From an uncultured archaeon (GTDB lineage Archaea; Thermoplasmatota; Penumbrarchaeia; JASLWR01), in contig CAYFHS010000011.1 in the NCBI GenBank assembly GCA_964342815.1, forward strand, positions 591 to 64,590: a stretch of DNA of 64,000 nt, given 5' to 3'. Of the stretch, positions 1 to 64,000 are shown in pieces. The stretch's first letter is position 1. Each line of letters opens with the position of its first letter. The notes beneath the pieces are model-generated. The model did not search any database. It had not been told where the DNA came from and saw nothing but the letters and a program-made list of their open reading frames with translations. The position numbers were made by a program, and so were the translations under genes.

Positions 1-618
1 AATGAAATTTTGACAATCGTTCCAGGATACTCTTTCAACTGGAAGATTATTTCCTTTAAAATAACTTGTATCGGAGCTCATAATCGCTTTCCATACATTT
101 TGTGTTACCTGATACTTTCCCATATAGTAGCTTTTACCAGCAATCTTCACGAACTTCATACCGATGGAATTTGTGAATTCTTTTTGTAACATTTCAGTGC
201 GTAGACGTTCCCGGATGTCTCGTTCACTAAGTTCTTTCTCCTCAAGGTAATGTTTTTTACATGAAGGACTTTCACCTCGCGATCTCTTGGCAGTGCGAAA
301 CCACCCCTCACAATCTTCACAAAAACGGGAATTGCATATCGAGCATTTAAGGCTCTTGTTTACTGAGGATATTATGTTCCCACAATTATGACATTCCTTC
401 TTCTTATCCCCAATATGTAAACTCCCACCAACTGCAGGAGCACCCAAGTGAACTCCTCCATGACCACCCGTGATAACGCTGTCGTGGATCCCACCGGAAG
501 GTGATGAGGACACAGAAGATATTGTTCTTCTTTCACGGGGTACATACTTTGCTCCACAGCTATTGCAGAAAGTTTCATCCTCGAATATTTCACTACCACA
601 TTTTGAACAAAAAGGCAT
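1..618 (-). CDS. Zinc-ribbon + FGE-sulfatase (SUMF1-like) domain protein, 5' part only (gene runs off the window start)
   Basis: Not in the ORF track because the frame is open to nt 1. Reverse-strand ATG at 618 gives MPFCSKCGSEIFEDETFCNSCGAKYV...SVITGGHGGVHLGAPAVGGS...FKGNNLPVERVSWNDCQNFI (hand translation, no stops). Collinear paralog of 1121..2263. Confidence 0.8.
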   Translation of the reverse strand, partial: MPFCSKCGSEIFEDETFCNSCGAKYVPRERRTISSVSSSPSGGIHDSVITGGHGGVHLGAPAVGGSLHIGDKKKECHNCGNIISSVNKSLKCSICNSRFCEDCEGWFRTAKRSRGESPSCKKHYLEEKELSERDIRERLRTEMLQKEFTNSIGMKFVKIAGKSYYMGKYQVTQNVWKAIMSSDTSYFKGNNLPVERVSWNDCQNFI

Positions 619-649
619 AGGATCACTTTCATTGGGAATACATCAAGGA

Positions 650-656
650 TATTTAA
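650..656 (-). promoter_or_regulatory. TATA-box-like element (TTAAATA on the minus strand), 31 nt upstream of the ATG at 618
   Basis: Same motif at the same distance upstream of the paralog at 2263; the whole ~60-nt upstream region is duplicated. Confidence 0.3.
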
Positions 657-1120
657 GAATTACCGAATAAGAAAAAGGTTAGTCAGGGATTGAAAGAGAG
701 TAATGATCGGTGCATACCGAAGTTGTTAGTTTGAACTTGACTTTCCCTTTCTCTTTGTAAAAACAGTTATCTTATTTTCCAAGGCTTCGACCGCATCCCA
801 ATCAATATCTTTCTCGTCTTTCTTTTTGTCGTTCATGGTCCATTCTCCTTGTCGTAATCTTGCAGTAACATAAAGCGTATTGGACGTATATGGAATTTAC
901 TTTCCCAGTATCAATAAAGACGAATTTATCACATTTTCTGCAAGTAATTTCCGGTAAACTCAGTCACTTTTACGGAGAAGCAGTTCGATTCCTAAATCCT
1001 ATGCTCCGTGGCATCTTCGAGAGCTTCTGGAGGGTTTAAACGGTTTTCTCGACGATTGTGAGGATAACATCAAGAGATACTTCCAAAATCGTTTCACATA
1101 CATGCGGTGCCTTTCAGCGA

Positions 1121-2263
1121 TCAGTCGGAAGTCCTCACGAGACGGACACCAATATAGAAGTAGCGGGAGTCAGGGGGAAACCACCTGCGGAATGACGACT
1201 CGCAACTGTCGGCGGTAAAGCCCCAGGCACCTCCACGAAAAATTCGGGCCGAACCAGACATAGGTCCTTGTGGATCTTTTTCTGGGGAGTTCTTATAATA
1301 ATCCCCTTCATACCAATCCTGACACCACTCCCAAACATTACCGTGCATATCGTGTAAACCCCACTTATTTGGCCTCTTAGTACCAACAGAATGAGTGCGA
1401 CCCTTCCCCCAATCCTCATTGTACCAAGCATACTGATTCAATTTGCTTATGCTATCTCCAAAACAGTACTTACCAGTATTACCAGAACGATTAGCGTACT
1501 CCCATTCTGCTTCGGTGGGTAACCTGTATTTATATGTATTTTCAAAACGATTGAGTCTCTCAATGAATTTCTGACAATCATTCCAAGAAACCTTTTCAAC
1601 CGGAAGATCATCTTCAGTGAAATGACTGGGATTTCCCTTCATCACGGTCTTCCATTCCTTCTGTGTAACCTGATAAACACCTATGTAAAAAGGTTCGGAG
1701 ATTTGGACTTTGTGAACTGGTTTAGCATTTGGCCAATTATCGCTCCCCATCTTGAATTCTCCTGCAGGAATCAACTTAAACTTCATGCCTAATGAACTGA
1801 TGAATTCCTTTTCTTCCATTTCTTTTTCCTTGCGTAAATGGTCAAGTTCAATCCGTTCTTTCTTCTCCGCCTCGATTCTCAATTTTTGTTCAAGATAATG
1901 TTTTTCACAAAGTGGTCGTTCACCGTAAGACCGTTTCCCCTCACGAAAATATCCTTCACAGGTTTCACAATATTTCGTACCACACAATGAACATTTCACA
2001 CTCTTATTGTCTGAACTAATAATGTTACCACAATTATGGCATTCCTTCTTCTTATTTCCGATATGCAGACTTCCCCCAACCGCAGGAGCGCCGATGTGTA
2101 CACCACCACGACCACCTGTGATTACACTGTCGTGTATGCCACCGGATGGTGATGAAAGAGGAGACGTATCTTTTTCTTTTGACACATCCTGCTTATGACC
2201 GCACTCGTAGCAGAATTTTGCACCATCAGGTAATTTGAAGCCACAATTCATACAGAAAGACAT
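1121..2263 (-). CDS. Zinc-ribbon + FGE-sulfatase (SUMF1-like, C-type-lectin fold) domain protein
   Basis: 380-aa ORF. N-terminal zinc ribbon (CMNCGFKLPDGAKFCYECG). Second Cys cluster (CHNCG..CSLCGTKYCETCEGYF). Coiled-coil linker. FGE-fold motifs VSWNDCQKFIERLN, RLPTEAEWEYA, WGLHDMHGNVWEWCQDWY, RGGAWGF. Confidence 0.85.
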   Translation of the reverse strand: MSFCMNCGFKLPDGAKFCYECGHKQDVSKEKDTSPLSSPSGGIHDSVITGGRGGVHIGAPAVGGSLHIGNKKKECHNCGNIISSDNKSVKCSLCGTKYCETCEGYFREGKRSYGERPLCEKHYLEQKLRIEAEKKERIELDHLRKEKEMEEKEFISSLGMKFKLIPAGEFKMGSDNWPNAKPVHKVQISEPFYIGVYQVTQKEWKTVMKGNPSHFTEDDLPVEKVSWNDCQKFIERLNRFENTYKYRLPTEAEWEYANRSGNTGKYCFGDSISKLNQYAWYNEDWGKGRTHSVGTKRPNKWGLHDMHGNVWEWCQDWYEGDYYKNSPEKDPQGPMSGSARIFRGGAWGFTADSCESSFRRWFPPDSRYFYIGVRLVRTSD

Positions 2264-2294
2264 GGGATCACGATTATTGGGAATACAGCAAGGG

Positions 2295-2301
2295 TATTTA
2301 A
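2295..2301 (-). promoter_or_regulatory. TATA-box-like element (TTAAATA), 31 nt upstream of the ATG at 2263
   Basis: AT-rich heptamer at fixed spacing, duplicated with the paralog promoter (650..656). Confidence 0.3.
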
Positions 2302-2638
2302 GAATTATTGAAAAAGAAGAAGGTTCGGCACTCCGAGTCCGGCCTTTGTGCCATGTCAGAGGTACCCGAGAACAGTTTTATCCGGAACACCGGATTACTT
2401 TTGTCCTATCCTCTGATATGGTATTTAACACATCTTCACTTGGTGTTTATAAATTATTCCATCCAGTTTTTTCCAATTCTTTTTCACTCAAAGCAAGTCA
2501 GTTAATTTTGGACTTTTTAAAAGACAAATGATGAGAACGAGAATTAATCGGGTGATGCTAAGAATAAAGAAGTCAATAACATGATGACAATAGGTGAGAA
2601 CATCCTGACCATTGTCGACGTGAATAACAAAACCAACG

Positions 2639-2646
2639 TTTAAATA
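2639..2646 (+). promoter_or_regulatory. TATA-box-like element (TTTAAATA), 30 nt upstream of the ATG at 2677
   Basis: Matches the archaeal TATA consensus TTTAWATA. The spacing is compatible with a leaderless or short-leader transcript. Confidence 0.3.
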
Positions 2647-2676
2647 ATAAGTTGACTTTATTCAAAATTGTGTATC

Positions 2677-3150
2677 ATGGATTTTTCAACAAAATTCAGA
2701 ATATTTACCATTTGCACTATTTTTTATATAATACAACAAATAATTGTTAGCTTATTGGTACAAATATTTGACGATGTTTCTATTGGTCTAATATTTCTAA
2801 CTTGGATTGCTCACCTTAGTTACTTGATTGTATGGGGATGGTTTATAATTGTAGTGTATAAAGATGCAAAAACTCGTGAATTGACTGAAAACTGGTTTTT
2901 TATCATATTTTTCATGTCGTTTTTAGGTGCTATTATCTATTACTGCTATGTAAAGGGTAAACCCAAAATAGAAGCACAAGCGAAGATACCAGATAAAAAA
3001 GTGAAGAAGCTCGAATTGGCATGCCCGGATTGCTGGAAGCATTTCACGATAAAGGAAACTGAAGAAATACCAATACCATTAAAATGCCCGGCCTGTCGTA
3101 TAAAGGGAGAATTCCCGTTACTACAACCGCTACAAGATCTGGGGACATGA
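2677..3150 (+). CDS. Small membrane protein, PLDc_N-like N-terminal region plus C-terminal zinc ribbon
   Basis: ORF 2668..3150, first ATG at 2677. Three hydrophobic segments with a PLDc_N-like signature (WGWFIIVVYKDAKTRE...FLGAIIYYCY). C-terminal CPDC...CPAC pair. Family call is from motif memory only. Confidence 0.55.
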   Translation: MDFSTKFRIFTICTIFYIIQQIIVSLLVQIFDDVSIGLIFLTWIAHLSYLIVWGWFIIVVYKDAKTRELTENWFFIIFFMSFLGAIIYYCYVKGKPKIEAQAKIPDKKVKKLELACPDCWKHFTIKETEEIPIPLKCPACRIKGEFPLLQPLQDLGT

Positions 3151-3317
3151 AATATGGGTCCAGAGGTATCAAAACATGTATGAGGACCGGCTAGGCTCCA
3201 GATCACTAGCATAGTGCCATAGGAGAGGGTAGAAATAGAATTTCATGTAAGAATATAGAGTAAAATCTATAATGTAAGTAGAGACTAACACAAGCAAATT
3301 GATTTTGGAGGTGTGAT

Positions 3318-4100
3318 ATGGGGAAACACTGCCCTAACTGCAGTAATAGCCTTTCTTGGACTCTATCTTATAGCTGTGGGAATTGTGGTAAATCGGGTTG
3401 TGAAGATTGCTTTTTAAAGGGACATTCTAAAGGATGGTTAGGAACTAAGGAGAGAATCATACAATATCGGCATAATAAAATCGATTATAGTTTTTGCAGT
3501 GTTGAATGTGCATCGGAATGGGCTATTCATAATGGTTATTTTTCTTCCGAGGATTCAAGAATTGATAAGAAAATTAAGGAGATCTGTTACGTTAAGGCTA
3601 AAAAATGTCCTGAATGTGAGTCGATAATATGTGAAACAATTGGGGTTGAATCCTATTACAATGTATTTCATTGTTCAAATTGTAGTAAACAAATTTGTGG
3701 AAATTGTGCATTTAAACAAATTGAAAGAACTGATGAACTTGTAATAATCGACATTGAGGATAGACAATGTGTTTTTTGTGGTATTGAATGTACTGCTGAA
3801 TTTTTAATAGAACATGGTCATACTAATACTGATGACCATCGAATTAACCGGAAGATTAAAAAAATTCTTGATAAGAAAGACTTGTCTGAACAAAGTACAA
3901 AAGAATCTTCACCGGTACATATTGAGATTGGTAAAGTTGGAGATGAGAAAATTACGGTTAAAGATAGTATCATCCAACGTTCATCCATAGGCGGAGCATC
4001 ACAGAAGAGAATATCTATTTGTCCGTATTGTGGAGAGGAATTGAATTTTCCAAAACCCCCTAGATTCTGTCCATATTGTAAGGAACAGATATTGATATAA
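3318..4100 (+). CDS. Multi zinc-ribbon protein (internally duplicated Cys module)
   Basis: 260-aa ORF with GGAGGTG just upstream. Two repeats of CPxC...CxNC-x4-CxxC...FCxxEC...RIxxKIKxI plus a terminal CPYC...CPYC ribbon. Contains a KDSIIQRSSIGG motif resembling HDSVITGG of the FGE paralogs. Confidence 0.6.
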   Translation: MGKHCPNCSNSLSWTLSYSCGNCGKSGCEDCFLKGHSKGWLGTKERIIQYRHNKIDYSFCSVECASEWAIHNGYFSSEDSRIDKKIKEICYVKAKKCPECESIICETIGVESYYNVFHCSNCSKQICGNCAFKQIERTDELVIIDIEDRQCVFCGIECTAEFLIEHGHTNTDDHRINRKIKKILDKKDLSEQSTKESSPVHIEIGKVGDEKITVKDSIIQRSSIGGASQKRISICPYCGEELNFPKPPRFCPYCKEQILI

Positions 4101-4384
4101 ACCTCTCAACTCCAATCCCTATGAATCCTTATGAACTTGTGGGGATAGGTCCGATATTTGAACCATTTCTTACCGGTCAAAAGCTTATCCACCTTGTAAG
4201 CAGTCATCTTGGGGCCGGCCGTTGTCCAGCTTCAATCCCCTTATTCATCTACAGAAACCATCCATAAAGGCCACAGGGAAGGATGCGATTACTGTTCATC
4301 TTGGAGGTTCTTTTATTTTCGGATGTCAAAATCACAGGAAATGTGTTATATACATTATAAACCGTAAAATTATATTGTGATTCA

Positions 4385-5023
4385 GTGACCGACGAAAAAG
4401 AAAAACGTATAAAAGCAATGGAAGAACAACTAAAAGAAGCGGTTGTTGAGATTCCACTTTTCCTCACTAAAACAAAAAAAGGATCAATAATAGGTACAAA
4501 AGATGGAGATTTTCATATTACAATCAATGATGATAAGGGATCGTTTCACAGAACCGATAATCAAAAAAAGAAGGACAATCGGTCCGATTATGATCGTCAT
4601 TCTGACGAAATTTACATGCAAGAGTTATCGGATGTTGCTCAGGAAATTGGACCATTAATGGAATCTGGAGATCTAAAAAATATACATTTGGCATTTAAAC
4701 GAATAATTGACCTTTTTCAACAACGAAATCGCCCCTTGATAAAAGGTGATACTGAATTAAATGACCTTGGGGGAATACCTGATGATATTGACATTCAAAT
4801 CGATCCAAGCAAAATTGAGCATGGTGAAAATGAAGAATGTGGGATTTCATTCAATCCAGATAATTTTGATTCATCGAGTAAAAAAGCTAGTGGAAAACTT
4901 CAAATAAATTCCCATAAATTTGCCCGTTTCTTATATGAGAAGATATATCTTCAATTTCTTCCTGATTTGAGTTGGGGAGATTTTTTACGGATGATTGATA
5001 ACGATAAAGAAAATGATTCATAA
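4385..5023 (+). CDS. Hypothetical charged protein
   Basis: 212-aa ORF with a GTG start and no motif I recognise. The call rests on ORF length only. Confidence 0.4.
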   Translation: MTDEKEKRIKAMEEQLKEAVVEIPLFLTKTKKGSIIGTKDGDFHITINDDKGSFHRTDNQKKKDNRSDYDRHSDEIYMQELSDVAQEIGPLMESGDLKNIHLAFKRIIDLFQQRNRPLIKGDTELNDLGGIPDDIDIQIDPSKIEHGENEECGISFNPDNFDSSSKKASGKLQINSHKFARFLYEKIYLQFLPDLSWGDFLRMIDNDKENDS

Positions 5024-5155
5024 TTAGGTGATGTACCCCCATGGACGAAGAAAACGAATTCGATGATACAAGCAAATTACTAATGAATCTTTTGAGCGGA
5101 CAAAAAAGCAACAATCACCCCTTCTAGGTTCTACAGAACTTGGAGACTTGAGACG

Positions 5156-5788
5156 ATGAAAATCACATCTACAGAGGAAATTCGCAAGTTCTATGACGAG
5201 AGCGCCGATTCGTACAACATTATGATGGAGGAAGAAATAAATCTTCCGATGTATGCTGAGATTCTTGTCGGCTTGGCGAAAGGCATAATAAATCTCGATG
5301 GTACGATCCTGGACTCGTCTTGCGGCTCCGGACATATGCTTGAGCAGCTCAAGGACAGATATGCTCCCGGGCGGCAGTTTTACGGTGTCGACCTTTCACC
5401 GAGAATGGTGGCTATCTCTCGGAAACGCTTGGGTGATGCTGCCATCATAACTGAAGGTGATATGGGTGAACTTTATCATGTGGAGGATGATTCGTGTGCG
5501 GCGGTCCTCAACTTCTTCGCGCTCCACCACGTTGACCTGGAAAGAATGTTCACATGTTTTGCTGAGTGGTATCGCGTGCTTAAGGCTGACGGACAGCTTT
5601 TCGTTGCCACCTGGGAGGGTGAAGGATGCATCGATTACGGCGGACAGGCCGATGTTGTAGCCATGAAATACCGTCCGGGCCAAGTGAGCAAAGCCGCCCG
5701 TATTGCGGGATTCAGAATCGACCGGATCTATGTGGACGCCGTCCAGGGAATGGAAATGGATGCGGTCTATCTGGCTGCGACCAAATAG
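5156..5788 (+). CDS. Class I SAM-dependent methyltransferase
   Basis: Motif I ILDSSCGSGHMLEQL, followed by GVDLSPRM and LKADGQLFVATWEG. GGAGA upstream of the ATG. TAG stop. Confidence 0.8.
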   Translation: MKITSTEEIRKFYDESADSYNIMMEEEINLPMYAEILVGLAKGIINLDGTILDSSCGSGHMLEQLKDRYAPGRQFYGVDLSPRMVAISRKRLGDAAIITEGDMGELYHVEDDSCAAVLNFFALHHVDLERMFTCFAEWYRVLKADGQLFVATWEGEGCIDYGGQADVVAMKYRPGQVSKAARIAGFRIDRIYVDAVQGMEMDAVYLAATK

Positions 5789-5972
5789 CAGATACTTTCG
5801 TGATTAGCCTTACATGGCGTTTCATATAACCCATTACTAGTTAGGGTTTGATGGATGATATAGTTGCCACTTCTGAGGGCACCTCTGAGATTCTATGGGT
5901 TATAAATTCATGTCTTAAAGTATAGAAAAGGCTAAAACTTAAAGGTGAATTACATCCAGGTCTAACGGGCTG

Positions 5973-6326
5973 GTGACGAATATGAACGATGATACTGAAA
6001 ATAGTAATCCTGGGTTGATGGCAAAGCAGGTAATGCTAAACAATTTCGCTGATTATCAGGAAGGGGCAATAGTGAGCAAAACCGTGATCGAAAAAAAGAC
6101 CGGGACCGTAACATTCTTTGCTTTTGATGAAGGCCAGGGTTTAAGCGAGCATACGGCACCATTTGATGCCATGGTCCATCTCCTTGATGGAGAGGCGGAT
6201 ATTGTCATCTCCGGGAAATCAAATCATATGAAAAAAGGCGAGATGATAATAATGCCTGCAAATGAGCCGCATGCCTTAAGGGCGGTTAAGAGATTCAAAA
6301 TGGTCCTGACCATGATACGATCTTGA
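5973..6326 (+). CDS. Cupin-domain protein
   Basis: 117 aa with a cupin_2-like pattern: GQGLSEHTAPFDAMVHLLDGE...MPANEPHAL. Confidence 0.7.
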   Translation: MTNMNDDTENSNPGLMAKQVMLNNFADYQEGAIVSKTVIEKKTGTVTFFAFDEGQGLSEHTAPFDAMVHLLDGEADIVISGKSNHMKKGEMIIMPANEPHALRAVKRFKMVLTMIRS

Positions 6327-6651
6327 GCAATCGATTATGAGACTCGTTTTTTACCTATGGAGACACATACCCCCCCTTATTCCATTCAAAAGGGAGGTAA
6401 TAATTTTACTTTGCAGTTTTATTTTGTTTAGAATCAAAGAATGTAATACGAAAATTACACAAAAAGCAGCTCCTATTGTGAGTAGATGCCTGCTTGCAAA
6501 TACGCCGCGTACTTCTAATAATTTCCTCATACCCTGACTCCGAAACATCCGATTTATATTTTTCGAACATGCAAGGCATACTTTTATATCCGATAAAATA
6601 CCAAATAAAACAATATAATTTTAAAAGAATAAACGAAAATGAGGAATGAAA

Positions 6652-6843
6652 ATGGATAAGCCGATAGTCTACTACTGTGAAGAGTGCGGGAAGACCGTAT
6701 CGAAAGAAGACGGTGAGACCGTTAATTTCTGCTGCGAAAAATCTATGAAATCCCAGGTGGCCGATACCTGTCTGAAGTCCGGCAGCTCTGCGGAACACGC
6801 AAGGTTCAATGATGAGGACGAACCCTGCGACGAAGGAAGATGA
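6652..6843 (+). CDS. Desulforedoxin-like small Cys protein with acidic C-terminal extension
   Basis: ORF 6646..6843. The second ATG (6652) has GAGGA 6 nt upstream. MDKPIVYYCEECGKTVSKEDGETVNFCCEKSM reproduces the desulforedoxin Cys pattern (C9, C12, adjacent CC), cf. YKCELCGQVV...LVCCGEDM. Confidence 0.6.
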   Translation: MDKPIVYYCEECGKTVSKEDGETVNFCCEKSMKSQVADTCLKSGSSAEHARFNDEDEPCDEGR

Positions 6844-6874
6844 ACAATCCTCAAAACATGGAGAGGACCGGGGC

Positions 6875-7729
6875 ATGATCAAGCTAAGGGAAATCAGAAA
6901 AATAATGAAAAGCAAGCCCACCATCGAAGGAGCGGGGGTTCACCTGAAACGCGCCTTTGGCTATCATCAGGTTCCACAGCTGGACCCGTTTCTGCTTCTG
7001 GATGATTTTCATTCGAAAGATCCCCGCGACTACATACTTGGATTCCCGTGGCATCCCCACAGGGGAATCGAAACAGTCACGTACATGCTCCATGGAAAGC
7101 TAGAACACGGGGACAGCATTGGCAACAAGGGGGTGATCGAGACCGGGGACGTTCAGTGGATGAGTGCCGGAAGCGGGATTGTACACCAGGAGATGCCAAA
7201 ACAGTTCCAGGGGCTCATGTGGGGATTTCAGTTGTGGATCAACCTGCCGGCCTCCCGCAAGATGGGGCTGCCCCGGTACCAGGAAATAAAAAGTGAACAG
7301 ATTCCGGAGGTCTCGGCGGCCCCCGGAACGAAAATTAGAGTTATATGCGGAACTGTCAAGGGCGTTAAGGGACCGGTCAGCGATATGGAGGTCGACCCGG
7401 AATATCTCGATATAGGCATGGAGCCGGATACGGAATTTGTCCATCAGATCAAATCGGGTTACACGGTATTTGCCTATGTTATTGACGGTAAGGGATTTTT
7501 CGATACGAACCGAACCGGGATGATCGAAAAGGAGAATCTTGTCCTATTCGGGGATGGCGATCAATTAAAGATCGAAACCGGAAAAAATAGTCTTCGATTC
7601 CTTCTGATCTCGGGAAAACCCCTGGAGGAGCCTGTGGCATGGTACGGCCCCATAGTTATGAATACCCAGGAGGAGTTGAACACCGCGTTCGAGGAATACC
7701 GGAACGGGACATTCCTGAAGCATCCCTGA
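6875..7729 (+). CDS. Pirin family protein
   Basis: ORF 6809..7729. ATG 6875 is preceded by GGAGAGG and avoids overlap with the upstream gene. Pirin motifs HPHRGIETVTYMLHG, EHGDSIGNKG, GDVQWMSAGSGIVHQE. Confidence 0.85.
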   Translation: MIKLREIRKIMKSKPTIEGAGVHLKRAFGYHQVPQLDPFLLLDDFHSKDPRDYILGFPWHPHRGIETVTYMLHGKLEHGDSIGNKGVIETGDVQWMSAGSGIVHQEMPKQFQGLMWGFQLWINLPASRKMGLPRYQEIKSEQIPEVSAAPGTKIRVICGTVKGVKGPVSDMEVDPEYLDIGMEPDTEFVHQIKSGYTVFAYVIDGKGFFDTNRTGMIEKENLVLFGDGDQLKIETGKNSLRFLLISGKPLEEPVAWYGPIVMNTQEELNTAFEEYRNGTFLKHP

Positions 7730-7789
7730 ATATTTTTGGGTCACGTTCAAGAGTCCCAATCTACAATTTTATTTTACACGCCCCGGCGG

Positions 7790-7797
7790 TTTTTTTT
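7790..7797 (+). terminator. Oligo-T tract (T8) about 60 nt after the pirin stop
   Basis: ggcggTTTTTTTTc. Only a weak CGCC/GGCG stem precedes it. Fits an archaeal-style oligo-T terminator better than a bacterial intrinsic one. Confidence 0.3.
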
Positions 7798-8205
7798 CTC
7801 GATGTCCTTTCGTTATATATTACACGATAATCCGTTACCGGTCATTCTCAAAACACTATTTGAGCCGCCCGGCTCTTCTCAGCACCAATCTATAAAGTCT
7901 CAAGGTGAAGCTATCTTTTGATACTGGCAAATCATTCAACGATGCAATATGACCTCTGATTTGCAAGTGATTTGCAAATAATTTATAGATAAGATACACA
8001 GGTTTTACAATGAATTTTGAAATTTCGATTTATATTAACAAAGCTATTGGGGTACTCAAAAGTATTGATAAACATTGGATAGATTAATAAATCGATTATT
8101 CTTTGCTTATCAAAATATGTGTTCCGGGATAACCGGGGCACAAAAACCGAGATCGAATATATTTTCAATGAAGTTTTCTCTGAATGCTTACAAGGAGGTA
8201 TCGAA

Positions 8206-8448
8206 ATGTCCATGGAAATCACAGCCGACGCTGAACTGGATACAGTGGGTTTTTACTGTCCTTTGCCCATCTCCATGACGAGGGAGGAAATCGATAAGAT
8301 AGAGATAGGTCAAATATTGAAAGTAATAGCTGACGATCCGGCTGCCGAGGAAGATATCAAGCGCTGGGCCAAAAGAACCGGTCACGAGATATCGAAATTT
8401 GAAAAAGAGGGGCCGATATTGACATTTTTTATCAGACGAATGAAATGA
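8206..8448 (+). CDS. TusA/SirA-family sulfur carrier protein
   Basis: ATG 8206 with AGGAGG 8 nt upstream. LDTVGFYCPLP carries the CPxP active-site motif. About 80 aa. Confidence 0.85.
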   Translation: MSMEITADAELDTVGFYCPLPISMTREEIDKIEIGQILKVIADDPAAEEDIKRWAKRTGHEISKFEKEGPILTFFIRRMK

Positions 8449-8514
8449 CATTGTCACTGTAATTATATTTCTCAAATAATAGCGAAAAAGATAGTATAAA
8501 GGAGGTAAAAGAAA

Positions 8515-8877
8515 ATGAAAGATGAGAACTATATTCTGTATGTACAGACCACAGACAGCCCTGAAAAGCAGTATTCGCCGCTGGTGCTGGCGCAGACCGC
8601 AAAGATGATGGATATCAAAGCTGAGGTGTATTATCTCGGTACGGGGTTAAAAATATTGATGGCAGGTGAAGCCGAGAAGATTAAACTCGGATCCTTTCCC
8701 AGTGTCGCGGAGATGATCCGGAAAACTCTCGATATGGGAATAACCATATATGCATGCGAGGCTTCAAAGCAGATGCTGGGTCTCGAAAAGGTAGAATTGA
8801 TCCCTGGAGTGAAGATAGTCGGGGCTGGAACCCTGAACGACCTCGCGCTGGATGCAGACGCAACCATGTGGTTTTAG
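8515..8877 (+). CDS. DsrE/DsrF-like family protein
   Basis: 120 aa with AGGAGG upstream. Size and pattern (YYLGTGLKIL, IYACEASKQMLGL) fit the DsrE fold. TAG stop. Confidence 0.75.
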   Translation: MKDENYILYVQTTDSPEKQYSPLVLAQTAKMMDIKAEVYYLGTGLKILMAGEAEKIKLGSFPSVAEMIRKTLDMGITIYACEASKQMLGLEKVELIPGVKIVGAGTLNDLALDADATMWF

Positions 8878-9008
8878 GGAAGAATTAGTGAAACGGATAT
8901 ATCGGGGTCATGTTTAGCGAAGCCGTTTCACCTCCCGGTGTTCCATTATGCAATACGGTTCAGTATATACATTTTGAATCGATCCAAAAAGAATGGGGGA
9001 GCGCTATA

Positions 9009-11081
9009 ATGGTAAATCCGGAAAGAAAACCGAACCGGCTCATTAGGGAAAGAAGCCCATATCTGCTCCAGCATGCACACAACCCTGTGGACTGGTATCC
9101 CTGGGGTGATGAAGCGTTCAAGGAAGCGGAAAAAAAGGAGAAACCCGTTTTTCTCTCTATAGGATATTCAGCTTGTCACTGGTGCCACGTGATGGCAGAA
9201 GAATCTTTCGATGATGAACAGGTTGCAGCAGCCCTGAATGAAGCATTCATCCCGGTCAAGGTGGACAGGGAGGAACGACCCGATATCGATGATATCTATA
9301 TGACGGCATGCCAGGCCATCACAGGAAGCGGGGGATGGCCGCTGACCATCATCATGACACCTGACAGGAAACCGTTCTTTGCGGCCACCTATATACCAAA
9401 ACATGGCAGATTCGGCAGACCGGGATTGCTGGACCTGATACCAAGGATTTCGAATTATTGGCGAACGAGAAGAAAGGAGATTCTTGAAACGGCCGATGAG
9501 ATCACTGACATCCTGTCCTCTCGCCATGAAGGAGGGGGCGGTGAGGAGGTCGATCCAAAGATACTTGACAGATGTTATAATGACCTGAAAGCAACGTACG
9601 ACAGGGAATTCGGAGGATTCGGCTCTCCACCAAAATTTCCAATGCCCCACAGCTTGCTTTTTCTACTGCGGTACTGGCATAGAACGGGTAACAGGGAAGC
9701 TCTTTCAATGGTGGAAAACACGTTGAAAAATATGAGACACGGCGGGATCTACGACCATCTGGGTTTTGGGTTCCACCGTTATTCCACCGACCGTAGATGG
9801 CTCGTACCCCACTTCGAAAAGATGCTCTATGATCAGGCTCTCCTATCCACGGTATATTTGGAATTGTTCCATGCAACTGGAAAGCTGGAATACGGGGACA
9901 CCGCAAGGGAGATGTTGGATTACGTTCTCGGAGATATGACATCCCCCAAAGGCGGGTTCTATTCGGCAGAGGATGCGGATAGCGGGGGGGAGGAAGGGAG
10001 ATTTTATGTTTGGGAAGAAAGCGAGATCGACAAGTTATTGCCCACCGAGGAAGCAGATATCTGCAAATCCTTTTATAATATCCAAGCGAAGGGGAACTAT
10101 AAAGAAGAATCGTCTGGAATGAAAACGGGTAAAAATCTATTGTTCACGGACAGCTCGAGTGACAGCCTGTCCAAGGAAGTGCCAGAGAATCTCGAAGATA
10201 TTCGGAACAAGATGCTGAGAGAGAGGAACGGGAGGATCCGTCCGAAAAGAGATGATAAGATACTCACCAATTGGAACGGTCTCATGATAGGAGCTTTCGC
10301 CAAAGGGGGCGTGCTTCTTTCCGATAAAAGATTTATCAGGGCAGCGATGAAGGCGGCCGAATCCATCATCTCTGAAATTGGAGACAATACGTTGGCTCTC
10401 TTTCACGCTTATCCCGAGGAGAGGACCATCCCGGGATATTTGGATGATTACTCATTCTTCATATGGGGCCTGATCGAACTGTATGAGGCAACCTTTCATA
10501 CGAAATATCTGAAGATGGCCATAACATTACAAGAACACCAGATCGAACATTTCTGGGATAAAGAACACGGTGGTTTCTACTTTACTCCCGATTACGGGGA
10601 GGAATTGATAATCAGGGAAAAGGAATTCTACGATGGCGCAATTCCCTCGGGGAACTCGGTATCCTTTTTAAATCTCCTTCTCCTGGCCCGATTGACTGGA
10701 AATAACAGGTTTGAAGAATTGGCCGGTGAATTGAAAAAATCTTTTTCAAAATCCATCACGCGCAATCCGTCTGCCTTCACCCAGTTCTTGGTTGGACTGA
10801 ATTTGATCCTGTTGGAATCCAATGATGTTGTTATAGTAGGCGATCCCGATTCTGCACAAACAAAAGATATGATCGATTCCATCAGAAAGATATATATACC
10901 CAATCTGACGGTGCTTTTAAGGACCCCGGGACGACGGGGAGCGGACCTCGATGAGATCACAGGATTTACAAGGGACATGGACCAGTTGGAGGGTCGGACC
11001 ACAGCCTATGTTTGCAGGAATTCGACTTGTTCGAGGCCGATAAATGATATTGATGAGATAGTTGGTTTGTTAACTCGATAA
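9009..11081 (+). CDS. Thioredoxin-domain protein (DUF255/YyaL-like) with six-hairpin (N-acylglucosamine-epimerase-like) C-terminal region
   Basis: ORF 8910..11081. ATG 9009 follows [36 protein letters not shown] and [11 protein letters not shown] are the DUF255 thioredoxin-like signature. Confidence 0.85.
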
Positions 11082-11134
11082 ACGAATATTTTGTCTACAG
11101 ATGGTAATAATTGTTGAAATGGAAGTGAAAATGA

Positions 11135-11335
11135 ATGGATGAGAAGATAGATGCTTTGTCCATTGACGGCCGAACTTACACATGTCCAAAGTGCGCGTAT
11201 TCCGACGGTTTCCACGTGTCATTCGATACTAGTAATGGTAGAATTAAGGTTATATTGATTTGCCCCGACTGCCACGCGCGTTTCGATCCCGGTTGGGAGA
11301 TCTCCAGCATAAAAGCAGACGAATTTGAAAAATGA
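11135..11335 (+). CDS. Small zinc-ribbon protein
   Basis: 66 aa with CPKC...CPDC pairs. Lies 31 nt upstream of the OFOR genes. Confidence 0.4.
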   Translation: MDEKIDALSIDGRTYTCPKCAYSDGFHVSFDTSNGRIKVILICPDCHARFDPGWEISSIKADEFEK

Positions 11336-11366
11336 ATAAGCATCCTCTACACCAAGACTATCTTTT

Positions 11367-13154
11367 GTGTGTACGGAATCCGATCAGATAATCAATCAAA
11401 TCCAGGTGGGTGCGACCTTGCAAACTAATTCAAACCAAATAATAACAATAACTCTGGCAGGAGAAGCAGGGAAGGGTATCCAATCGGTAGAGCATATCCT
11501 CACTAGGGCCTTAAAGCTCTCAGGATACCATATATTCTCCACCAAGGAATACATGTCCAGGGTCCGAGGAGGTAGTAACTCCACCCAAATAAGGGTTTCC
11601 TCAAGGCCCGTAAACTGCATGTCCAGATACTGTGATCTCCTTCTTCCCATGGATCTCGCCTCAGCCAATAGAATGAAGGATTATCTGTCTGAGAACGGTC
11701 TGATAATCGCTGACACCTCGGTGGCCAAGCATATTGATTCCGCAAAATACACCATCATCTCCGCTCCCATAGCACAGTTCTCAAAAGAACTGGGAGCGGC
11801 ATACTACTCAAACGTCATCTTGGCAGGTATAATATGTGGAATTCTGAATATTGAAAAGAACATCCTTAACCAAAACGTAAAAACCATATTTTCTAAAAAA
11901 ACCACTGATATCGTCCTGAAGAACCTGGAAGCAGCCAAGCACGGATACAGCATGGGACTTCAAATTTCTTCCGAAAACAAGCTTTCGATTAAGCTAACCC
12001 CAAACCCCGAAACCTCCAACAACATCTTGGTTAACGGGTCTGAAGCGGTTGGTCTGGGAGCAATCGCCGGAGGGTGCAATTTCATTGCATCTTACCCTAT
12101 GTCTCCCTCAACAGGAGTACTCACATACCTCAGCCGACATGCGAAGGAATTCGGCATAATAGCGGAACAGGCCGAGGACGAAATTGCCGTCATCAACATG
12201 GCTCTGGGGGCCTGGTATGCCGGCGCCAGGGCTTTGGTAACCACCTCCGGAGGCGGTTTCGCCCTGATGGAGGAGGGGATCAGTCTCGCAGGTATAACCG
12301 AACTTCCCGTGGTGGTCCATTTGGCACAGCGACCCGGACCCGGGACCGGTCTTCCCACAAGAACAGAGCAGGGGGACCTTGAAATGGCACTTTACTCCGG
12401 TCACGGAGAGTTCCCCCGGATGATATTCGCACCCGGCGAGCTTAACCAGGCTTTCACCCTCACAAAGCACGCGTTCAACATGAGTGATAAATATCAGATT
12501 CCAGTTTTCATACTTACGGACCAGTACACCATGGATACTTACTATGACATCCCGGAACTCGGCTTGCCATTCGAAAAACCAGTACACCACACCATAAAAA
12601 CAACAAAAGAGTACCAACGCTACGCTCTCACACAAAACGGTGTATCTCCCCGGGGTATTCCATCACACGGCAAGGGTCTGGTCCTTGTTGACAGTGACGA
12701 GCATGACGAATCCGGACGGATCACCGAAGATCTTGAGCTCCGCATCAAAATGACAGAAAAACGCCTTAAAAAGTTTCAGACAATGAAACCCGACCTTTTG
12801 CCGCCCAGCATATATAGGTTCTCGCCGGAAACCGACAAAGAAGACATCTATGTGATATGCTGGGGTTCCACCTTAAATCCGGTAAAAAAAGCCTTGGAGA
12901 TGCTATCAAACCCAAACATCACCTTGCTCCACTTTTCCCAACCATTCCCAATTCCCGATGACGCTATCGCCATCTTATCCGACACTAAAAAAATAATATC
13001 CATAGAAGGTAACGCCACAGGACAGTTCTCACGCATTCTTCAGGGCCACTATGCCATACAAACACAGCACCTGATCACTAAATTCAACGGTATGCAGTTC
13101 ACCCCCGAAGAGCTCGTAGACCGGATATCAAAGGCACTGAAGGAGGTGGCCTGA
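11367..13154 (+). CDS. korA: 2-oxoacid:ferredoxin oxidoreductase, fused gamma-alpha subunit
   Basis: 595 aa. Gamma-like N-terminus (ITLAGEAGKGIQS, RGGSNSTQIRVS) fused to an alpha domain (NGSEAVGLGAIAGGCNFIASYPMSPST, GGGFALMEEG). The stop is directly followed by the beta-subunit ATG. The exact start is uncertain. Confidence 0.85.
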   Translation: MCTESDQIINQIQVGATLQTNSNQIITITLAGEAGKGIQSVEHILTRALKLSGYHIFSTKEYMSRVRGGSNSTQIRVSSRPVNCMSRYCDLLLPMDLASANRMKDYLSENGLIIADTSVAKHIDSAKYTIISAPIAQFSKELGAAYYSNVILAGIICGILNIEKNILNQNVKTIFSKKTTDIVLKNLEAAKHGYSMGLQISSENKLSIKLTPNPETSNNILVNGSEAVGLGAIAGGCNFIASYPMSPSTGVLTYLSRHAKEFGIIAEQAEDEIAVINMALGAWYAGARALVTTSGGGFALMEEGISLAGITELPVVVHLAQRPGPGTGLPTRTEQGDLEMALYSGHGEFPRMIFAPGELNQAFTLTKHAFNMSDKYQIPVFILTDQYTMDTYYDIPELGLPFEKPVHHTIKTTKEYQRYALTQNGVSPRGIPSHGKGLVLVDSDEHDESGRITEDLELRIKMTEKRLKKFQTMKPDLLPPSIYRFSPETDKEDIYVICWGSTLNPVKKALEMLSNPNITLLHFSQPFPIPDDAIAILSDTKKIISIEGNATGQFSRILQGHYAIQTQHLITKFNGMQFTPEELVDRISKALKEVA

Positions 13155-14063
13155 ATGTCAAATCCCTTTGATGTGGAAAACATAGACATCGCATGGTGCC
13201 CCGGCTGCGGAAATTTCGGGATACTCAAAATACTTAAAAAAGCCTTAAACGAACTTTCTATATCTCCCTCTGAGCTCGTAATGGTATCCGGTATAGGTCA
13301 GGCGGCCAAGATCCCCCAGTACATGGAATGCAACTATTTCAACGGACTGCATGGCCGGGCACTGCCGCCGGCCACGGCAATCAAAGCCAGCAATCCAAAC
13401 CTCACCGTTATTGCAGAATCAGGCGATGGTGACATGTACGGAGAGGGAGGCAATCACTTCATTCACACCATCAGAAGAAACCCGAATATCACAAACATAA
13501 TTCATGATAACATGATCTACGGGCTCACAAAGGGACAGGCCTCACCCACCACCCGCAAGGGAATGGTAACATCCCTTCAATTCGACGGCGTCATCAACGA
13601 ACCCTTCAATCCCCTGGCCGTTGCAATATCCCTGGACGCTTCCTTCGTTGCAAGGATCTACTCCGGACACCAGGAGCAATCCGTGGAGATTATCAAAAAG
13701 GCCATCATCCATGAGGGTTATTCTCTGGTGGACATCCTGCATCCCTGTGTGTCATTCAATAAGATCAATACATACCAGTGGTACAATGAAAACACTTACT
13801 ATCTCCATGACCAACACGATCCCCGAAACCGCCTTTCAGCATTCGAAAAGGCTATCCAGCAGGACAAGCTGCCTCTGGGAATTTTTTATATCAATAATGA
13901 TAAACAGCCCTTCGAAAAGCTTCTGTCGGGAAACCGGAACGGATCACCACCACTTTTTAAAAGAAAATTGGATATTAATAAACTCCGAGAACTCATTGAT
14001 TCAAACCGAACAGCAGGGCAGACGCCTTCATTAAAGGGAGGGATTCACCCCCGTTCCCTTTAA
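13155..14063 (+). CDS. korB: 2-oxoacid:ferredoxin oxidoreductase, beta (TPP-binding) subunit
   Basis: [12 protein letters not shown] Cys motif and TPP-binding [19 protein letters not shown] upstream. Confidence 0.9.
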
Positions 14064-14149
14064 ATGCAAGGCAATAATTTATTCTTGGCAGGTTTATCTT
14101 CAGAATCAAAGAATGAAATATCTTAATTACGGGAAAAGTAGCTGCCTGT

Positions 14150-14926
14150 ATGATGAATATTTCCGGTAGTAAGTACGCGGTGGTGCGGGGTGTGCCGAAT
14201 ACCTATGACAAGTGTATCAAGACTAGAATTTCTAAAGAAAAGATCGACGTAAAATTGGCAAAGGAATAGCATCGAGCCTACTGCGAAATATTGGGAAGGC
14301 TCGGTCTTAGCGTAATTAGAGTAAAGGCCGACCATAGGCTTCCCGATTGCTGTTTTGTGGAAGATACGGCAGTGGTATTCGGAGGAAAGGCAGTAATATC
14401 ATACATGGGGATCGGATCCCGGATCCATGAACCACTGGAAATCAGGAAGGTACTGGCAGACTACAAAAAGATCTGCTTCATTAAAGCACCTGCCGCCATG
14501 GAAGGCGGGGACGTATTGAAAATTGGCAAAAAAGTCTATATTGGCTTATCCAGACGCACCAACCAATATGGGATTCAACAGGTGAGATCGTTTATCTCGG
14601 AGGACGGGTATCGGATAATACCTGTCAAGACCGAGAACATATTACATCTCAAATCCGCATGCACTTACATTGGTAACGACGTAATTCTATTATATCCGGG
14701 ACATTTCGATAGAGGGGCATTTTCCCGGTACACGAAGATCATAGTTCCCAAAGGAGAGGCCTATGGTGCCAACTGCCTGTCCATCAACGGGAAAGTACTG
14801 GTTCCAAAAGGATTTCCCCATACAAAAAAATTGATCGAAAATGAGGGATTTGAAACTATCGTGGTGGAGATGTCGGAATTCAGAAAAGGCGACGGGAGTT
14901 TAACGTGCCTATCCGTAATATTTTGA
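14150..14926 (+). pseudogene. Dimethylarginine dimethylaminohydrolase (DDAH)/amidinotransferase-fold gene interrupted by one in-frame TAG (14267..14269)
   Basis: The ORF track gives only 14291..14926. In the same frame, ATG 14150 encodes MMNISGSKYAVVRGVPNTYDKCIKTRISKEKIDVKLAKE-TAG-HRAYCEILGRLG. This aligns with the N-terminus of Pseudomonas DDAH (KHIIARTP...YAKALEQHNAYIRAL...FVED), with the TAG at the conserved Gln. The C-terminal GDGSLTCLSV holds the catalytic Cys. Confidence 0.7.
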
Positions 14927-15120
14927 TCGCTAATTGGCTGTTTTACCGGTGCTATGATGGAAAAAAATCTCGTTGCCGCGGAAAAAAGAACACAGCAGTG
15001 GCTATCACTCAGCTCCATATCCATTTTCAATAGAAAAGTGGATAAAAAATGTCTGATAAGTTTCCATGGGAGCCGTCTTTGTCACTCTGCCAAGTTAATC
15101 GCTTTACCGACATCAAGACT

Positions 15121-15303
15121 CTATTTCTCTATCTCGAAAAGTTCGGCGGTGGGCGAGTTTTTCTTGACGGATTCGATTCCCTTGACGCAGTTCTGTTTTG
15201 TCGTATAACCCTGGCTCGAGCAGATGACCTGGTCATTTGCCGCTCTCAGATGAAAATACCACTTTTGGTTCTTGCCGGATTTCCATATCTCGAATTTCTG
15301 CAT
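15121..15303 (-). CDS. DUF1508 (YegP-like) domain protein
   Basis: 60 aa. KWYFHLRAANDQVICSSQGYTTKQNCVKGIESVKKN matches the DUF1508 repeat pattern (WRF.LKA.NG..I..SE.Y......NGI.SVK.N). Confidence 0.7.
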   Translation of the reverse strand: MQKFEIWKSGKNQKWYFHLRAANDQVICSSQGYTTKQNCVKGIESVKKNSPTAELFEIEK

Positions 15304-15452
15304 ATTCTACTCCTCCTTGAGTTCACAAATCACGGTATTCATTGATCTGTAGATATCCCCAATAACGGTCTGTATTATATAATTAATCTAAATCATTTAA
15401 CAGAAAAAGACTTCATTTTCTCGATAATACTCATGGGATTTGATCTTCTGGT

Positions 15453-15998
15453 CTACTCGTCGATTACGAAAACGGCGGCGGCTATCACCGTGGTCCAAAG
15501 TCCTTCCTTTGCTCCTTTGGCGGATTGAGTAACAGTGGTTGTCGTAATTATCTTTCCGGATGCTTTATAGATCTGTTTTCTTTCGTCCCAGGCCTGATCA
15601 ACATCGAATTCTATGCCCAGTGTGGTTGCCAGCATGGTTGCGGCAAGGTCTTCAGCGTAATCACCGGAAACCTTTGCCGACTGCCCGTATGCATGGTGTT
15701 CCGAGAGATAACCGTAACCCCCCTTGGCAGGTCGCGCGATACCAAGAGAAGCGGATATCTGCCGGTTCGCTTCATCCGTGGAATTCTCCGACATCACCAC
15801 AAAGAGTATCTGACCCGGTTGAACCAACTTCAAACCCTCGTCTTTCGAGATGGTTTTCACGTTTGGAGGAAGGATACTGGATACTTTCACGAGATTGAAT
15901 TTCTCGATCCCAGCCTTTCTAAGTGCCTGTTCGAAGGATGCGAGTTTTTCCTTATGGACTCCCAAACCTTTGGTGAAAAAAATCTTATTTGGTATCAT
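15453..15998 (-). CDS. pdaD: Pyruvoyl-dependent arginine decarboxylase
   Basis: 181 aa. [10 protein letters not shown] contains the Ser-Ser self-cleavage site. Overall PdaD length and pattern. Lies 8 nt downstream of the DHS gene. TAG stop. Confidence 0.9.
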
Positions 15999-16006
15999 TT
16001 TTACAC

Positions 16007-17026
16007 TTACCTGAGCATTTTCGCCAATTTTTTCTCATTCCTTTCTTTCCAGTCACCTTTGTGATAAACATAACTGGCCATCAGCGGGAAGGCGATGGTT
16101 GCCTCTGAAAACACCATTTGTTCATAATGGTTGTCCACCTTTCCCCATGAATGCGCCTCCTTTAGAGTAGAGCCCGAAAGCGCCCCGTCCCTCTCGTCGG
16201 CAACTGTGATCTGTACGGCGTACTTGTGCATCTTTGTATCTTCGCCCAGAATATCTGATGCCACCGTTATGTCTTGAGCGAAATTCTTTGGAACTCCGCC
16301 TCCGATCATGACCAGCCCCGTTTCCCCCGAGGAGATCTTTATCCGTGTAAGATCGAGGAAATCCTTGACGCTGTCTATGGTGACCTTCGCTTCGCTCCCG
16401 CGTCCGCTCTGGTGATGTATCAGGCCTAGACCTGCCGAGGAATCGGAAAAGGCGGGTACGAATACGGGAACATCTTTTCTGTAACATTCAAGAACCACCG
16501 AGCCGTTATCCTTCCCAACATTATCGAGGTACCTGCCCATTTTCCGGATGAATTCCTGGGATGAATATGCGCGGGGCGGAAGACCATTGGCGATATCCGC
16601 AACCGTCATGTCGCATATCCTCAGTTCATCCTCGTCGATATAGGTGTCATAGATCCGGTCTATGGATTTTTTTCTCAACATTTCATCGTCCACAAAGGGC
16701 GTGCCCCTGTAATGGGAAAAACCCAGGGCTTCGAAGAAATCCTGGTCCACCATTATTGCGCCGGTGGAGACGATGGCATCCACCATGTTGCACCGGACAA
16801 GTTTGCGGACCGTCTCTTTAAGTCCGGCGCTGAATAGAGAGCCTGCGAGACACAGGATTATGGTACAGTCGGGCTCCTCGATCATCCTCGCGTATATCTC
16901 GGCGGCATTGGCCAGATTCCGGGCCTGAAATGCCATGTTTCTGAAAGATTCCATCAGAGGAGTGCTGTCGAATTTGGTGATGTCGATGTGATCGATCTCC
17001 ACTGAAAGAATTTCTTCCTTATCCAT
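16007..17026 (-). CDS. dys: Deoxyhypusine synthase (or DHS-like homospermidine synthase)
   Basis: ORF 16007..17041. ATG 17026 (MDKEEILS) has an AGAGG-type site upstream. GGGVPKNF and EAHSWGKV (catalytic Lys context, cf. EAVSWGK). Confidence 0.9.
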
Positions 17027-17080
17027 GTGGGTTCCTCTCATTTAATGCGAATGAAGAAAAAATGTTCAGGCACCGGATGA

Positions 17081-17090
17081 ATTTAAATTT
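17081..17090 (-). promoter_or_regulatory. TATA-box-like element (AAATTTAAAT) about 40 nt upstream of the DHS ORF
   Basis: AT-rich box preceded by an A-run. Position fits a short 5' leader. Confidence 0.25.
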
Positions 17091-17139
17091 TTTGGAATTA
17101 TTGGAACGCGTGAACTCAATAGTTAATGCCTTTCAATAT

Positions 17140-18969
17140 CTAATCCACCGTCAGCGTTTTGGAAAGATTCCTTGGATAATCCGGATCGATCCCGTTTTCC
17201 GTTGCCCAGAAATAGGCCAGAAGCTGTATCGGTATAATATTGATGAGCGGACTCAGGTTAGGTCCCGCCCGTGGGGTTGCAATATAATGATGGCTGTTCA
17301 TCCTTAAGGAGCGGGAATCTTCGGATATTACTATTACACGCCCCTTTCTGCAGGATACTTCATTCATGTGAGACACTATCATATATGTGTCCTCCGGGGT
17401 GGTAATGAATATTATGGGATAATCCTCTGTAACGATGGACAGGGGGCCGTGCTTGAACTCGGAACTGTACATCCCCTCGCAGTGGACATAAGTTATCTCC
17501 TTGATCTTCAGAGCTCCCTCGAGGGCGATACCGTGGCAAACGCCGTACCCGAGACAGTAGCAATCCTGCGTCCCATGCAGTTTCTTCGCCAGTTTCTTGA
17601 CCTTTGGTTTCACGTGCTCGATAGTTCGGGCAAGAAGGTGAGGCAGCGTGTGCAGCTCTTTTGTCAATTCCCGGGACCGCCTTGCCGAGAGCCTTCCAGT
17701 GAGCTTACCCAGTTTAAGGGCCACGAAATAAAGCAGGATCACCTGGTTCGTGAACGTCTTTGTGGCCGGCACGCTTATCTCGAGATCGCAGACTAGGGGA
17801 AGATAGACGTCGGTGTTCAACATTAGTGTGGAGCCAAGCACGTTCAGGATGCCCAGCAGGGTTCCTTTTTCGGTCTTGCGAAGGAAGTTCAAGCCGTTTA
17901 TTACGTCTTTTGTTTCCCCGGATTGTGAGATGAAGATAACACAGTCCTCGTCGGTGATCGAATAACCGTAGTTGTCTATGAACTGCCCGGCGATGACCGG
18001 TATGACCGGCATTCCTGCGAACTTGTTGAAGAAATACGATCCGGTAATGGCCGCGTTCAGCGACGAGCCGCATGCAACGATGAACGTCCTCCTTGCTTCG
18101 GCGATACGTTCTATAAAACTGTCAACGAAATCGGATTCCTCCAGAGTTTCGAGCAGCATCTCAGCTCTTTTGGGCTGGTCGTATATCTCCTTTAGCATGA
18201 AATGGTCGAACCCGCCTTTTGTGGCCGTCTCCGGGTCAAGTTCGCTCTCTTTTGGTTTACGGGCGATTTCCTTTCCGTCCTCTATTGAAAATATCTCAAA
18301 TTTATTCTCGTCGAAGCGGACGCACTCACCATCTATCAGGGGTAGTATCATTTTGGTCAGTGGAAGTATCGACGGGAGATCGCTGCTGCAGCATATGAAA
18401 TCCTCGCCCACACCGAGATAAAGGCTGCTTCCTCTTTTTACAGCATAAATTTCATTCGAATGGATGGTTGTTATCACAAAGGCATAGTCACCGTGAAGGT
18501 CCTCGTCCCCTCGCATTATCGCCGCTTTGAGATCACCTCCGTTCTCATCGTAATATTTTTCCACTGTGTGAACCACCATCTCCCCGTCGTTCCATCCCCG
18601 CACCTCATGGCCTTCGCTTTTGTATAAATTCTTCAATTGGGTGCAGTTGACGATATTACCATTGTGAGCACCTATCATATCGCCGTCACAATCGTAATGA
18701 GGTTGGGCGTTTCTTCTGGAGGGCCTTCCGAACGTTGCCCAGCGTAATTGTATGATGCCGCGCTCGCCGACGACCTCGCCGAACTGGTGGTCCAGGCTCA
18801 CCTGTTCGATGGTTCCGGCATCTTTTCTCAGCTCGGTATTTTTACCGTCCACCACCCCGATTCCCACCGAATCATAACCCCTGTAAACCAATCTGCGGCC
18901 CGCCTCAAGGAGTATCTTTCCCATGTCTGCATTTCTAGTACCGTATACTATTCCGAAGATTCCACACAT
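17140..18969 (-). CDS. glmS: Glutamine--fructose-6-phosphate aminotransferase
   Basis: The ORF starts at 18990, but MCGIFGIV requires Cys at position 2 (Ntn nucleophile), so the start is 18969. Two SIS domains. Conserved C-terminus ...KTLTVD followed by TAG. Confidence 0.95.
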   Translation of the reverse strand: MCGIFGIVYGTRNADMGKILLEAGRRLVYRGYDSVGIGVVDGKNTELRKDAGTIEQVSLDHQFGEVVGERGIIQLRWATFGRPSRRNAQPHYDCDGDMIGAHNGNIVNCTQLKNLYKSEGHEVRGWNDGEMVVHTVEKYYDENGGDLKAAIMRGDEDLHGDYAFVITTIHSNEIYAVKRGSSLYLGVGEDFICCSSDLPSILPLTKMILPLIDGECVRFDENKFEIFSIEDGKEIARKPKESELDPETATKGGFDHFMLKEIYDQPKRAEMLLETLEESDFVDSFIERIAEARRTFIVACGSSLNAAITGSYFFNKFAGMPVIPVIAGQFIDNYGYSITDEDCVIFISQSGETKDVINGLNFLRKTEKGTLLGILNVLGSTLMLNTDVYLPLVCDLEISVPATKTFTNQVILLYFVALKLGKLTGRLSARRSRELTKELHTLPHLLARTIEHVKPKVKKLAKKLHGTQDCYCLGYGVCHGIALEGALKIKEITYVHCEGMYSSEFKHGPLSIVTEDYPIIFITTPEDTYMIVSHMNEVSCRKGRVIVISEDSRSLRMNSHHYIATPRAGPNLSPLINIIPIQLLAYFWATENGIDPDYPRNLSKTLTVD

Positions 18970-18992
18970 AATTCCCTGGATGGGATTCATTC

Positions 18993-19001
18993 ATATTAAA
19001 A
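18993..19001 (-). promoter_or_regulatory. TATA-box-like element (TTTTAATAT) 23 nt upstream of the glmS ATG
   Basis: The spacing implies a leaderless or near-leaderless transcript if this is an archaeal promoter. Confidence 0.3.
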
Positions 19002-19088
19002 CTACTCGGAAATTTCGAAATAATAATCACGGTGTGCTATTCTGGATTACTTTCGCCCCATTGTCCATGTTTTCCTCTTTTTTTAAAA

Positions 19089-19290
19089 GGACCTGAGCCC
19101 CCCAGGCAAACGCCCGCAGGAAATATAATATTTCCGAGGGTGCAGATGCATTTCCAATGCATCGTAGCGAAGCGTGCACAGGAGAGAAACGGGCGCAGGT
19201 GCAGCAACAACTTGTTATTGCGTAGCACAGCGAGCACCGGAGTGATACAGGCGCAGGCTTCGGAAAAAAACAAGAGAGTGGAAGTATCTT
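19089..19290 (+). repeat. Modular multi-hairpin element, copy A (unclassified; candidate ncRNA / REP-BIME-like / MITE)
   Basis: Shares ordered motifs with 22219..22423 (rc) and 29510..29881: GGACCTG, CGCCCGCAGG, hairpin, CCGAGGGTG, hairpin, GCAGCAAC..TTGCGTAG. Shares the 13-mer GTGGAAGTATCTT with copy C. Perfect hairpins at 19119-19135 and 19145-19163. Confidence 0.7.
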
Positions 19291-19535
19291 GAATTAACCC
19301 ATATAATAATCACGGAGTGGTGTAAAACAAGGGGAAGTCTTTTTATGCATCTTAAGATATAATGCGCTCGAAGATAAAGGTAAGAAAACGAAAACCAAAA
19401 ACAATAATAGCTCCGAATGACAGCGAGTTCTAAAAGAATTTTTTTCAAAGTCCAAGTGGACAAGGAGCGGACAACGGAAGGTGGGAATAGGAGATTCTGA
19501 TTTTCCAGAATAACAAGGAGAAGAAAGGTGATAAT

Positions 19536-21914
19536 ATGAGTATAGAGAGATTTGAGATTGATTTTTCGGGAGAGAAACTGATAATAGAGCACGGTAGACT
19601 GGCGGCACAGGCAGGGGCTGCGGTAACGGCGCAGATGGGAGGAACCATGGTGCTGGCAACGGCAACCATGTCGAAAAAAGCTAGAGAAGGTATGGATTTT
19701 TTTCCATTGATGGTAGATTACGAGGAACGATATTTCGCGGCGGGAAGAATAAAAGGTCCGCGTTTTATGAAGCGTGAAGGAAGACCCTCCACAGAGGCAG
19801 TATTGAACGGCAGGATGATAGATCGGGGGCTGCGTCCCCTATTCCCCCAGGATCTTCGAAATGAGATCCAGGTCACATGTCTGATTTTGAGTCTCGATCA
19901 AGAGAATCGGCCCGATATAGTGGCAATGATTGCTGCGTGCACGGCTTTGCATATATCCAACATCCCTTTTGCCGGTCCCATAGCAGGTGTACGAATAGGA
20001 CTGATGACAGGGGATCTTATCGTCAACCCAATAGCAGACGATCTGGAATACTGCGACCTGCAATTGACGGTCATGGGTGATGGGGAGCGTATCATAATGG
20101 TGGACTGCGAGGCGAACGATATTGTCGATGAGGAGATAACGAAAGCCTTCAAAAAGGCTATGGAGGTCATGGGGCCCATGGCTAAGTTCATCGACGATAT
20201 TAGAAAGAAGGTAGGTGTTGAAAAGGCATCCTTGGATGATCTTATTATGAGGGGGAGTTTTTCCAAGGAGGATCTGAAGGTTTGGGGGCAGATGAAGAAA
20301 GCAGCAATCCCACATTTGGACAAGTACCTGTTCAACACTCCCAAAGGCTCCAAGGGAGAGCGAAAGGAGATACTTGGCGGCCTTAAGACCTTGCTGCTGG
20401 ACGAGTTCGTAAAGAAACGGACGGGAAAGAAGGCAGGTAAGAAAACCACTAAGAAGACCGCCTCTAAGGACGTCGAGGAAGAAGAACGAAAATATCTGAA
20501 AAAATTAATGGATCATTTCTTTTTCGAATTCATAGAGGAGCAGGTAACGGTAAATATTCTTGAAAAGGACAAACGTGTTGACGGAAGGAAACTTGATGAG
20601 CTTAGAACTCTGTCTGTGGAAAACGGTCTACTACCAAGAACTCATGGTTCCGGGCTTTTCTCGAGAGGCGAGACCCAGGTATTATCCGTTGTGACTCTTG
20701 GGGCCCCGGGAGACGATCTGTCAGTCGAGTCAATGGAAACAGATGCGTCGAAAAAGTTTTTCCATCATTATAATTTTTTAGGGTACTCGGTCGGCGAGGT
20801 AAAACCCATCAGGGGAGCTGGCAGACGCGAGATCGGTCACGGCGCTCTTGCCGAGAAGGCACTGGTGCCCGTCATACCCCATGAAGAGGATTTCCCCTAT
20901 ACCGTGCGGGTGGTCAGTGAGGTTATGGGTTCCAACGGTTCGTCTTCCATGGCTTCCACCTGCGGGTCGACCATTGCCCTGATGGATGCGGGAGTCCCGA
21001 TCAAGAAGCCTATTGCGGGAATCGCCATGGGTCTTGCTTCGGATGGAAAAAAATGGAAGGTCCTTACGGATATCCAGGATCTCGAAGACGGTCCCGGGGG
21101 TGCGGATTTCAAGTTCACAGGTTCTCGCGACGGTATCACGGCCATCCAGATGGACACAAAGACCGGCGGACTCACTCCGGACATAATTGAAGCCACAATG
21201 CCGCAGATGCGAAAGGCTATGAACGAGATTCTCGATTCCATAGAGAGTGTAATCTCCGAGCCCCGTGCCGAGTTATCCAAATTCGCTCCCAGGATCATCA
21301 ATTTCATGATCGATCCCGAAAAGATCGGAGAGGTTATCGGACCGGGAGGAAAGATAATCCGGGGGATAACTGCCGATCTCGGCGTACAGATAGATATAGT
21401 CGACAGCGGGATGGTGATGGTCACCTCCACGGATTCGGAGAGTGCCGATGAAGCTGTAAAGACAATACAGGATATCGTCCGAGTTGTTGAAATTGGCGAT
21501 ATATTTGAAGAGGCCGTGGTAGTAAAGATCATGAATTTCGGCGCTTTCGTAAACCTGAAACCGGGGACGGACGGACTGTGCCACATATCAGAGATCGAGT
21601 GGGGTCATGTTGGCCGGGTGGAGGAAGTGCTGAATGTAGGTGATAAGGTCAAGGTGAAGGTCATAAAGAAGGAACGGGGCAAGATCGACGTTTCGAGAAA
21701 GGCACTTCTGCCCAAGCCCGAAGGATATGTTGAACCGCCAAAAAGGGGCAGAGGCCCTCCAGGCGGAGGCCGGGGCGGTTATGGAGGTCGGGACAGACGG
21801 GGAGGAGGCCGAAGGGGCGGAGGTGGCGGTGGAAGGGGCGGAGGAGATCGTAGAGGCGGTGGTGGACGAGGCGGAGGCCGGGATTCCTACAGAGGCGGCG
21901 GGAACAGGAACTAG
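19536..21914 (+). CDS. pnp: Polynucleotide phosphorylase with Lys-rich insertion and C-terminal RGG-repeat tail
   Basis: FPLMVDYEERYFAAGRIKGPRFMKREGRPS, two RNase PH domains, KH (IGEVIGPGGKIIRGI) and S1 (NFGAFVNLKPGTDGLCHISEI). The last ~57 aa are GRGGYGGRDRRGGGRRGGGGGGRGGG... TAG stop. Confidence 0.95.
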   Translation: MSIERFEIDFSGEKLIIEHGRLAAQAGAAVTAQMGGTMVLATATMSKKAREGMDFFPLMVDYEERYFAAGRIKGPRFMKREGRPSTEAVLNGRMIDRGLRPLFPQDLRNEIQVTCLILSLDQENRPDIVAMIAACTALHISNIPFAGPIAGVRIGLMTGDLIVNPIADDLEYCDLQLTVMGDGERIIMVDCEANDIVDEEITKAFKKAMEVMGPMAKFIDDIRKKVGVEKASLDDLIMRGSFSKEDLKVWGQMKKAAIPHLDKYLFNTPKGSKGERKEILGGLKTLLLDEFVKKRTGKKAGKKTTKKTASKDVEEEERKYLKKLMDHFFFEFIEEQVTVNILEKDKRVDGRKLDELRTLSVENGLLPRTHGSGLFSRGETQVLSVVTLGAPGDDLSVESMETDASKKFFHHYNFLGYSVGEVKPIRGAGRREIGHGALAEKALVPVIPHEEDFPYTVRVVSEVMGSNGSSSMASTCGSTIALMDAGVPIKKPIAGIAMGLASDGKKWKVLTDIQDLEDGPGGADFKFTGSRDGITAIQMDTKTGGLTPDIIEATMPQMRKAMNEILDSIESVISEPRAELSKFAPRIINFMIDPEKIGEVIGPGGKIIRGITADLGVQIDIVDSGMVMVTSTDSESADEAVKTIQDIVRVVEIGDIFEEAVVVKIMNFGAFVNLKPGTDGLCHISEIEWGHVGRVEEVLNVGDKVKVKVIKKERGKIDVSRKALLPKPEGYVEPPKRGRGPPGGGRGGYGGRDRRGGGRRGGGGGGRGGGDRRGGGGRGGGRDSYRGGGNRN

Positions 21915-21951
21915 GAATAATACTACTGATATCGGGTCTGATCTTTGGATA

Positions 21952-21958
21952 TTTTTTT
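21952..21958 (+). terminator. Oligo-T tract (T7) 38 nt after the pnp stop
   Basis: ggataTTTTTTTc, preceded by a weak GATAT(C)...GATAT stem. Confidence 0.3.
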
Positions 21959-22218
21959 CAAAGCTAAGCCCGATATTCCTTTTTTCATATATTTCGTCTG
22001 CTACCTGATGCAGGCGGCCACGGACCTGGGTTTCGACCTGCCTTTGGTTTTCTCGTGGTTGGGCTTTATCGCCACGGCGGCCATGATAGTGGTCGTTATA
22101 GTTCTGGTGTCACTGCTGACAGTTCGGTTTATCGGGAAAATAGTCATTGCTGACGTGATACGGGAAAGGAGTTCGTAAGTGGCAGTGTATTGTTCGGGGT
22201 AACTTATATCCCTTATCC

Positions 22219-22423
22219 AAAGAGGACCTGCTCCCGTTACACTCTGGTGTAACTGCGTCACACCTGAGCCCTCGGCAATGCTGGATGAAACAAGTTTCAT
22301 CCGCACCCTCGGCATGTGTGCCTACGGGTTATGCCTACGGGCGACGAAAGAAACGCCCGCAGGGTTACGTCACGAGGGCGCAGCAATGCCGAAGGTATTG
22401 CGGAACAGAGTGGGCGCAGGTCC
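22219..22423 (-). repeat. Modular multi-hairpin element, copy B (opposite orientation)
   Basis: The reverse complement starts GGACCTGCGCCC and ends GCAGGTCCTCTTT, identical to the termini of copy C. Internal CGCCCGTAGG-hairpin-CCGAGGGTG-hairpin (GGATGAAA/TTTCATCC, 22283-22302). Confidence 0.7.
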
Positions 22424-22551
22424 GAATCAAAAATAAAAATAAAGAAATATCTTTAAGAAAGAATGCAAATATGGATTGAAACGAAAATAATCAACGATGC
22501 TGATAAGAAGGCTAAATGATCCGCTCAGAACTAAAAACATAAATTAGAGGT

Positions 22552-23043
22552 ATGAATATGGTGAAAAAGAAAAAGCATAAGGGATTTATGGCTTTGCTGG
22601 TATGCGGTCTTATTTTTATTATCCTCGGCATCACTTTCTCGGCGTTATCAATCGAAGGGGAGCAGGTAAGCAGGACTCCCAGAAAGGAAATAGGCGATCT
22701 CGAACCGGGCGAGACTGCAATGATTGAGGGAAGGATCGAAGCGGACAGTAAGAATGTGATATGGTGGGAGGAAAGGCAAAGGTCCTCCGGCGGGGAGTCT
22801 ACCGACCTCGATTACATTTCAGAATTCATAGTGAGCAACGGTACCTCATCGATCAACGTTGACATGTCCCAGATAAAATCGATAAGACCCGGAAGACACG
22901 ATATATTCTACAGGAACTGTAAGAATTGCTACCTGGATGGAGACACTATAGCGATAGTCGGGGTAGTCTCGGGAGACGGTGACCGGATATATGCGCACTA
23001 TGTGGCAAAGGACGCCGGCGATTTAATACTCAGAGTCGTGTAA
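22552..23043 (+). CDS. Hypothetical membrane-anchored protein (possibly GIDE-like)
   Basis: 163 aa with a basic N-terminus plus one TM, then a beta-rich domain. The GIDE resemblance is weak. Start could be 22558. Confidence 0.5.
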   Translation: MNMVKKKKHKGFMALLVCGLIFIILGITFSALSIEGEQVSRTPRKEIGDLEPGETAMIEGRIEADSKNVIWWEERQRSSGGESTDLDYISEFIVSNGTSSINVDMSQIKSIRPGRHDIFYRNCKNCYLDGDTIAIVGVVSGDGDRIYAHYVAKDAGDLILRVV

Positions 23044-23588
23044 TGCTGATTGTAGGTCTAATCTCTTTCTTCGTTGGACTCGTTTTCCTGTCCGCTTATC
23101 TCCTCGTAAATCGAAAGAAAGGATTTCAGATAGTTAACGATCTGAGTGGTTTCGGTTCGATAGCGTTTCCACTGGGTTTACTACTCATTCCCTTGGATAT
23201 CTTTTGGTTCAAATTACGCTTCTTCCTATTCGGAGGTATATTCCTTTCGGTTCCCGGCCTGATTTTTATTATAATGCACTACGTCAGAAAATCTATGAAA
23301 ACCAAGAAGAGCATAAAGGAGATCAATGAAATCGTAATTTTTAAAGGTAAGACGGGATCCTCTAGAGATATTTATTACTCGGTATGTAACAATTGCCAGG
23401 CAGTCCTGGAATATACTCTTGCGGAACGGGGATTCGAGGCCCAGTGCAAGAGATGTGATTTTACTGGTCGACTACCGAATGAATGCATGAGATGTCACGG
23501 TGCTCTCGAGTATACCCGAATCGAAAACGGATGGGAAGCCGGTTGCGGGAAATGCAGAATTGTGAATGTTTTTCCTTGGCTCTATTGA
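23043..23588 (+). CDS. Hypothetical membrane protein with duplicated C-terminal zinc-ribbon module
   Basis: Start overlaps the upstream stop (TAATG). 3 TM, then CNNC...CKRC and CMRC...CGKC, each followed by LEYT-type strands. Confidence 0.5.
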   Translation: MLIVGLISFFVGLVFLSAYLLVNRKKGFQIVNDLSGFGSIAFPLGLLLIPLDIFWFKLRFFLFGGIFLSVPGLIFIIMHYVRKSMKTKKSIKEINEIVIFKGKTGSSRDIYYSVCNNCQAVLEYTLAERGFEAQCKRCDFTGRLPNECMRCHGALEYTRIENGWEAGCGKCRIVNVFPWLY

Positions 23589-23802
23589 AAGAGACCGGGT
23601 ATGCCATGTAGGCGCATGCTGTCTAATCGATGGGGACAAGGAAAAGACCTCATCCCGGTGCTGGACATCATGGCCGCCTGGAGTGAAAAATGGGAACATG
23701 ATTGAATGTGGACGAATTTCGAACTATGATAAAACTATTCATAATCCTACTCACTCCATCCACCAGCATATCCATTGTAACAATGTCTGTATTCTATTTC
23801 GT

Positions 23803-23835
23803 AAAAAAAAAGGTCTCGGGTATCATCTCGAGACC
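23803..23835 (-). terminator. Hairpin + T9 terminator of the PFOR gene
   Basis: Minus strand reads GGTCTCG-N10-CGAGACC followed by TTTTTTTTT, starting 22 nt after the PFOR stop. Confidence 0.75.
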
Positions 23836-23857
23836 TGCTTACTCTGATAACAAAATT

Positions 23858-26800
23858 CTAATCAGCCATTCTCTTGTATTTCTGATATCGGAGCTTCTGG
23901 TCCTCTTCCAGGGCTTCGTGTAATTTTTTTGCCTCGTCTGGGAACGACAGTGTCAGGGTGTGGTATCGTATCTCGCCCATGAGGAAATCCCTTATGCTTT
24001 CCGACGGTTCCTTGGAATCGAGCTGGAACGGATTTTTTCCTTCCGCCCTCAGCCTGGGGTCGTACCTGTAGAGGAACCAGTATCCGGCGTCCACGGCCTT
24101 TTTCATCTCCTCCTGGGACTTGCCCATGCCGCCTGCCTTGATCCCATGGTTGATGCACGGTGCGTATGCGATGATGAGAGCGGGGCCGGGATAGGATTCG
24201 GCCTCTCTTACGGCTTTCAGGAACTGATTCTTGTTTGCCCCCATGGACACGGATGCAACGTAAACATAGCCGTATGTCATTGCCATCAATCCCAGGTCTT
24301 TCTTGGTGGTCTTCTTCCCCGAAGCCGCGAATTTCGCCACGGAACCGATGGGTGTCGCCTTGGATGACTGTCCTCCGGTGTTAGAGTAAACCTCGGTGTC
24401 CACCACCAGAACGTTAACGTCCTGTCCCATGGCAAGCACGTGGTCAAGACCGCCGTACCCGATATCGTAGGCCCACCCGTCGCCGCCGAGTATCCAGTGG
24501 GACGGCTTGGTGAACATGTCCTTCTCGTCGAAAATTGCTCCGAGCGTCTCGTCGTTGGACCTCTCCTTCAGGAACTCCTGTATCTTCAGGGATACCGGTT
24601 TGCAGTCGTCTCCAAGGTGCATCACGTCCAGCCAGTTCACCAGAAGATCCTTGAATTCGCCATCTACTTTGTTATCCACTATGGCCTTTCTGACGTAATT
24701 GGCCAACCTGTCCCTTCTCGCCGATGTGGCAAGATACATACCAAAGCCGTACTCCGCATTGTCCTCGAAAAGGGAATTTGCCCATGCGGGGCCGTGACCC
24801 CGTTCATTCTTGCAGTAAGCCGCGCTGGGGGCGTAAGCCGCCCAGATGGACGTGCAACCCGTTGCGTTTGCTATGATCATCCTGTCCCCGTAAAGCTGTG
24901 TTACGGCCTTAACATAAGGGGTCTCGCCGCAGCCCGAACACGCTCCGTTGAACTCCAACAGCGGTCTTCGGAACTGGGAGCCCTTGATGGAATATTTATT
25001 CGTGTTGCCATGGCGTACCGGAAGGTTCTCCATGTAATCCCAAAGCGGGGCCTGCAGTTTCCGCTGTGATTCCAACGTCTTCATCTCAAGAGCCTTTTCT
25101 CCTTTTCTGCCGGGACAAACGTCCGCGCAGTTTCCGCAGCCCTGGCAGTCCAAAACCGACACCTGTATTGTGAATTCGTAACCTTTCAAGTCCTTACCCA
25201 CAGCTGGTAGTCCCCTGTAACCTTCGGGGGCCTTTTCCGCCTCTTCTCCGGTGACCAGGAACGGTCTAATGGAAGCATGTGGGCACACGAAGGCGCACTG
25301 ATTGCACTGTATGCAGTTCTCGGCGATCCAGCGAGGTACGTTTACTGCAGTCCCCCGTTTCTCGTATTTGGAGGTTCCGGATGGAAAGAAGCCGCTTGGT
25401 TCGAAATCTGAAGTCTTCAGCGTATCGCCCTTCAGGCTGGACATGGTGTCAACGATCCTCCTTATGAACTCGGGCCTGCTCTCGTCGATAACGAACGGGT
25501 CGTCGGGGGCATCTTTCCAGGATTTGGGATATTCTATCTTTCGAACCCGCTCCAGAGCGATATCCACAGCCCTGTAGTTCTTGTTCACAACCTCGTCTCC
25601 CTTCCTCTTGTAGGTCTTTTCTATCGCCTTTTTAAGTAGAGCCACTGCCTCGTCCACGGGAAGTATGTTTGCAAGCTGGAAGAAGGTTGTCTGCATTACC
25701 ATGTTGATCATCTGGCCCAGCCCCACCTCCTTGGCGATTGCCTCGGCATCAATATTGTAGAACTCTAATTTATTTTCAGCGATCATCCTCTTGAGCTTTC
25801 CCGGGAATCTCGCCTCCATCTCATCAAGGCCCCAATGCGAGTTCAGCACGAATATGCCGCCCTCCCTGATGCCTTCCAGTATGTCGTATTTCTCCACGTA
25901 AGATGAATTATGCACCGCAATATAATCTGCAGTGTCCACCAGATATCTAGCCTTTATCGGTACGTCCCCGAACCTCAGGTGAGAACGGGTGACGCCACCT
26001 GATTTTTTTGCATCATACTCAAAATACCCCTGGGCGTATTTCTCCGTGTTGTCACCGATGATCTTGATGGCGTTCTTGTTAGCACCCACCGTACCGTCTC
26101 CTCCTATTCCCCAGAACTTGCACCTCACTATGGAGTCCGGCTCGGTATCTATCTTATCTGATAATGTGAGACTAGTGTGGGTGATGTCGTCGGTTATACC
26201 TATGGTGAAGTGGTTCTTTGGTTCGTCGAGCTTCAGGTTATCGAAGACCGTTTTTGCCATGGTTGCCGTGAACTGCTTTGAACTGAGACCGTATCTGCCG
26301 CCAACTATCTTCCTGTTATCTCCCTTTTGCTGGAAAACGGTGCAGACGTCTTCGAAGAGCGGCTCGGCGTAGGCGCCGGGTTCCTTTGTCCGGTCCAGCA
26401 CTGCTATCTTCCGTGCGGACTTGGGGACTGCGGCGTAGAAGTCGTCACCCGAGAACGGGCGGTACAACCTAACGTTGACGACTCCCACCTTTTCTCCTCG
26501 GGCGGCAAGGTGATCAACCACTTCTTCGGTGGTTGTCGAGCCTGCGCCCATGCATATTATGACCCTTTCCGCCTCCGGGTGTCCCATGTAATCGAATAGG
26601 TGGTACTGTCTTCCCGTAAGCGCCGCAACACGGTCCATTTCTTCCTGGACGATCTGCGGAACCCGCTCATAGAACTCGTTGCTTCTTTCCCTTACCTGGA
26701 AATAGGTGTCGGGTCCCATGGCTCCCATTCTCATGTGAGGGTGTTCGGGATTGAGAGCACGGGCTCGGAACTTCCTGATAGCTTCCAGGTCCGCAAGTCT

Positions 26801-27370
26801 CGCCATGTCCTCGTATGAGATCTCATCGATCTTCTGGATCTCGTGAGAACTCCTGAAGCCTTCGAAAAAGTGAAGGAATGGAATGGATGCTCTGAGTGTG
26901 GAAAGATGAGCCACAAGCCCAATATCCATTATCTCCTGAATGGAGGATGAGCAAATCTCGGCAAATCCGGATGGTCTCGCTGCCATTACGTCGGAGTGGT
27001 CTCCGAATATTGAAAGAACCTCCATTGCCAGCGATCGGGCGGCTATATGGAAAACGGCAGGCATAAGCTCTCCCGCTATCTTGTACATGTTGGGCAACAT
27101 AAGCATCAGGCCCTGGGAGGCCGTGAAAGTCGTGGTGAATGCTCCAGCCGCAAGTGAGCCGTGTATCGCTCCTGCGGCCCCTCCCTCTGACTGCATCTCA
27201 ACTACTTTTAGTACCTGTCCGAAAATGTTCTTCCTGCCATAAGCCGCCCACTCGTCCGCTATCTCACCCATAGGTGATGAGGGGGTTATGGGATATATTG
27301 CGGCCACATCCGAGAATGCATAAGCAACATGAGCTGCCGCCGTATTACCATCAATGCTTTTCTTTGACAT
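23858..27370 (-). CDS. por: Pyruvate:ferredoxin (flavodoxin) oxidoreductase, single-chain
   Basis: 1170 aa. MSKKSIDGNTAAAHVAYAFSDVAAIYPITPSSPM. Ferredoxin-like CIQCNQCAFVCPHA and CQGCGNCADVCP. TPP site GGDGWAYDIGYGGLDH. Confidence 0.95.
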   Translation of the reverse strand: MSKKSIDGNTAAAHVAYAFSDVAAIYPITPSSPMGEIADEWAAYGRKNIFGQVLKVVEMQSEGGAAGAIHGSLAAGAFTTTFTASQGLMLMLPNMYKIAGELMPAVFHIAARSLAMEVLSIFGDHSDVMAARPSGFAEICSSSIQEIMDIGLVAHLSTLRASIPFLHFFEGFRSSHEIQKIDEISYEDMARLADLEAIRKFRARALNPEHPHMRMGAMGPDTYFQVRERSNEFYERVPQIVQEEMDRVAALTGRQYHLFDYMGHPEAERVIICMGAGSTTTEEVVDHLAARGEKVGVVNVRLYRPFSGDDFYAAVPKSARKIAVLDRTKEPGAYAEPLFEDVCTVFQQKGDNRKIVGGRYGLSSKQFTATMAKTVFDNLKLDEPKNHFTIGITDDITHTSLTLSDKIDTEPDSIVRCKFWGIGGDGTVGANKNAIKIIGDNTEKYAQGYFEYDAKKSGGVTRSHLRFGDVPIKARYLVDTADYIAVHNSSYVEKYDILEGIREGGIFVLNSHWGLDEMEARFPGKLKRMIAENKLEFYNIDAEAIAKEVGLGQMINMVMQTTFFQLANILPVDEAVALLKKAIEKTYKRKGDEVVNKNYRAVDIALERVRKIEYPKSWKDAPDDPFVIDESRPEFIRRIVDTMSSLKGDTLKTSDFEPSGFFPSGTSKYEKRGTAVNVPRWIAENCIQCNQCAFVCPHASIRPFLVTGEEAEKAPEGYRGLPAVGKDLKGYEFTIQVSVLDCQGCGNCADVCPGRKGEKALEMKTLESQRKLQAPLWDYMENLPVRHGNTNKYSIKGSQFRRPLLEFNGACSGCGETPYVKAVTQLYGDRMIIANATGCTSIWAAYAPSAAYCKNERGHGPAWANSLFEDNAEYGFGMYLATSARRDRLANYVRKAIVDNKVDGEFKDLLVNWLDVMHLGDDCKPVSLKIQEFLKERSNDETLGAIFDEKDMFTKPSHWILGGDGWAYDIGYGGLDHVLAMGQDVNVLVVDTEVYSNTGGQSSKATPIGSVAKFAASGKKTTKKDLGLMAMTYGYVYVASVSMGANKNQFLKAVREAESYPGPALIIAYAPCINHGIKAGGMGKSQEEMKKAVDAGYWFLYRYDPRLRAEGKNPFQLDSKEPSESIRDFLMGEIRYHTLTLSFPDEAKKLHEALEEDQKLRYQKYKRMAD

Positions 27371-27694
27371 TGTAAAACCTCTTTATCATATATATGTGCT
27401 ATTTTATTGAAAATTAGTGACCACAAACAACCGTCTCGGCCAAATATGTGGTTATACTATAAAGATTGTGGGAAAAATCAGTCTTTAGAACAAAAAATCG
27501 GGTTTAATGGATGGCGTTTAGCGTGGAATTTACAAATCTAACATTACCTCACTGAATCTCTGCTTATTATATTGTTTTATCCACAATTGTAAGCGTAGTA
27601 ATTCTGCTACAGCTAGCGAAAATTTTTAGAGTGAGAAGACTGCAAATTCACCACAATTCGGGCCTCTTTTAAGTGCTATCGAAGTGAGCCGAGA

Positions 27695-27786
27695 ACCCGC
27701 GAGTTATGCGGACGCGGTAGCTCCGAGTATCGGGGGGGCGGAGTCCCCCGAGAAGCGCAGAGTCATGAAGTGCAGACCAAATTAGC
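27695..27786. repeat. Left arm of an imperfect inverted repeat bracketing 27.8-29.15 kb
   Basis: 27763-27786 TCATGAAGTGCAGACCAAATTAGC and 27695-27711 ACCCGCGAGTTATGCGG are reverse complements (with indels) of 29151-29197 and 29203-29220. Contains hairpin TCGGGGG-N8-CCCCCGA. Confidence 0.55.
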
Positions 27787-27993
27787 ATAGTCCTCTTCAT
27801 GGCATATGTCAAGAATGGATTTCGTTTACCTCTTGTTTTGCCTGAGTCTACGGAGTAGAATCGGCTTTATTCTCATAAAATGTGAGTTTCAGTGTAAGTG
27901 TTTAAATGTTGTATCAGATATCATAAGTAGAAAGAGTAACAATATGATAGAGGGCTGAATCACAGTAATTTAATATCAATTATTGGAGAGATA

Positions 27994-28512
27994 ATGGTGG
28001 AAAAACAACCTGATGAAATACATAGATCAAAAAACCGATTTAATTCATACATCCCTTTAAGCGTATTTTTTATTGGAATTTGTTTAATAATATATGTTGC
28101 TTTATTCTCCAATGCCTCAAATGAAGGAGATAATTCAATAGCCTTTTGGATTGCTATTTCGATCGCGATTCCTCTGTTAATCCTTGTAACCATGAAAGTC
28201 GTATTTCTCAACCCATCTTTTATAATAATAACAAAAAAGATGATATTTTTTCCAGATACTCTATTCAGACGAGCAACAGGTTTTGGTGGAAGATGGATAA
28301 AATATAATGAAATTGAAAAAGTTTATAAGTTTTCAAAGGATCCCCGTGAAAAGATTGGTATTTTAATAAAAGGTGAACATGGCTACCCTCTAGCATTATC
28401 ATTAAAATCTATCGAGATTCTAGAAAAAGAGGCAAGACAAAATAATATACCCATTAAAGAGAAAGATACTACATCAGGCAATTTCACAGAAATTAACTGG
28501 TTTAAAAGGTGA
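27994..28512 (+). CDS. Hypothetical membrane protein (2 TM + PH-like C-terminal domain)
   Basis: 172-aa ORF in an AT-rich segment with GGAGAG upstream. No enzymatic motif. Confidence 0.5.
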   Translation: MVEKQPDEIHRSKNRFNSYIPLSVFFIGICLIIYVALFSNASNEGDNSIAFWIAISIAIPLLILVTMKVVFLNPSFIIITKKMIFFPDTLFRRATGFGGRWIKYNEIEKVYKFSKDPREKIGILIKGEHGYPLALSLKSIEILEKEARQNNIPIKEKDTTSGNFTEINWFKR

Positions 28513-28611
28513 TTATTGTAGATCTATTACGCTGAAACCCTAACCGATAAGTAATATATACTTTCAAAATAATGGATACCACAGTGATCCATTCTACAAT
28601 TTTAAAAGTTT

Positions 28612-29097
28612 TTGAGTGTGATGGTGTTGATGCTGGCAAATGGAAAATTCATATATAAATCCAGTAAGATACATCGGTATAGTCCAATGTTCTGGACATT
28701 ATTATTAATAATTTTCTCAGGTATGTTGGTAGTAGGGGAAATTCGTATGTTAATATATGACTATTCGTGGTATTTTCGACTTTATATCTTATTTGGTTTA
28801 ATAGGTTCGCTTATTATCAGTTATGTAAAAATAATTAAGAGACCAAATTACATTGAGGTATACCCCACATATTTTAAAACTACTGTGGGACTATGGAACA
28901 AGATAATAGCAAAAAAAATTCAAAATTTTGAGTACCATTCTATGAATTTGATAAATTGGAGTCAAGGAATTGAGTATAATGTTACAATCCATTTTAATGA
29001 TGGGAGTTGCATAAGGATAATACTGAATGAAAAAGTAAAAAAAATCTTTTTCAACCTATTAAAAACAAATTACAAAACTTCAATAAAATCGCTCTAA
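28612..29097 (+). CDS. Hypothetical membrane protein (same architecture as 27994..28512)
   Basis: 161-aa ORF with a TTG start in the track (an ATG lies 9 nt downstream). 2 TM plus a small beta-rich domain. Confidence 0.45.
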   Translation: MSVMVLMLANGKFIYKSSKIHRYSPMFWTLLLIIFSGMLVVGEIRMLIYDYSWYFRLYILFGLIGSLIISYVKIIKRPNYIEVYPTYFKTTVGLWNKIIAKKIQNFEYHSMNLINWSQGIEYNVTIHFNDGSCIRIILNEKVKKIFFNLLKTNYKTSIKSL

Positions 29098-29150
29098 TGC
29101 CAATAGACGATAAAACTCACACACTCTTCTCTTCTTTATTGGTAAACGAA

Positions 29151-29220
29151 GCTAATTAGGTCATTTTGGTTTTCTCAAAAAACTAGGCACTTCATGATTT
29201 CTCCATAACGACTTGCGGGT
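29151..29220. repeat. Right arm of the imperfect inverted repeat
   Basis: GCTAATTAGGTC-(24 nt)-GCACTTCATGA...CCATAACGACTTGCGGGT is the reverse complement of the left arm with indels. Confidence 0.55.
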
Positions 29221-29466
29221 ATGCGATGATTTTACGAAATATTTATGTTGTTCCGATCCAAGAAGGCAAGAGTGGGAGGACGATTGATCCGAGCTAGTTA
29301 CTTTGTACCATCGTGATGCTCTTCCCCGTTGCTCCTCTCGGAACTAACCGGGCCGTACTTATCCCTTTCATCTATTCCTTAAGCAAGATGATACATTACC
29401 ATTCAAATTAAGTCATAGGTGGAAAAATTCCGAAATTTCATTTATGATTCCCTATTTTCGATTGAT

Positions 29467-29505
29467 GGGGGCCGACGCCCCCCTTTACTTTATTATTATT
29501 TTTTT
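29467..29505 (+). terminator. GC hairpin followed by a T-rich tract
   Basis: GGGGGC-CGAC-GCCCCC, then CTTTACTTTATTATTATTTTTTT. Lies immediately 5' of repeat copy C. Confidence 0.4.
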
Positions 29506-29509
29506 GATC

Positions 29510-29881
29510 GGACCTGCGCCCGTAGGAAACTATTGTTTCCGAGGGTGATGGAGAAACGGAGTTTCTCCGAACCCTAGCAAAATCTTTGATATTGCGTCGG
29601 GAGCAGCAACGCCGTAGGTGTTGCGTAGTCTGATTGCACACTTGCAAGCAGGTTAGGTGTGCCGAAGGTACACCGAGATGAAACGCGCGTTTCTCACGTC
29701 GCAGGTCCTCTTTCTCTTTGTTGGTGCGAGCAGGTCCAGGGTGGGTTTTCTGCAATCCTAATACTTTTTGGCATGCATCTTACAGCACACCTGCTGGAAG
29801 AAACGGGAGCGTTTGTGGAGCAAAGGCCCCAGTACTGGCCAGAGCAGCACGTATTCAAAAAGGCTTAGGTGGAAGTATCTT
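29510..29881 (+). repeat. Modular multi-hairpin element, copy C (longest, composite)
   Basis: GGACCTGCGCCCGTAGG-GGAAAC/GTTTCC hairpin-CCGAGGGTG-GGAGAAAC/GTTTCTCC hairpin...GCAGCAAC..GTTGCGTAG...CGCAGGTCCTCTTT (29700-29713). Second GCAGGTCC at 29730-29737. GTGGAAGTATCTT at 29869-29881. Confidence 0.7.
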
Positions 29882-30072
29882 ATGTTGGCACAGCATCAAA
29901 AGGATGTCGATAAAAAAGGAAGAAGGAAGAATATACCAAAGTATATAATATAAGAGGATTATTAATCTGCATTAGCCGTTCGCCGCGCAGCATTATTCAT
30001 AATGTTAGCTGTGTATTGATTCGGCTGTATCTGCGCTCTCTTCATTGCTACCAAAAAGCAGAGGTTGAGGTT

Positions 30073-33000
30073 ATGAAAACATCGAAGCTTTCCCGCTCAT
30101 TCCCGCTTACCAGATTCAAGGAATATGAGGGCCTGTCCCATTCAAGAACAGGAATCCGGAAGTCCGTTTCCACTTTTTCCATATTATTCATACTGGTCTC
30201 CATGATATCTTTTTCAGTGAGTTCCGAATTGAACCCGCCCGAAGATGATGGAACAGGAACCGACTTAACTCCAGGTGACGGGATATTCACCACAGAGGCG
30301 TTATGGGATATCGAAGATGGAGATAGTGTGGAATATTCCAATATGAAAATATTGACCAACGGTTCTCTCGCTGTACGTGGTGGGGCGACATTGAACCTTA
30401 CCAATGTAACTCTGTTCATGGGCACGAACGTATCGGCCAAACCCATTATCGATGTTTTCAATCAAGGGGAACTGAACCTGATCAATTGTACCATCGCTCC
30501 AGCTCCGACCCGTTTTGCCTATAACGGGGGGTATGCATTCAGGTGGCGGCCAGGTTCTCGCGGTTCTGTCATGGGTACCAAAGTATATGGTGTGAATACC
30601 TCGTACGGAGTTGGTTTACATGGAATGCTCATTCAATCGTCCAACTTAAGAATAGAAAACTCCACCTTCAATTCATCTCAAACCGGTATCACAATAATAA
30701 GCTGCTCACCGGTTATAAAATACAGCAATTTTCACGACAACGGCATTGGCCTCTCAATATTAGCAACCTCTACACGGATGTCCGTGATGGACTGCAATAT
30801 CTACGATAATACCATAGGCGTGTATGCGATTGGGGCTTCAAATGTCCTATTCGAACTGGCGACGATCTACGATAATGTGGAAGGGATTCAGTGTCTGAAC
30901 ACAAATTTCCTTGCGAGGTATCCAACCTTTTTGGATTGCACGATCCGGGATAACGAAAAATACGGAATCAATATCACAAATTCCCGCCTCCTCGTCAGCA
31001 ATTCTCAGATATCCAATAGCGGGGTGGCCCTGAAGGCGGAAAGCTGTACGGGAGCTGTATCTCCCACCATAAACGGCTCCACCATTGATGGTTGTGACGA
31101 GGTTTTATCTTTAAATCAATCCAGTGCCGTGATAACAAGTTCCACCTTCAGAACCGCCAATACCTATATTTCCGCCTCCAACAGCTCCATATTTGATATT
31201 AGCGGCCTAATCATACAGGGCGGCGGCCTCGGTGCAAGCAACGGATTTCTCATGGACGGCTCTCGGGGGGATCTTGAAAGCTGCAGCATCGGGCCGTTAA
31301 CGAACTCCATTATTTCCGACGATTCCACATTTATATGCAAGAATACGACCATTGCCACTCCAGTGGAGATGTTTCTGGATGTCGAAACATCGGACCTTAC
31401 CTTGTTGAACACTACCACATATCCTGACAAGGTAAATATAGACGATGCATCCAGTGTTATCGAAGGTGGTTTTCACGATATTCATATAGTTAAAAAGAAT
31501 GGGGCCAATATTAGCTGGCAGACCTTTGAGATCAGCTCGCTTACCTATACTAAAGAATTCACAGTGGATTATGACGGATTTGTAAGGGACGTCTCTTTGG
31601 CCCACGGCCGGATCGCCAATGACAGTGTGAACTCATCCTACGGAAAGAACACTATCAGAACCACTTATTACGGTAGAGAAAATATTCATGAGGTCTTCGC
31701 AGTGGAGAATACGAAAATAATAGAGGTACGGCTAAATGCAGCTCCGGAGGCCGAGTCGATAGTGCTTGTACCCTCTTCCCCGCTAACGGAGGATACGCTT
31801 GAAGCAAATTGGACATTCTCCGACAGGGATGAGTTTGATGTGGAAATGAACCGGACGCTGACATGGTTCATGAATGGAAATCGACAGGCGGAGCTGGACA
31901 ATATCACAATGGTAGCCCCTTCCTTTACTACCAAGGAGCAGGAATGGTATTTTACTTTGTCAGTGTCTGACGGTGAGTTCTGGAGCGATGTTTATGTTTC
32001 CGGCAAGGCGCTTGTGGAAAACACGCCTCCGCTTCTGGATGATATTGAGGACATCGACATCTACCAGGGTGACAAACTGGTCATACCTGTTAATGTCCGT
32101 GATCCTGATGACGATGGGCTCGATGTAGTACTCATTAGTGATGCACAAGGTGCCGTGTTGACGCATGATGACAGCAGAATTGTATTTTCCCCCACCATTC
32201 ATCAGGTACGGACGTTCCATTTCGAACTACGGGTCTCGGACGACACTCAATGGGTAAATACGACCTTCAACGTAACTGTGCAGCCGCGCTCGACATTGGG
32301 GACCGTCACATTCGTAGCAATGGGCCCGTCCGGCCCGTTGACGAACGTGAATATTTCAAGAGGGCCCGTTCATTTGACAACCAACGAAACCGGTGTAGTG
32401 ACTTTCAAGAGCATTTACGAGGGGATCAATAACTTTGGGATATGGAAAAAGGGATACTGGGCAATAGATCACGAGGTGATGATAGAGGGGGGCACTACAA
32501 TAATAGAGAACATTACCCTTCTTCCGATGCCATCAACTGAGTTCAGCCTTATAGTGCAGGACAGTTTGAATAATTTCGTGACAGAGACGAATGTGACCCT
32601 GAAGTTTCTATCATTCGAAGTTCCCGGTATTATAATACCCCCGGCCGCCAATGCAAGTTTATGGACGGCACAATATGAAGGCCAGGGATGGTATGAAACG
32701 GGTCCCGCAGGTACCATTGAAATCCCTGACCTCGCCGCGGGGAAATATTTGATCACTTTAAGGAAAGAAGGATATGATACATACAGGACGACCCTTTATA
32801 TCAATGATACCAACACGACGGTTATAACAATTCCTCTTATCAAGGATATCGAAAGAAAGATCGGATACGTGGAAGGGAGGGTAATACTGCCTTCAGGGAA
32901 ACAGGAGGGGGGTGTGGAAATTGAATTCCAGGTCAAGGACTTATTCTATAGCACAAAAACAGATGAGAATGGCTTTTACGAGATCATATTGCCCAAGGGA

Positions 33001-33678
33001 GAGTATGATGTAAGGGTGATAGAGGACGGATACAGGACTTATATCGACGAGATAATCGTACTTCCAAATGAGAATGTGGTCCGGGACATCGAACTTGAGA
33101 CCTTGGAGACCGGGGTGGATGATGATGGAAGTCGCTTCGAGGTAGGATTAGTAGTATTCATATTGACAGGGATCGTCAACCTGCTGATCGCACTGTATTT
33201 CATCACGTTCCACAAGAAGAAAGTGATAAAATCCGCAGACGAGATCATCGCCGCCGAAGAAGAAAGCAGAAGGTTTGCCAAGGAGAAGCGGGATAATGAA
33301 TACCGCAAAAAGATTTACAGTTTCCTGGATAAGGAGAAACCTTTGGAGTCACTTGCGAAGCTGGGTGCGGAATTGGAAAAACAGAAGAAAGAAATGGCCA
33401 TTCTTGATGAGATTATCGAGAAGGGGCGGTATGTGGATGAAGCTGAAGATTTTGTTCATACTGGATACGGGGCCGTGTTCAAGGAGTACTTGGAAAGCTC
33501 GGATATAGAATTCATCGATGATGCCGTGGAGTGGGGCTGGGGTGAAGGGACGCCCGATGAGAAGGAAGACGAAGAATTCGAACTTGGAATCGATGAAGAT
33601 ATGTTCGACGAATACGGGCAGAGAATCAGTCACGTTGAGGAAAAGGATGAGGACGAAGCTTTCAACTGGGCTAGTTGA
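30073..33678 (+). CDS. Giant surface protein: parallel beta-helix repeats + carboxypeptidase-regulatory-like domains, C-terminal TM anchor, acidic cytoplasmic tail
   Basis: ORF 30016..33678; first ATG 30073 (MKTSKLSRSF, then a signal anchor). PbH1-like repeats (NSTFNSSQTGITIISCSPVIKYSNFHDNGIGLSI...). CarboxypepD_reg-like GYVEGRVILPSG...TDENGFYEIILPKGEYDVRV. TM VGLVVFILTGIVNLLIALYFITF. Confidence 0.8.
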   Translation: MKTSKLSRSFPLTRFKEYEGLSHSRTGIRKSVSTFSILFILVSMISFSVSSELNPPEDDGTGTDLTPGDGIFTTEALWDIEDGDSVEYSNMKILTNGSLAVRGGATLNLTNVTLFMGTNVSAKPIIDVFNQGELNLINCTIAPAPTRFAYNGGYAFRWRPGSRGSVMGTKVYGVNTSYGVGLHGMLIQSSNLRIENSTFNSSQTGITIISCSPVIKYSNFHDNGIGLSILATSTRMSVMDCNIYDNTIGVYAIGASNVLFELATIYDNVEGIQCLNTNFLARYPTFLDCTIRDNEKYGINITNSRLLVSNSQISNSGVALKAESCTGAVSPTINGSTIDGCDEVLSLNQSSAVITSSTFRTANTYISASNSSIFDISGLIIQGGGLGASNGFLMDGSRGDLESCSIGPLTNSIISDDSTFICKNTTIATPVEMFLDVETSDLTLLNTTTYPDKVNIDDASSVIEGGFHDIHIVKKNGANISWQTFEISSLTYTKEFTVDYDGFVRDVSLAHGRIANDSVNSSYGKNTIRTTYYGRENIHEVFAVENTKIIEVRLNAAPEAESIVLVPSSPLTEDTLEANWTFSDRDEFDVEMNRTLTWFMNGNRQAELDNITMVAPSFTTKEQEWYFTLSVSDGEFWSDVYVSGKALVENTPPLLDDIEDIDIYQGDKLVIPVNVRDPDDDGLDVVLISDAQGAVLTHDDSRIVFSPTIHQVRTFHFELRVSDDTQWVNTTFNVTVQPRSTLGTVTFVAMGPSGPLTNVNISRGPVHLTTNETGVVTFKSIYEGINNFGIWKKGYWAIDHEVMIEGGTTIIENITLLPMPSTEFSLIVQDSLNNFVTETNVTLKFLSFEVPGIIIPPAANASLWTAQYEGQGWYETGPAGTIEIPDLAAGKYLITLRKEGYDTYRTTLYINDTNTTVITIPLIKDIERKIGYVEGRVILPSGKQEGGVEIEFQVKDLFYSTKTDENGFYEIILPKGEYDVRVIEDGYRTYIDEIIVLPNENVVRDIELETLETGVDDDGSRFEVGLVVFILTGIVNLLIALYFITFHKKKVIKSADEIIAAEEESRRFAKEKRDNEYRKKIYSFLDKEKPLESLAKLGAELEKQKKEMAILDEIIEKGRYVDEAEDFVHTGYGAVFKEYLESSDIEFIDDAVEWGWGEGTPDEKEDEEFELGIDEDMFDEYGQRISHVEEKDEDEAFNWAS

Positions 33679-33706
33679 GGTTTTATCGTAAATCTGAGGT
33701 TTTTAG

Positions 33707-35827
33707 ATGGGTAAGGTTTTGAAGTCCGCATACAGGAAACCAGTTACACCCGGCGGGCTGAAAAAGATCGAAGAAGGCACTTTGAGGTCTCTCGATCCCG
33801 AGATGTTCGCGAATTTCAATACGGGTGTTTGCGAACAGTACCTGGAAGAAGAGAACCGGAAGAACAGCTTCGTAATTTCCAAGTGGAACTGGAAAATGGT
33901 CATAATATCCATCATCATCGGTTCTCTCTTCGCCATGATAAACCAGTATGTGGGTCTCAAGGTTGGGATGGTGGTCAGCGGTTCCTGGTACGTTATTTAC
34001 CTTTTGGGTCTTGCACTCAAGTGGGATCCTCCCCAGCTCAATATCGCCGCCACAGCAGGCAACGGGGCCGCCATGATATGTGTGGGCTTCGTGTTCTCGT
34101 TCCCGGCGATATATCTACTTGCCATGTCTCCCACCTACGAGAAGACGGGAGGTGGGTTCCTGACTTATGTTCCCTCGACAGGATTGCTTTTCGCGGCTTT
34201 TCTTGCCACTGTTATCGCGGGTTTGCTGGGAATTTTCTACTTCATTATTTTCAGACGAATATGGTTAGTCGAAGACCCACTTCCCACGCCATCATTCGAG
34301 GGATTCGTACAATTAATGAGCATAGCCAAGGACGTGACTAGCGGGGCGAAGGACCAGGCAATGAGATCCATAAAAACGGTCACCGTGTGGATCGGGGGAA
34401 CCATGGTCTTGACCTTTATCAAGGATTTCCCTCTATTCAAGACCGCTGGCGCCGGGAGAGAACCCCTTCTGGACAGTATTTTCGGGGGCAGTTTCTATAA
34501 TCACGGCGACCTGACCCTGCCCGCCACCACGCCAGTCCTGGGGAAATACACCGTTGTCAATTTCAGCCTGATGCCCATCCAGTTCGGTATAGGATGGTTC
34601 ATGAAATTCAAAACGGCCCTGATCATATCAATGGGAACCCTGGTTTCATGGCTTATAATCATACCGGTTGCGGTGTTGTTCGATCTTCCCGTCTATATAC
34701 CAACTCTGGACAATATGGTGAACCTTTCGAGCTTCCCCATCGAAGGCATTTCGGGGGCCGCAATGATCGCACCAGAAGCAGCGAATGTGAACATTGCCAA
34801 GGTGATAGCCATCGGAGCCATCCTGGGAGGCGGTTTCACGGGCCTCATAAAGATGGCGCCGGTTTTCAAGACCGCAACGGCGGATCTTTTCAAGACCAAA
34901 GGTGACGAAACGGTACAGAAGGATTTCGTACCCAACAGGGGATGGTACGAGTGGCCAGTGTCCCACATCAAGATAATGGTTATAGTCACCTTTTTTTCCG
35001 TCTTTCTGATATTCGGTCTGTCCAGCGGGTACTGGTTGAACTCTTTCTTTCTGTCGCTTCTGCTGGTGAGCACGACCTTCTTTATCGGCGCCATAGCGGT
35101 GAAGGTTATGGGAGAATGCGGTACGGAGCCGGTATCGGCAACTTCATTCATCGTCCTCATGCTGATCGTGTTCACTTTCAAGCTTTTAAACCTACTGCAT
35201 CTCACGGATACCAGTAATGAAACAATCGTTCTTCTCTCAATAATCGGCGTTACCGTCTTTGGCGGCGCCATATCAATGAGCGGCGATATAATTCTGATGT
35301 TCAAGGTGGGAGGATATGTCGGGAACCGTCCATTTCATCTGGTGAAGGCAGTGACCCTGGGGATTCTTCCAGGGGCGGCCATAGCGGCATTCTTTGCCGT
35401 TCTCTTCTCGAGAGGTCTGGCACTACCCGTTGACCATCCCGCTCATCTCGATCTTCTTGCACCGCAGGCGAACGCCTTTGCCAAGTTCGTCCAGGTCCTT
35501 ATATCGGGGAACGTTTCATGGTGGCTGCTGCTGTTGGGGGTCCTAATAGGAATTTTCGTGGAGCTTCTCATTGGAATGGGAACGGCTTTCGGGCTTGGGA
35601 TGTACTTTCCTCTGGGACTGGGTCTAATACTTCTCGTGGGAGGGGGGGCTAGGGATCTCTGGGAAAAATATTATCTGGAACCAAAGGCCAAGGAGTTGGG
35701 GTGGGGCGACAGGGAAAAGACACTTGCTCTTCTGCAGAGTTACATGATGGCAACTGGCCTCATCGTGGGCGAGGCGTTGATGGGCACCATAGTCGCGCTT
35801 TATCTTGTTTTCCCACTGGTGATGTAA
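33707..35827 (+). CDS. OPT-family oligopeptide transporter
   Basis: 706 aa and polytopic (about 16 hydrophobic segments). Typical OPT N-terminal pattern (SIIIGSLFAMINQYVGLKVGM). Lies 29 nt after the beta-helix gene. Confidence 0.85.
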   Translation: MGKVLKSAYRKPVTPGGLKKIEEGTLRSLDPEMFANFNTGVCEQYLEEENRKNSFVISKWNWKMVIISIIIGSLFAMINQYVGLKVGMVVSGSWYVIYLLGLALKWDPPQLNIAATAGNGAAMICVGFVFSFPAIYLLAMSPTYEKTGGGFLTYVPSTGLLFAAFLATVIAGLLGIFYFIIFRRIWLVEDPLPTPSFEGFVQLMSIAKDVTSGAKDQAMRSIKTVTVWIGGTMVLTFIKDFPLFKTAGAGREPLLDSIFGGSFYNHGDLTLPATTPVLGKYTVVNFSLMPIQFGIGWFMKFKTALIISMGTLVSWLIIIPVAVLFDLPVYIPTLDNMVNLSSFPIEGISGAAMIAPEAANVNIAKVIAIGAILGGGFTGLIKMAPVFKTATADLFKTKGDETVQKDFVPNRGWYEWPVSHIKIMVIVTFFSVFLIFGLSSGYWLNSFFLSLLLVSTTFFIGAIAVKVMGECGTEPVSATSFIVLMLIVFTFKLLNLLHLTDTSNETIVLLSIIGVTVFGGAISMSGDIILMFKVGGYVGNRPFHLVKAVTLGILPGAAIAAFFAVLFSRGLALPVDHPAHLDLLAPQANAFAKFVQVLISGNVSWWLLLLGVLIGIFVELLIGMGTAFGLGMYFPLGLGLILLVGGGARDLWEKYYLEPKAKELGWGDREKTLALLQSYMMATGLIVGEALMGTIVALYLVFPLVM

Positions 35828-35849
35828 TATTTTATCGAGTTTTTTCGAA

Positions 35850-36119
35850 CTATCTTCTTTTTACGCTTCTATAGACGTAAATTAGCGTCCCTATCAATAA
35901 AAGAATACCGATGCCGATAAATATATATGAGAGAGATATGGAATCTTCTTTAGTCTCTTCTTTTGTGGCAGTTGGTGCGAGACTATTGTCTTTAGGATTC
36001 GAAAGCTCCGGCGATATCTCCTGGCCCGCAGCTACAAAGGATACGCTGACCAGCTGCAAGGCAAATACCATAAATACCAGGGGAAGCCAGATTTTTCGTG
36101 TTTTGATCCAATATCTCAT
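35850..36119 (-). CDS. Small secreted/anchored protein (signal peptide + C-terminal TM + RSVKRR)
   Basis: 89-aa ORF with hydrophobic N- and C-termini and a T/E/K-rich linker. Confidence 0.4.
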   Translation of the reverse strand: MRYWIKTRKIWLPLVFMVFALQLVSVSFVAAGQEISPELSNPKDNSLAPTATKEETKEDSISLSYIFIGIGILLLIGTLIYVYRSVKRR

Positions 36120-36312
36120 TTACTTCACCCCTAATTATTTATTGTCCGGAGAATTATTTATATAAATTGGTAGGAACGTGAAAGTGAAACGGTGAAGTTT
36201 TGTGCAGAAATATATGGTGCAATCTCACGGTCGGTCTAGATCGATAGAATGAGGACGGGCGGTTTATATTAAATTTTCATGAAGTAAAGTTGAAACAAAT
36301 CGAAGCATATAT

Positions 36313-37260
36313 TTACTTTCTTGATTCATCTTTATGTTGAATCATTTTTTCTTTTTTTCTATCCCTATTATACAAAACAATTGATAATATGATGAGTAAA
36401 ACAATAAGCGAACTGCCACATGAAACAACAGCAAATACTGGACGATCTACAGCTAGATTATACAATGATTCTTTAAAACTTTTCTCAGAAGGTTTCGTCC
36501 ATAAAATTGAAATCGCCTTATTTCTAAATGTCCAATTTTCATATGTTATCGACACTATGACATATCCTCCTTTATGTTCGGTTTCAAATTCTCTGTTCTC
36601 TGTAATTCCATAATGTTTATAATCTTCTCCAAATGCCTCAACATATCCATATTCATCTTCAGGAATTCTAAAGATAAATGTTGCAGATTCAATATTATGG
36701 TGCCAATAAACTGAAGTTCCTACCAGATATGAAAAACTTGTTGATCGATAATTCCTTTTATATTTTGTAATAATCGTCATTGATTCATTACCTGGAATTG
36801 TTATTGTAAAAAAAATGGCATCCAATGATTTTGCCCAATTTTGATACCCAGTATCTCTATTTTCTGGAGATATTTCTATATCAAATGGGCAAACGACCCA
36901 AGAATATGATAATACCGATTGATTCATATACAGTTCCAAATTAGAAGGCCTTGAATAAAAAGGCAAAAGAATAGATAATGTAGTACTAGTAAAATTATCA
37001 TTAGCAAAGGTATAAGATGCTTCGACATATGCTTTCTTAGCAATAGTTACATCAATTATTTCAGATTGCAAATAAACGGAAGTATTTTCATATGGGAGCG
37101 GTCCGAAATTATTCCCATCATCATCAGAGTATGGCACCGGATTAGCAAGTGAAATATCACTAAATACCGGGTGAAATATGCTAAAAAGGAACAATAATAC
37201 CATGGAGTTTGTAAGCATAATTTGTTTTTTCCTACCAAATAAGGAATGATTATCATTCAT
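36313..37260 (-). CDS. Hypothetical surface protein with C-terminal TM anchor
   Basis: 315-aa ORF in an AT-rich patch. Signal anchor, N-glycosylation-sequon-rich ectodomain, TM FAVVSCGSSLIVLLIILSIVLY, basic tail. Confidence 0.5.
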   Translation of the reverse strand: MNDNHSLFGRKKQIMLTNSMVLLFLFSIFHPVFSDISLANPVPYSDDDGNNFGPLPYENTSVYLQSEIIDVTIAKKAYVEASYTFANDNFTSTTLSILLPFYSRPSNLELYMNQSVLSYSWVVCPFDIEISPENRDTGYQNWAKSLDAIFFTITIPGNESMTIITKYKRNYRSTSFSYLVGTSVYWHHNIESATFIFRIPEDEYGYVEAFGEDYKHYGITENREFETEHKGGYVIVSITYENWTFRNKAISILWTKPSEKSFKESLYNLAVDRPVFAVVSCGSSLIVLLIILSIVLYNRDRKKEKMIQHKDESRK

Positions 37261-37458
37261 AATTGATTACCTCTTGATAATAATCAAGGGAATTTTGTAG
37301 GTTTTTGTGGTATATTATAATAAATACAATCTTTCTGTTTTATTAAAATTTTGTTCTGATTACATCCAATTTATACTGTAATGAATATTCAAGAAAAAAA
37401 TCGTAATAAATATACAATTATCCTCATTTTCCTCAAAATAGCCTTAACCCAAGATTTC

Positions 37459-40400
37459 TTAAAACCAGTCCTCTAATTCACTATCATCAACCCATTCCTC
37501 TTCCACCCAAACATTGTCATATTCCTTCTCGTAGTCCACCTCGCCCCATTCCTCAATTTCTTCGGGCTCATCTTCGAGCATTTCACCCCATTCCTCAATT
37601 TCCTCGGGCTCATCTTCGATCACCTTGTCCCATTCTTCAATGTATTCTTCAACTTCTTCTATCCATCCCTCCCCCGTGAGAATTTCATCCTCCTCGTCCT
37701 CAATCCATCCATCTTCCATATCGAAGCTTTCCCCCTCTCCAGTCCAATCATCCATTTCTTCTTCATCCTCGATCCATTCTCCTTCCTCTTCAGGAATTTC
37801 GTCCACATCCTCAATCCACCCTTCCCCCTTTGTGAACATTTCATCCACCTCCTCAATCAGTCCCTCCTCCTCAGCATGGGTTTCTTTCTCATCCTCGATC
37901 CATCCAGTCTCCCCTACAAAGGTGTCCGCCTCATATTCTATCCAATCTTCCTCCCCTGTAAGCATTTCGTCCACCTTCTCGATCAGCTCCGCTTCCTCCG
38001 TGGGCATTTCGTCCACCTCACTCACACCTTTCATCTTTTTGACCTTTTTCCGCCTTTTATATTCCTCTTTCACCACCACGGCAATTTCCTCAGGCAGTTC
38101 CGTTTTTCCACTTTTTTCTTCGACGACCTCCTCTTCGGTTTTCTCGATTTTTCCGGTAGCCGATCTCTCTTCTCGTTTCTTGTAGTATTGGAAAAGACCG
38201 ATCCCCACAATAAGGATCAAGACAACCACTGTGATGAATAAAATTAAGAACCACGTATTTTTTCCCATACCTTTATCCGCGGTCCAGTCACCCTCATCCG
38301 TATTAATATTCCCTACGGTAATGACCATTTCATACGTATCCGACTCACCGTCATCATCGGTTACCTTCAATTCAATGGAAAAAATTCCTTCTTTCAAAAA
38401 ACGATGTTCCAGGTAATCCCCGTAAGCTTTTGAGCCATCGACAAATGTCCACGTATAATTGAGGGAATCTAGGTCCGAGGGGGTATCCGACGTATTACCC
38501 GCATCAAATTCTATTACCTGATCTGCAGAAATTATCTGAGCCGAAGCCGAAAAATGAGCCTGGGGGGCAATATTCCGTATGATAAAACGCTGAGAGCTGT
38601 TGAAAGAGGCTCCGTCGTCGTCAGTTAAATTCATCGATATTATGACCGGCCCGGCTAGGGGGATGGAAAAAGATACGTTCCTGCCGGATCCCACGGCGAC
38701 ATTATCCGCAAGCCAGACAACCTTCAACGAGGGGAGGTCCGAGGGTGTGTCGTAAATATCTTCAACCTCGATTACTATTCTTTCATCCTCGACATACAAC
38801 ATTTTCTTGGGCGTAAAACCACCCGATGGGGCCACATTAACGATTTTTATATTCATACTGGCATTTGCGGTATCGTTGTTGTTATCCCTTACCTGGAATA
38901 CTACATCGTATTCGCTTGAAAGTGTATAGCTGTGGTTAATTTCTGCGTCAACGGCCCAATTCGAGATATTTCCGTCCCCGAATTTCCATCGGTACATGAG
39001 AGAATTAATATCGGACGGGGAATCGTCCCCGGTACCGTCGAATCGAAAAATCTCATCTTCATTTATCGTCGTATTGTTCAGGAGAGGATCTATCTGTGCC
39101 ATGGGTGGATGATTTAATATCGTGACGTTCATGAACTCGTATGCCTGAAGTCCTTCATCATCCATTACAAACAGGGTTGCCTCGTACGTTCCCTTTTCCG
39201 GGTACGCGTGACCGGCGATGGCATTGTTTTCCCAGTCGGTGGAATTTCCGTCTCCGAAATCCCACCTGTATAGTAGAGAATACCTGTCCGACGGTGTATC
39301 GTTGCCGTATCCAGTAAATAGTAGATAACGCTCCTCGTAATCCTCGATGTCCTCCATTGTATGACATACCGGTGGTGAGTTCTTAACTGTTATATTTTTC
39401 GCTACCGAAATGGTGGTCCCCCCGTCGTCTCTTACCCGCATATTGACGGTATAATTTCCGTTGTCCGCATATCTATGCGTTACGTTCGGACCGTAGATAT
39501 TCTGGCTACCATCCCCGAAATCCCATGTCCAGTTCACCACTGTACCATCGGAATCCGAGAATGTCGATCGAAAAAGAACCTTTTCATCAACATCCGGAGT
39601 TACCGGGTCATATGAAAAGTTCGCAACAGGGGGTACGTTGCCCTTCCACGTGAGAACAGTGATGGAATGAGGTGGAAGCGTCAGCGAGTAATTAAATGTA
39701 AAATCGTCCAGATCGTACCGAGCGATAGAAACGTTCTCTGCTTTTCCTTCATTGTGATCATATATGTCCGGAGAAGCCAGCACATATTTCTTTGCCGCAG
39801 ACCCAGGGTTTGTCTCGACGTCGAGCCGTACAACCTGATCGAGGGTTCTGTGAAGGTTATACAGTATAAGGGACCCGTTCTTTTCATTCTTGAAGGCGAA
39901 GGAATGAACATATGAAACATTCATCTGCTGTGATATGCCGTTTATAGGCAGCTGTACCCATTTTGCTTCGTCATAGGAATGTACTGTCCGAGTCATATCG
40001 CCGAATATAGCTTTATTTGCGATCTCAACAGATAACCATGTTGGTCTCTTATTTTTAGTTCGGTCCAGGTCCCGGAGCATACCCCAAAGTTTCACATATT
40101 CGCTTGGGTTCGTATTGTACCTGTATGAATACTGCCAGCTGGAGAACGCGGTCTGATCCTTTATGCCCAGATATTTCAAGTAAGTGAGCATGGTGTACGA
40201 AAGAGAAATTCCGCCTCCCTGTCCGGCCACCACCTTGTTACGTACGTCCTCCGGTGGATCGGTGGCATGGGTGGTATGGAAATTTATCTCATATATCACG
40301 GGCTCTGTATCGTGCCCACCTGATCTTATATTGTCAACTCCTTCCTTGAAAGCTCCTCCATTGGTGTATTCGGTTGGAAGTGCATATAGAGAGCCGAAGA

Positions 40401-40533
40401 TCCCCTCCGTCGAGGAATAACTTGGGATGCTTCCGTAATAGTAAGGAGCAAGTGCCGTGCAATCATGATTCTCGCTCGATGCCTCTATCTCGACCTGTCT
40501 CCCGGAATAACCGGATTGGCCGCCAATGACCAG
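37459..40533 (-). CDS. C-terminal 1024 codons of an interrupted 1560-codon glycosidase/PKD surface protein (5 PKD domains, TM, hyper-acidic tail)
   Basis: The track ORF is 37459..40299, but the frame is open up to 40533, directly abutting the TAA of ORF 40534..42141 in the same frame. PKD motifs (WDFGDGS, YRWDFGDGN, YRWKFGDGN, YTWTFVDGS). TM WFLILFITVVVLILIVGIGLF. Tail with GWIEDE / EEWGE repeats. Confidence 0.8.
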   Translation of the reverse strand: MVIGGQSGYSGRQVEIEASSENHDCTALAPYYYGSIPSYSSTEGIFGSLYALPTEYTNGGAFKEGVDNIRSGGHDTEPVIYEINFHTTHATDPPEDVRNKVVAGQGGGISLSYTMLTYLKYLGIKDQTAFSSWQYSYRYNTNPSEYVKLWGMLRDLDRTKNKRPTWLSVEIANKAIFGDMTRTVHSYDEAKWVQLPINGISQQMNVSYVHSFAFKNEKNGSLILYNLHRTLDQVVRLDVETNPGSAAKKYVLASPDIYDHNEGKAENVSIARYDLDDFTFNYSLTLPPHSITVLTWKGNVPPVANFSYDPVTPDVDEKVLFRSTFSDSDGTVVNWTWDFGDGSQNIYGPNVTHRYADNGNYTVNMRVRDDGGTTISVAKNITVKNSPPVCHTMEDIEDYEERYLLFTGYGNDTPSDRYSLLYRWDFGDGNSTDWENNAIAGHAYPEKGTYEATLFVMDDEGLQAYEFMNVTILNHPPMAQIDPLLNNTTINEDEIFRFDGTGDDSPSDINSLMYRWKFGDGNISNWAVDAEINHSYTLSSEYDVVFQVRDNNNDTANASMNIKIVNVAPSGGFTPKKMLYVEDERIVIEVEDIYDTPSDLPSLKVVWLADNVAVGSGRNVSFSIPLAGPVIISMNLTDDDGASFNSSQRFIIRNIAPQAHFSASAQIISADQVIEFDAGNTSDTPSDLDSLNYTWTFVDGSKAYGDYLEHRFLKEGIFSIELKVTDDDGESDTYEMVITVGNINTDEGDWTADKGMGKNTWFLILFITVVVLILIVGIGLFQYYKKREERSATGKIEKTEEEVVEEKSGKTELPEEIAVVVKEEYKRRKKVKKMKGVSEVDEMPTEEAELIEKVDEMLTGEEDWIEYEADTFVGETGWIEDEKETHAEEEGLIEEVDEMFTKGEGWIEDVDEIPEEEGEWIEDEEEMDDWTGEGESFDMEDGWIEDEEDEILTGEGWIEEVEEYIEEWDKVIEDEPEEIEEWGEMLEDEPEEIEEWGEVDYEKEYDNVWVEEEWVDDSELEDWF
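37544..37620 (-). repeat. 42-bp tandem duplication inside the acidic-tail coding region
   Basis: CCCCATTCCTCAATTTC[T/C]TCGGGCTCATCTTCGA occurs at 37544 and 37586 (period 42 nt = 14 aa). Protein EPEEIEEWGEMLED / EPEEIEEWGEVDYE. Confidence 0.85.
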
Positions 40534-42141
40534 TTATATGTCATCGGGATCGAAATATTGGTTCTGGCGCATAAGGCCGAAACGGTCATTTGCTATGCTT
40601 CCAAGACGTATGCCGCCGTTCAGTGATGCACCGCCGAAGGGATCCGAACCGCTGCCGCCGCCCCACAGTTCGTTCCCGAATTCCAGCCTTATTGTTTCGA
40701 ATACTTCCGTCCAGGGATCGATTTGACCCGAAGCCGCTCTTTTTGATCCGTAAGGAGTAGAGTTCGGACCTGCCAGATAATCTATCAGCTCGCTCAATTC
40801 CAGCTCAGAAAGAGTGGGAGGTATTACCAGCCAAACAGATGCATCGACTTCGTTTGCAAGCTCCAGAAACTCATGCATTGAATACGAGAGGCTTTCCGCC
40901 TTCCTGCTTCCTATTCGATATCCCTGGTTTCGCCGTCCGGCCGAAGGGTCTGTGAATTCCTCGAGGCTGATCCCCAGCTGTCCGTACCATCCACGCAGGA
41001 TTCCCGGATTCAGCTCCTTTAAATGGCTGACCACGGTATCGCTGAAGATCGTCGGGTTGGTCTGATTTCTCTTACCCAGGAACATATCGTCCAGCCAAAT
41101 TCGACCCCCATTGCCGAGATTTCGCGTCTCCACTATCAGATCCAAAGCTCCTTTGAAATCACCTGCGGCGTAGTCCTTGTCTTCATCCAGGCCAACAGGC
41201 ACTGAAAAATTAATTGTGTGTTTTTTCCAGAAATTTGAAAGTGTAAAAGTCTGAGATGCAAACGGGGGCCATACACCTTCCCGGAAAAGTTCTACATGTA
41301 CTTTGTCACCATCATTCTCACCTCTGGCCCATAGTGATATGTTCCAATCTCCTTTTACGATGACTCCCTTTCCGCCGGTGACATCCCCGTCGCGGTAGGC
41401 CGTGTCCATGTAATATGCCAGACGGGTATCGGTGCCAAGTCGTATCGACTGTTCGCCATGAGTACCGGGCCGGTTCTCGTTCGGCTCGAAAAGAATATCT
41501 CCATCTCCGCTTACGCTCCAGGGGCTTGCCGGGCTGGCGTTTATCGTCAACAAATAATTACTGTCGAACTTTTTTCTGACCATCATCACATCCAGGTCAT
41601 TCGGCACTGGTAAAGAATGGTCCAGAACAAATGTTGGTCTGGATACTGCCTGGGAATCTTTTGTATAGTTAAAACCTGCAATGGTCCCATTATGACCTTT
41701 CGCATTCCCGTAAACGAACTCGTACTCTCCTCCGGTCCAGAAATCTGCTGGCTGCCCGGCTCCGCTTACATCGTTGTTCCAGCTACCGTTCCAGAAATCC
41801 TGCATCACTGCTGTTGAATTACTGCCATCGGAGCGGAGAAGGATGTTGGAAGACATATAGGCAGCTTCGAATCCCGGATTGGATATCAGGTTCTTTAAAG
41901 CGGTCAGTGAATCGCCCCACCTGGACCGCGCTCCGATGTTTATACCTAGTCGATTCACTTCATCCTGCAAGATATCATCAGTTACGGTAACAGTGGTTAC
42001 AGGAGTTTCATCCCGTGAGTTCTCATTAGAGAATTCGGTTATTCTTTCACGCGGATATGCTTTTATGGGAATTATTAAAATCGTGAGCAATAAGAATGCA
42101 ATAATCATAGTATGGATATATCGAGGATATCTTATTTTCAT
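40534..42141 (-). CDS. N-terminal 535 codons of the same interrupted gene: signal anchor + clan GH-A-like (GH51-like) TIM-barrel region
   Basis: MKIRYPRYIHTMIIAFLLLTILIIPIKA signal anchor. LEFGNELWG resembles the GH-A acid/base NE motif. Ends at TAA 40534..40536, in frame with the downstream ORF. Confidence 0.75.
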   Translation of the reverse strand: MKIRYPRYIHTMIIAFLLLTILIIPIKAYPRERITEFSNENSRDETPVTTVTVTDDILQDEVNRLGINIGARSRWGDSLTALKNLISNPGFEAAYMSSNILLRSDGSNSTAVMQDFWNGSWNNDVSGAGQPADFWTGGEYEFVYGNAKGHNGTIAGFNYTKDSQAVSRPTFVLDHSLPVPNDLDVMMVRKKFDSNYLLTINASPASPWSVSGDGDILFEPNENRPGTHGEQSIRLGTDTRLAYYMDTAYRDGDVTGGKGVIVKGDWNISLWARGENDGDKVHVELFREGVWPPFASQTFTLSNFWKKHTINFSVPVGLDEDKDYAAGDFKGALDLIVETRNLGNGGRIWLDDMFLGKRNQTNPTIFSDTVVSHLKELNPGILRGWYGQLGISLEEFTDPSAGRRNQGYRIGSRKAESLSYSMHEFLELANEVDASVWLVIPPTLSELELSELIDYLAGPNSTPYGSKRAASGQIDPWTEVFETIRLEFGNELWGGGSGSDPFGGASLNGGIRLGSIANDRFGLMRQNQYFDPDDI

Positions 42142-42191
42142 ATAATTCGCCCCATAGTTGCTTTATCCTCTCCACGATCCAGGCTTTTTAA

Positions 42192-43067
42192 TTATAATGC
42201 CCTGAGAAATTCCGGTTTGAATCTCCCGCTCTTCATTGCTTTATCGATATTTGCGAGTATTCTTTCCTTATCCACCGGCAGAACACCCCCGATAGGGGCG
42301 TAATTGGATGCGTGATTCGCCCTAAAAACCGTATTTGTAACGTCGATCCCTTCTACAATACTGTGTAATTCCTCCAAGACCTGCTGTGGGTTCAACAGGG
42401 TCAGATTACCAGACCGTACTTCCTTTATAATCTCCGAGTTGGGTTCAACCATCAGGGTGAGGGCTGCCGCATACTCCGGGTCCTGCGCAGAGATCACCCT
42501 TGCAGTCTCTCTTGCATGAACCTCGGACAACTCGGTCCCGCCAAGTCCCAGTATGAATATCACCGATAGTTTCAGCCCGGCCTCCCTCACCTTCTTGGCA
42601 GTTTCTATCATCAAAGCGGACTTTGCACCCTTTTTTATTTTTCGTAATACTTCGTCGCTCCCGGATTCTAAACCGAAATAAACAAGATCCAAACCCTTTT
42701 CCTTCAATTTTCTGAGTTCGTTAACGGATTTTTTTCGTATATCGAGTGGCCCCCCATAAATAGAAACCCTCTCGAGTATGTGAAATTTCCCATAAAGGTA
42801 GTCCAGTATCGACGCAAGCTCCTCGGTGGGCATGGCCAGAGCGTTGCCGTCGGCGAGGAATATCCGCTGAACGTCTACGTAGTACGGAAATATTTTATCC
42901 ACATCCCGCTGGATCTCCCGAAGGCTTTTGACCCTGTACTCTTTATCGGTAAATGCCACGCAGAAGGTGCATCGGTTCCATGAGCAGCCGATGGTGGCCT
43001 GGAGTATCAGGCAGTACGCCTCTGAAGGCGGCCGGAATACTGCTCCTTCGTAAATGTCGGCGATCAT
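42192..43067 (-). CDS. Radical SAM domain protein
   Basis: 291 aa. Cys cluster GCSWNRCTFC near the N-terminus. LADGNAL, YFGLESGSDEVL (GGE-like) motifs. Confidence 0.8.
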   Translation of the reverse strand: MIADIYEGAVFRPPSEAYCLILQATIGCSWNRCTFCVAFTDKEYRVKSLREIQRDVDKIFPYYVDVQRIFLADGNALAMPTEELASILDYLYGKFHILERVSIYGGPLDIRKKSVNELRKLKEKGLDLVYFGLESGSDEVLRKIKKGAKSALMIETAKKVREAGLKLSVIFILGLGGTELSEVHARETARVISAQDPEYAAALTLMVEPNSEIIKEVRSGNLTLLNPQQVLEELHSIVEGIDVTNTVFRANHASNYAPIGGVLPVDKERILANIDKAMKSGRFKPEFLRAL

Positions 43068-43203
43068 TCGACGAACGAATATTCTTATGAGTAAAATAAT
43101 TTATCCGGTTGTTACCGGACTAATCAACTCGGACCGGGCTTTTCCACCGTTTTTCCCAAATATTTTTTATAGCATTTTCCTGATACCGAAAAGGGGTTTT
43201 GAT

Positions 43204-44595
43204 ATGGCAGATGCAGGCATGAAGAAGATGGTCGTTATCGGTATGGGATATGTCGGTATCCCGGCGGCTGCGCTGTTCGCGGACACGGGCAAGTACCAGG
43301 TGGTAGGAATTCAAAGACGTTCCGAACGGTCCGGGTGGAAGATCGACCATCTCAACAGCGGATTGAATCCCATTGGAGGAAATGAGCCCGGACTGGGAGA
43401 GCTGATTCACCGGGTTGTAAAGGAGAAAAAAAACTTCCGGGTAAGCGATGACTATTCAGAGATAATGAACGCCGATTTTGTATTGATAGACGTCCAAACC
43501 CCAACCGACCATGACCATGCCCCCCGCTATCTGTCGCTGAAGGAGGTTTCTGCCACTACCGGGCAGTACTTGAAAAACAGCAGCAGGAAACCTTTGGTGG
43601 TCATCGAATCCACTGTGGCCCCGGGAACGACCTCCAACATAGTTCTTCCGATACTGGAGCACGAGTCAGGAAAGGCCGTGGATGATGGTTTTTTTCTGGC
43701 TTTCGCCTACGAGAGGGTTATGGTGGGGAGGCTTATCCACAATATTGTCAATCTCGCGCGAATCGTGGGAGGGGCCACTGAAGAAAGCACGAAAAGAGGT
43801 ATGGAACTGTATGCGGATATCGTGAAAGCCCCGCGCCATGCCACCGATTCGCTTACGGCGGAAATAACAAAAGTGGTGGAAAATACTTATCGGGATGTGA
43901 ACATAGCCTTTGCAAACGAAGTTGCCCTCATTTGCGAGTCTCTGGGAGTTGACGCGTTCAAAGTCAGAGAACTGGTCAATACTCTGCCGTACGACCCGTC
44001 CAACCCGGCGGCGAATCCGGTGCGAAATTTACACATACCCGGAGCTGGCGTGGGCGGCCACTGCTTGCCGAAAGACCCGTGGCTTCTGATATGGGGTATG
44101 AACAACTACGGGAAGTTCAGCTTCACTCCCGAGGTAATTGTGAATTCAAGAAAAATAAATACATTCATGCCGGTCCACACGGCTGAGCTGGTGGAAAAGG
44201 GACTTGAAAGAGCGGGAATTCCGGCAGAGGGAGCGAAAATTGCGGTTCTGGGCTACGCATTTCTCGAGAACAGCGACGACACCAGGAACACTCCTGCGAA
44301 AGACGTTATTGAGCTTCTGATAGAGAAAGGGATGAAAGTAAGGCTTCATGACCCGCACGTCCGTGACGAAGAGCCCACGCCGGTGGAGATCGAGCGGGAC
44401 CTTTATGGGGTATTGGAAGACGCGCATGCTCTCGTGATCGTCACAAGACACAATGAGTATGAGCATCTGTACCTTGAAAAAGTCCGAGATCTAATGGCGG
44501 GGAACGTGTTCGTGGATGGGCGGAACGTGTACGTAAAGGAAGAGGTGGAAGGAAAGGGGTTTGTTTACTTGGGTGTTGGGAAGGATAATCGATAA
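43204..44595 (+). CDS. UDP-sugar 6-dehydrogenase family (UDP-ManNAc/UDP-glucose dehydrogenase)
   Basis: ORF 43054..44595. ATG 43204 gives MADAGMKKMVVIGMGYVGIPAAALFAD (Rossmann GxGxxG). Catalytic-Cys context GGHCLPKD. Confidence 0.9.
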   Translation: MADAGMKKMVVIGMGYVGIPAAALFADTGKYQVVGIQRRSERSGWKIDHLNSGLNPIGGNEPGLGELIHRVVKEKKNFRVSDDYSEIMNADFVLIDVQTPTDHDHAPRYLSLKEVSATTGQYLKNSSRKPLVVIESTVAPGTTSNIVLPILEHESGKAVDDGFFLAFAYERVMVGRLIHNIVNLARIVGGATEESTKRGMELYADIVKAPRHATDSLTAEITKVVENTYRDVNIAFANEVALICESLGVDAFKVRELVNTLPYDPSNPAANPVRNLHIPGAGVGGHCLPKDPWLLIWGMNNYGKFSFTPEVIVNSRKINTFMPVHTAELVEKGLERAGIPAEGAKIAVLGYAFLENSDDTRNTPAKDVIELLIEKGMKVRLHDPHVRDEEPTPVEIERDLYGVLEDAHALVIVTRHNEYEHLYLEKVRDLMAGNVFVDGRNVYVKEEVEGKGFVYLGVGKDNR

Positions 44596-44654
44596 TTATA
44601 AGTGATAAGAATCTTTCTTTTCCTGCAGTTTAATTATTTTCTTCCGAGAATTAT

Positions 44655-45638
44655 TCATCGATTTTTTTCAATGTCCTTCATCACCACCGTCATTCCAAGG
44701 TAATAAACAAAGGCTATTAGCATCATTATCATCAAAACAATCCCTATCGCCATGAAGCTGTGAACCATTATTACGTGGACCAGAAACCCTGTAGAAACTG
44801 TAATTCCAACGGCAGCCCGGTGTATGTTTTCCTTTTTAACGAAGACGTTTATGAACTTTATCAACACAAGACCGAAACCGATAAGATACGGCAGGAAAAA
44901 GAGGTCGGCGAGAAGTTTAATCAACGCCATGTTAAAGGTCCGCCCACTGTCTCCGAATCCCAATCGGTACCCGCTTCCCGCCTTGTACGTTAAAAGATGG
45001 AACGGCAACTTGAAGTCATGATATGAGCTGAAATTTAGCGTTCGCGAGGGATCCGCATAGTTCATAATATTTGATCCCGATTGCTTGACCGGCGGGTGGA
45101 TAAATCCCAGCAGGTGTCCCACTTCGTGTACTGCAATGGATCGAATCCTCTCGTTATCGTGTGTGTCGCCGGTCATAAACGAAGTGACCGTCATCACCGC
45201 AGATCGTGTCTCCACACTGGCTTGACCCCACCATGCACCACCATTGCGGTCTTCCCAGTTGTTTATTCTTTTATCGGTAACATATAGAATCACGTCCACT
45301 TCGTACTTATCAGTAAGAATTTCCGAACGACCTTCATCGAAGAAATCCGTGGTAAGCGAAAGATTATCCTGTACTTTCACACCCGACGAGTTGAAACGAT
45401 AATCTGTGATTATCTTGGATCGAAAATATTCCCTATGATACTCGAACCCCTCCTTGGCAAGATGCGCGTAGGTAATGTTGCAGTCGTCAACAAGAATGAT
45501 GCCGATGTCCATTTTCGGGTGGTATTTCACTACTCCGATATTTATCAAGGTAGGGATTACCAGGAATACCGCGAGCAATACCAATGTTTTCCGGTATAGA
45601 CCGTGATTCCCTTTTTGAGCCATATGAATAATATACAT
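44655..45638 (-). CDS. Membrane-bound metzincin-type zinc metalloprotease
   Basis: AVHEVGHLLGFIHP = HExxHxxGxxH. N-terminal TM anchor and several C-terminal TM helices. Confidence 0.7.
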   Translation of the reverse strand: MYIIHMAQKGNHGLYRKTLVLLAVFLVIPTLINIGVVKYHPKMDIGIILVDDCNITYAHLAKEGFEYHREYFRSKIITDYRFNSSGVKVQDNLSLTTDFFDEGRSEILTDKYEVDVILYVTDKRINNWEDRNGGAWWGQASVETRSAVMTVTSFMTGDTHDNERIRSIAVHEVGHLLGFIHPPVKQSGSNIMNYADPSRTLNFSSYHDFKLPFHLLTYKAGSGYRLGFGDSGRTFNMALIKLLADLFFLPYLIGFGLVLIKFINVFVKKENIHRAAVGITVSTGFLVHVIMVHSFMAIGIVLMIMMLIAFVYYLGMTVVMKDIEKNR

Positions 45639-45799
45639 AGCGATAATATTTAAAATGTCGTACTACAGGTAGACTGGAATTAGTATTCGGCGACCTTGCA
45701 CGATTGATTCTGTCCGCTTGAACGTTTCTGAATTCATGCTGAGGGATGCCATCGGGAGATTGTTTGGTTGGATAAACTGAAATATCTATGGTTTTTATC

Positions 45800-46018
45800 G
45801 ACAAATGTCCTCATTAACTACCTAACAAATGTTCCCCATACTGCCAGATAAATGTATTCTATCTGATTGAACAAATGTTCCATCATCTATGATATTGTAT
45901 CCATTCAAATCCAATTTTACTTTCACTAAGATTATTCGCGGCCAGTACTGATGTAATTTTACTTTCACTCACCTCCCTCCCCCCTGCTCACTGTTATATA
46001 CCCATTGAACATTTGTCC
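45800..46018. promoter_or_regulatory. Cluster of pseudo-palindromic sites ([G/T]AACA-AAT-GT[T/C]C) and a duplicated AATTTTACTTTCACT
   Basis: GACAAATGTCC 45800-45810; TAACAAATGTTCC 45823-45835; TTGAACAAATGTTCCA 45867-45882; TTGAACATTTGTCC 46005-46018 (inverted). AATTTTACTTTCACT at 45913-45927 and 45955-45969. Confidence 0.4.
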
Positions 46019-46079
46019 GTTTGTCAAGGGAATTCCGTTGCCCATGATCAACATCAAAAAGAAAAACGGGATTGATATA

Positions 46080-46502
46080 ATGAACAAGCGAAACAAGAAA
46101 CATAAATTGAATGAATTCAGAAAAAAACTAAAAGAAATCGAAAGAGAACAAACCGATAGGATCACGAAGGAAGAATCCAAACTATTACTTCACGTCCTGA
46201 TTTACAAGTTTGACGGCTTTGCTAGCCAACAGCAGATCATTAATGCTTACATGTCGTCAAAATACCATTGGGGTAATAAGAGAACATCAGTGGCACTTAA
46301 AACTCTGGCGGAGATCGGCGTGATCGACCGAACGAGGTCCGAATCTGATAACTGGACCCTTTTTTTCCTAGTTAAGGGCTTTCTGAAAGAATGTAAGGAA
46401 AGAATAGTCCAAGCTGGGCTAGCAATAAGGAAAAGGATGGTTTCTTATTTTTCGGCCGTTTTAACAATAAACCGTCCAGGTAAAACCCGAGCAGCAACCT
46501 AA
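46080..46502 (+). CDS. Hypothetical basic protein, possible winged-helix DNA-binding domain
   Basis: ORF 46005..46502. ATG 46080 gives MNKRNKKHK..., a Lys-rich N-terminus followed by about 90 aa compatible with wHTH (LKTLAEIGVIDRTR). Weak call. Confidence 0.35.
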   Translation: MNKRNKKHKLNEFRKKLKEIEREQTDRITKEESKLLLHVLIYKFDGFASQQQIINAYMSSKYHWGNKRTSVALKTLAEIGVIDRTRSESDNWTLFFLVKGFLKECKERIVQAGLAIRKRMVSYFSAVLTINRPGKTRAAT

Positions 46503-46672
46503 ATGGTTATGGTTTTTTGTATTCTAGAGTATACGTGTAAAGCCGTCCCATTCTGGCACGTCTTTACCAAGAAGTCAGTCCAAATGTTCCTGACTTTACG
46601 GCAAATGGATACTTCACCATTCTAAACATCATCTATCAGGTTGGATGAAATTGAACACCATCGGAACGGCCG

Positions 46673-47923
46673 CTACCCCTTCACCGCGCCCTTTGTCATT
46701 CCCGACGTCAGATACCTCTGAAATACGATAAACATTACCACCACTGGAATGGACACCAGCACCGACATTGCCGAGAAGGTGCCCCACTGCTGCGAGCTTC
46801 CATCGATATACATGAATATTTTTACCGGCAGCGTGTAGTATTCCTCGTTCTGCATGAATGTATACGCGAGAACGTACTCGTTCCAGGCGCTCAGGAAAGC
46901 AAACAGCGCCGTCACCGCTATTGCGGGTTTTGCCAATGGCAGCATTATCTTTCTGAATATCTGCGAGTGCGAGTACCCGTCCACCCTTGCGGCTTCGATA
47001 AGATCGTCCGGAATTGTATCGAAGAAACCTTTCATGGTCCACACGCACAATGGCAGTGCCGTCACAGAATAGGCGGCGATGAGACCTATATAGCTGTCCA
47101 GAAGACCCAGGTTGTTCAGCAGAATGAAGTAGGGAATGATAATGATCACGCCTGGAAACATCTGGACAACGATGAATGATAGCAGAACTGATTTCTTGGC
47201 CTTGAAGCTGAATTTCGAGAGTGCGTAAGCCCCGGTGGTTGACAGGAATATCGTGAGAAAAGTGGTTCCCGCCGCGCATATCAACGAATTTATGAGGTAT
47301 CTGTGAAAGTTCTCCTCGAACATAACGTTTCGGTAGTGCTCGAAAGTAAGGTTAGAGGAGAATATCTGCAGCTCAGGGTCGAATAAATTGTTACCAGGTT
47401 TCAGCGACGTCCCAATGATCCAGATCACGGGGAATGTGGCTATGAGGACTGCAATGAAAAGAATGAAGTGAGTGGAAAGCGAACGGATGAATCCTGAAAT
47501 TTTAACAATTACGGGTGTACTTTTTATTCTTATGTACGGGGAAGTGAAATGCTGCTTTACCTCGTAGCGGCCCAGATACCAGAAAGTGAAAACCGTGATG
47601 ATGAAATGTATTAGGGTTACGGGGTCTCCCGGGGCTTGAGTCAGGTAAATGTAGAACGACGGCAGCATCATGGCCAGGCCTAGTAATCTACTGTACTCCC
47701 ACAGCAGCAGGACGCCTAGAGCCGATACGAAGATCAATAACGATAGTACCGCAAGAAAGATGGGCCCTGCCGTCAATGATACGTCCGAGATGAGCAAAAT
47801 AAGGCTGAGCGGTAACATGGATGAGATCAGAAGAAGGCCGAAGGAGGTGGCCCGTACGATACCCCTGTCCGGCGCAATGGATGAGATGATGCGCTCCCCG
47901 ATCTTTGCTTTTCCCCCGCTCAT
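46673..47923 (-). CDS. Sugar ABC transporter permease (MalG-like) with ~140-aa extra N-terminal membrane module
   Basis: EAA loop EAARVDGYSHSQIFRKIMLPLAKPA. Start overlaps the upstream stop (ATGA). Confidence 0.85.
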   Translation of the reverse strand: MSGGKAKIGERIISSIAPDRGIVRATSFGLLLISSMLPLSLILLISDVSLTAGPIFLAVLSLLIFVSALGVLLLWEYSRLLGLAMMLPSFYIYLTQAPGDPVTLIHFIITVFTFWYLGRYEVKQHFTSPYIRIKSTPVIVKISGFIRSLSTHFILFIAVLIATFPVIWIIGTSLKPGNNLFDPELQIFSSNLTFEHYRNVMFEENFHRYLINSLICAAGTTFLTIFLSTTGAYALSKFSFKAKKSVLLSFIVVQMFPGVIIIIPYFILLNNLGLLDSYIGLIAAYSVTALPLCVWTMKGFFDTIPDDLIEAARVDGYSHSQIFRKIMLPLAKPAIAVTALFAFLSAWNEYVLAYTFMQNEEYYTLPVKIFMYIDGSSQQWGTFSAMSVLVSIPVVVMFIVFQRYLTSGMTKGAVKG

Positions 47924-49719
47924 TTTCCCTCACCCCCGGCTTTGCTTATCTTCATGTAAACGATGCTGAAACTCAGGAGCATGAAAAATATAATGACGGA
48001 ATAGGCAGCCGCGAACCCGTAATCGTTGCCATCGAAGGCAGCGTTATATACATATGTGATCAGTATATCGGTCTTGCCTCCCGGCCCGCCGCCTGTAACC
48101 AGATAGATCACATTGAACATGTTGAAGGTCCAGATGAAGCTTAAGAGAGACGCCGGTATCACAGTTGGTTTTAGAAGGGGTAGTGTAATATGGCGGAACT
48201 GCTGCCATCTCGAGATCCCGTCCACTCTTGCCGCTTCGTAGAGGTCATCCGGTATGCTCTTGAGACCCCCTGAGAACACCATCACCATGAAAGGGATGCC
48301 CAACCACACGTTTGTGATAACGCAGGCCCAGAACGCATATGGCATCTTGTCCAGCCACTGTATCGGCTCCATTCCGAAAAAACCGATAATGTGATTTACC
48401 GCTCCGAAATCGTGGTGGAACATACCCTTCCAGATAAGACAGCTGATATAGGCTGGCATTGCCCAGGGTAGAAGAAGAAACGTTCTGTACAGTACTTTAC
48501 CCCGAAGTTTTTTATTGTTCAGTAGAAGTGCGAGGCCCAGGCCGATGACCATGGTAAGCGCTACGTTCACTATTGTCCACGCAAATGTGTTCAGTGTCAC
48601 GTCCCAGAACTTGTCCATCTTGATATCGTCGCCGAATATGTCCACATAGTTATCGATACCAATAAAATCGTATTCGAATATATGACCCCCGCCCATGTTG
48701 GTGAATGATATGTAGAATCCGTAACCTACGGGGTAGAAGGTCAGGGCCGCGAGGGCCAGAACTGCCGGTGCAACGTAGAGATACGGCCTCAGCGGGTCTT
48801 TGATCTTTTCCCGTATCCGTTTTAACCTTTTTCCCGGTGCCGCGACGAGCAGCACTATGCTTATGATGAGAACAAGAAAAACCGGTAGTGCCAGTGCGAG
48901 ACAGATATTGCTTGCTTCGGGAGGCGCGACAGGTATTGCACTGATCAAGGTTTCATTTTCTTCGAGAGTCAGGTTCTCATTCCCGTATTTATCCAGAGTG
49001 GTGACAGCAAGCCAGTATTTTCGTCCGTTTACAAGGTTTGAGATGTTCCGTTCGTATATCTCGGGCAGCCGCTCGCTCTCGTTTTCCCAATCCAACATAC
49101 CCTGCCATTCCTCGTAGACCTGCATATTGGATAATTTGTCCGGCTGGTCCCCTTGGCTTATATAGATTTTCAGGGAATTTCTTTGGGGTATGGCAGGTCC
49201 CTTGCTCTCCGCGTAATCAAATTCTGGCCACGGGTCCCAGACAAGCCGCACCTCTCCGCTTATGAGACCCACCTCAACCGTGAGTCCTTTTACTGCCTCG
49301 GGAGGAGTTCTATCGGTTTTGACGTTCACCTTGTCAGTAGTACTGGCACCGGTAATTTCTGTGAGCCGGGCCTTAATGCTGACGTTTCCCTCCGGCAGTT
49401 CCACAGTGCAGCTCCACTTTGAAGTTCCGTCGCATAGTTTCCACTCCCCCTCGTTCACCCTGACATGCACCGCAGAGATTCCGTCCGGAGAGAACGCTAT
49501 CCCGCTAATCTCGATGTTCTTAACGTTAATAACGTTGTCGAACATACTGCTGTAAGGGGACGGCGAGCTAATCTCCACGGACGCATTGTCAGCGCGGCTC
49601 GCTGCAGTGCCCGGCTCGGATCCGGCCAGCGGGATAGCAATGACCAATAAAAGGAGAATCAGTGCCATGAGGCGTGGTAACGCTTTTTGCAGCCCGGCAC
49701 GATTCCCCTCATCCTTCAT
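47920..49719 (-). CDS. Sugar ABC transporter permease (MalF-like) with ~290-aa N-terminal extracytoplasmic Ig/FN3-like module
   Basis: EAA loop EAARVDGISRWQQFRHITLPLLKP. N-terminal signal anchor followed by a beta-rich region (GISAVHVRVNEGEWKLCDGTSKWSCTVELPEGNVSI). Confidence 0.85.
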   Translation of the reverse strand: MKDEGNRAGLQKALPRLMALILLLLVIAIPLAGSEPGTAASRADNASVEISSPSPYSSMFDNVINVKNIEISGIAFSPDGISAVHVRVNEGEWKLCDGTSKWSCTVELPEGNVSIKARLTEITGASTTDKVNVKTDRTPPEAVKGLTVEVGLISGEVRLVWDPWPEFDYAESKGPAIPQRNSLKIYISQGDQPDKLSNMQVYEEWQGMLDWENESERLPEIYERNISNLVNGRKYWLAVTTLDKYGNENLTLEENETLISAIPVAPPEASNICLALALPVFLVLIISIVLLVAAPGKRLKRIREKIKDPLRPYLYVAPAVLALAALTFYPVGYGFYISFTNMGGGHIFEYDFIGIDNYVDIFGDDIKMDKFWDVTLNTFAWTIVNVALTMVIGLGLALLLNNKKLRGKVLYRTFLLLPWAMPAYISCLIWKGMFHHDFGAVNHIIGFFGMEPIQWLDKMPYAFWACVITNVWLGIPFMVMVFSGGLKSIPDDLYEAARVDGISRWQQFRHITLPLLKPTVIPASLLSFIWTFNMFNVIYLVTGGGPGGKTDILITYVYNAAFDGNDYGFAAAYSVIIFFMLLSFSIVYMKISKAGGEGK

Positions 49720-49741
49720 TTACGACACCTTCTGCTTGTTC

Positions 49742-51073
49742 TCATCCCTCTATCTTGCTTTCGATCTCCTTTTGCGCGTCGGCGAGAGCCTTGTCAGCCG
49801 TTTTATCGCCACTGTAGATCAGTTGAAGGGCGTCGGTAAGGGGTCCCCAAATCTCGGACATCTCAGGGCGACTGGGGGCCTGCTGGCCAAGTTCTGCCTG
49901 CGCCAGAAAACCCTGTATCACATCATTTTGCATAATTTTCTCTTCTCCGTAAACGGATTTGACGCTGGGAAGCGTGTCCGATACAAGAGCGAAACCCTTT
50001 GTCACTTTATGCGACGTCAGGTACTGGATGAGCCGGTAGGCTTCGAGCTTGTGCGGAGAGTCCTTGGAGATCACGTAGCCCTTAACCCCCACCAGGGGAG
50101 CGCAGTACCTGTCGTTTGCAGGGTTCTTCGGGAACGTCGCGATACCGTGGTCTATATCTGCCGCTTTGATATCCTCGATATTCCAGGGGCCCGTGGCGAT
50201 CATGGCCGCCTTCTGTTCTGTAAAAAGGCTCATCATTAAATTCTTCTCCGCCCCGCCCTTGGGCATGACCCCGTGCTTTTCTTCGAGATCGAAAATGTAG
50301 TTTGTGGCATCAACCGATGCTGGCGAGTATATGGTCGGAGAACCGTCTTCACTAAAAATCGTACCGCCGAAGCCGTGCTGAAACATGAACCACCAGTAAG
50401 CGTCTGTTATCGGCATGACGAAACCGTGCTTGTCCCCGTAGGTGAGGGCCTTGGCCATGGTAACCAACTCATCGAGATCGGCAGGCGGTTCCTCATAACC
50501 TTTTTGTGACAGCATGGCCTTGTTGTACACCAGAGCAATGGAATCGTAGGATGCGGGAAGGGCGTAACGGCTTCCCTTGTATTTCATTGCATTCATGGCC
50601 ATTGGCACGAAGCTGTCGAGAGTTGTAACACTGATATACTGGTCCAGAGGGGCGATGAGGCCCAGGACCGCCAGTTCGCCCAACCTGTCGTTGGGAACCC
50701 TCATGACATCAGGTGCTATACCGCCAATGGAGGCAGTCCTGAACTTGTTGATGGCGTCCGAATATGTCTGCTGCTGCACATCCACTTTGATATTGGGATT
50801 CTCCCGCTCGAAATCCTTCACGGTTTTTTTTATCAGTTCGACCTCTTTAGCATACTGGAAAGTGTGCCAGAACACAAGTTTCACGGTCCCGGCAGGACCG
50901 CCGTCGATACCGTCGTCTCCATCACCATCATCATCAGTCACATTGCCATTATCTATACTCAGAATGTCGATTCCGGTCCGGATTGTTTCTCCCTCCTGCT
51001 TTCCCATGCACATGGTCATGGAAGTAACTGTAATGAAGATCACGATGATAGTAAAGAAAGGTTTCAGTCTCAC
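49742..51073 (-). CDS. Sugar ABC transporter substrate-binding protein (family 1), lipoprotein-like
   Basis: ORF 49742..51133. GTG 51073 (SD-like GGGGGTGA 5 nt upstream, 1 nt after the GH57 TAG) gives MRLKPFFTIIVIFITVTSMTMC. The alternative ATG 51091 would overlap the upstream gene. Confidence 0.8.
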   Translation of the reverse strand: MRLKPFFTIIVIFITVTSMTMCMGKQEGETIRTGIDILSIDNGNVTDDDGDGDDGIDGGPAGTVKLVFWHTFQYAKEVELIKKTVKDFERENPNIKVDVQQQTYSDAINKFRTASIGGIAPDVMRVPNDRLGELAVLGLIAPLDQYISVTTLDSFVPMAMNAMKYKGSRYALPASYDSIALVYNKAMLSQKGYEEPPADLDELVTMAKALTYGDKHGFVMPITDAYWWFMFQHGFGGTIFSEDGSPTIYSPASVDATNYIFDLEEKHGVMPKGGAEKNLMMSLFTEQKAAMIATGPWNIEDIKAADIDHGIATFPKNPANDRYCAPLVGVKGYVISKDSPHKLEAYRLIQYLTSHKVTKGFALVSDTLPSVKSVYGEEKIMQNDVIQGFLAQAELGQQAPSRPEMSEIWGPLTDALQLIYSGDKTADKALADAQKEIESKIEG

Positions 51074-51074
51074 T

Positions 51075-54000
51075 CTAATCACCCCCTCCATTTCTCCGGT
51101 TTTTTTTCTTCTCCAACCGGTTTTGCTCGTCACGGATCTTTTTTGAGACCTGCATGATAAATATCACAAGAATTCCGATGGTAATACCGCTTATGACCAG
51201 AACATACAAAAATATATTCGTCCCATCACTTTCGGGTGGAATCTCAACACTTGTCTCTTCGGACAAGGCATCGATATTGTCTGGAAGCGGCGGCCCGGAA
51301 CTGTCCAATGCAACAAGGAATTCCATGTCTACGGTGTCACCAGCATTGGCTCCACCCGGCGGGTCCGGTGTGTTTTCCACCACTAGAAAATAGCTGCCGT
51401 CGCGAGGTATTATCAATATGTAGGACACTTGGCCCACGTTCAGGCGTGATGCGGCTTCAAGGAAGGTATATTCTATTACGTCCGGTGATTTTTCAAATTT
51501 ATAATTTTGGAAATTCGAATCGTCGAATAGAAGAACATCCACCTTTCCGCTGGCGACGGTAAGTTCGACATGCACCCGAACGCCCTTTTTGCAGTCGGGT
51601 AGCTCCACGTAACCGTAACTGTTTTCCGCCAGGGTAAAACTACGCTGATGGATTTTTTGCGGGTACGCACCCCAGCTAACGTTTTCGCCGTTTAATCCCT
51701 GAAGCTCTGAGCCACGCTCCACTGTAATTTGATAGGATACAGTTGCATTCACACCGGGCACGGGCATTCCACCGCCCAAGGGTGCCGCGGTATAATCGAA
51801 AACCACGGAGTAGCTTCCGTCCAATGGTATTTTAAAGGAAAACGCGATATTTCCAAGGACGGCAAACCGCGAGGGATCCGAATAAAATTTGTAATAATCG
51901 TTTGTCTCCAAGGCGTTTTCATATTTTAGAAATTCGTTTTTTTCCAGTACCAGCACATCCACAGATGCGTTACCGATCCGGCCGGTTACAGATAAAAGAT
52001 CATCCGTATTCAGGTCGTCGAAGGTCTGTGCGTGGTACGTTCCGTATTTCAATGTTAGTCCGTCCACACTTTTTTCAGTAAAGGTTCCCTCATCACCCGG
52101 CCATGAACCGCTTCCATCATCGTCATTCGTTGCAGCCAGAAAAGATCTGATGGGCGTGGAATTTTGATTTCCCGATGAATCCTCCACACGTATTAGATAA
52201 TAGTATTTTGCGCCAGGAACCAGCCTGGTGACTGTGACCGAGTGGGATTTGCGGAAACCGTCGGACGATCCTCCGGAGGCAAGTTCATTCTCAGACTCAC
52301 CAATTTCCACAAGACCGGTCGCCAGTTCATCGGTGAGCCAGTGTATCTCAGCCGCCGTTTCGTTTAGCATGTCCGCTCCCGGAAGGATTATCATTGGGGG
52401 GTTCGTATCCATGGACGCGGTGGTATTGAAGGTGAATATGTCTGAATAATATAAGTCCCCGTCTGCCCCGTCGCGGGAAGCTACCTTGTAGTGGTATGTG
52501 GTATTGGCTGCGAGTCCCGAAAGTATTACCGTATGAGAAGTGTTGGTCCCTTTATCCTCGTTCGTTGCTGTTCCGAGAGTGGCGGAAGTACCAAATTCCA
52601 CCATGGAAGTGCCCGGCTTCGTGGTCTGCCAGCCAATTATTGCACCGGAAGCGGTCTGTCCCTTGGTCTTGACTCCGAATATCTGCTGCTCCATCTCAGG
52701 TATCTCGATACCCGGTATACGGGCGTATTTTTTCTCCGGCACGCTGTAACTTGATATGATCGTGCTCTGTTTGCTTTCGTCTTCTTCGGATAGTACCGCA
52801 TCGATAATACCCGGATCGTAGTCTTTGCCGTCAGCAGCATTTGGGGCCGCTCCTCCACCCAGGGTCCACACGCCCGGTTCATCATCCACATCTCTGAATT
52901 TACCCGTACCGAAACCGTCCTGGCTCCCTACCACTATAACATAACCGTAATCGGCTACGTCGCTGCCTACAAGGGATTTCGAAGCAATTATCTCGATTTT
53001 TTTTGTTTCTTCGTTCCCGCTTGCCTCACACCCGGCCGAAAGCTTTTCTCCGGTTTCTTTTTGTACGAATATAGCGTCGCCGGTTGCGGAAACAGCCACC
53101 TCCCATGCGAAATCCGGAGTAACTTCTGCGTTGGCTCCTGGTAACATTTCGAGATTTCCACTCCCGCTGATCCGATCCTGGTCGATGTATATCTGGATTA
53201 TCTCGTGACAGAATCCCTGTCTCATGTGCCATACGTTTGTCATTTCGGCAAATTCCAGCCTGAAAATAAGATCATATTCGGTTGCCGATATCTCGGTGGA
53301 AACTATGTCCCAGAGCCCTTTGTGGGGCGCGAAATCGCTGGCTAGAGGGTAGCTGTAATCGCCGTCACCCGTTTCGTCCCCTAAAGTATCCGGAATAGAT
53401 AGAAGAACAACTTCGGGTGAGATGTCTCTTGGTATTCTTATGGACATGGGCAGTTTCGGCGCTATATCATGCTCCGTCTTAGAGGAAGCGTTTGCCGTAA
53501 CTACACGAAGCCGGAACTCGTCGCCGGCGGAAAGACCCAAAGTTTTGAAGGGGACGGCCCATTCGATTGCGTCGTTCAGGGCAACGGTATCACCGGTCAG
53601 ATCCAGTTTATAGACCCAGTTTTCCTTTCCATCGGCCTCGTATACGGCAAACTTCGCTCTTCCATTGCTCAGAACCTCGCCGGGGAGCAGCTTGATTCGC
53701 AGTTTTGCCGGGTAGTTCAGCGGGGCCTTGCCGTATTTCGTTATGTAGTTTGTGGAAAAGATGTTCATGTCTCTGGCGTTTGGCGCTCCCACGTACAGCG
53801 AAATATCCGCGTCCTCGTTCTTCCACATGTATTTCAGGTCATCTTCAGATAGATCGATTCTTACAAATAAATTCCTTGAACTGTAACCCACGTTCATTTC
53901 CCTTATGTCCCATGGTGCATCCACTGCTTCATCGTCCCTGTCGGAAAAACGGTAAGAACCTTCCCACTCGCCGGGTATTGAAAAACCGTCTATACCCGGA

Positions 54001-56417
54001 TCGATGACGTCGCTTGCCCGAACCGAAGGAATCTCGGGAGGAAGCCACAGGTTTTTCAGGTACGGGGGAAATTCCTCGCCAAGTGACGTATATACATTCA
54101 TTAGGTGAACCTTGAAAAGCTCGTCCCACAGCTCGTCGTACCCGCTGTCCTGGTCCAGCCCGTACCACCAGAACCAGTCACTCCCTTCGGCGGCGAAAAT
54201 GCTTTTCCACGCGGCGGGGAGCGCAGGGTCCGAGGGATTGTCCCTCTCTCTAGTAACAACAAGTTCCCTTGCGGCGATCAAACGCTCCCATGCTAAACTT
54301 TCTTCTTCTTCACCGGACCACGTGCTCATTGTACCGTCGATCCAGGAGCCCGCACCGTTTGGACAGTCCCGGGCAAGGACGTCTATGGTATCAGTAGCTG
54401 GGTTCGGAGGGTGGTTCTGAATGTGATCCCAGACACCCACAGTGCGGATCCAGTCCGTGTTCTCCAGGCGGCCGTACAGTTCGTCCATGAAGGTCCTGCC
54501 GTTGTCACGCTCCTCAAAGGACATGAACATCCAGTTCTCCCCGTCCAGAGCCACTGTCAGGAGGGAGGAACCGGGATCCGTTAGTGAGTCTCTTACGCCC
54601 TTCACGTAATCCAGAAAATCGTCCACGGCGGCGGAAGCATCCATCTTTCCGTACTGCCAAGCGATCCTGTCTGAAATTACCCTGTCCCGAAAGATTATTT
54701 TTATTTCTTTTCCATTGTTCTCAACTATGTAGGGTTTGCATAATATATTGTTGTCACTTATCTCGAAGCCGCTCTTTTCCAGCACCATCTCGTCGGATAT
54801 CATCCATTTTATACCTGTGTCCGCAATGGGTTCGATCACATCTTCCGAGACAGACTGTTCCGAAGGCCAGAGACCCACGGGATCTTCTCCAAAATGTTCG
54901 TTGTAAATGTCTTTGGCCATTCCCATGTGTGATACGGTATCCTGGTACCATGCCTCCTTGTAGATGTAACGTCCCTGCTCGTTCGACCATCCCGGCATCA
55001 TCAAAAGGGGCATTATGGGATGGGAGTACGGCGAGGTTATGATCTCGGCCTGCCCCGCGTCGCGGGCCTCGGCATATACTCCCAAAAGTTCGTCCAGCAT
55101 GCTTGTTTGTTTTGCCAGAATGTAGTCGAGGTCGGTCTGGGTGAATCCACCGAATTTGTCGTAGAGGACCATGATCGTATCGTCCCGCTCATCAATGTCA
55201 TAGCGACCCTCAGCGTACCAGGGACTTATCTGGAAGAGGTGATAAAGAACCATAAGATCGAAGAGTTCATTGTCAGGAAGAAGCGTATCGTCCATAATGG
55301 TTTCCGGGGTGAGATTGTGCATGGTTTTGTTATGCAGGTAATGATAGTACCGCGAGGCTTCATTTGGCAGGTTGTACTGCCAGCTTGGCACCCAGAAGAA
55401 TTCGAACTGCATCTCGTGTTTTTCAAGCTCAGTCAAATTCCCAATTCCTTTCAAAAGCCACAGAGTGTTCCGGTCCAGGATGTCGTTGTTGGCGTAATCC
55501 TCGATCTGCTCCATGAGAGAAGGCACGATATTGAAAGTCACCTTTACGCCGGGGTGCTCCATGAGTATTTTCGGGGAATCCAGATATTCCTGTGATCCGT
55601 GTACTCTCACCCATGGCATTTCATATTTGCCGGTAAGAACGTTCTTGTAATAGGGCTGGTGCTGGTGCCACACTATGGCGAGGTTCAATGCGTCCTCGCG
55701 GGGTTCCACCCCTCCGGTTTTTTCCTTTATCTCAATCGTATCTGGAGATATACCTTCGGTAATTGAAGGAATATGATAATAATGGGTAAATACCTCGCTG
55801 CCAGCACCTCTTGCCGGGTTACCCACTGGGAACGATGCCCAAACGTTTACGGCCTCCTCCCACTGGGCAAAGATCATTATATCGAGACCGGAATCAAGGT
55901 CTACTACAGTCCTGTTTATGGCGATCTCGGTAACGGGATTTCCGCTCCAACCGATATGCGGCGCTGGTGATCCGAAGTTATTATTGTCGCGAATCACGTT
56001 CCAGCTGCCTCCGGAAAACTCCCGTAGATCATAGTAGACGGAGTCATCCACTGCCAGAGCATAATCCGCATCGAAGGGTAGCGAATGAATACCGTCCCAG
56101 TCAATGGAGCTGTAACTGCCCCCCGAACTGGTATTGAGATACACGAATAAATTACCGTCAGTACTCCAGTCGGTACCGTCCCAACCGATGTATAGATTTG
56201 CGTCATCCCATGTGAGATAAAAGACCTTTGTTGCATCTGTTCCCATACGCTCGTCCGCAGCCCAGTCGCCAAGGTCCCCGTCAGGTGTAATTGAATTATA
56301 AGAGTCCGCGTGGGCCGACGGGTTCATATTTGCAAGGAATGGCATAACCAGTGATATCACAATAATAATCAAAACATATCCGGAGATATTTTTCCGTCCT
56401 TCATTTCCCAGCTTCAT
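51075..56417 (-). CDS. Giant membrane-anchored GH57 glycoside hydrolase (amylopullulanase-like) with accessory modules
   Basis: 1780 aa. VWHQHQPYY, WPSEQSVSEDV (nucleophile Glu region), ALDGENWMF (acid/base Asp region). Glucodextranase-C-like DETGDGDYSYPLASDF...IQIYIDQD. FN3-like repeats. C-terminal TM IFLYVLVISGITIGILVIFIM + basic tail. Confidence 0.85.
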   Translation of the reverse strand: MKLGNEGRKNISGYVLIIIVISLVMPFLANMNPSAHADSYNSITPDGDLGDWAADERMGTDATKVFYLTWDDANLYIGWDGTDWSTDGNLFVYLNTSSGGSYSSIDWDGIHSLPFDADYALAVDDSVYYDLREFSGGSWNVIRDNNNFGSPAPHIGWSGNPVTEIAINRTVVDLDSGLDIMIFAQWEEAVNVWASFPVGNPARGAGSEVFTHYYHIPSITEGISPDTIEIKEKTGGVEPREDALNLAIVWHQHQPYYKNVLTGKYEMPWVRVHGSQEYLDSPKILMEHPGVKVTFNIVPSLMEQIEDYANNDILDRNTLWLLKGIGNLTELEKHEMQFEFFWVPSWQYNLPNEASRYYHYLHNKTMHNLTPETIMDDTLLPDNELFDLMVLYHLFQISPWYAEGRYDIDERDDTIMVLYDKFGGFTQTDLDYILAKQTSMLDELLGVYAEARDAGQAEIITSPYSHPIMPLLMMPGWSNEQGRYIYKEAWYQDTVSHMGMAKDIYNEHFGEDPVGLWPSEQSVSEDVIEPIADTGIKWMISDEMVLEKSGFEISDNNILCKPYIVENNGKEIKIIFRDRVISDRIAWQYGKMDASAAVDDFLDYVKGVRDSLTDPGSSLLTVALDGENWMFMSFEERDNGRTFMDELYGRLENTDWIRTVGVWDHIQNHPPNPATDTIDVLARDCPNGAGSWIDGTMSTWSGEEEESLAWERLIAARELVVTRERDNPSDPALPAAWKSIFAAEGSDWFWWYGLDQDSGYDELWDELFKVHLMNVYTSLGEEFPPYLKNLWLPPEIPSVRASDVIDPGIDGFSIPGEWEGSYRFSDRDDEAVDAPWDIREMNVGYSSRNLFVRIDLSEDDLKYMWKNEDADISLYVGAPNARDMNIFSTNYITKYGKAPLNYPAKLRIKLLPGEVLSNGRAKFAVYEADGKENWVYKLDLTGDTVALNDAIEWAVPFKTLGLSAGDEFRLRVVTANASSKTEHDIAPKLPMSIRIPRDISPEVVLLSIPDTLGDETGDGDYSYPLASDFAPHKGLWDIVSTEISATEYDLIFRLEFAEMTNVWHMRQGFCHEIIQIYIDQDRISGSGNLEMLPGANAEVTPDFAWEVAVSATGDAIFVQKETGEKLSAGCEASGNEETKKIEIIASKSLVGSDVADYGYVIVVGSQDGFGTGKFRDVDDEPGVWTLGGGAAPNAADGKDYDPGIIDAVLSEEDESKQSTIISSYSVPEKKYARIPGIEIPEMEQQIFGVKTKGQTASGAIIGWQTTKPGTSMVEFGTSATLGTATNEDKGTNTSHTVILSGLAANTTYHYKVASRDGADGDLYYSDIFTFNTTASMDTNPPMIILPGADMLNETAAEIHWLTDELATGLVEIGESENELASGGSSDGFRKSHSVTVTRLVPGAKYYYLIRVEDSSGNQNSTPIRSFLAATNDDDGSGSWPGDEGTFTEKSVDGLTLKYGTYHAQTFDDLNTDDLLSVTGRIGNASVDVLVLEKNEFLKYENALETNDYYKFYSDPSRFAVLGNIAFSFKIPLDGSYSVVFDYTAAPLGGGMPVPGVNATVSYQITVERGSELQGLNGENVSWGAYPQKIHQRSFTLAENSYGYVELPDCKKGVRVHVELTVASGKVDVLLFDDSNFQNYKFEKSPDVIEYTFLEAASRLNVGQVSYILIIPRDGSYFLVVENTPDPPGGANAGDTVDMEFLVALDSSGPPLPDNIDALSEETSVEIPPESDGTNIFLYVLVISGITIGILVIFIMQVSKKIRDEQNRLEKKKNRRNGGGD

Positions 56418-59400
56418 CTATTTCGTCCCCCTTTTTCTCAAGGTGTTTTTTCCGGTTTCTGTATCTCTCCACCATGACCTCCATGGCGACACCCACGGCA
56501 ATGATCACCAGCATGGGCACAACGAAAAAGAATGTGACGTTGAAACATATCTTTCCCCTGACTGACGATTTCCTTCCCTGGTCGGTGGTAGTATCGTCAT
56601 CATCATCTGTATCGTCATCATCATCCGCATCATCATCTGCATCATCATTATCATCGTCATCTACCATCCCGCTGGAATCGTCGTTATCATCATCGTCCTC
56701 CGAGCCGTCATTTCCACCTTCCCATGTATTGTTCACTTGGAGAACGAGAAAGACCGGAAGAGAAAAATTTAGCCCGTCAAAGGCTCTGAAACGAATATTC
56801 AATGGTCCATCCGGGTATCCCCCTGTATTGAAAGTGTATTTCCATGTTCTCAGGTCATCATTCGAATTGATTTCCCCGGTGATATTAGACCAATTTTCAT
56901 TATTAATTTTTATTTCCATCGATAGAATAGATCGATTATCGGCAGCAGTACTCCCTTCAATTATAAAATTTCCTTTTACTTCGCTGTTGTTGGCTGGAGA
57001 GCTTATGTTGAGCATTGGGCGATCCCCGGAGATAATGGTATCATTGCTGCCCTGAGATGGTTTTTTGATAGTAAAATTCCACACGCCGCTGGCGCAGGTT
57101 CCCCTGTTAATACCATCGAAGGGGATCACGGTCCAGTAGTATTTTATATCGTACGAGAGATTCTGCTCTTTCGTTATGGTGAAATTCCTGCTGGTGACGT
57201 TTTCGGCCAAAATTGCATTGGGAGGGTAGGATGTGTCCAGCAATATTCTGTACTCCAGGGTATCGTCGTCGTTGTCCAAACCGTTCCATTTCAGCTCGTC
57301 CGGGATTTTTTCGATGACCGCGCCCGGTCCAGGGCTTGCGAGAGTAACTATTGGCGGCGAGTTTTCCATGGCAACATCGATCTTCGAGATGTGGACAGTT
57401 ATGGTAAACTCGCTCTTTTGTGCTTCTATTTCCAGATATTTGCAGGCGATATTGGAGCCAGTTCCAGATAATTCAATTGAATCGGATAGACCCACTGCAC
57501 CAACCACCCCGCCGTTGTCCCAACCAAAGTAATCGCCACCGGGACTGCCGATCTCAGATATTTCGCCGGTCCCTTCTTCGAGAATGGCGGCAAGATCGGG
57601 GGAGAATGAGAAGCGAATCCCCAAACCACCCTCTATTCCCCGGGTCAGCGAATAATGCGCGATTATTTTATTTCCGTTCAATCTCATGGTCTTTGATATG
57701 CCTTCATACGAGAATGTCACGGTCCCCGCTTCAGCATCAGTATGGGACTGGTAAATGTCGTTCTCGCTCCCCATGTCGCTGAATGAAAAGGTCTTGCTGC
57801 CTTCGAGGTATTCTTCTCCCGGGGTTTCGGCAGCACCCATATTATCGCCGTTGTAATGACTGTTTGTTGTGGTAGACGTGACGGCATCGGTCATAGCATC
57901 CCCCTCGTCTAGCCAGCCCGTAGGTGTATTTCCCACTATCTGATGGCCAAGAGAGTCGAAGGCATAGGCGAGCTTGCCGCCCCTCTCCTCAAAAACTGTA
58001 TAAATAAATTCATTTGATATTATATATTCATTTGCCCCGTCCAGATCCACGTCTACGACAGAAATTTCGGTACTCTTGGAAGTGGATTCAAACCACTCAT
58101 TGGCGTAATAATAAACGGCGGCGCATCGGACATGGGCCGCCTGCTCTTTCTGCCAGTATGGTATATAAATGTCGGGCCATTCACCCTCAAACCACGCCGT
58201 CTCGTACAGGCCGTTACAGAATGTCTTCATGGCCAGTTCATACAGAGGACTTTCGTTCTGGATATGTGAAATCAGGGCCCATGTATCCCCAAGAATGGTT
58301 CCGGGAGTGGAGTGGTCGCCCATCTTCATGGTGCAGTCCTTCGGAATGAAATCATAATAGGAATCGTGAGTGATCTCGTTTTCCGGGTCATAATACCAGG
58401 CATCATACATGTTGCCGGAGTTGTCTTTATGGTTAAGGCTACCGGTCTTTCCCGAGAGCCAGAAATAGCTGCAGTCATCCACGTCGACGGTGCCTTCCGG
58501 GGTCCAATCCAGAAAATTTTCCATAGGCTGGGCCGAGATCCAGGGATGTGTGGCGATCCATGCAATTGTGTTCTCGTAGCGGTCCACAGATTCGGCACCG
58601 CCCCACAGAGGTATGTTGCCGCAGGTCTTTTCCCAGTCGTCCATGTACAGTGAATACTGTTCCTGGTCGGGACTTTGTGCAAGGGTAATAAAACTCTCCC
58701 GAAGGCCGAAAGCAAGTCCACCATCGTGATTGTTGTGAAACTGTTCCTGGACGTTTCCGGGGGCGCTTCCCCTTCCCCTGTTGCTGATGAAAAGAAGTTT
58801 CAGGCCGTTATCTTCCTCGTAGAGCTTGTGCTCGTTTACATATCCTTCGGGTTCCCCATACCAGATAAAGCCGTCCTCCGTGTCAACCATCACGGCCTCA
58901 TAGCCGCCTTTTTTGACCAGGGTCTCGTAGCCGTCCCAGAAAACCCTTTCCGGCATCCAGCAGAACGGTAACGCAGAGTCGTTGTAATAATATTCTATCA
59001 TGTCTCTTGCGTAATCCATACTCCATAGGTTCACGGATTCCGGCAGGTACTGGGGTATGTACTCGTCATAGAATCCGCCCACCATATGAACGATATCGTC
59101 GTCCACCAACGACCGTAGAAAATCGTTGAAACCGGGGTCGAACCACTGGGCACCCTCGGCAAGGGTTCCTGACACATGAAGATTCACAGGTACGCCCCAT
59201 TTCTCGTGTATCTCAGGGACTCGTACAAAACCGAGACCCGAGGAATCCCTTATGAAATCCTTTACGTTCTTCAGGAACTGATTTCCGTGGTGGAAAATGC
59301 CGAGTTTTGCCGTTCCCCTGGTACCGGGATTTTCCCTTGATACAGTACCATTGATGTAACCGTCCTCCCACGGCAGACAATCAGGTACGGCATCGACGAC

Positions 59401-60129
59401 GTCTGCCTTATCGGCGATCTCGCCTGCGCCGCCATTGGTGCCGTCCTTGGTGGTAAAGAATTGAAAATTTATCTCCGCTGGATGAATATATCCGTTGTCT
59501 GCAAGTGCGGACATGTCCAGAGCGAACTCCACGGAATCATACTGGCTGTGATATTTGGCATCTAAGAAGGTGGAATTGTGCGTGGACCAGTCCGGATAGT
59601 AGACGGCATAATGCGAAGCGTCGTACAGGGCTACCGCAAGCTCCCAGGGGCTGTCTGTCCTGCACTCGATATAATCGGGGAGCCATTCCTGGCCTCCCGG
59701 GGCGAAATCCAGTAATATATAAATGTCGAGATATGCGGCCTCGGCTTCGTATTCGAGGTCCAGAAGGTCCGCTCTCAGGTAGAGCGTTTCGGTGTTTGCT
59801 CTTGCGTAGCACGCTAGCAGATCGCGGCTGTTGTCCTTGCCGTCTTCGAGGTTGTAGCGGTCTGTTAGGGAAGGGTCCAGTGAGATGAGATCGTCGTAGG
59901 TCCAGTCGCGGAAATCGCCATCGATGGAAATGTTATTACCGTTTCTATGTATGTCACCTGAATCATCCATTTCAGACGGCGGCATATCGGATGCGGATGT
60001 GTAGAAAATATTCGGGCGGACGAAGGATGCAGGGCTGCTTCGGTCCGGGGCCGAAATACCCAATGTTCCAACCAGGAGAAACAGGATCACCCCAACGGCA
60101 AAGAAACGGATGAAACAATTTCCGGTCAA
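56401..60129 (-). CDS. Membrane-anchored GH57 glycoside hydrolase (alpha-amylase / 4-alpha-glucanotransferase-like motifs)
   Basis: FHHGNQF; CWMPERVFW (cf. WLTERV nucleophile region); YMDDWEKTCG (cf. HDDGEKFG). Poly-Asp linker and C-terminal TM. The track ORF starts at 60237, inside the ATPase gene. TTG 60129 overlaps the ATPase TGA (TTGA) and yields signal anchor MTGNCFIRFFAVGVILFLLVG. Confidence 0.75.
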   Translation of the reverse strand: MTGNCFIRFFAVGVILFLLVGTLGISAPDRSSPASFVRPNIFYTSASDMPPSEMDDSGDIHRNGNNISIDGDFRDWTYDDLISLDPSLTDRYNLEDGKDNSRDLLACYARANTETLYLRADLLDLEYEAEAAYLDIYILLDFAPGGQEWLPDYIECRTDSPWELAVALYDASHYAVYYPDWSTHNSTFLDAKYHSQYDSVEFALDMSALADNGYIHPAEINFQFFTTKDGTNGGAGEIADKADVVDAVPDCLPWEDGYINGTVSRENPGTRGTAKLGIFHHGNQFLKNVKDFIRDSSGLGFVRVPEIHEKWGVPVNLHVSGTLAEGAQWFDPGFNDFLRSLVDDDIVHMVGGFYDEYIPQYLPESVNLWSMDYARDMIEYYYNDSALPFCWMPERVFWDGYETLVKKGGYEAVMVDTEDGFIWYGEPEGYVNEHKLYEEDNGLKLLFISNRGRGSAPGNVQEQFHNNHDGGLAFGLRESFITLAQSPDQEQYSLYMDDWEKTCGNIPLWGGAESVDRYENTIAWIATHPWISAQPMENFLDWTPEGTVDVDDCSYFWLSGKTGSLNHKDNSGNMYDAWYYDPENEITHDSYYDFIPKDCTMKMGDHSTPGTILGDTWALISHIQNESPLYELAMKTFCNGLYETAWFEGEWPDIYIPYWQKEQAAHVRCAAVYYYANEWFESTSKSTEISVVDVDLDGANEYIISNEFIYTVFEERGGKLAYAFDSLGHQIVGNTPTGWLDEGDAMTDAVTSTTTNSHYNGDNMGAAETPGEEYLEGSKTFSFSDMGSENDIYQSHTDAEAGTVTFSYEGISKTMRLNGNKIIAHYSLTRGIEGGLGIRFSFSPDLAAILEEGTGEISEIGSPGGDYFGWDNGGVVGAVGLSDSIELSGTGSNIACKYLEIEAQKSEFTITVHISKIDVAMENSPPIVTLASPGPGAVIEKIPDELKWNGLDNDDDTLEYRILLDTSYPPNAILAENVTSRNFTITKEQNLSYDIKYYWTVIPFDGINRGTCASGVWNFTIKKPSQGSNDTIISGDRPMLNISSPANNSEVKGNFIIEGSTAADNRSILSMEIKINNENWSNITGEINSNDDLRTWKYTFNTGGYPDGPLNIRFRAFDGLNFSLPVFLVLQVNNTWEGGNDGSEDDDDNDDSSGMVDDDDNDDADDDADDDDDTDDDDDTTTDQGRKSSVRGKICFNVTFFFVVPMLVIIAVGVAMEVMVERYRNRKKHLEKKGDEIDEAGK

Positions 60130-61253
60130 TACACTGCCCTCCCTTTGTTGTCGAACACATGCCCTTTCTTGCTGGCCAGTTTTATTTGGCACGTATCTCC
60201 TATGGCAAAACCAAGGTCGGCATTCACCTCGGCGCATATTTCGGTATCTCCCGTGCGGATAAAAATATAATCTTTGCTGCCCAGGGCTTCCAGCCCGAAA
60301 ACGGTTCCGGGTATATTTCCTTCTGGAGATTCGCCTGTTTCAGGAACTGCAATAACGTTTTCGGGACGTATTCCGTAACTTGCGTCGGTGGAGCTGAGTT
60401 TTGCCTCGTAAACCGCCTTGGCAACATTCAGGGGCAGATCGAATTTTTGTTGTTCAAACTCGAAAAAATATCCTTGTGAGTGCGGGGTCAGGCTACCGTG
60501 AATGATGTTCATTGCCGGGCTGCCTATAAAGGTGGCAACGAATGAATCCGCCGGTTTATTGTATGTGCTAAGCGGCGGCGCGTACTGTTTGAGTAAACCT
60601 TTATCGATGATGGCGATCTTGTCCGCAAGGGTCATGGCTTCCATCTGGTCGTGTGTAACATAGATTATCGTGGCGCCCAGCTTTTTGTGAAGCCTTTTCA
60701 ACTCCTGTCTCATTTTGGTGCGCAGCTTTGCGTCGAGGTTGGAGAGAGGTTCGTCCATGAGGAAAACGGTGGGATTCCGCACGAGAGAGCGCCCGAGAGC
60801 CACCCGCTGCCTCTGTCCGCCGCTGAGCTGTTTCGGCTTTTTTTGTAACTGGTCGCTTATTCCAAGCAGTTCGGCGGCATCGTTCACGCGTTTTTCGATC
60901 TCACGCTTTGGGTAGCGTTTTTTCCGCTTTCCCTCGACGAAATATCCTGCTCTGAGGGCGAAGGCCATGTTGTCGAATACTGTCATATGCGGGTACAAAG
61001 CATAGCTCTGGAAGACCATTGCGATGTTGCGGTCTCGCGGTTCGAGATCGGTAACGTCTCGGCCGTCGATATATATTCTACCCTTGGTGGGAGTCTCCAG
61101 TCCCGCCACCATCCGCAGGGTAGTGGATTTCCCGCAGCCCGAGGGACCCACCAGAACCACGAAACTGCCGTCCTCGATAACCAGATCAACGTCGTTAACC
61201 GCGTGAAATTTACCGTAGCTCTTTGTAACGTGTTCCAGTACAACTTTGGCCAT
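60126..61253 (-). CDS. Sugar ABC transporter ATP-binding protein (MalK/UgpC-like)
   Basis: ATG 61253 gives MAKVVLEHVTKSYG. Walker A GPSGCGKST, signature LSGGQRQRVALGR, Walker B FLMDEPLSNLD, C-terminal regulatory domain. Confidence 0.92.
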   Translation of the reverse strand: MAKVVLEHVTKSYGKFHAVNDVDLVIEDGSFVVLVGPSGCGKSTTLRMVAGLETPTKGRIYIDGRDVTDLEPRDRNIAMVFQSYALYPHMTVFDNMAFALRAGYFVEGKRKKRYPKREIEKRVNDAAELLGISDQLQKKPKQLSGGQRQRVALGRSLVRNPTVFLMDEPLSNLDAKLRTKMRQELKRLHKKLGATIIYVTHDQMEAMTLADKIAIIDKGLLKQYAPPLSTYNKPADSFVATFIGSPAMNIIHGSLTPHSQGYFFEFEQQKFDLPLNVAKAVYEAKLSSTDASYGIRPENVIAVPETGESPEGNIPGTVFGLEALGSKDYIFIRTGDTEICAEVNADLGFAIGDTCQIKLASKKGHVFDNKGRAVY

Positions 61254-61494
61254 ATGATCACACCTGCCGAAGGGACGAATCCCGAGTGTAAACGCGCAGT
61301 AATATAAAATAATTGTCATGGGGCGGTGTTGGATAAGTTGGGAAAAACACTATTCAAGATTAGTAAATATTTTCTGACGATAGCAACGTTCCAAAATACA
61401 TTGTGACACTAATATCAATGAAAAGGATTAATACATTTTCTCAATCAATCTAATTATGTATTAGATCGATAATTTTCAGAGATCATCATTGAAT

Positions 61495-62370
61495 TTAGAG
61501 GATTCTACGCTGTTTAACAACAATTAGAACCATAATAACAAGAATGACCCAAAGCAATAACGACAGATCAAATCCCGGTGTCTCTTCCTGTTTATCGGGT
61601 TTGTCATTCGAATCATCATCGCTATCATCATCCGAAGGGGTACTATCATCGTTATCCTCATCGGAATCGTCATCCTCTCCTGTGTTATCATCGGGCAAAT
61701 CCTCAACTTCGTATTTATCGGGGATACCATCTTCATTCGAGTCCCTTAAAAGCGGGACCTTCACGTAACTGGACCCATCAGTGAATATAAAGATATCATG
61801 GCGACGTTGCTGAACGCTAATACCCAGCTGCACTTCGATGGTAAGGATTAGGTAATTATCTATCATCTCCTTGTCCAGGGTAAATGAACAATAATACATA
61901 TCGGTCCCGTTTTCTTTGACATCGGTAGTGCCTCCACGAGGTTCCTGCTTTATCGTACTTGCCTGGATGGATTCATTATATGTTTTGTTTACCTCATGTA
62001 ATCGAACATTCCAACTATTGATCTCATTAGGTGTAGAAAGATGGATGAAAACTTCACACAGCGATGACGTATTCAGGTACAACTTACCGTATTCGGCGTC
62101 GCTGTTGTGACCTCCGTAGGGTTGAAATGCCAGTTCAAATCTTCCGGAGGGCACTAGGAGCGCCGACTCGTTATAATGATATTCGGGCGTTATCACATTT
62201 TCATCATCTACATCGAGGAAATGGTCCGGGGCCGCATTTTCATCATACAGTAAATAAAGATTGTCACTGTCAAATTGTCCGTTTACGATTCCTGCGGCGG
62301 CATCCACGGAATCTATTGATACGAACAATGCAATTATCAGGCATATTACAGAATAATATACTATTTTCAT
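61495..62370 (-). CDS. Secreted acidic protein with PGF-CTERM-like sorting signal
   Basis: Signal peptide MKIVYYSVICLIIALFVSIDSVDA. Asp/Ser-rich linker. C-terminus ETPGFDLSLLLWVILVIMVLIVVKQRRIL. Confidence 0.6.
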   Translation of the reverse strand: MKIVYYSVICLIIALFVSIDSVDAAAGIVNGQFDSDNLYLLYDENAAPDHFLDVDDENVITPEYHYNESALLVPSGRFELAFQPYGGHNSDAEYGKLYLNTSSLCEVFIHLSTPNEINSWNVRLHEVNKTYNESIQASTIKQEPRGGTTDVKENGTDMYYCSFTLDKEMIDNYLILTIEVQLGISVQQRRHDIFIFTDGSSYVKVPLLRDSNEDGIPDKYEVEDLPDDNTGEDDDSDEDNDDSTPSDDDSDDDSNDKPDKQEETPGFDLSLLLWVILVIMVLIVVKQRRIL

Positions 62371-62598
62371 GGGATTCCTCGTTTCGTTTGGTGAACGTAC
62401 TATGGTACTATGTTTTTGTTATTATATAAGAATAGTGTAAATTTTAGTTATTATCTCGACAATTTCGCATAACTATGATATAAACGGACTGGTAGGATTT
62501 CACTCGTCCAAGTAGCATTCAAGCTCAGTAAATCCATCGTTGCTAGGCGTTATTCACCCAGCATCGATACCGCTTCGGTGAACCTTATTGCTACGAAA

Positions 62599-64000
62599 CT
62601 AACCCAACTCATCCATCAGGTCATCGAAATCTATCTCATCGGACGGTGGAGCTTCAGGTGGCGGAGGAGTGTCCGACGGTTCCGCTGCCGGTTCTTGTTC
62701 GATCGAAGTCGGCGGCGAGCTTTCTTCACCCCACTCATCCTCTCCGATCTCATCCGCTTCTATTGAATTCTCGGTCATGTCGAACATTTCCTCCTCCAGT
62801 TCTTCCTCGAGAGCATCTGCCGGGTTTTCATCCACTTCACCCCAATCACTTCCCGTGTCTCCCCCGGGTTTGTCCGTTGCTTCCTCGAAAACAAGCTCGG
62901 AACTTTCTTCGGGAATGTCCGGCTCCGCTTTCACTTCTGGTTCTTGTTCCGGGGGTTGGGCCATACCTTTCTCCACCGTTATTTCTTCCTTCACTTCCGG
63001 TTCCTCGAAAGCGTCCACAGGGATCTCTTCGATAATCTCGTTTCCCGGTGAATCCTCCTCCTTCGGTATTTTCACCGTCGTTTCATCATTTATCACTTCC
63101 CGGTCGGGTGAATCATCAGCCTGTGGGGCATGGTCCGCTTCTCCCGGCTCCTCCGTTTGGCTAACTTCACCCATTGGATATTCTGCCATTGGCATCATGG
63201 GCGGCTGCATGCCTTCCCAATATTTGTATTTCTTCTTTTTGTGCTTCTTCTTCATCTTCTTTCTTCTCTTATCGAAGAGGTCCTTCAACTTTATTGCCTC
63301 TCGGACGTCCACCACGCCGCCGTTTATCATGAGGTCCGCACGTGAATCCCAGAAACGGTCGATCTCTTTACGAGTCTCGGCCGCTTCGATTCCGTTTTTC
63401 ATAAAATGGTACCTGCGCCATTTCCAGAGCTGACCTAAAACCAGCAGACCGATCAGTATCGGGCTCGACAATCCCAGCACTTCAAGGAAGTTAAAAATAT
63501 ATTTCGTAGGCAGTTTGTAGCTGAAAAGCTGGATCCAACCGCTTTCGGCGTCCTTCGGATACCTGTCGTCCTCGTCCGGGATCCCATCATTGTCATCGTC
63601 GGGGTCCGCATTATCGCCAGTGCCGTCCTTGTCGAAATCACCGGATTCCTGTGGGTCCTCGGAGAACAATAGCGACCGGTTCGTCCCGTAAGCGTCGAAG
63701 CTGTAACCTGCAGGTTCATCCATGTCCGGCACACCGTCGTTGTCATCGTCGCTGTCTTCATTATTACCAAGGCCGTCGCCATCCGTGTCCTTAGATTCGT
63801 TGGCATTGTACGGGAAGGCATCGAGATAATTTACTACCTCATCGCCATCGATATCCTGGTCTGTGTTGTCACCCACTCCGTCGCCATCCGTGTCGATTAT
63901 CTCCCGTGGATTCAGCGGGAAAAGATCCATGTCATCGGATATATTGTCATTGTCGTCATCCGTATCGGCATTGTCGCCCACGAGATCGCCGTCCGTATCC
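62599..64000 (-). CDS. Thrombospondin type-3 (calcium-binding) repeat surface protein, TM anchor, long acidic tail; 5' end outside the window
   Basis: DTDGDGVGDNTDQDIDGD, DTDGDGLGNNEDSDDDNDGVPD, DKDGTGDNADPDDDNDGIPDEDD. TM ILIGLLVLGQLW. The frame stays open to nt 64000 (…DTDGDLVGDNADTDDD). Confidence 0.8.
   Translation of the reverse strand, partial: DTDGDLVGDNADTDDDNDNISDDMDLFPLNPREIIDTDGDGVGDNTDQDIDGDEVVNYLDAFPYNANESKDTDGDGLGNNEDSDDDNDGVPDMDEPAGYSFDAYGTNRSLLFSEDPQESGDFDKDGTGDNADPDDDNDGIPDEDDRYPKDAESGWIQLFSYKLPTKYIFNFLEVLGLSSPILIGLLVLGQLWKWRRYHFMKNGIEAAETRKEIDRFWDSRADLMINGGVVDVREAIKLKDLFDKRRKKMKKKHKKKKYKYWEGMQPPMMPMAEYPMGEVSQTEEPGEADHAPQADDSPDREVINDETTVKIPKEEDSPGNEIIEEIPVDAFEEPEVKEEITVEKGMAQPPEQEPEVKAEPDIPEESSELVFEEATDKPGGDTGSDWGEVDENPADALEEELEEEMFDMTENSIEADEIGEDEWGEESSPPTSIEQEPAAEPSDTPPPPEAPPSDEIDFDDLMDELG

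Follow-up and report, generated by a model that had tools for sequence, protein, structure and literature searches.

The DNA analysed here, called the window throughout, is a contiguous stretch of 64 kb from a Thermoplasmatota archaeon with a bacterial-type polynucleotide phosphorylase (PNPase). The identity of glmS (17140-18990, minus strand) was confirmed, and a PNPase of 792 aa is encoded at 19536-21914 and was assigned to the bacterial type with NCBIfam (814 bits). The nearest relatives of this PNPase were encoded by Thermoplasmatota metagenome-assembled genomes, the closest one found being L018 (ETNP2_MAG_1; 92% identity), and about 20 further Thermoplasmatota PNPases were 61-69% identical to it. 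An identical PNPase was also present on ENA contig ERZ17294083 NODE_228599 and on a Logan contig from run ERR868468. A scan of the 64 kb for tRNA and tmRNA genes gave none.

A segment of about 200 bases between glmS and pnp, designated copy A, is the subject of this analysis. The pnp TATA box (about 19338) and the leader of about 200 nt that follows it, with a GCUCCG / CGGAGC helix, both lie downstream of copy A and are conserved in relatives that have no copy A. Copy A is therefore situated between the divergent glmS and pnp promoters and, by this position, outside any mRNA. Copy B is likewise located between divergent promoters, and neither A nor B has an upstream gene on its own strand. For A, B, and C alike, the gene next downstream runs in the same direction as the copy, the downstream genes being pnp, a small ORF, and the gene for a 1220-aa surface protein. 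Contig L100 has two copies in the interval between convergent genes, directed towards gene 3' ends, so that the elements are not confined to the 5' ends of genes. Pfam and NCBIfam scans of 47 candidate reading frames found no transposase or HUH protein in the window, and none was seen beside the copies on contigs L100 and L164; this agrees with the initial annotation in that no RAYT-type gene is present in the window.

Copies in the window

The glmS/pnp segment belongs to a genuine family of modular, strongly folded repeats in intergenic DNA, of which two further copies, B and C, lie in the same window (Table 1). In the initial annotation, three hairpins had been described in copy A and the stems of hairpins 1 and 2 had been compared among A, B, and C; all three hairpins lie exactly where they had been placed, and the stem sequences were correct. 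The linking motifs had also been said to recur in the same order in the three regions. CGCCCGYAGG followed by CCGAGGGTG was indeed found in A (19111 and 19134, plus strand), B (22343 and 22312, minus strand), and C (29517 and 29539, plus strand), whereas the third motif, GCAGCAAC-loop-TTGCGTAG, is co-oriented with them only in A and C; its equivalent in copy B sits in an inverted partial copy (22350-22411, plus strand, 33 bits). Singly, CGCCCGYAGG and CCGAGGGTG occurred in the window at the chance frequency of shuffled sequence, and their ordered clustering was far from chance. Copy C had been extended to 29881, of which only 29510-29708 constitutes the element: the tail to 29881 was not significantly structured (29709-29858, z = +0.5), and neither was a G+C-rich patch at 27650-27790.

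The motif GTGGAAGTATCTT, which lies 3' of copy A, is also present 3' of copy C (29869-29881) and, as GTGAAAGTATTTC, 3' of the copy on contig L218. This motif resembles the BRE/TATA portion of the pnp promoter of the lineage.

Table 1. Features of copies A, B, and C, with positions in the window
Feature	Position	Strand	Basis or remark
Copy A, 5' T-rich flank TTTTCCTCTTTTTTTAAAA	19066..19088	+	Alignment of flanks
Copy A, whole element	19089..19263	+	Fold
Copy A, core unit 1	19107..19173	+	R1 69.1 bits, E 3e-14; covariation
Copy A, CGCCCGCAGG	19111-19120	+	Part of core unit 1
Copy A, hairpin 1, GGAAATAT-A-ATATTTCC	19119-19135	+	
Copy A, linker CCGAGGGTG	19134-19142	+	Between hairpins 1 and 2
Copy A, hairpin 2, GATGCAT-TTCCA-ATGCATC	19145-19163	+	
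Copy A, mini-hairpin GCGAAGC	19167-19173	+	
Copy A, weaker second core without hairpin 1	19190..19231	+	R1 22.3 bits, E 0.002
Copy A, parts of second core: GGGCGCAGG; GCAG; hairpin GCAACAA-CTTG-TTATTGC; GTAG	Hairpin 19204-19221; GTAG 19222-19225	+	
Copy A, 3' flank motif GTGGAAGTATCTT	19278..19290	+	Membership in the element uncertain
Copy B, whole element	22219..22424	-	Fold, z = -7.06
Copy B, core unit	22274..22347	-	R1 67.8 bits
Copy B, inverted partial core in its 5' part	22350..22411	+	R1 33 bits, E 6e-6
Copy C, G+C-rich hairpin GGGGGCCGACGCCCCCC and T-rich tract just upstream	29467..29483	+	
Copy C, whole element	29510..29708	+	Fold, z = -4.83
Copy C, core unit 1	29513..29578	+	R1 74.9 bits
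Copy C, weaker tandem units	29591-29634, 29643-29684	+	R1 20.8 and 11.5 bits

Searches for further copies

A covariance model of the copies had been proposed in the initial annotation, and one was built, R1, from eight copies of the core (CCCGYAG, hairpin 1, CGAGGGNG, hairpin 2). Run with filters off on both strands of the 64 kb, R1 matched the A, B, and C regions strongly (Table 1; E about 1e-14), and nothing else exceeded 13 bits except weaker sub-copies inside these three regions. Ten strong matches (55-75 bits) were obtained, three in the window, three in L100, two in L164, and one each in L218 and L221; the seven copies outside the window are thus all in related metagenome contigs. With ten strong copies in three lineages, the proposal of a modular family was borne out. 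Three elements, each of a different type, are present in the 64 kb of the window, and five or six in the 20 kb of L100 and L164 together. R1 found none in 22 more distant Thermoplasmatota pnp loci, nor in L222, L223, and L018. The family occurs in marine Thermoplasmatota and is apparently undescribed.

The contigs L100 and L164 (both from Ga0187827) and L183 (from Ga0066834) were obtained by a metagenome pattern scan, the pattern being so loose that 117 of the 120 matches listed were chance occurrences in high-G+C DNA; L218 to L221 were found as contigs encoding a PNPase 75% identical to that of the window. Scans of viral contigs yielded only chance matches in coding DNA, and a protein search with concatenated six-frame peptides of the elements, directed at spurious ORFs on other copies, gave no matches. 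Pairwise, the copies share only words of 12-14 nt, and for this reason the family was not among the 20 largest direct-repeat families and 25 longest inverted pairs listed by a generic repeat finder. No Rfam model matched the window at the gathering threshold, and a permissive search of the three intergenic regions (E up to 10) brought up nothing relevant, so that the earlier failure to assign copy A to a known RNA family was upheld; the hammerhead, other known ribozymes, 5S rRNA, and the glmS ribozyme were rejected on the absence of any Rfam signal.

Architecture, fold, and covariation

The elements measure 110-210 nt and consist of short hairpins in series, all of them on one strand, arranged in two or three tandem units of falling score. 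The first unit is the best conserved and consists of CCCGYAG, hairpin 1, CGAGGGNG, two or three bases, and hairpin 2, to which simple copies add a GGA-type linker and the two-pair mini-hairpin GCG(A/T)AGC. Around hairpin 1, CGCCC pairs with GGGUG and leaves a constant internal loop with 5'-GYA-3' opposite 5'-GA-3'; in L221 this helix is replaced by AUCC/GGAU, which provides compensatory support. A K-turn was considered for the GYA/GA loop and rejected, as a 3-nt bulge followed by GA is lacking.

In the MFE folds, Y-A directly precedes the first stem G at the 5' foot of most hairpins, and the 3' foot runs on as C-G-A/U. All 11 cores have GYAG on the 5' side of hairpin 1, and most hairpins have a YAG foot; the last G of the tag is paired with the 3' C. 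Over the 1565 nt of element strand, GTAG occurred 20 times and CTAC once, and GCAG 24 times and CTGC 6 times. The likeness to REP elements that had been drawn from GTAG tetranucleotides beside the palindromes is thereby strengthened, GYAG being located at the 5' foot of nearly every hairpin and on one strand only.

A long-range closing helix usually encloses the array, and its sequence differs between types with covariation: it is GGACCUGCG / CGCAGGUCC in B, C, and L100-2, GGGCC / GGCCC in L164-1, and CCGAGGCCGAU / AUCGGCCUCG in L218 and L221. It is clear in copies B and C and imperfect in copy A, where the 5' arm GGACCTGAGCC (19089-19099) has two alternative pairing partners, GGCGCAGGCTTC (19250-19261) and GGGCGCAGGTGC (19192-19203). 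In copy B, GGACCTGCG (22423-22415) pairs with AGCAGGTCC (22232-22224), followed by TCTTT, and in copy C, GGACCTGCG (29510-29518) pairs with CGCAGGTCC (29700-29708), followed by TCTTTCTCTTT; the arms are spaced 180 nt in B and 179 nt in C. In A, B, C, L100-2, and L164-1, the first arm of the helix comes after a T-rich tract of 25-31 nt, and this tract is often preceded by one or two G+C-rich hairpins, equivalents of GGGGGCCGACGCCCCCC being located ahead of the L100-2, L164-1, L218, and L221 copies. TCTTT(C/T) follows 3' of the G+C-rich helix in B, C, L100-2, and L164-1.

Folded as RNA and compared with shuffled sequences, copies B and C were strongly structured (z = -7.1 and -4.8, respectively), and copy A only modestly (z = -2.2). 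The compensatory stem changes claimed in the initial annotation were assessed on two alignments, with statistics that rest on about ten independent copies. In a MAFFT alignment of 8 sequences, 95.7% of stem cells were paired and 9 of 19 pairs had changed on both sides (0/500 shuffles), and in a model-guided alignment of 11 sequences, which was fitted to R1, the corresponding values were 97.3% and 10 of 18 (0/500 shuffles), hairpin 2 being 100% paired with 6 of its 8 pairs covarying. When the 3' partners were slid by 1-3 columns in the model-guided alignment as controls, pairing was at most 52%. RNAalifold predicted the same three helices on an independent MAFFT alignment. The claim was thus supported.

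Non-Watson-Crick stem cells comprised 14 G·T and one A·C, and nine of ten copies folded better on the element strand than on its complement, which indicates that the selected structure is a single-stranded fold of one particular strand. Among the loops, cGNAg triloops were frequent, GNRA loops absent, and UNCG loops few. The mini-hairpin GCG(A/T)AGC is conserved and covaries to AUGUAAU; both it and the cGNAg triloop belong to the hyperstable motifs of DNA.

Variation between related genomes

Close relatives were shown to differ in which copies they carry and in how these are oriented. The DNA of L018 matches that of the window at about 85% across the 6.5 kb surrounding pnp and lacks elements at both orthologous intergenic regions; the flanks are kept, including both ATAATCAC boxes around A. 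This 17-nt repeat (19020 and 19304) was considered as a target-site duplication and rejected as one, because both boxes are present in L018 without copy A and hence were not made by insertion. Direct repeats were not found flanking B, C, L100-2, or L164-1, nor was a clean empty site. Contigs L218 and L221 share 99.6% identity for 3546 nt, as far as an abrupt boundary, past which the cassette of hairpin, spacer, and element is inverted and only 86% identical.

Modules of the window are 95-98% identical to those of L164 and L100 copies beside unrelated genes, and the sole gene segment shared with these contigs (the TusA/DsrE region) is about 85% identical. The core of copy B is 97.7% identical over 88 nt to L164 4831-4918, in a different genomic context, and 29599-29692 of copy C is 94.7% identical to L100 5921-6014. 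A 55-nt two-hairpin module, beginning after CGAGGG and ending in CGGG, is present in C, L100-2, and L164-1 and absent from B and L100-1. Copy B contains 63 extra nt, the inverted partial core (22350..22411), which is missing from the otherwise collinear L164-1 and L100-2. The presence or absence of a module thus falls at exact junctions that short repeats delimit (GAGGG / CGGG and CGYAGG / CGCAGG). L164 also carries a bare version, with the first hairpin and the 3' tail only, directly after which an ORF-less group II intron is inserted (Rfam RF02001, 128.5 bits; RF00029, 45.2 bits).

Short-read contigs end in or at the elements: L217 has one end within A and the other within B, L183 begins within a copy, and L220 and L221 stop at the polymorphic boundary. 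These breaks suggest repetition.

Discussion

By analogy, the family resembles the bacterial REP, BIME, and BOX repeats. With the REP/BIME elements of Enterobacteria and Pseudomonas, in which REPINs are mobilised by the Y1 transposase RAYT, it shares short, G+C-rich extragenic hairpins with a G-T/Y-A-G 5' foot, G·T stem pairs, and a clustered, mosaic, multi-copy, non-coding, and strain-variable occurrence. It differs in its archaeal host, in stems that vary between nearly all copies while the linkers are invariant, where REPs keep their palindrome, and in hairpins that are in tandem on one strand and enclosed by a long-range helix, where REPs form head-to-head dimers. REP clusters are mostly inverted dimers (PMC3733652); here this feature is seen as whole elements head-to-head in L100 and L164 and as the one inverted sub-copy in B. 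Since neither a conserved palindrome nor a predominance of inverted dimers was found, the family was not filed as REP. RAYTs and GTAG-tagged REPs have been reported from bacteria only, and the Y1 transposases reported from archaea are only of the IS200 type (PMC3733652, PMC6006769). Neither the 64 kb window nor the surroundings of the L100 and L164 copies yielded a cognate RAYT.

Further likenesses lie in the modular build and in the conserved fold. BOX elements of Streptococcus pneumoniae (boxA-boxB(n)-boxC) are modular intergenic repeats with a variable number of modules. Like them, the present elements are non-coding, have variable internal modules, complementary ends, and a stable predicted fold, and often lie near promoters; they have no sequence relation to BOX, their host belongs to another domain, and their hairpins vary with compensation where BOX modules are conserved in sequence. 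In integron attC sites, a single-stranded fold is kept while the sequence varies. The present family is alike in its strand-specific structure and in short conserved boxes confined to the hairpin foot. It is unlike attC in that no RYYYAAC / GTTRRRY core sites are visible in A, B, and C, that these copies lie on the plus, minus, and plus strands, and that the elements do not stand behind gene cassettes in one orientation or near an integron integrase. The CsrB / RsmZ sponge sRNAs are same-strand hairpin arrays with a short motif repeated in the loops; the same-strand array, the variable module number, and several paralogues per genome are found here too, whereas the repeated motif here is at the hairpin foot (GYAG...CGA) and not in the loops. 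Finally, the core of the bulged-G (loop E / sarcin-ricin) module is a G-Y-A / G-A internal loop between Watson-Crick helices. The conserved 5'-G-Y-A-3' / 5'-G-A-3' loop between helices appears similar in sequence, with the differences that the flanking non-canonical pairs are replaced by C-G and that U alternates with C.

At a probability of about 0.45, hence slightly short of even odds, the elements are best explained as non-autonomous, mosaic, structured repeats of a REP/BIME/BOX-like kind that spread or are reshuffled via a folded single strand. This reading is favoured because of the DNA-level dynamics, the GYAG tags, the cGNAg triloops, the mini-hairpin, the position of copy A outside any mRNA, and the group II intron of L164, whose position after the bare hairpin was counted as favouring a hairpin that forms in single-stranded DNA. 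Spread and reshuffling would take place at the DNA level through the folded single strand of the element, and the agent would likely be an HUH/Y1 enzyme of the IS200/RAYT kind, acting in trans and recognising GYAG together with a hairpin. Recombination or slippage across the short linker repeats may add and remove modules, which would explain their gains and losses. Transcription of the element strand, where it occurs, would produce an RNA of many hairpins, very stable and with a U-rich tail, and such an RNA could serve as a terminator or as a block to 3' exonucleases. Against the REP-like reading stand the lack of a transposase in the window or near the L100 and L164 copies, the bacterial origin of all RAYTs reported (PMC6006769), the variation of stems beside constant linkers where REPs keep the palindrome, the lack of a target-site duplication or clean empty site together with a density of only 3 elements per 64 kb, all of different types, and the same-strand tandem hairpins within a covarying closing helix, which look more like a structured RNA.

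That last likeness leads to the main alternative, a free-standing family of structured small-RNA genes, perhaps carried on small duplicating cassettes, which we regard as possible but not probable. Under it, the upstream hairpin would be an insulator, the promoter would lie in the A/T-rich spacer of about 30 nt, and the transcript would start at the closing helix; the RNA would form a three-way junction in which 5'-GYA/GA-3' is a bulged-G module (loop E / sarcin-ricin-like), would have a U-rich end, and would function in the binding or sequestration of a protein, or in catalysis. Covarying helices beside invariant junction nucleotides, G·U pairs confined to one strand, and a closing helix that covaries between types, along with the change of CGCCC/GGGUG to AUCC/GGAU in L221, are consistent with it, as are the same-strand tandem architecture and the GYA/GA loop patterned like a bulged-G module. 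TATA-like sequences are located 25-31 nt upstream of the L218, L221, and L100-1 copies, two of the L100 copies point away from a pair of hairpins at the centre of an intergenic region between convergent genes, and types are 95-98% conserved between genomes that are about 85% identical. However, gain, loss, and inversion at the strain level and a mosaic make-up are unusual for sRNA genes, the loops are mainly cGNAg triloops with no GNRA and few UNCG, and copies of the GGACCTGCG type are preceded by a flank that consists almost entirely of T and is not TATA-like. The mobile-repeat and small-RNA readings do not exclude each other, because the REPs of bacteria function as RNA as well.

Elaborate intrinsic-terminator or insulator hairpins, non-mobile and evolving in place by duplication and slippage, are an unlikely explanation. 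They would account for the G+C-rich helix followed by TCTTT(C/T) in B, C, L100-2, and L164-1 and for the G+C hairpin and T run upstream. Class C group II introns insert at terminators, and the intron of L164 is inserted just after the bare hairpin. A and B, however, lie between divergent promoters without an upstream gene on their own strand, near-identical types occur in unrelated contexts, and a cassette is inverted between strains that are 99.6% identical. Even less probable are classical MITEs, with the closing helix as terminal inverted repeat and a DDE transposase acting in trans: the 110-210 bp size, the intergenic location without an ORF, and the inverted ends of 9-12 bp (GGACCTGCG / CGCAGGTCC) in B, C, and L100-2 would fit, but the end sequences differ between types and covary where they should be conserved, no target-site duplication was found around A, B, C, L100-2, and L164-1, T-rich flanks are conserved outside the inverted ends, and neutral decay of MITE copies does not give compensated internal stems with invariant linkers. 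Cis-regulatory leaders (riboswitches or attenuators) of pnp, the small ORF, and the 1220-aa surface protein gene, to which the co-orientation of A, B, and C with these genes might point, are very improbable, since the downstream genes are mutually unrelated and the L100 copies are aimed at the 3' ends of convergent genes, and for pnp the possibility was rejected on the position of its TATA box and conserved leader downstream of A and their retention in relatives without A.

Returning to the mobile-repeat reading and its overlap with an RNA function, we consider, as a proposal that is possible but not probable, that the family is either a new class of multi-copy archaeal structured RNA (a protein sponge or ribozyme) on a small mobile cassette or the first archaeal REP/RAYT-like system, in which an HUH enzyme would mobilise the hairpin repeats as single-stranded DNA. 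In the former version, the RNA could be a closed three-way junction in which GYAG-footed hairpins accompany a bulged-G module.

In the literature consulted, descriptions of REP/BIME/BOX-like interspersed repeats with a structure, and of the Y1 transposases that go with them, come from bacteria alone, and a GYAG-footed family of hairpin arrays in marine Thermoplasmatota would extend this biology to archaea. Its invariant linkers and covarying stems offer a tractable test of whether selection acts on folded DNA (mobility) or on RNA (host function). As the elements break short-read assemblies and attract spurious gene calls, recognising them aids the annotation of uncultured genomes. If hairpin arrays do block 3' exonucleases, a connection to the bacterial-type PNPase of this lineage becomes a question.

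Features next to the PNPase gene

A bacterial-type PNPase is encoded in the window, the host lineage being archaeal, and relatives of this protein are held by many Thermoplasmatota MAGs. Its C-terminal tail is Gly/Arg-rich with RGG-like repeats, and is encoded by 54-nt periodic DNA repeats (repeat families D9 and D12). A conserved small ORF (MTIFPI...), which follows pnp but runs on the other strand, encodes a hydrophobic product of about 50-60 aa; the gene-caller products of 99-104 aa were this ORF merged with part of element B, a copy of the hairpin-array repeat family.

Positions of the features in the window and in contigs of relatives
Feature	Sequence	Position	Strand	Remarks
Direct-repeat pair	window	296-685, 1944-2330		212 and 121 nt; spacing 1648 nt
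pnp promoter and 5' leader	window	19330-19535		upstream of PNPase gene
PNPase gene	window	19536-21914
Gly/Arg-rich tail, coding region	window	21744-21900
Small ORF MTIFPI...	window	22000-22160	-	counterpart, L018 6430-6610
G+C-rich patch	window	27650-27780		in 623-nt intergenic region upstream of PFOR
PKD-domain protein	window	37459-40299	-	946 aa
42-nt periodic repeat	window	37540-38020
Tandem array	L218	2540-2720		unit ~35 nt (GGACATTTGTCGGGTGCTGGTTGG...)
Group II intron without ORF	L164	5045-6057		RF02001, 128.5 bits; domains V-VI, RF00029, 45.2 bits

Other repeats and structured elements

The G+C-rich patch contained GCGCAG and GTGCAG words, showed no significant structure (z = -0.5) and was not matched by R1, the covariance model of the core unit of the repeat family. 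In the related metagenome contig L164, the group II intron was inserted directly 3' of a bare hairpin of the family and 5' of the T-rich tail of that hairpin. The 42-nt periodic repeat encodes an acidic repeat region of the PKD-domain protein. The direct repeats (~75% identity) probably represent paralogous genes of the FGE-sulfatase type arranged in tandem, with one gene extending past the window start. In L218, a relative's contig (PNPase identity, 75%), the tandem array was located in a 735-nt intergenic region upstream of pnp.

Promoter and leader of pnp

The pnp promoter consists of a GGGGAAGT box followed by a TTTATATA-type TATA, and lies 5' of a leader of about 200 nt, in which a long-range helix (UAGCUCCG ... 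CGGAGCRA) and also a ACGGAAGG box were found. These features were kept in the pnp-carrying relatives L018, L218 and L222; in L223 their conservation was partial. The pnp leader is a candidate for autoregulatory control of a PNPase gene in an archaeon.
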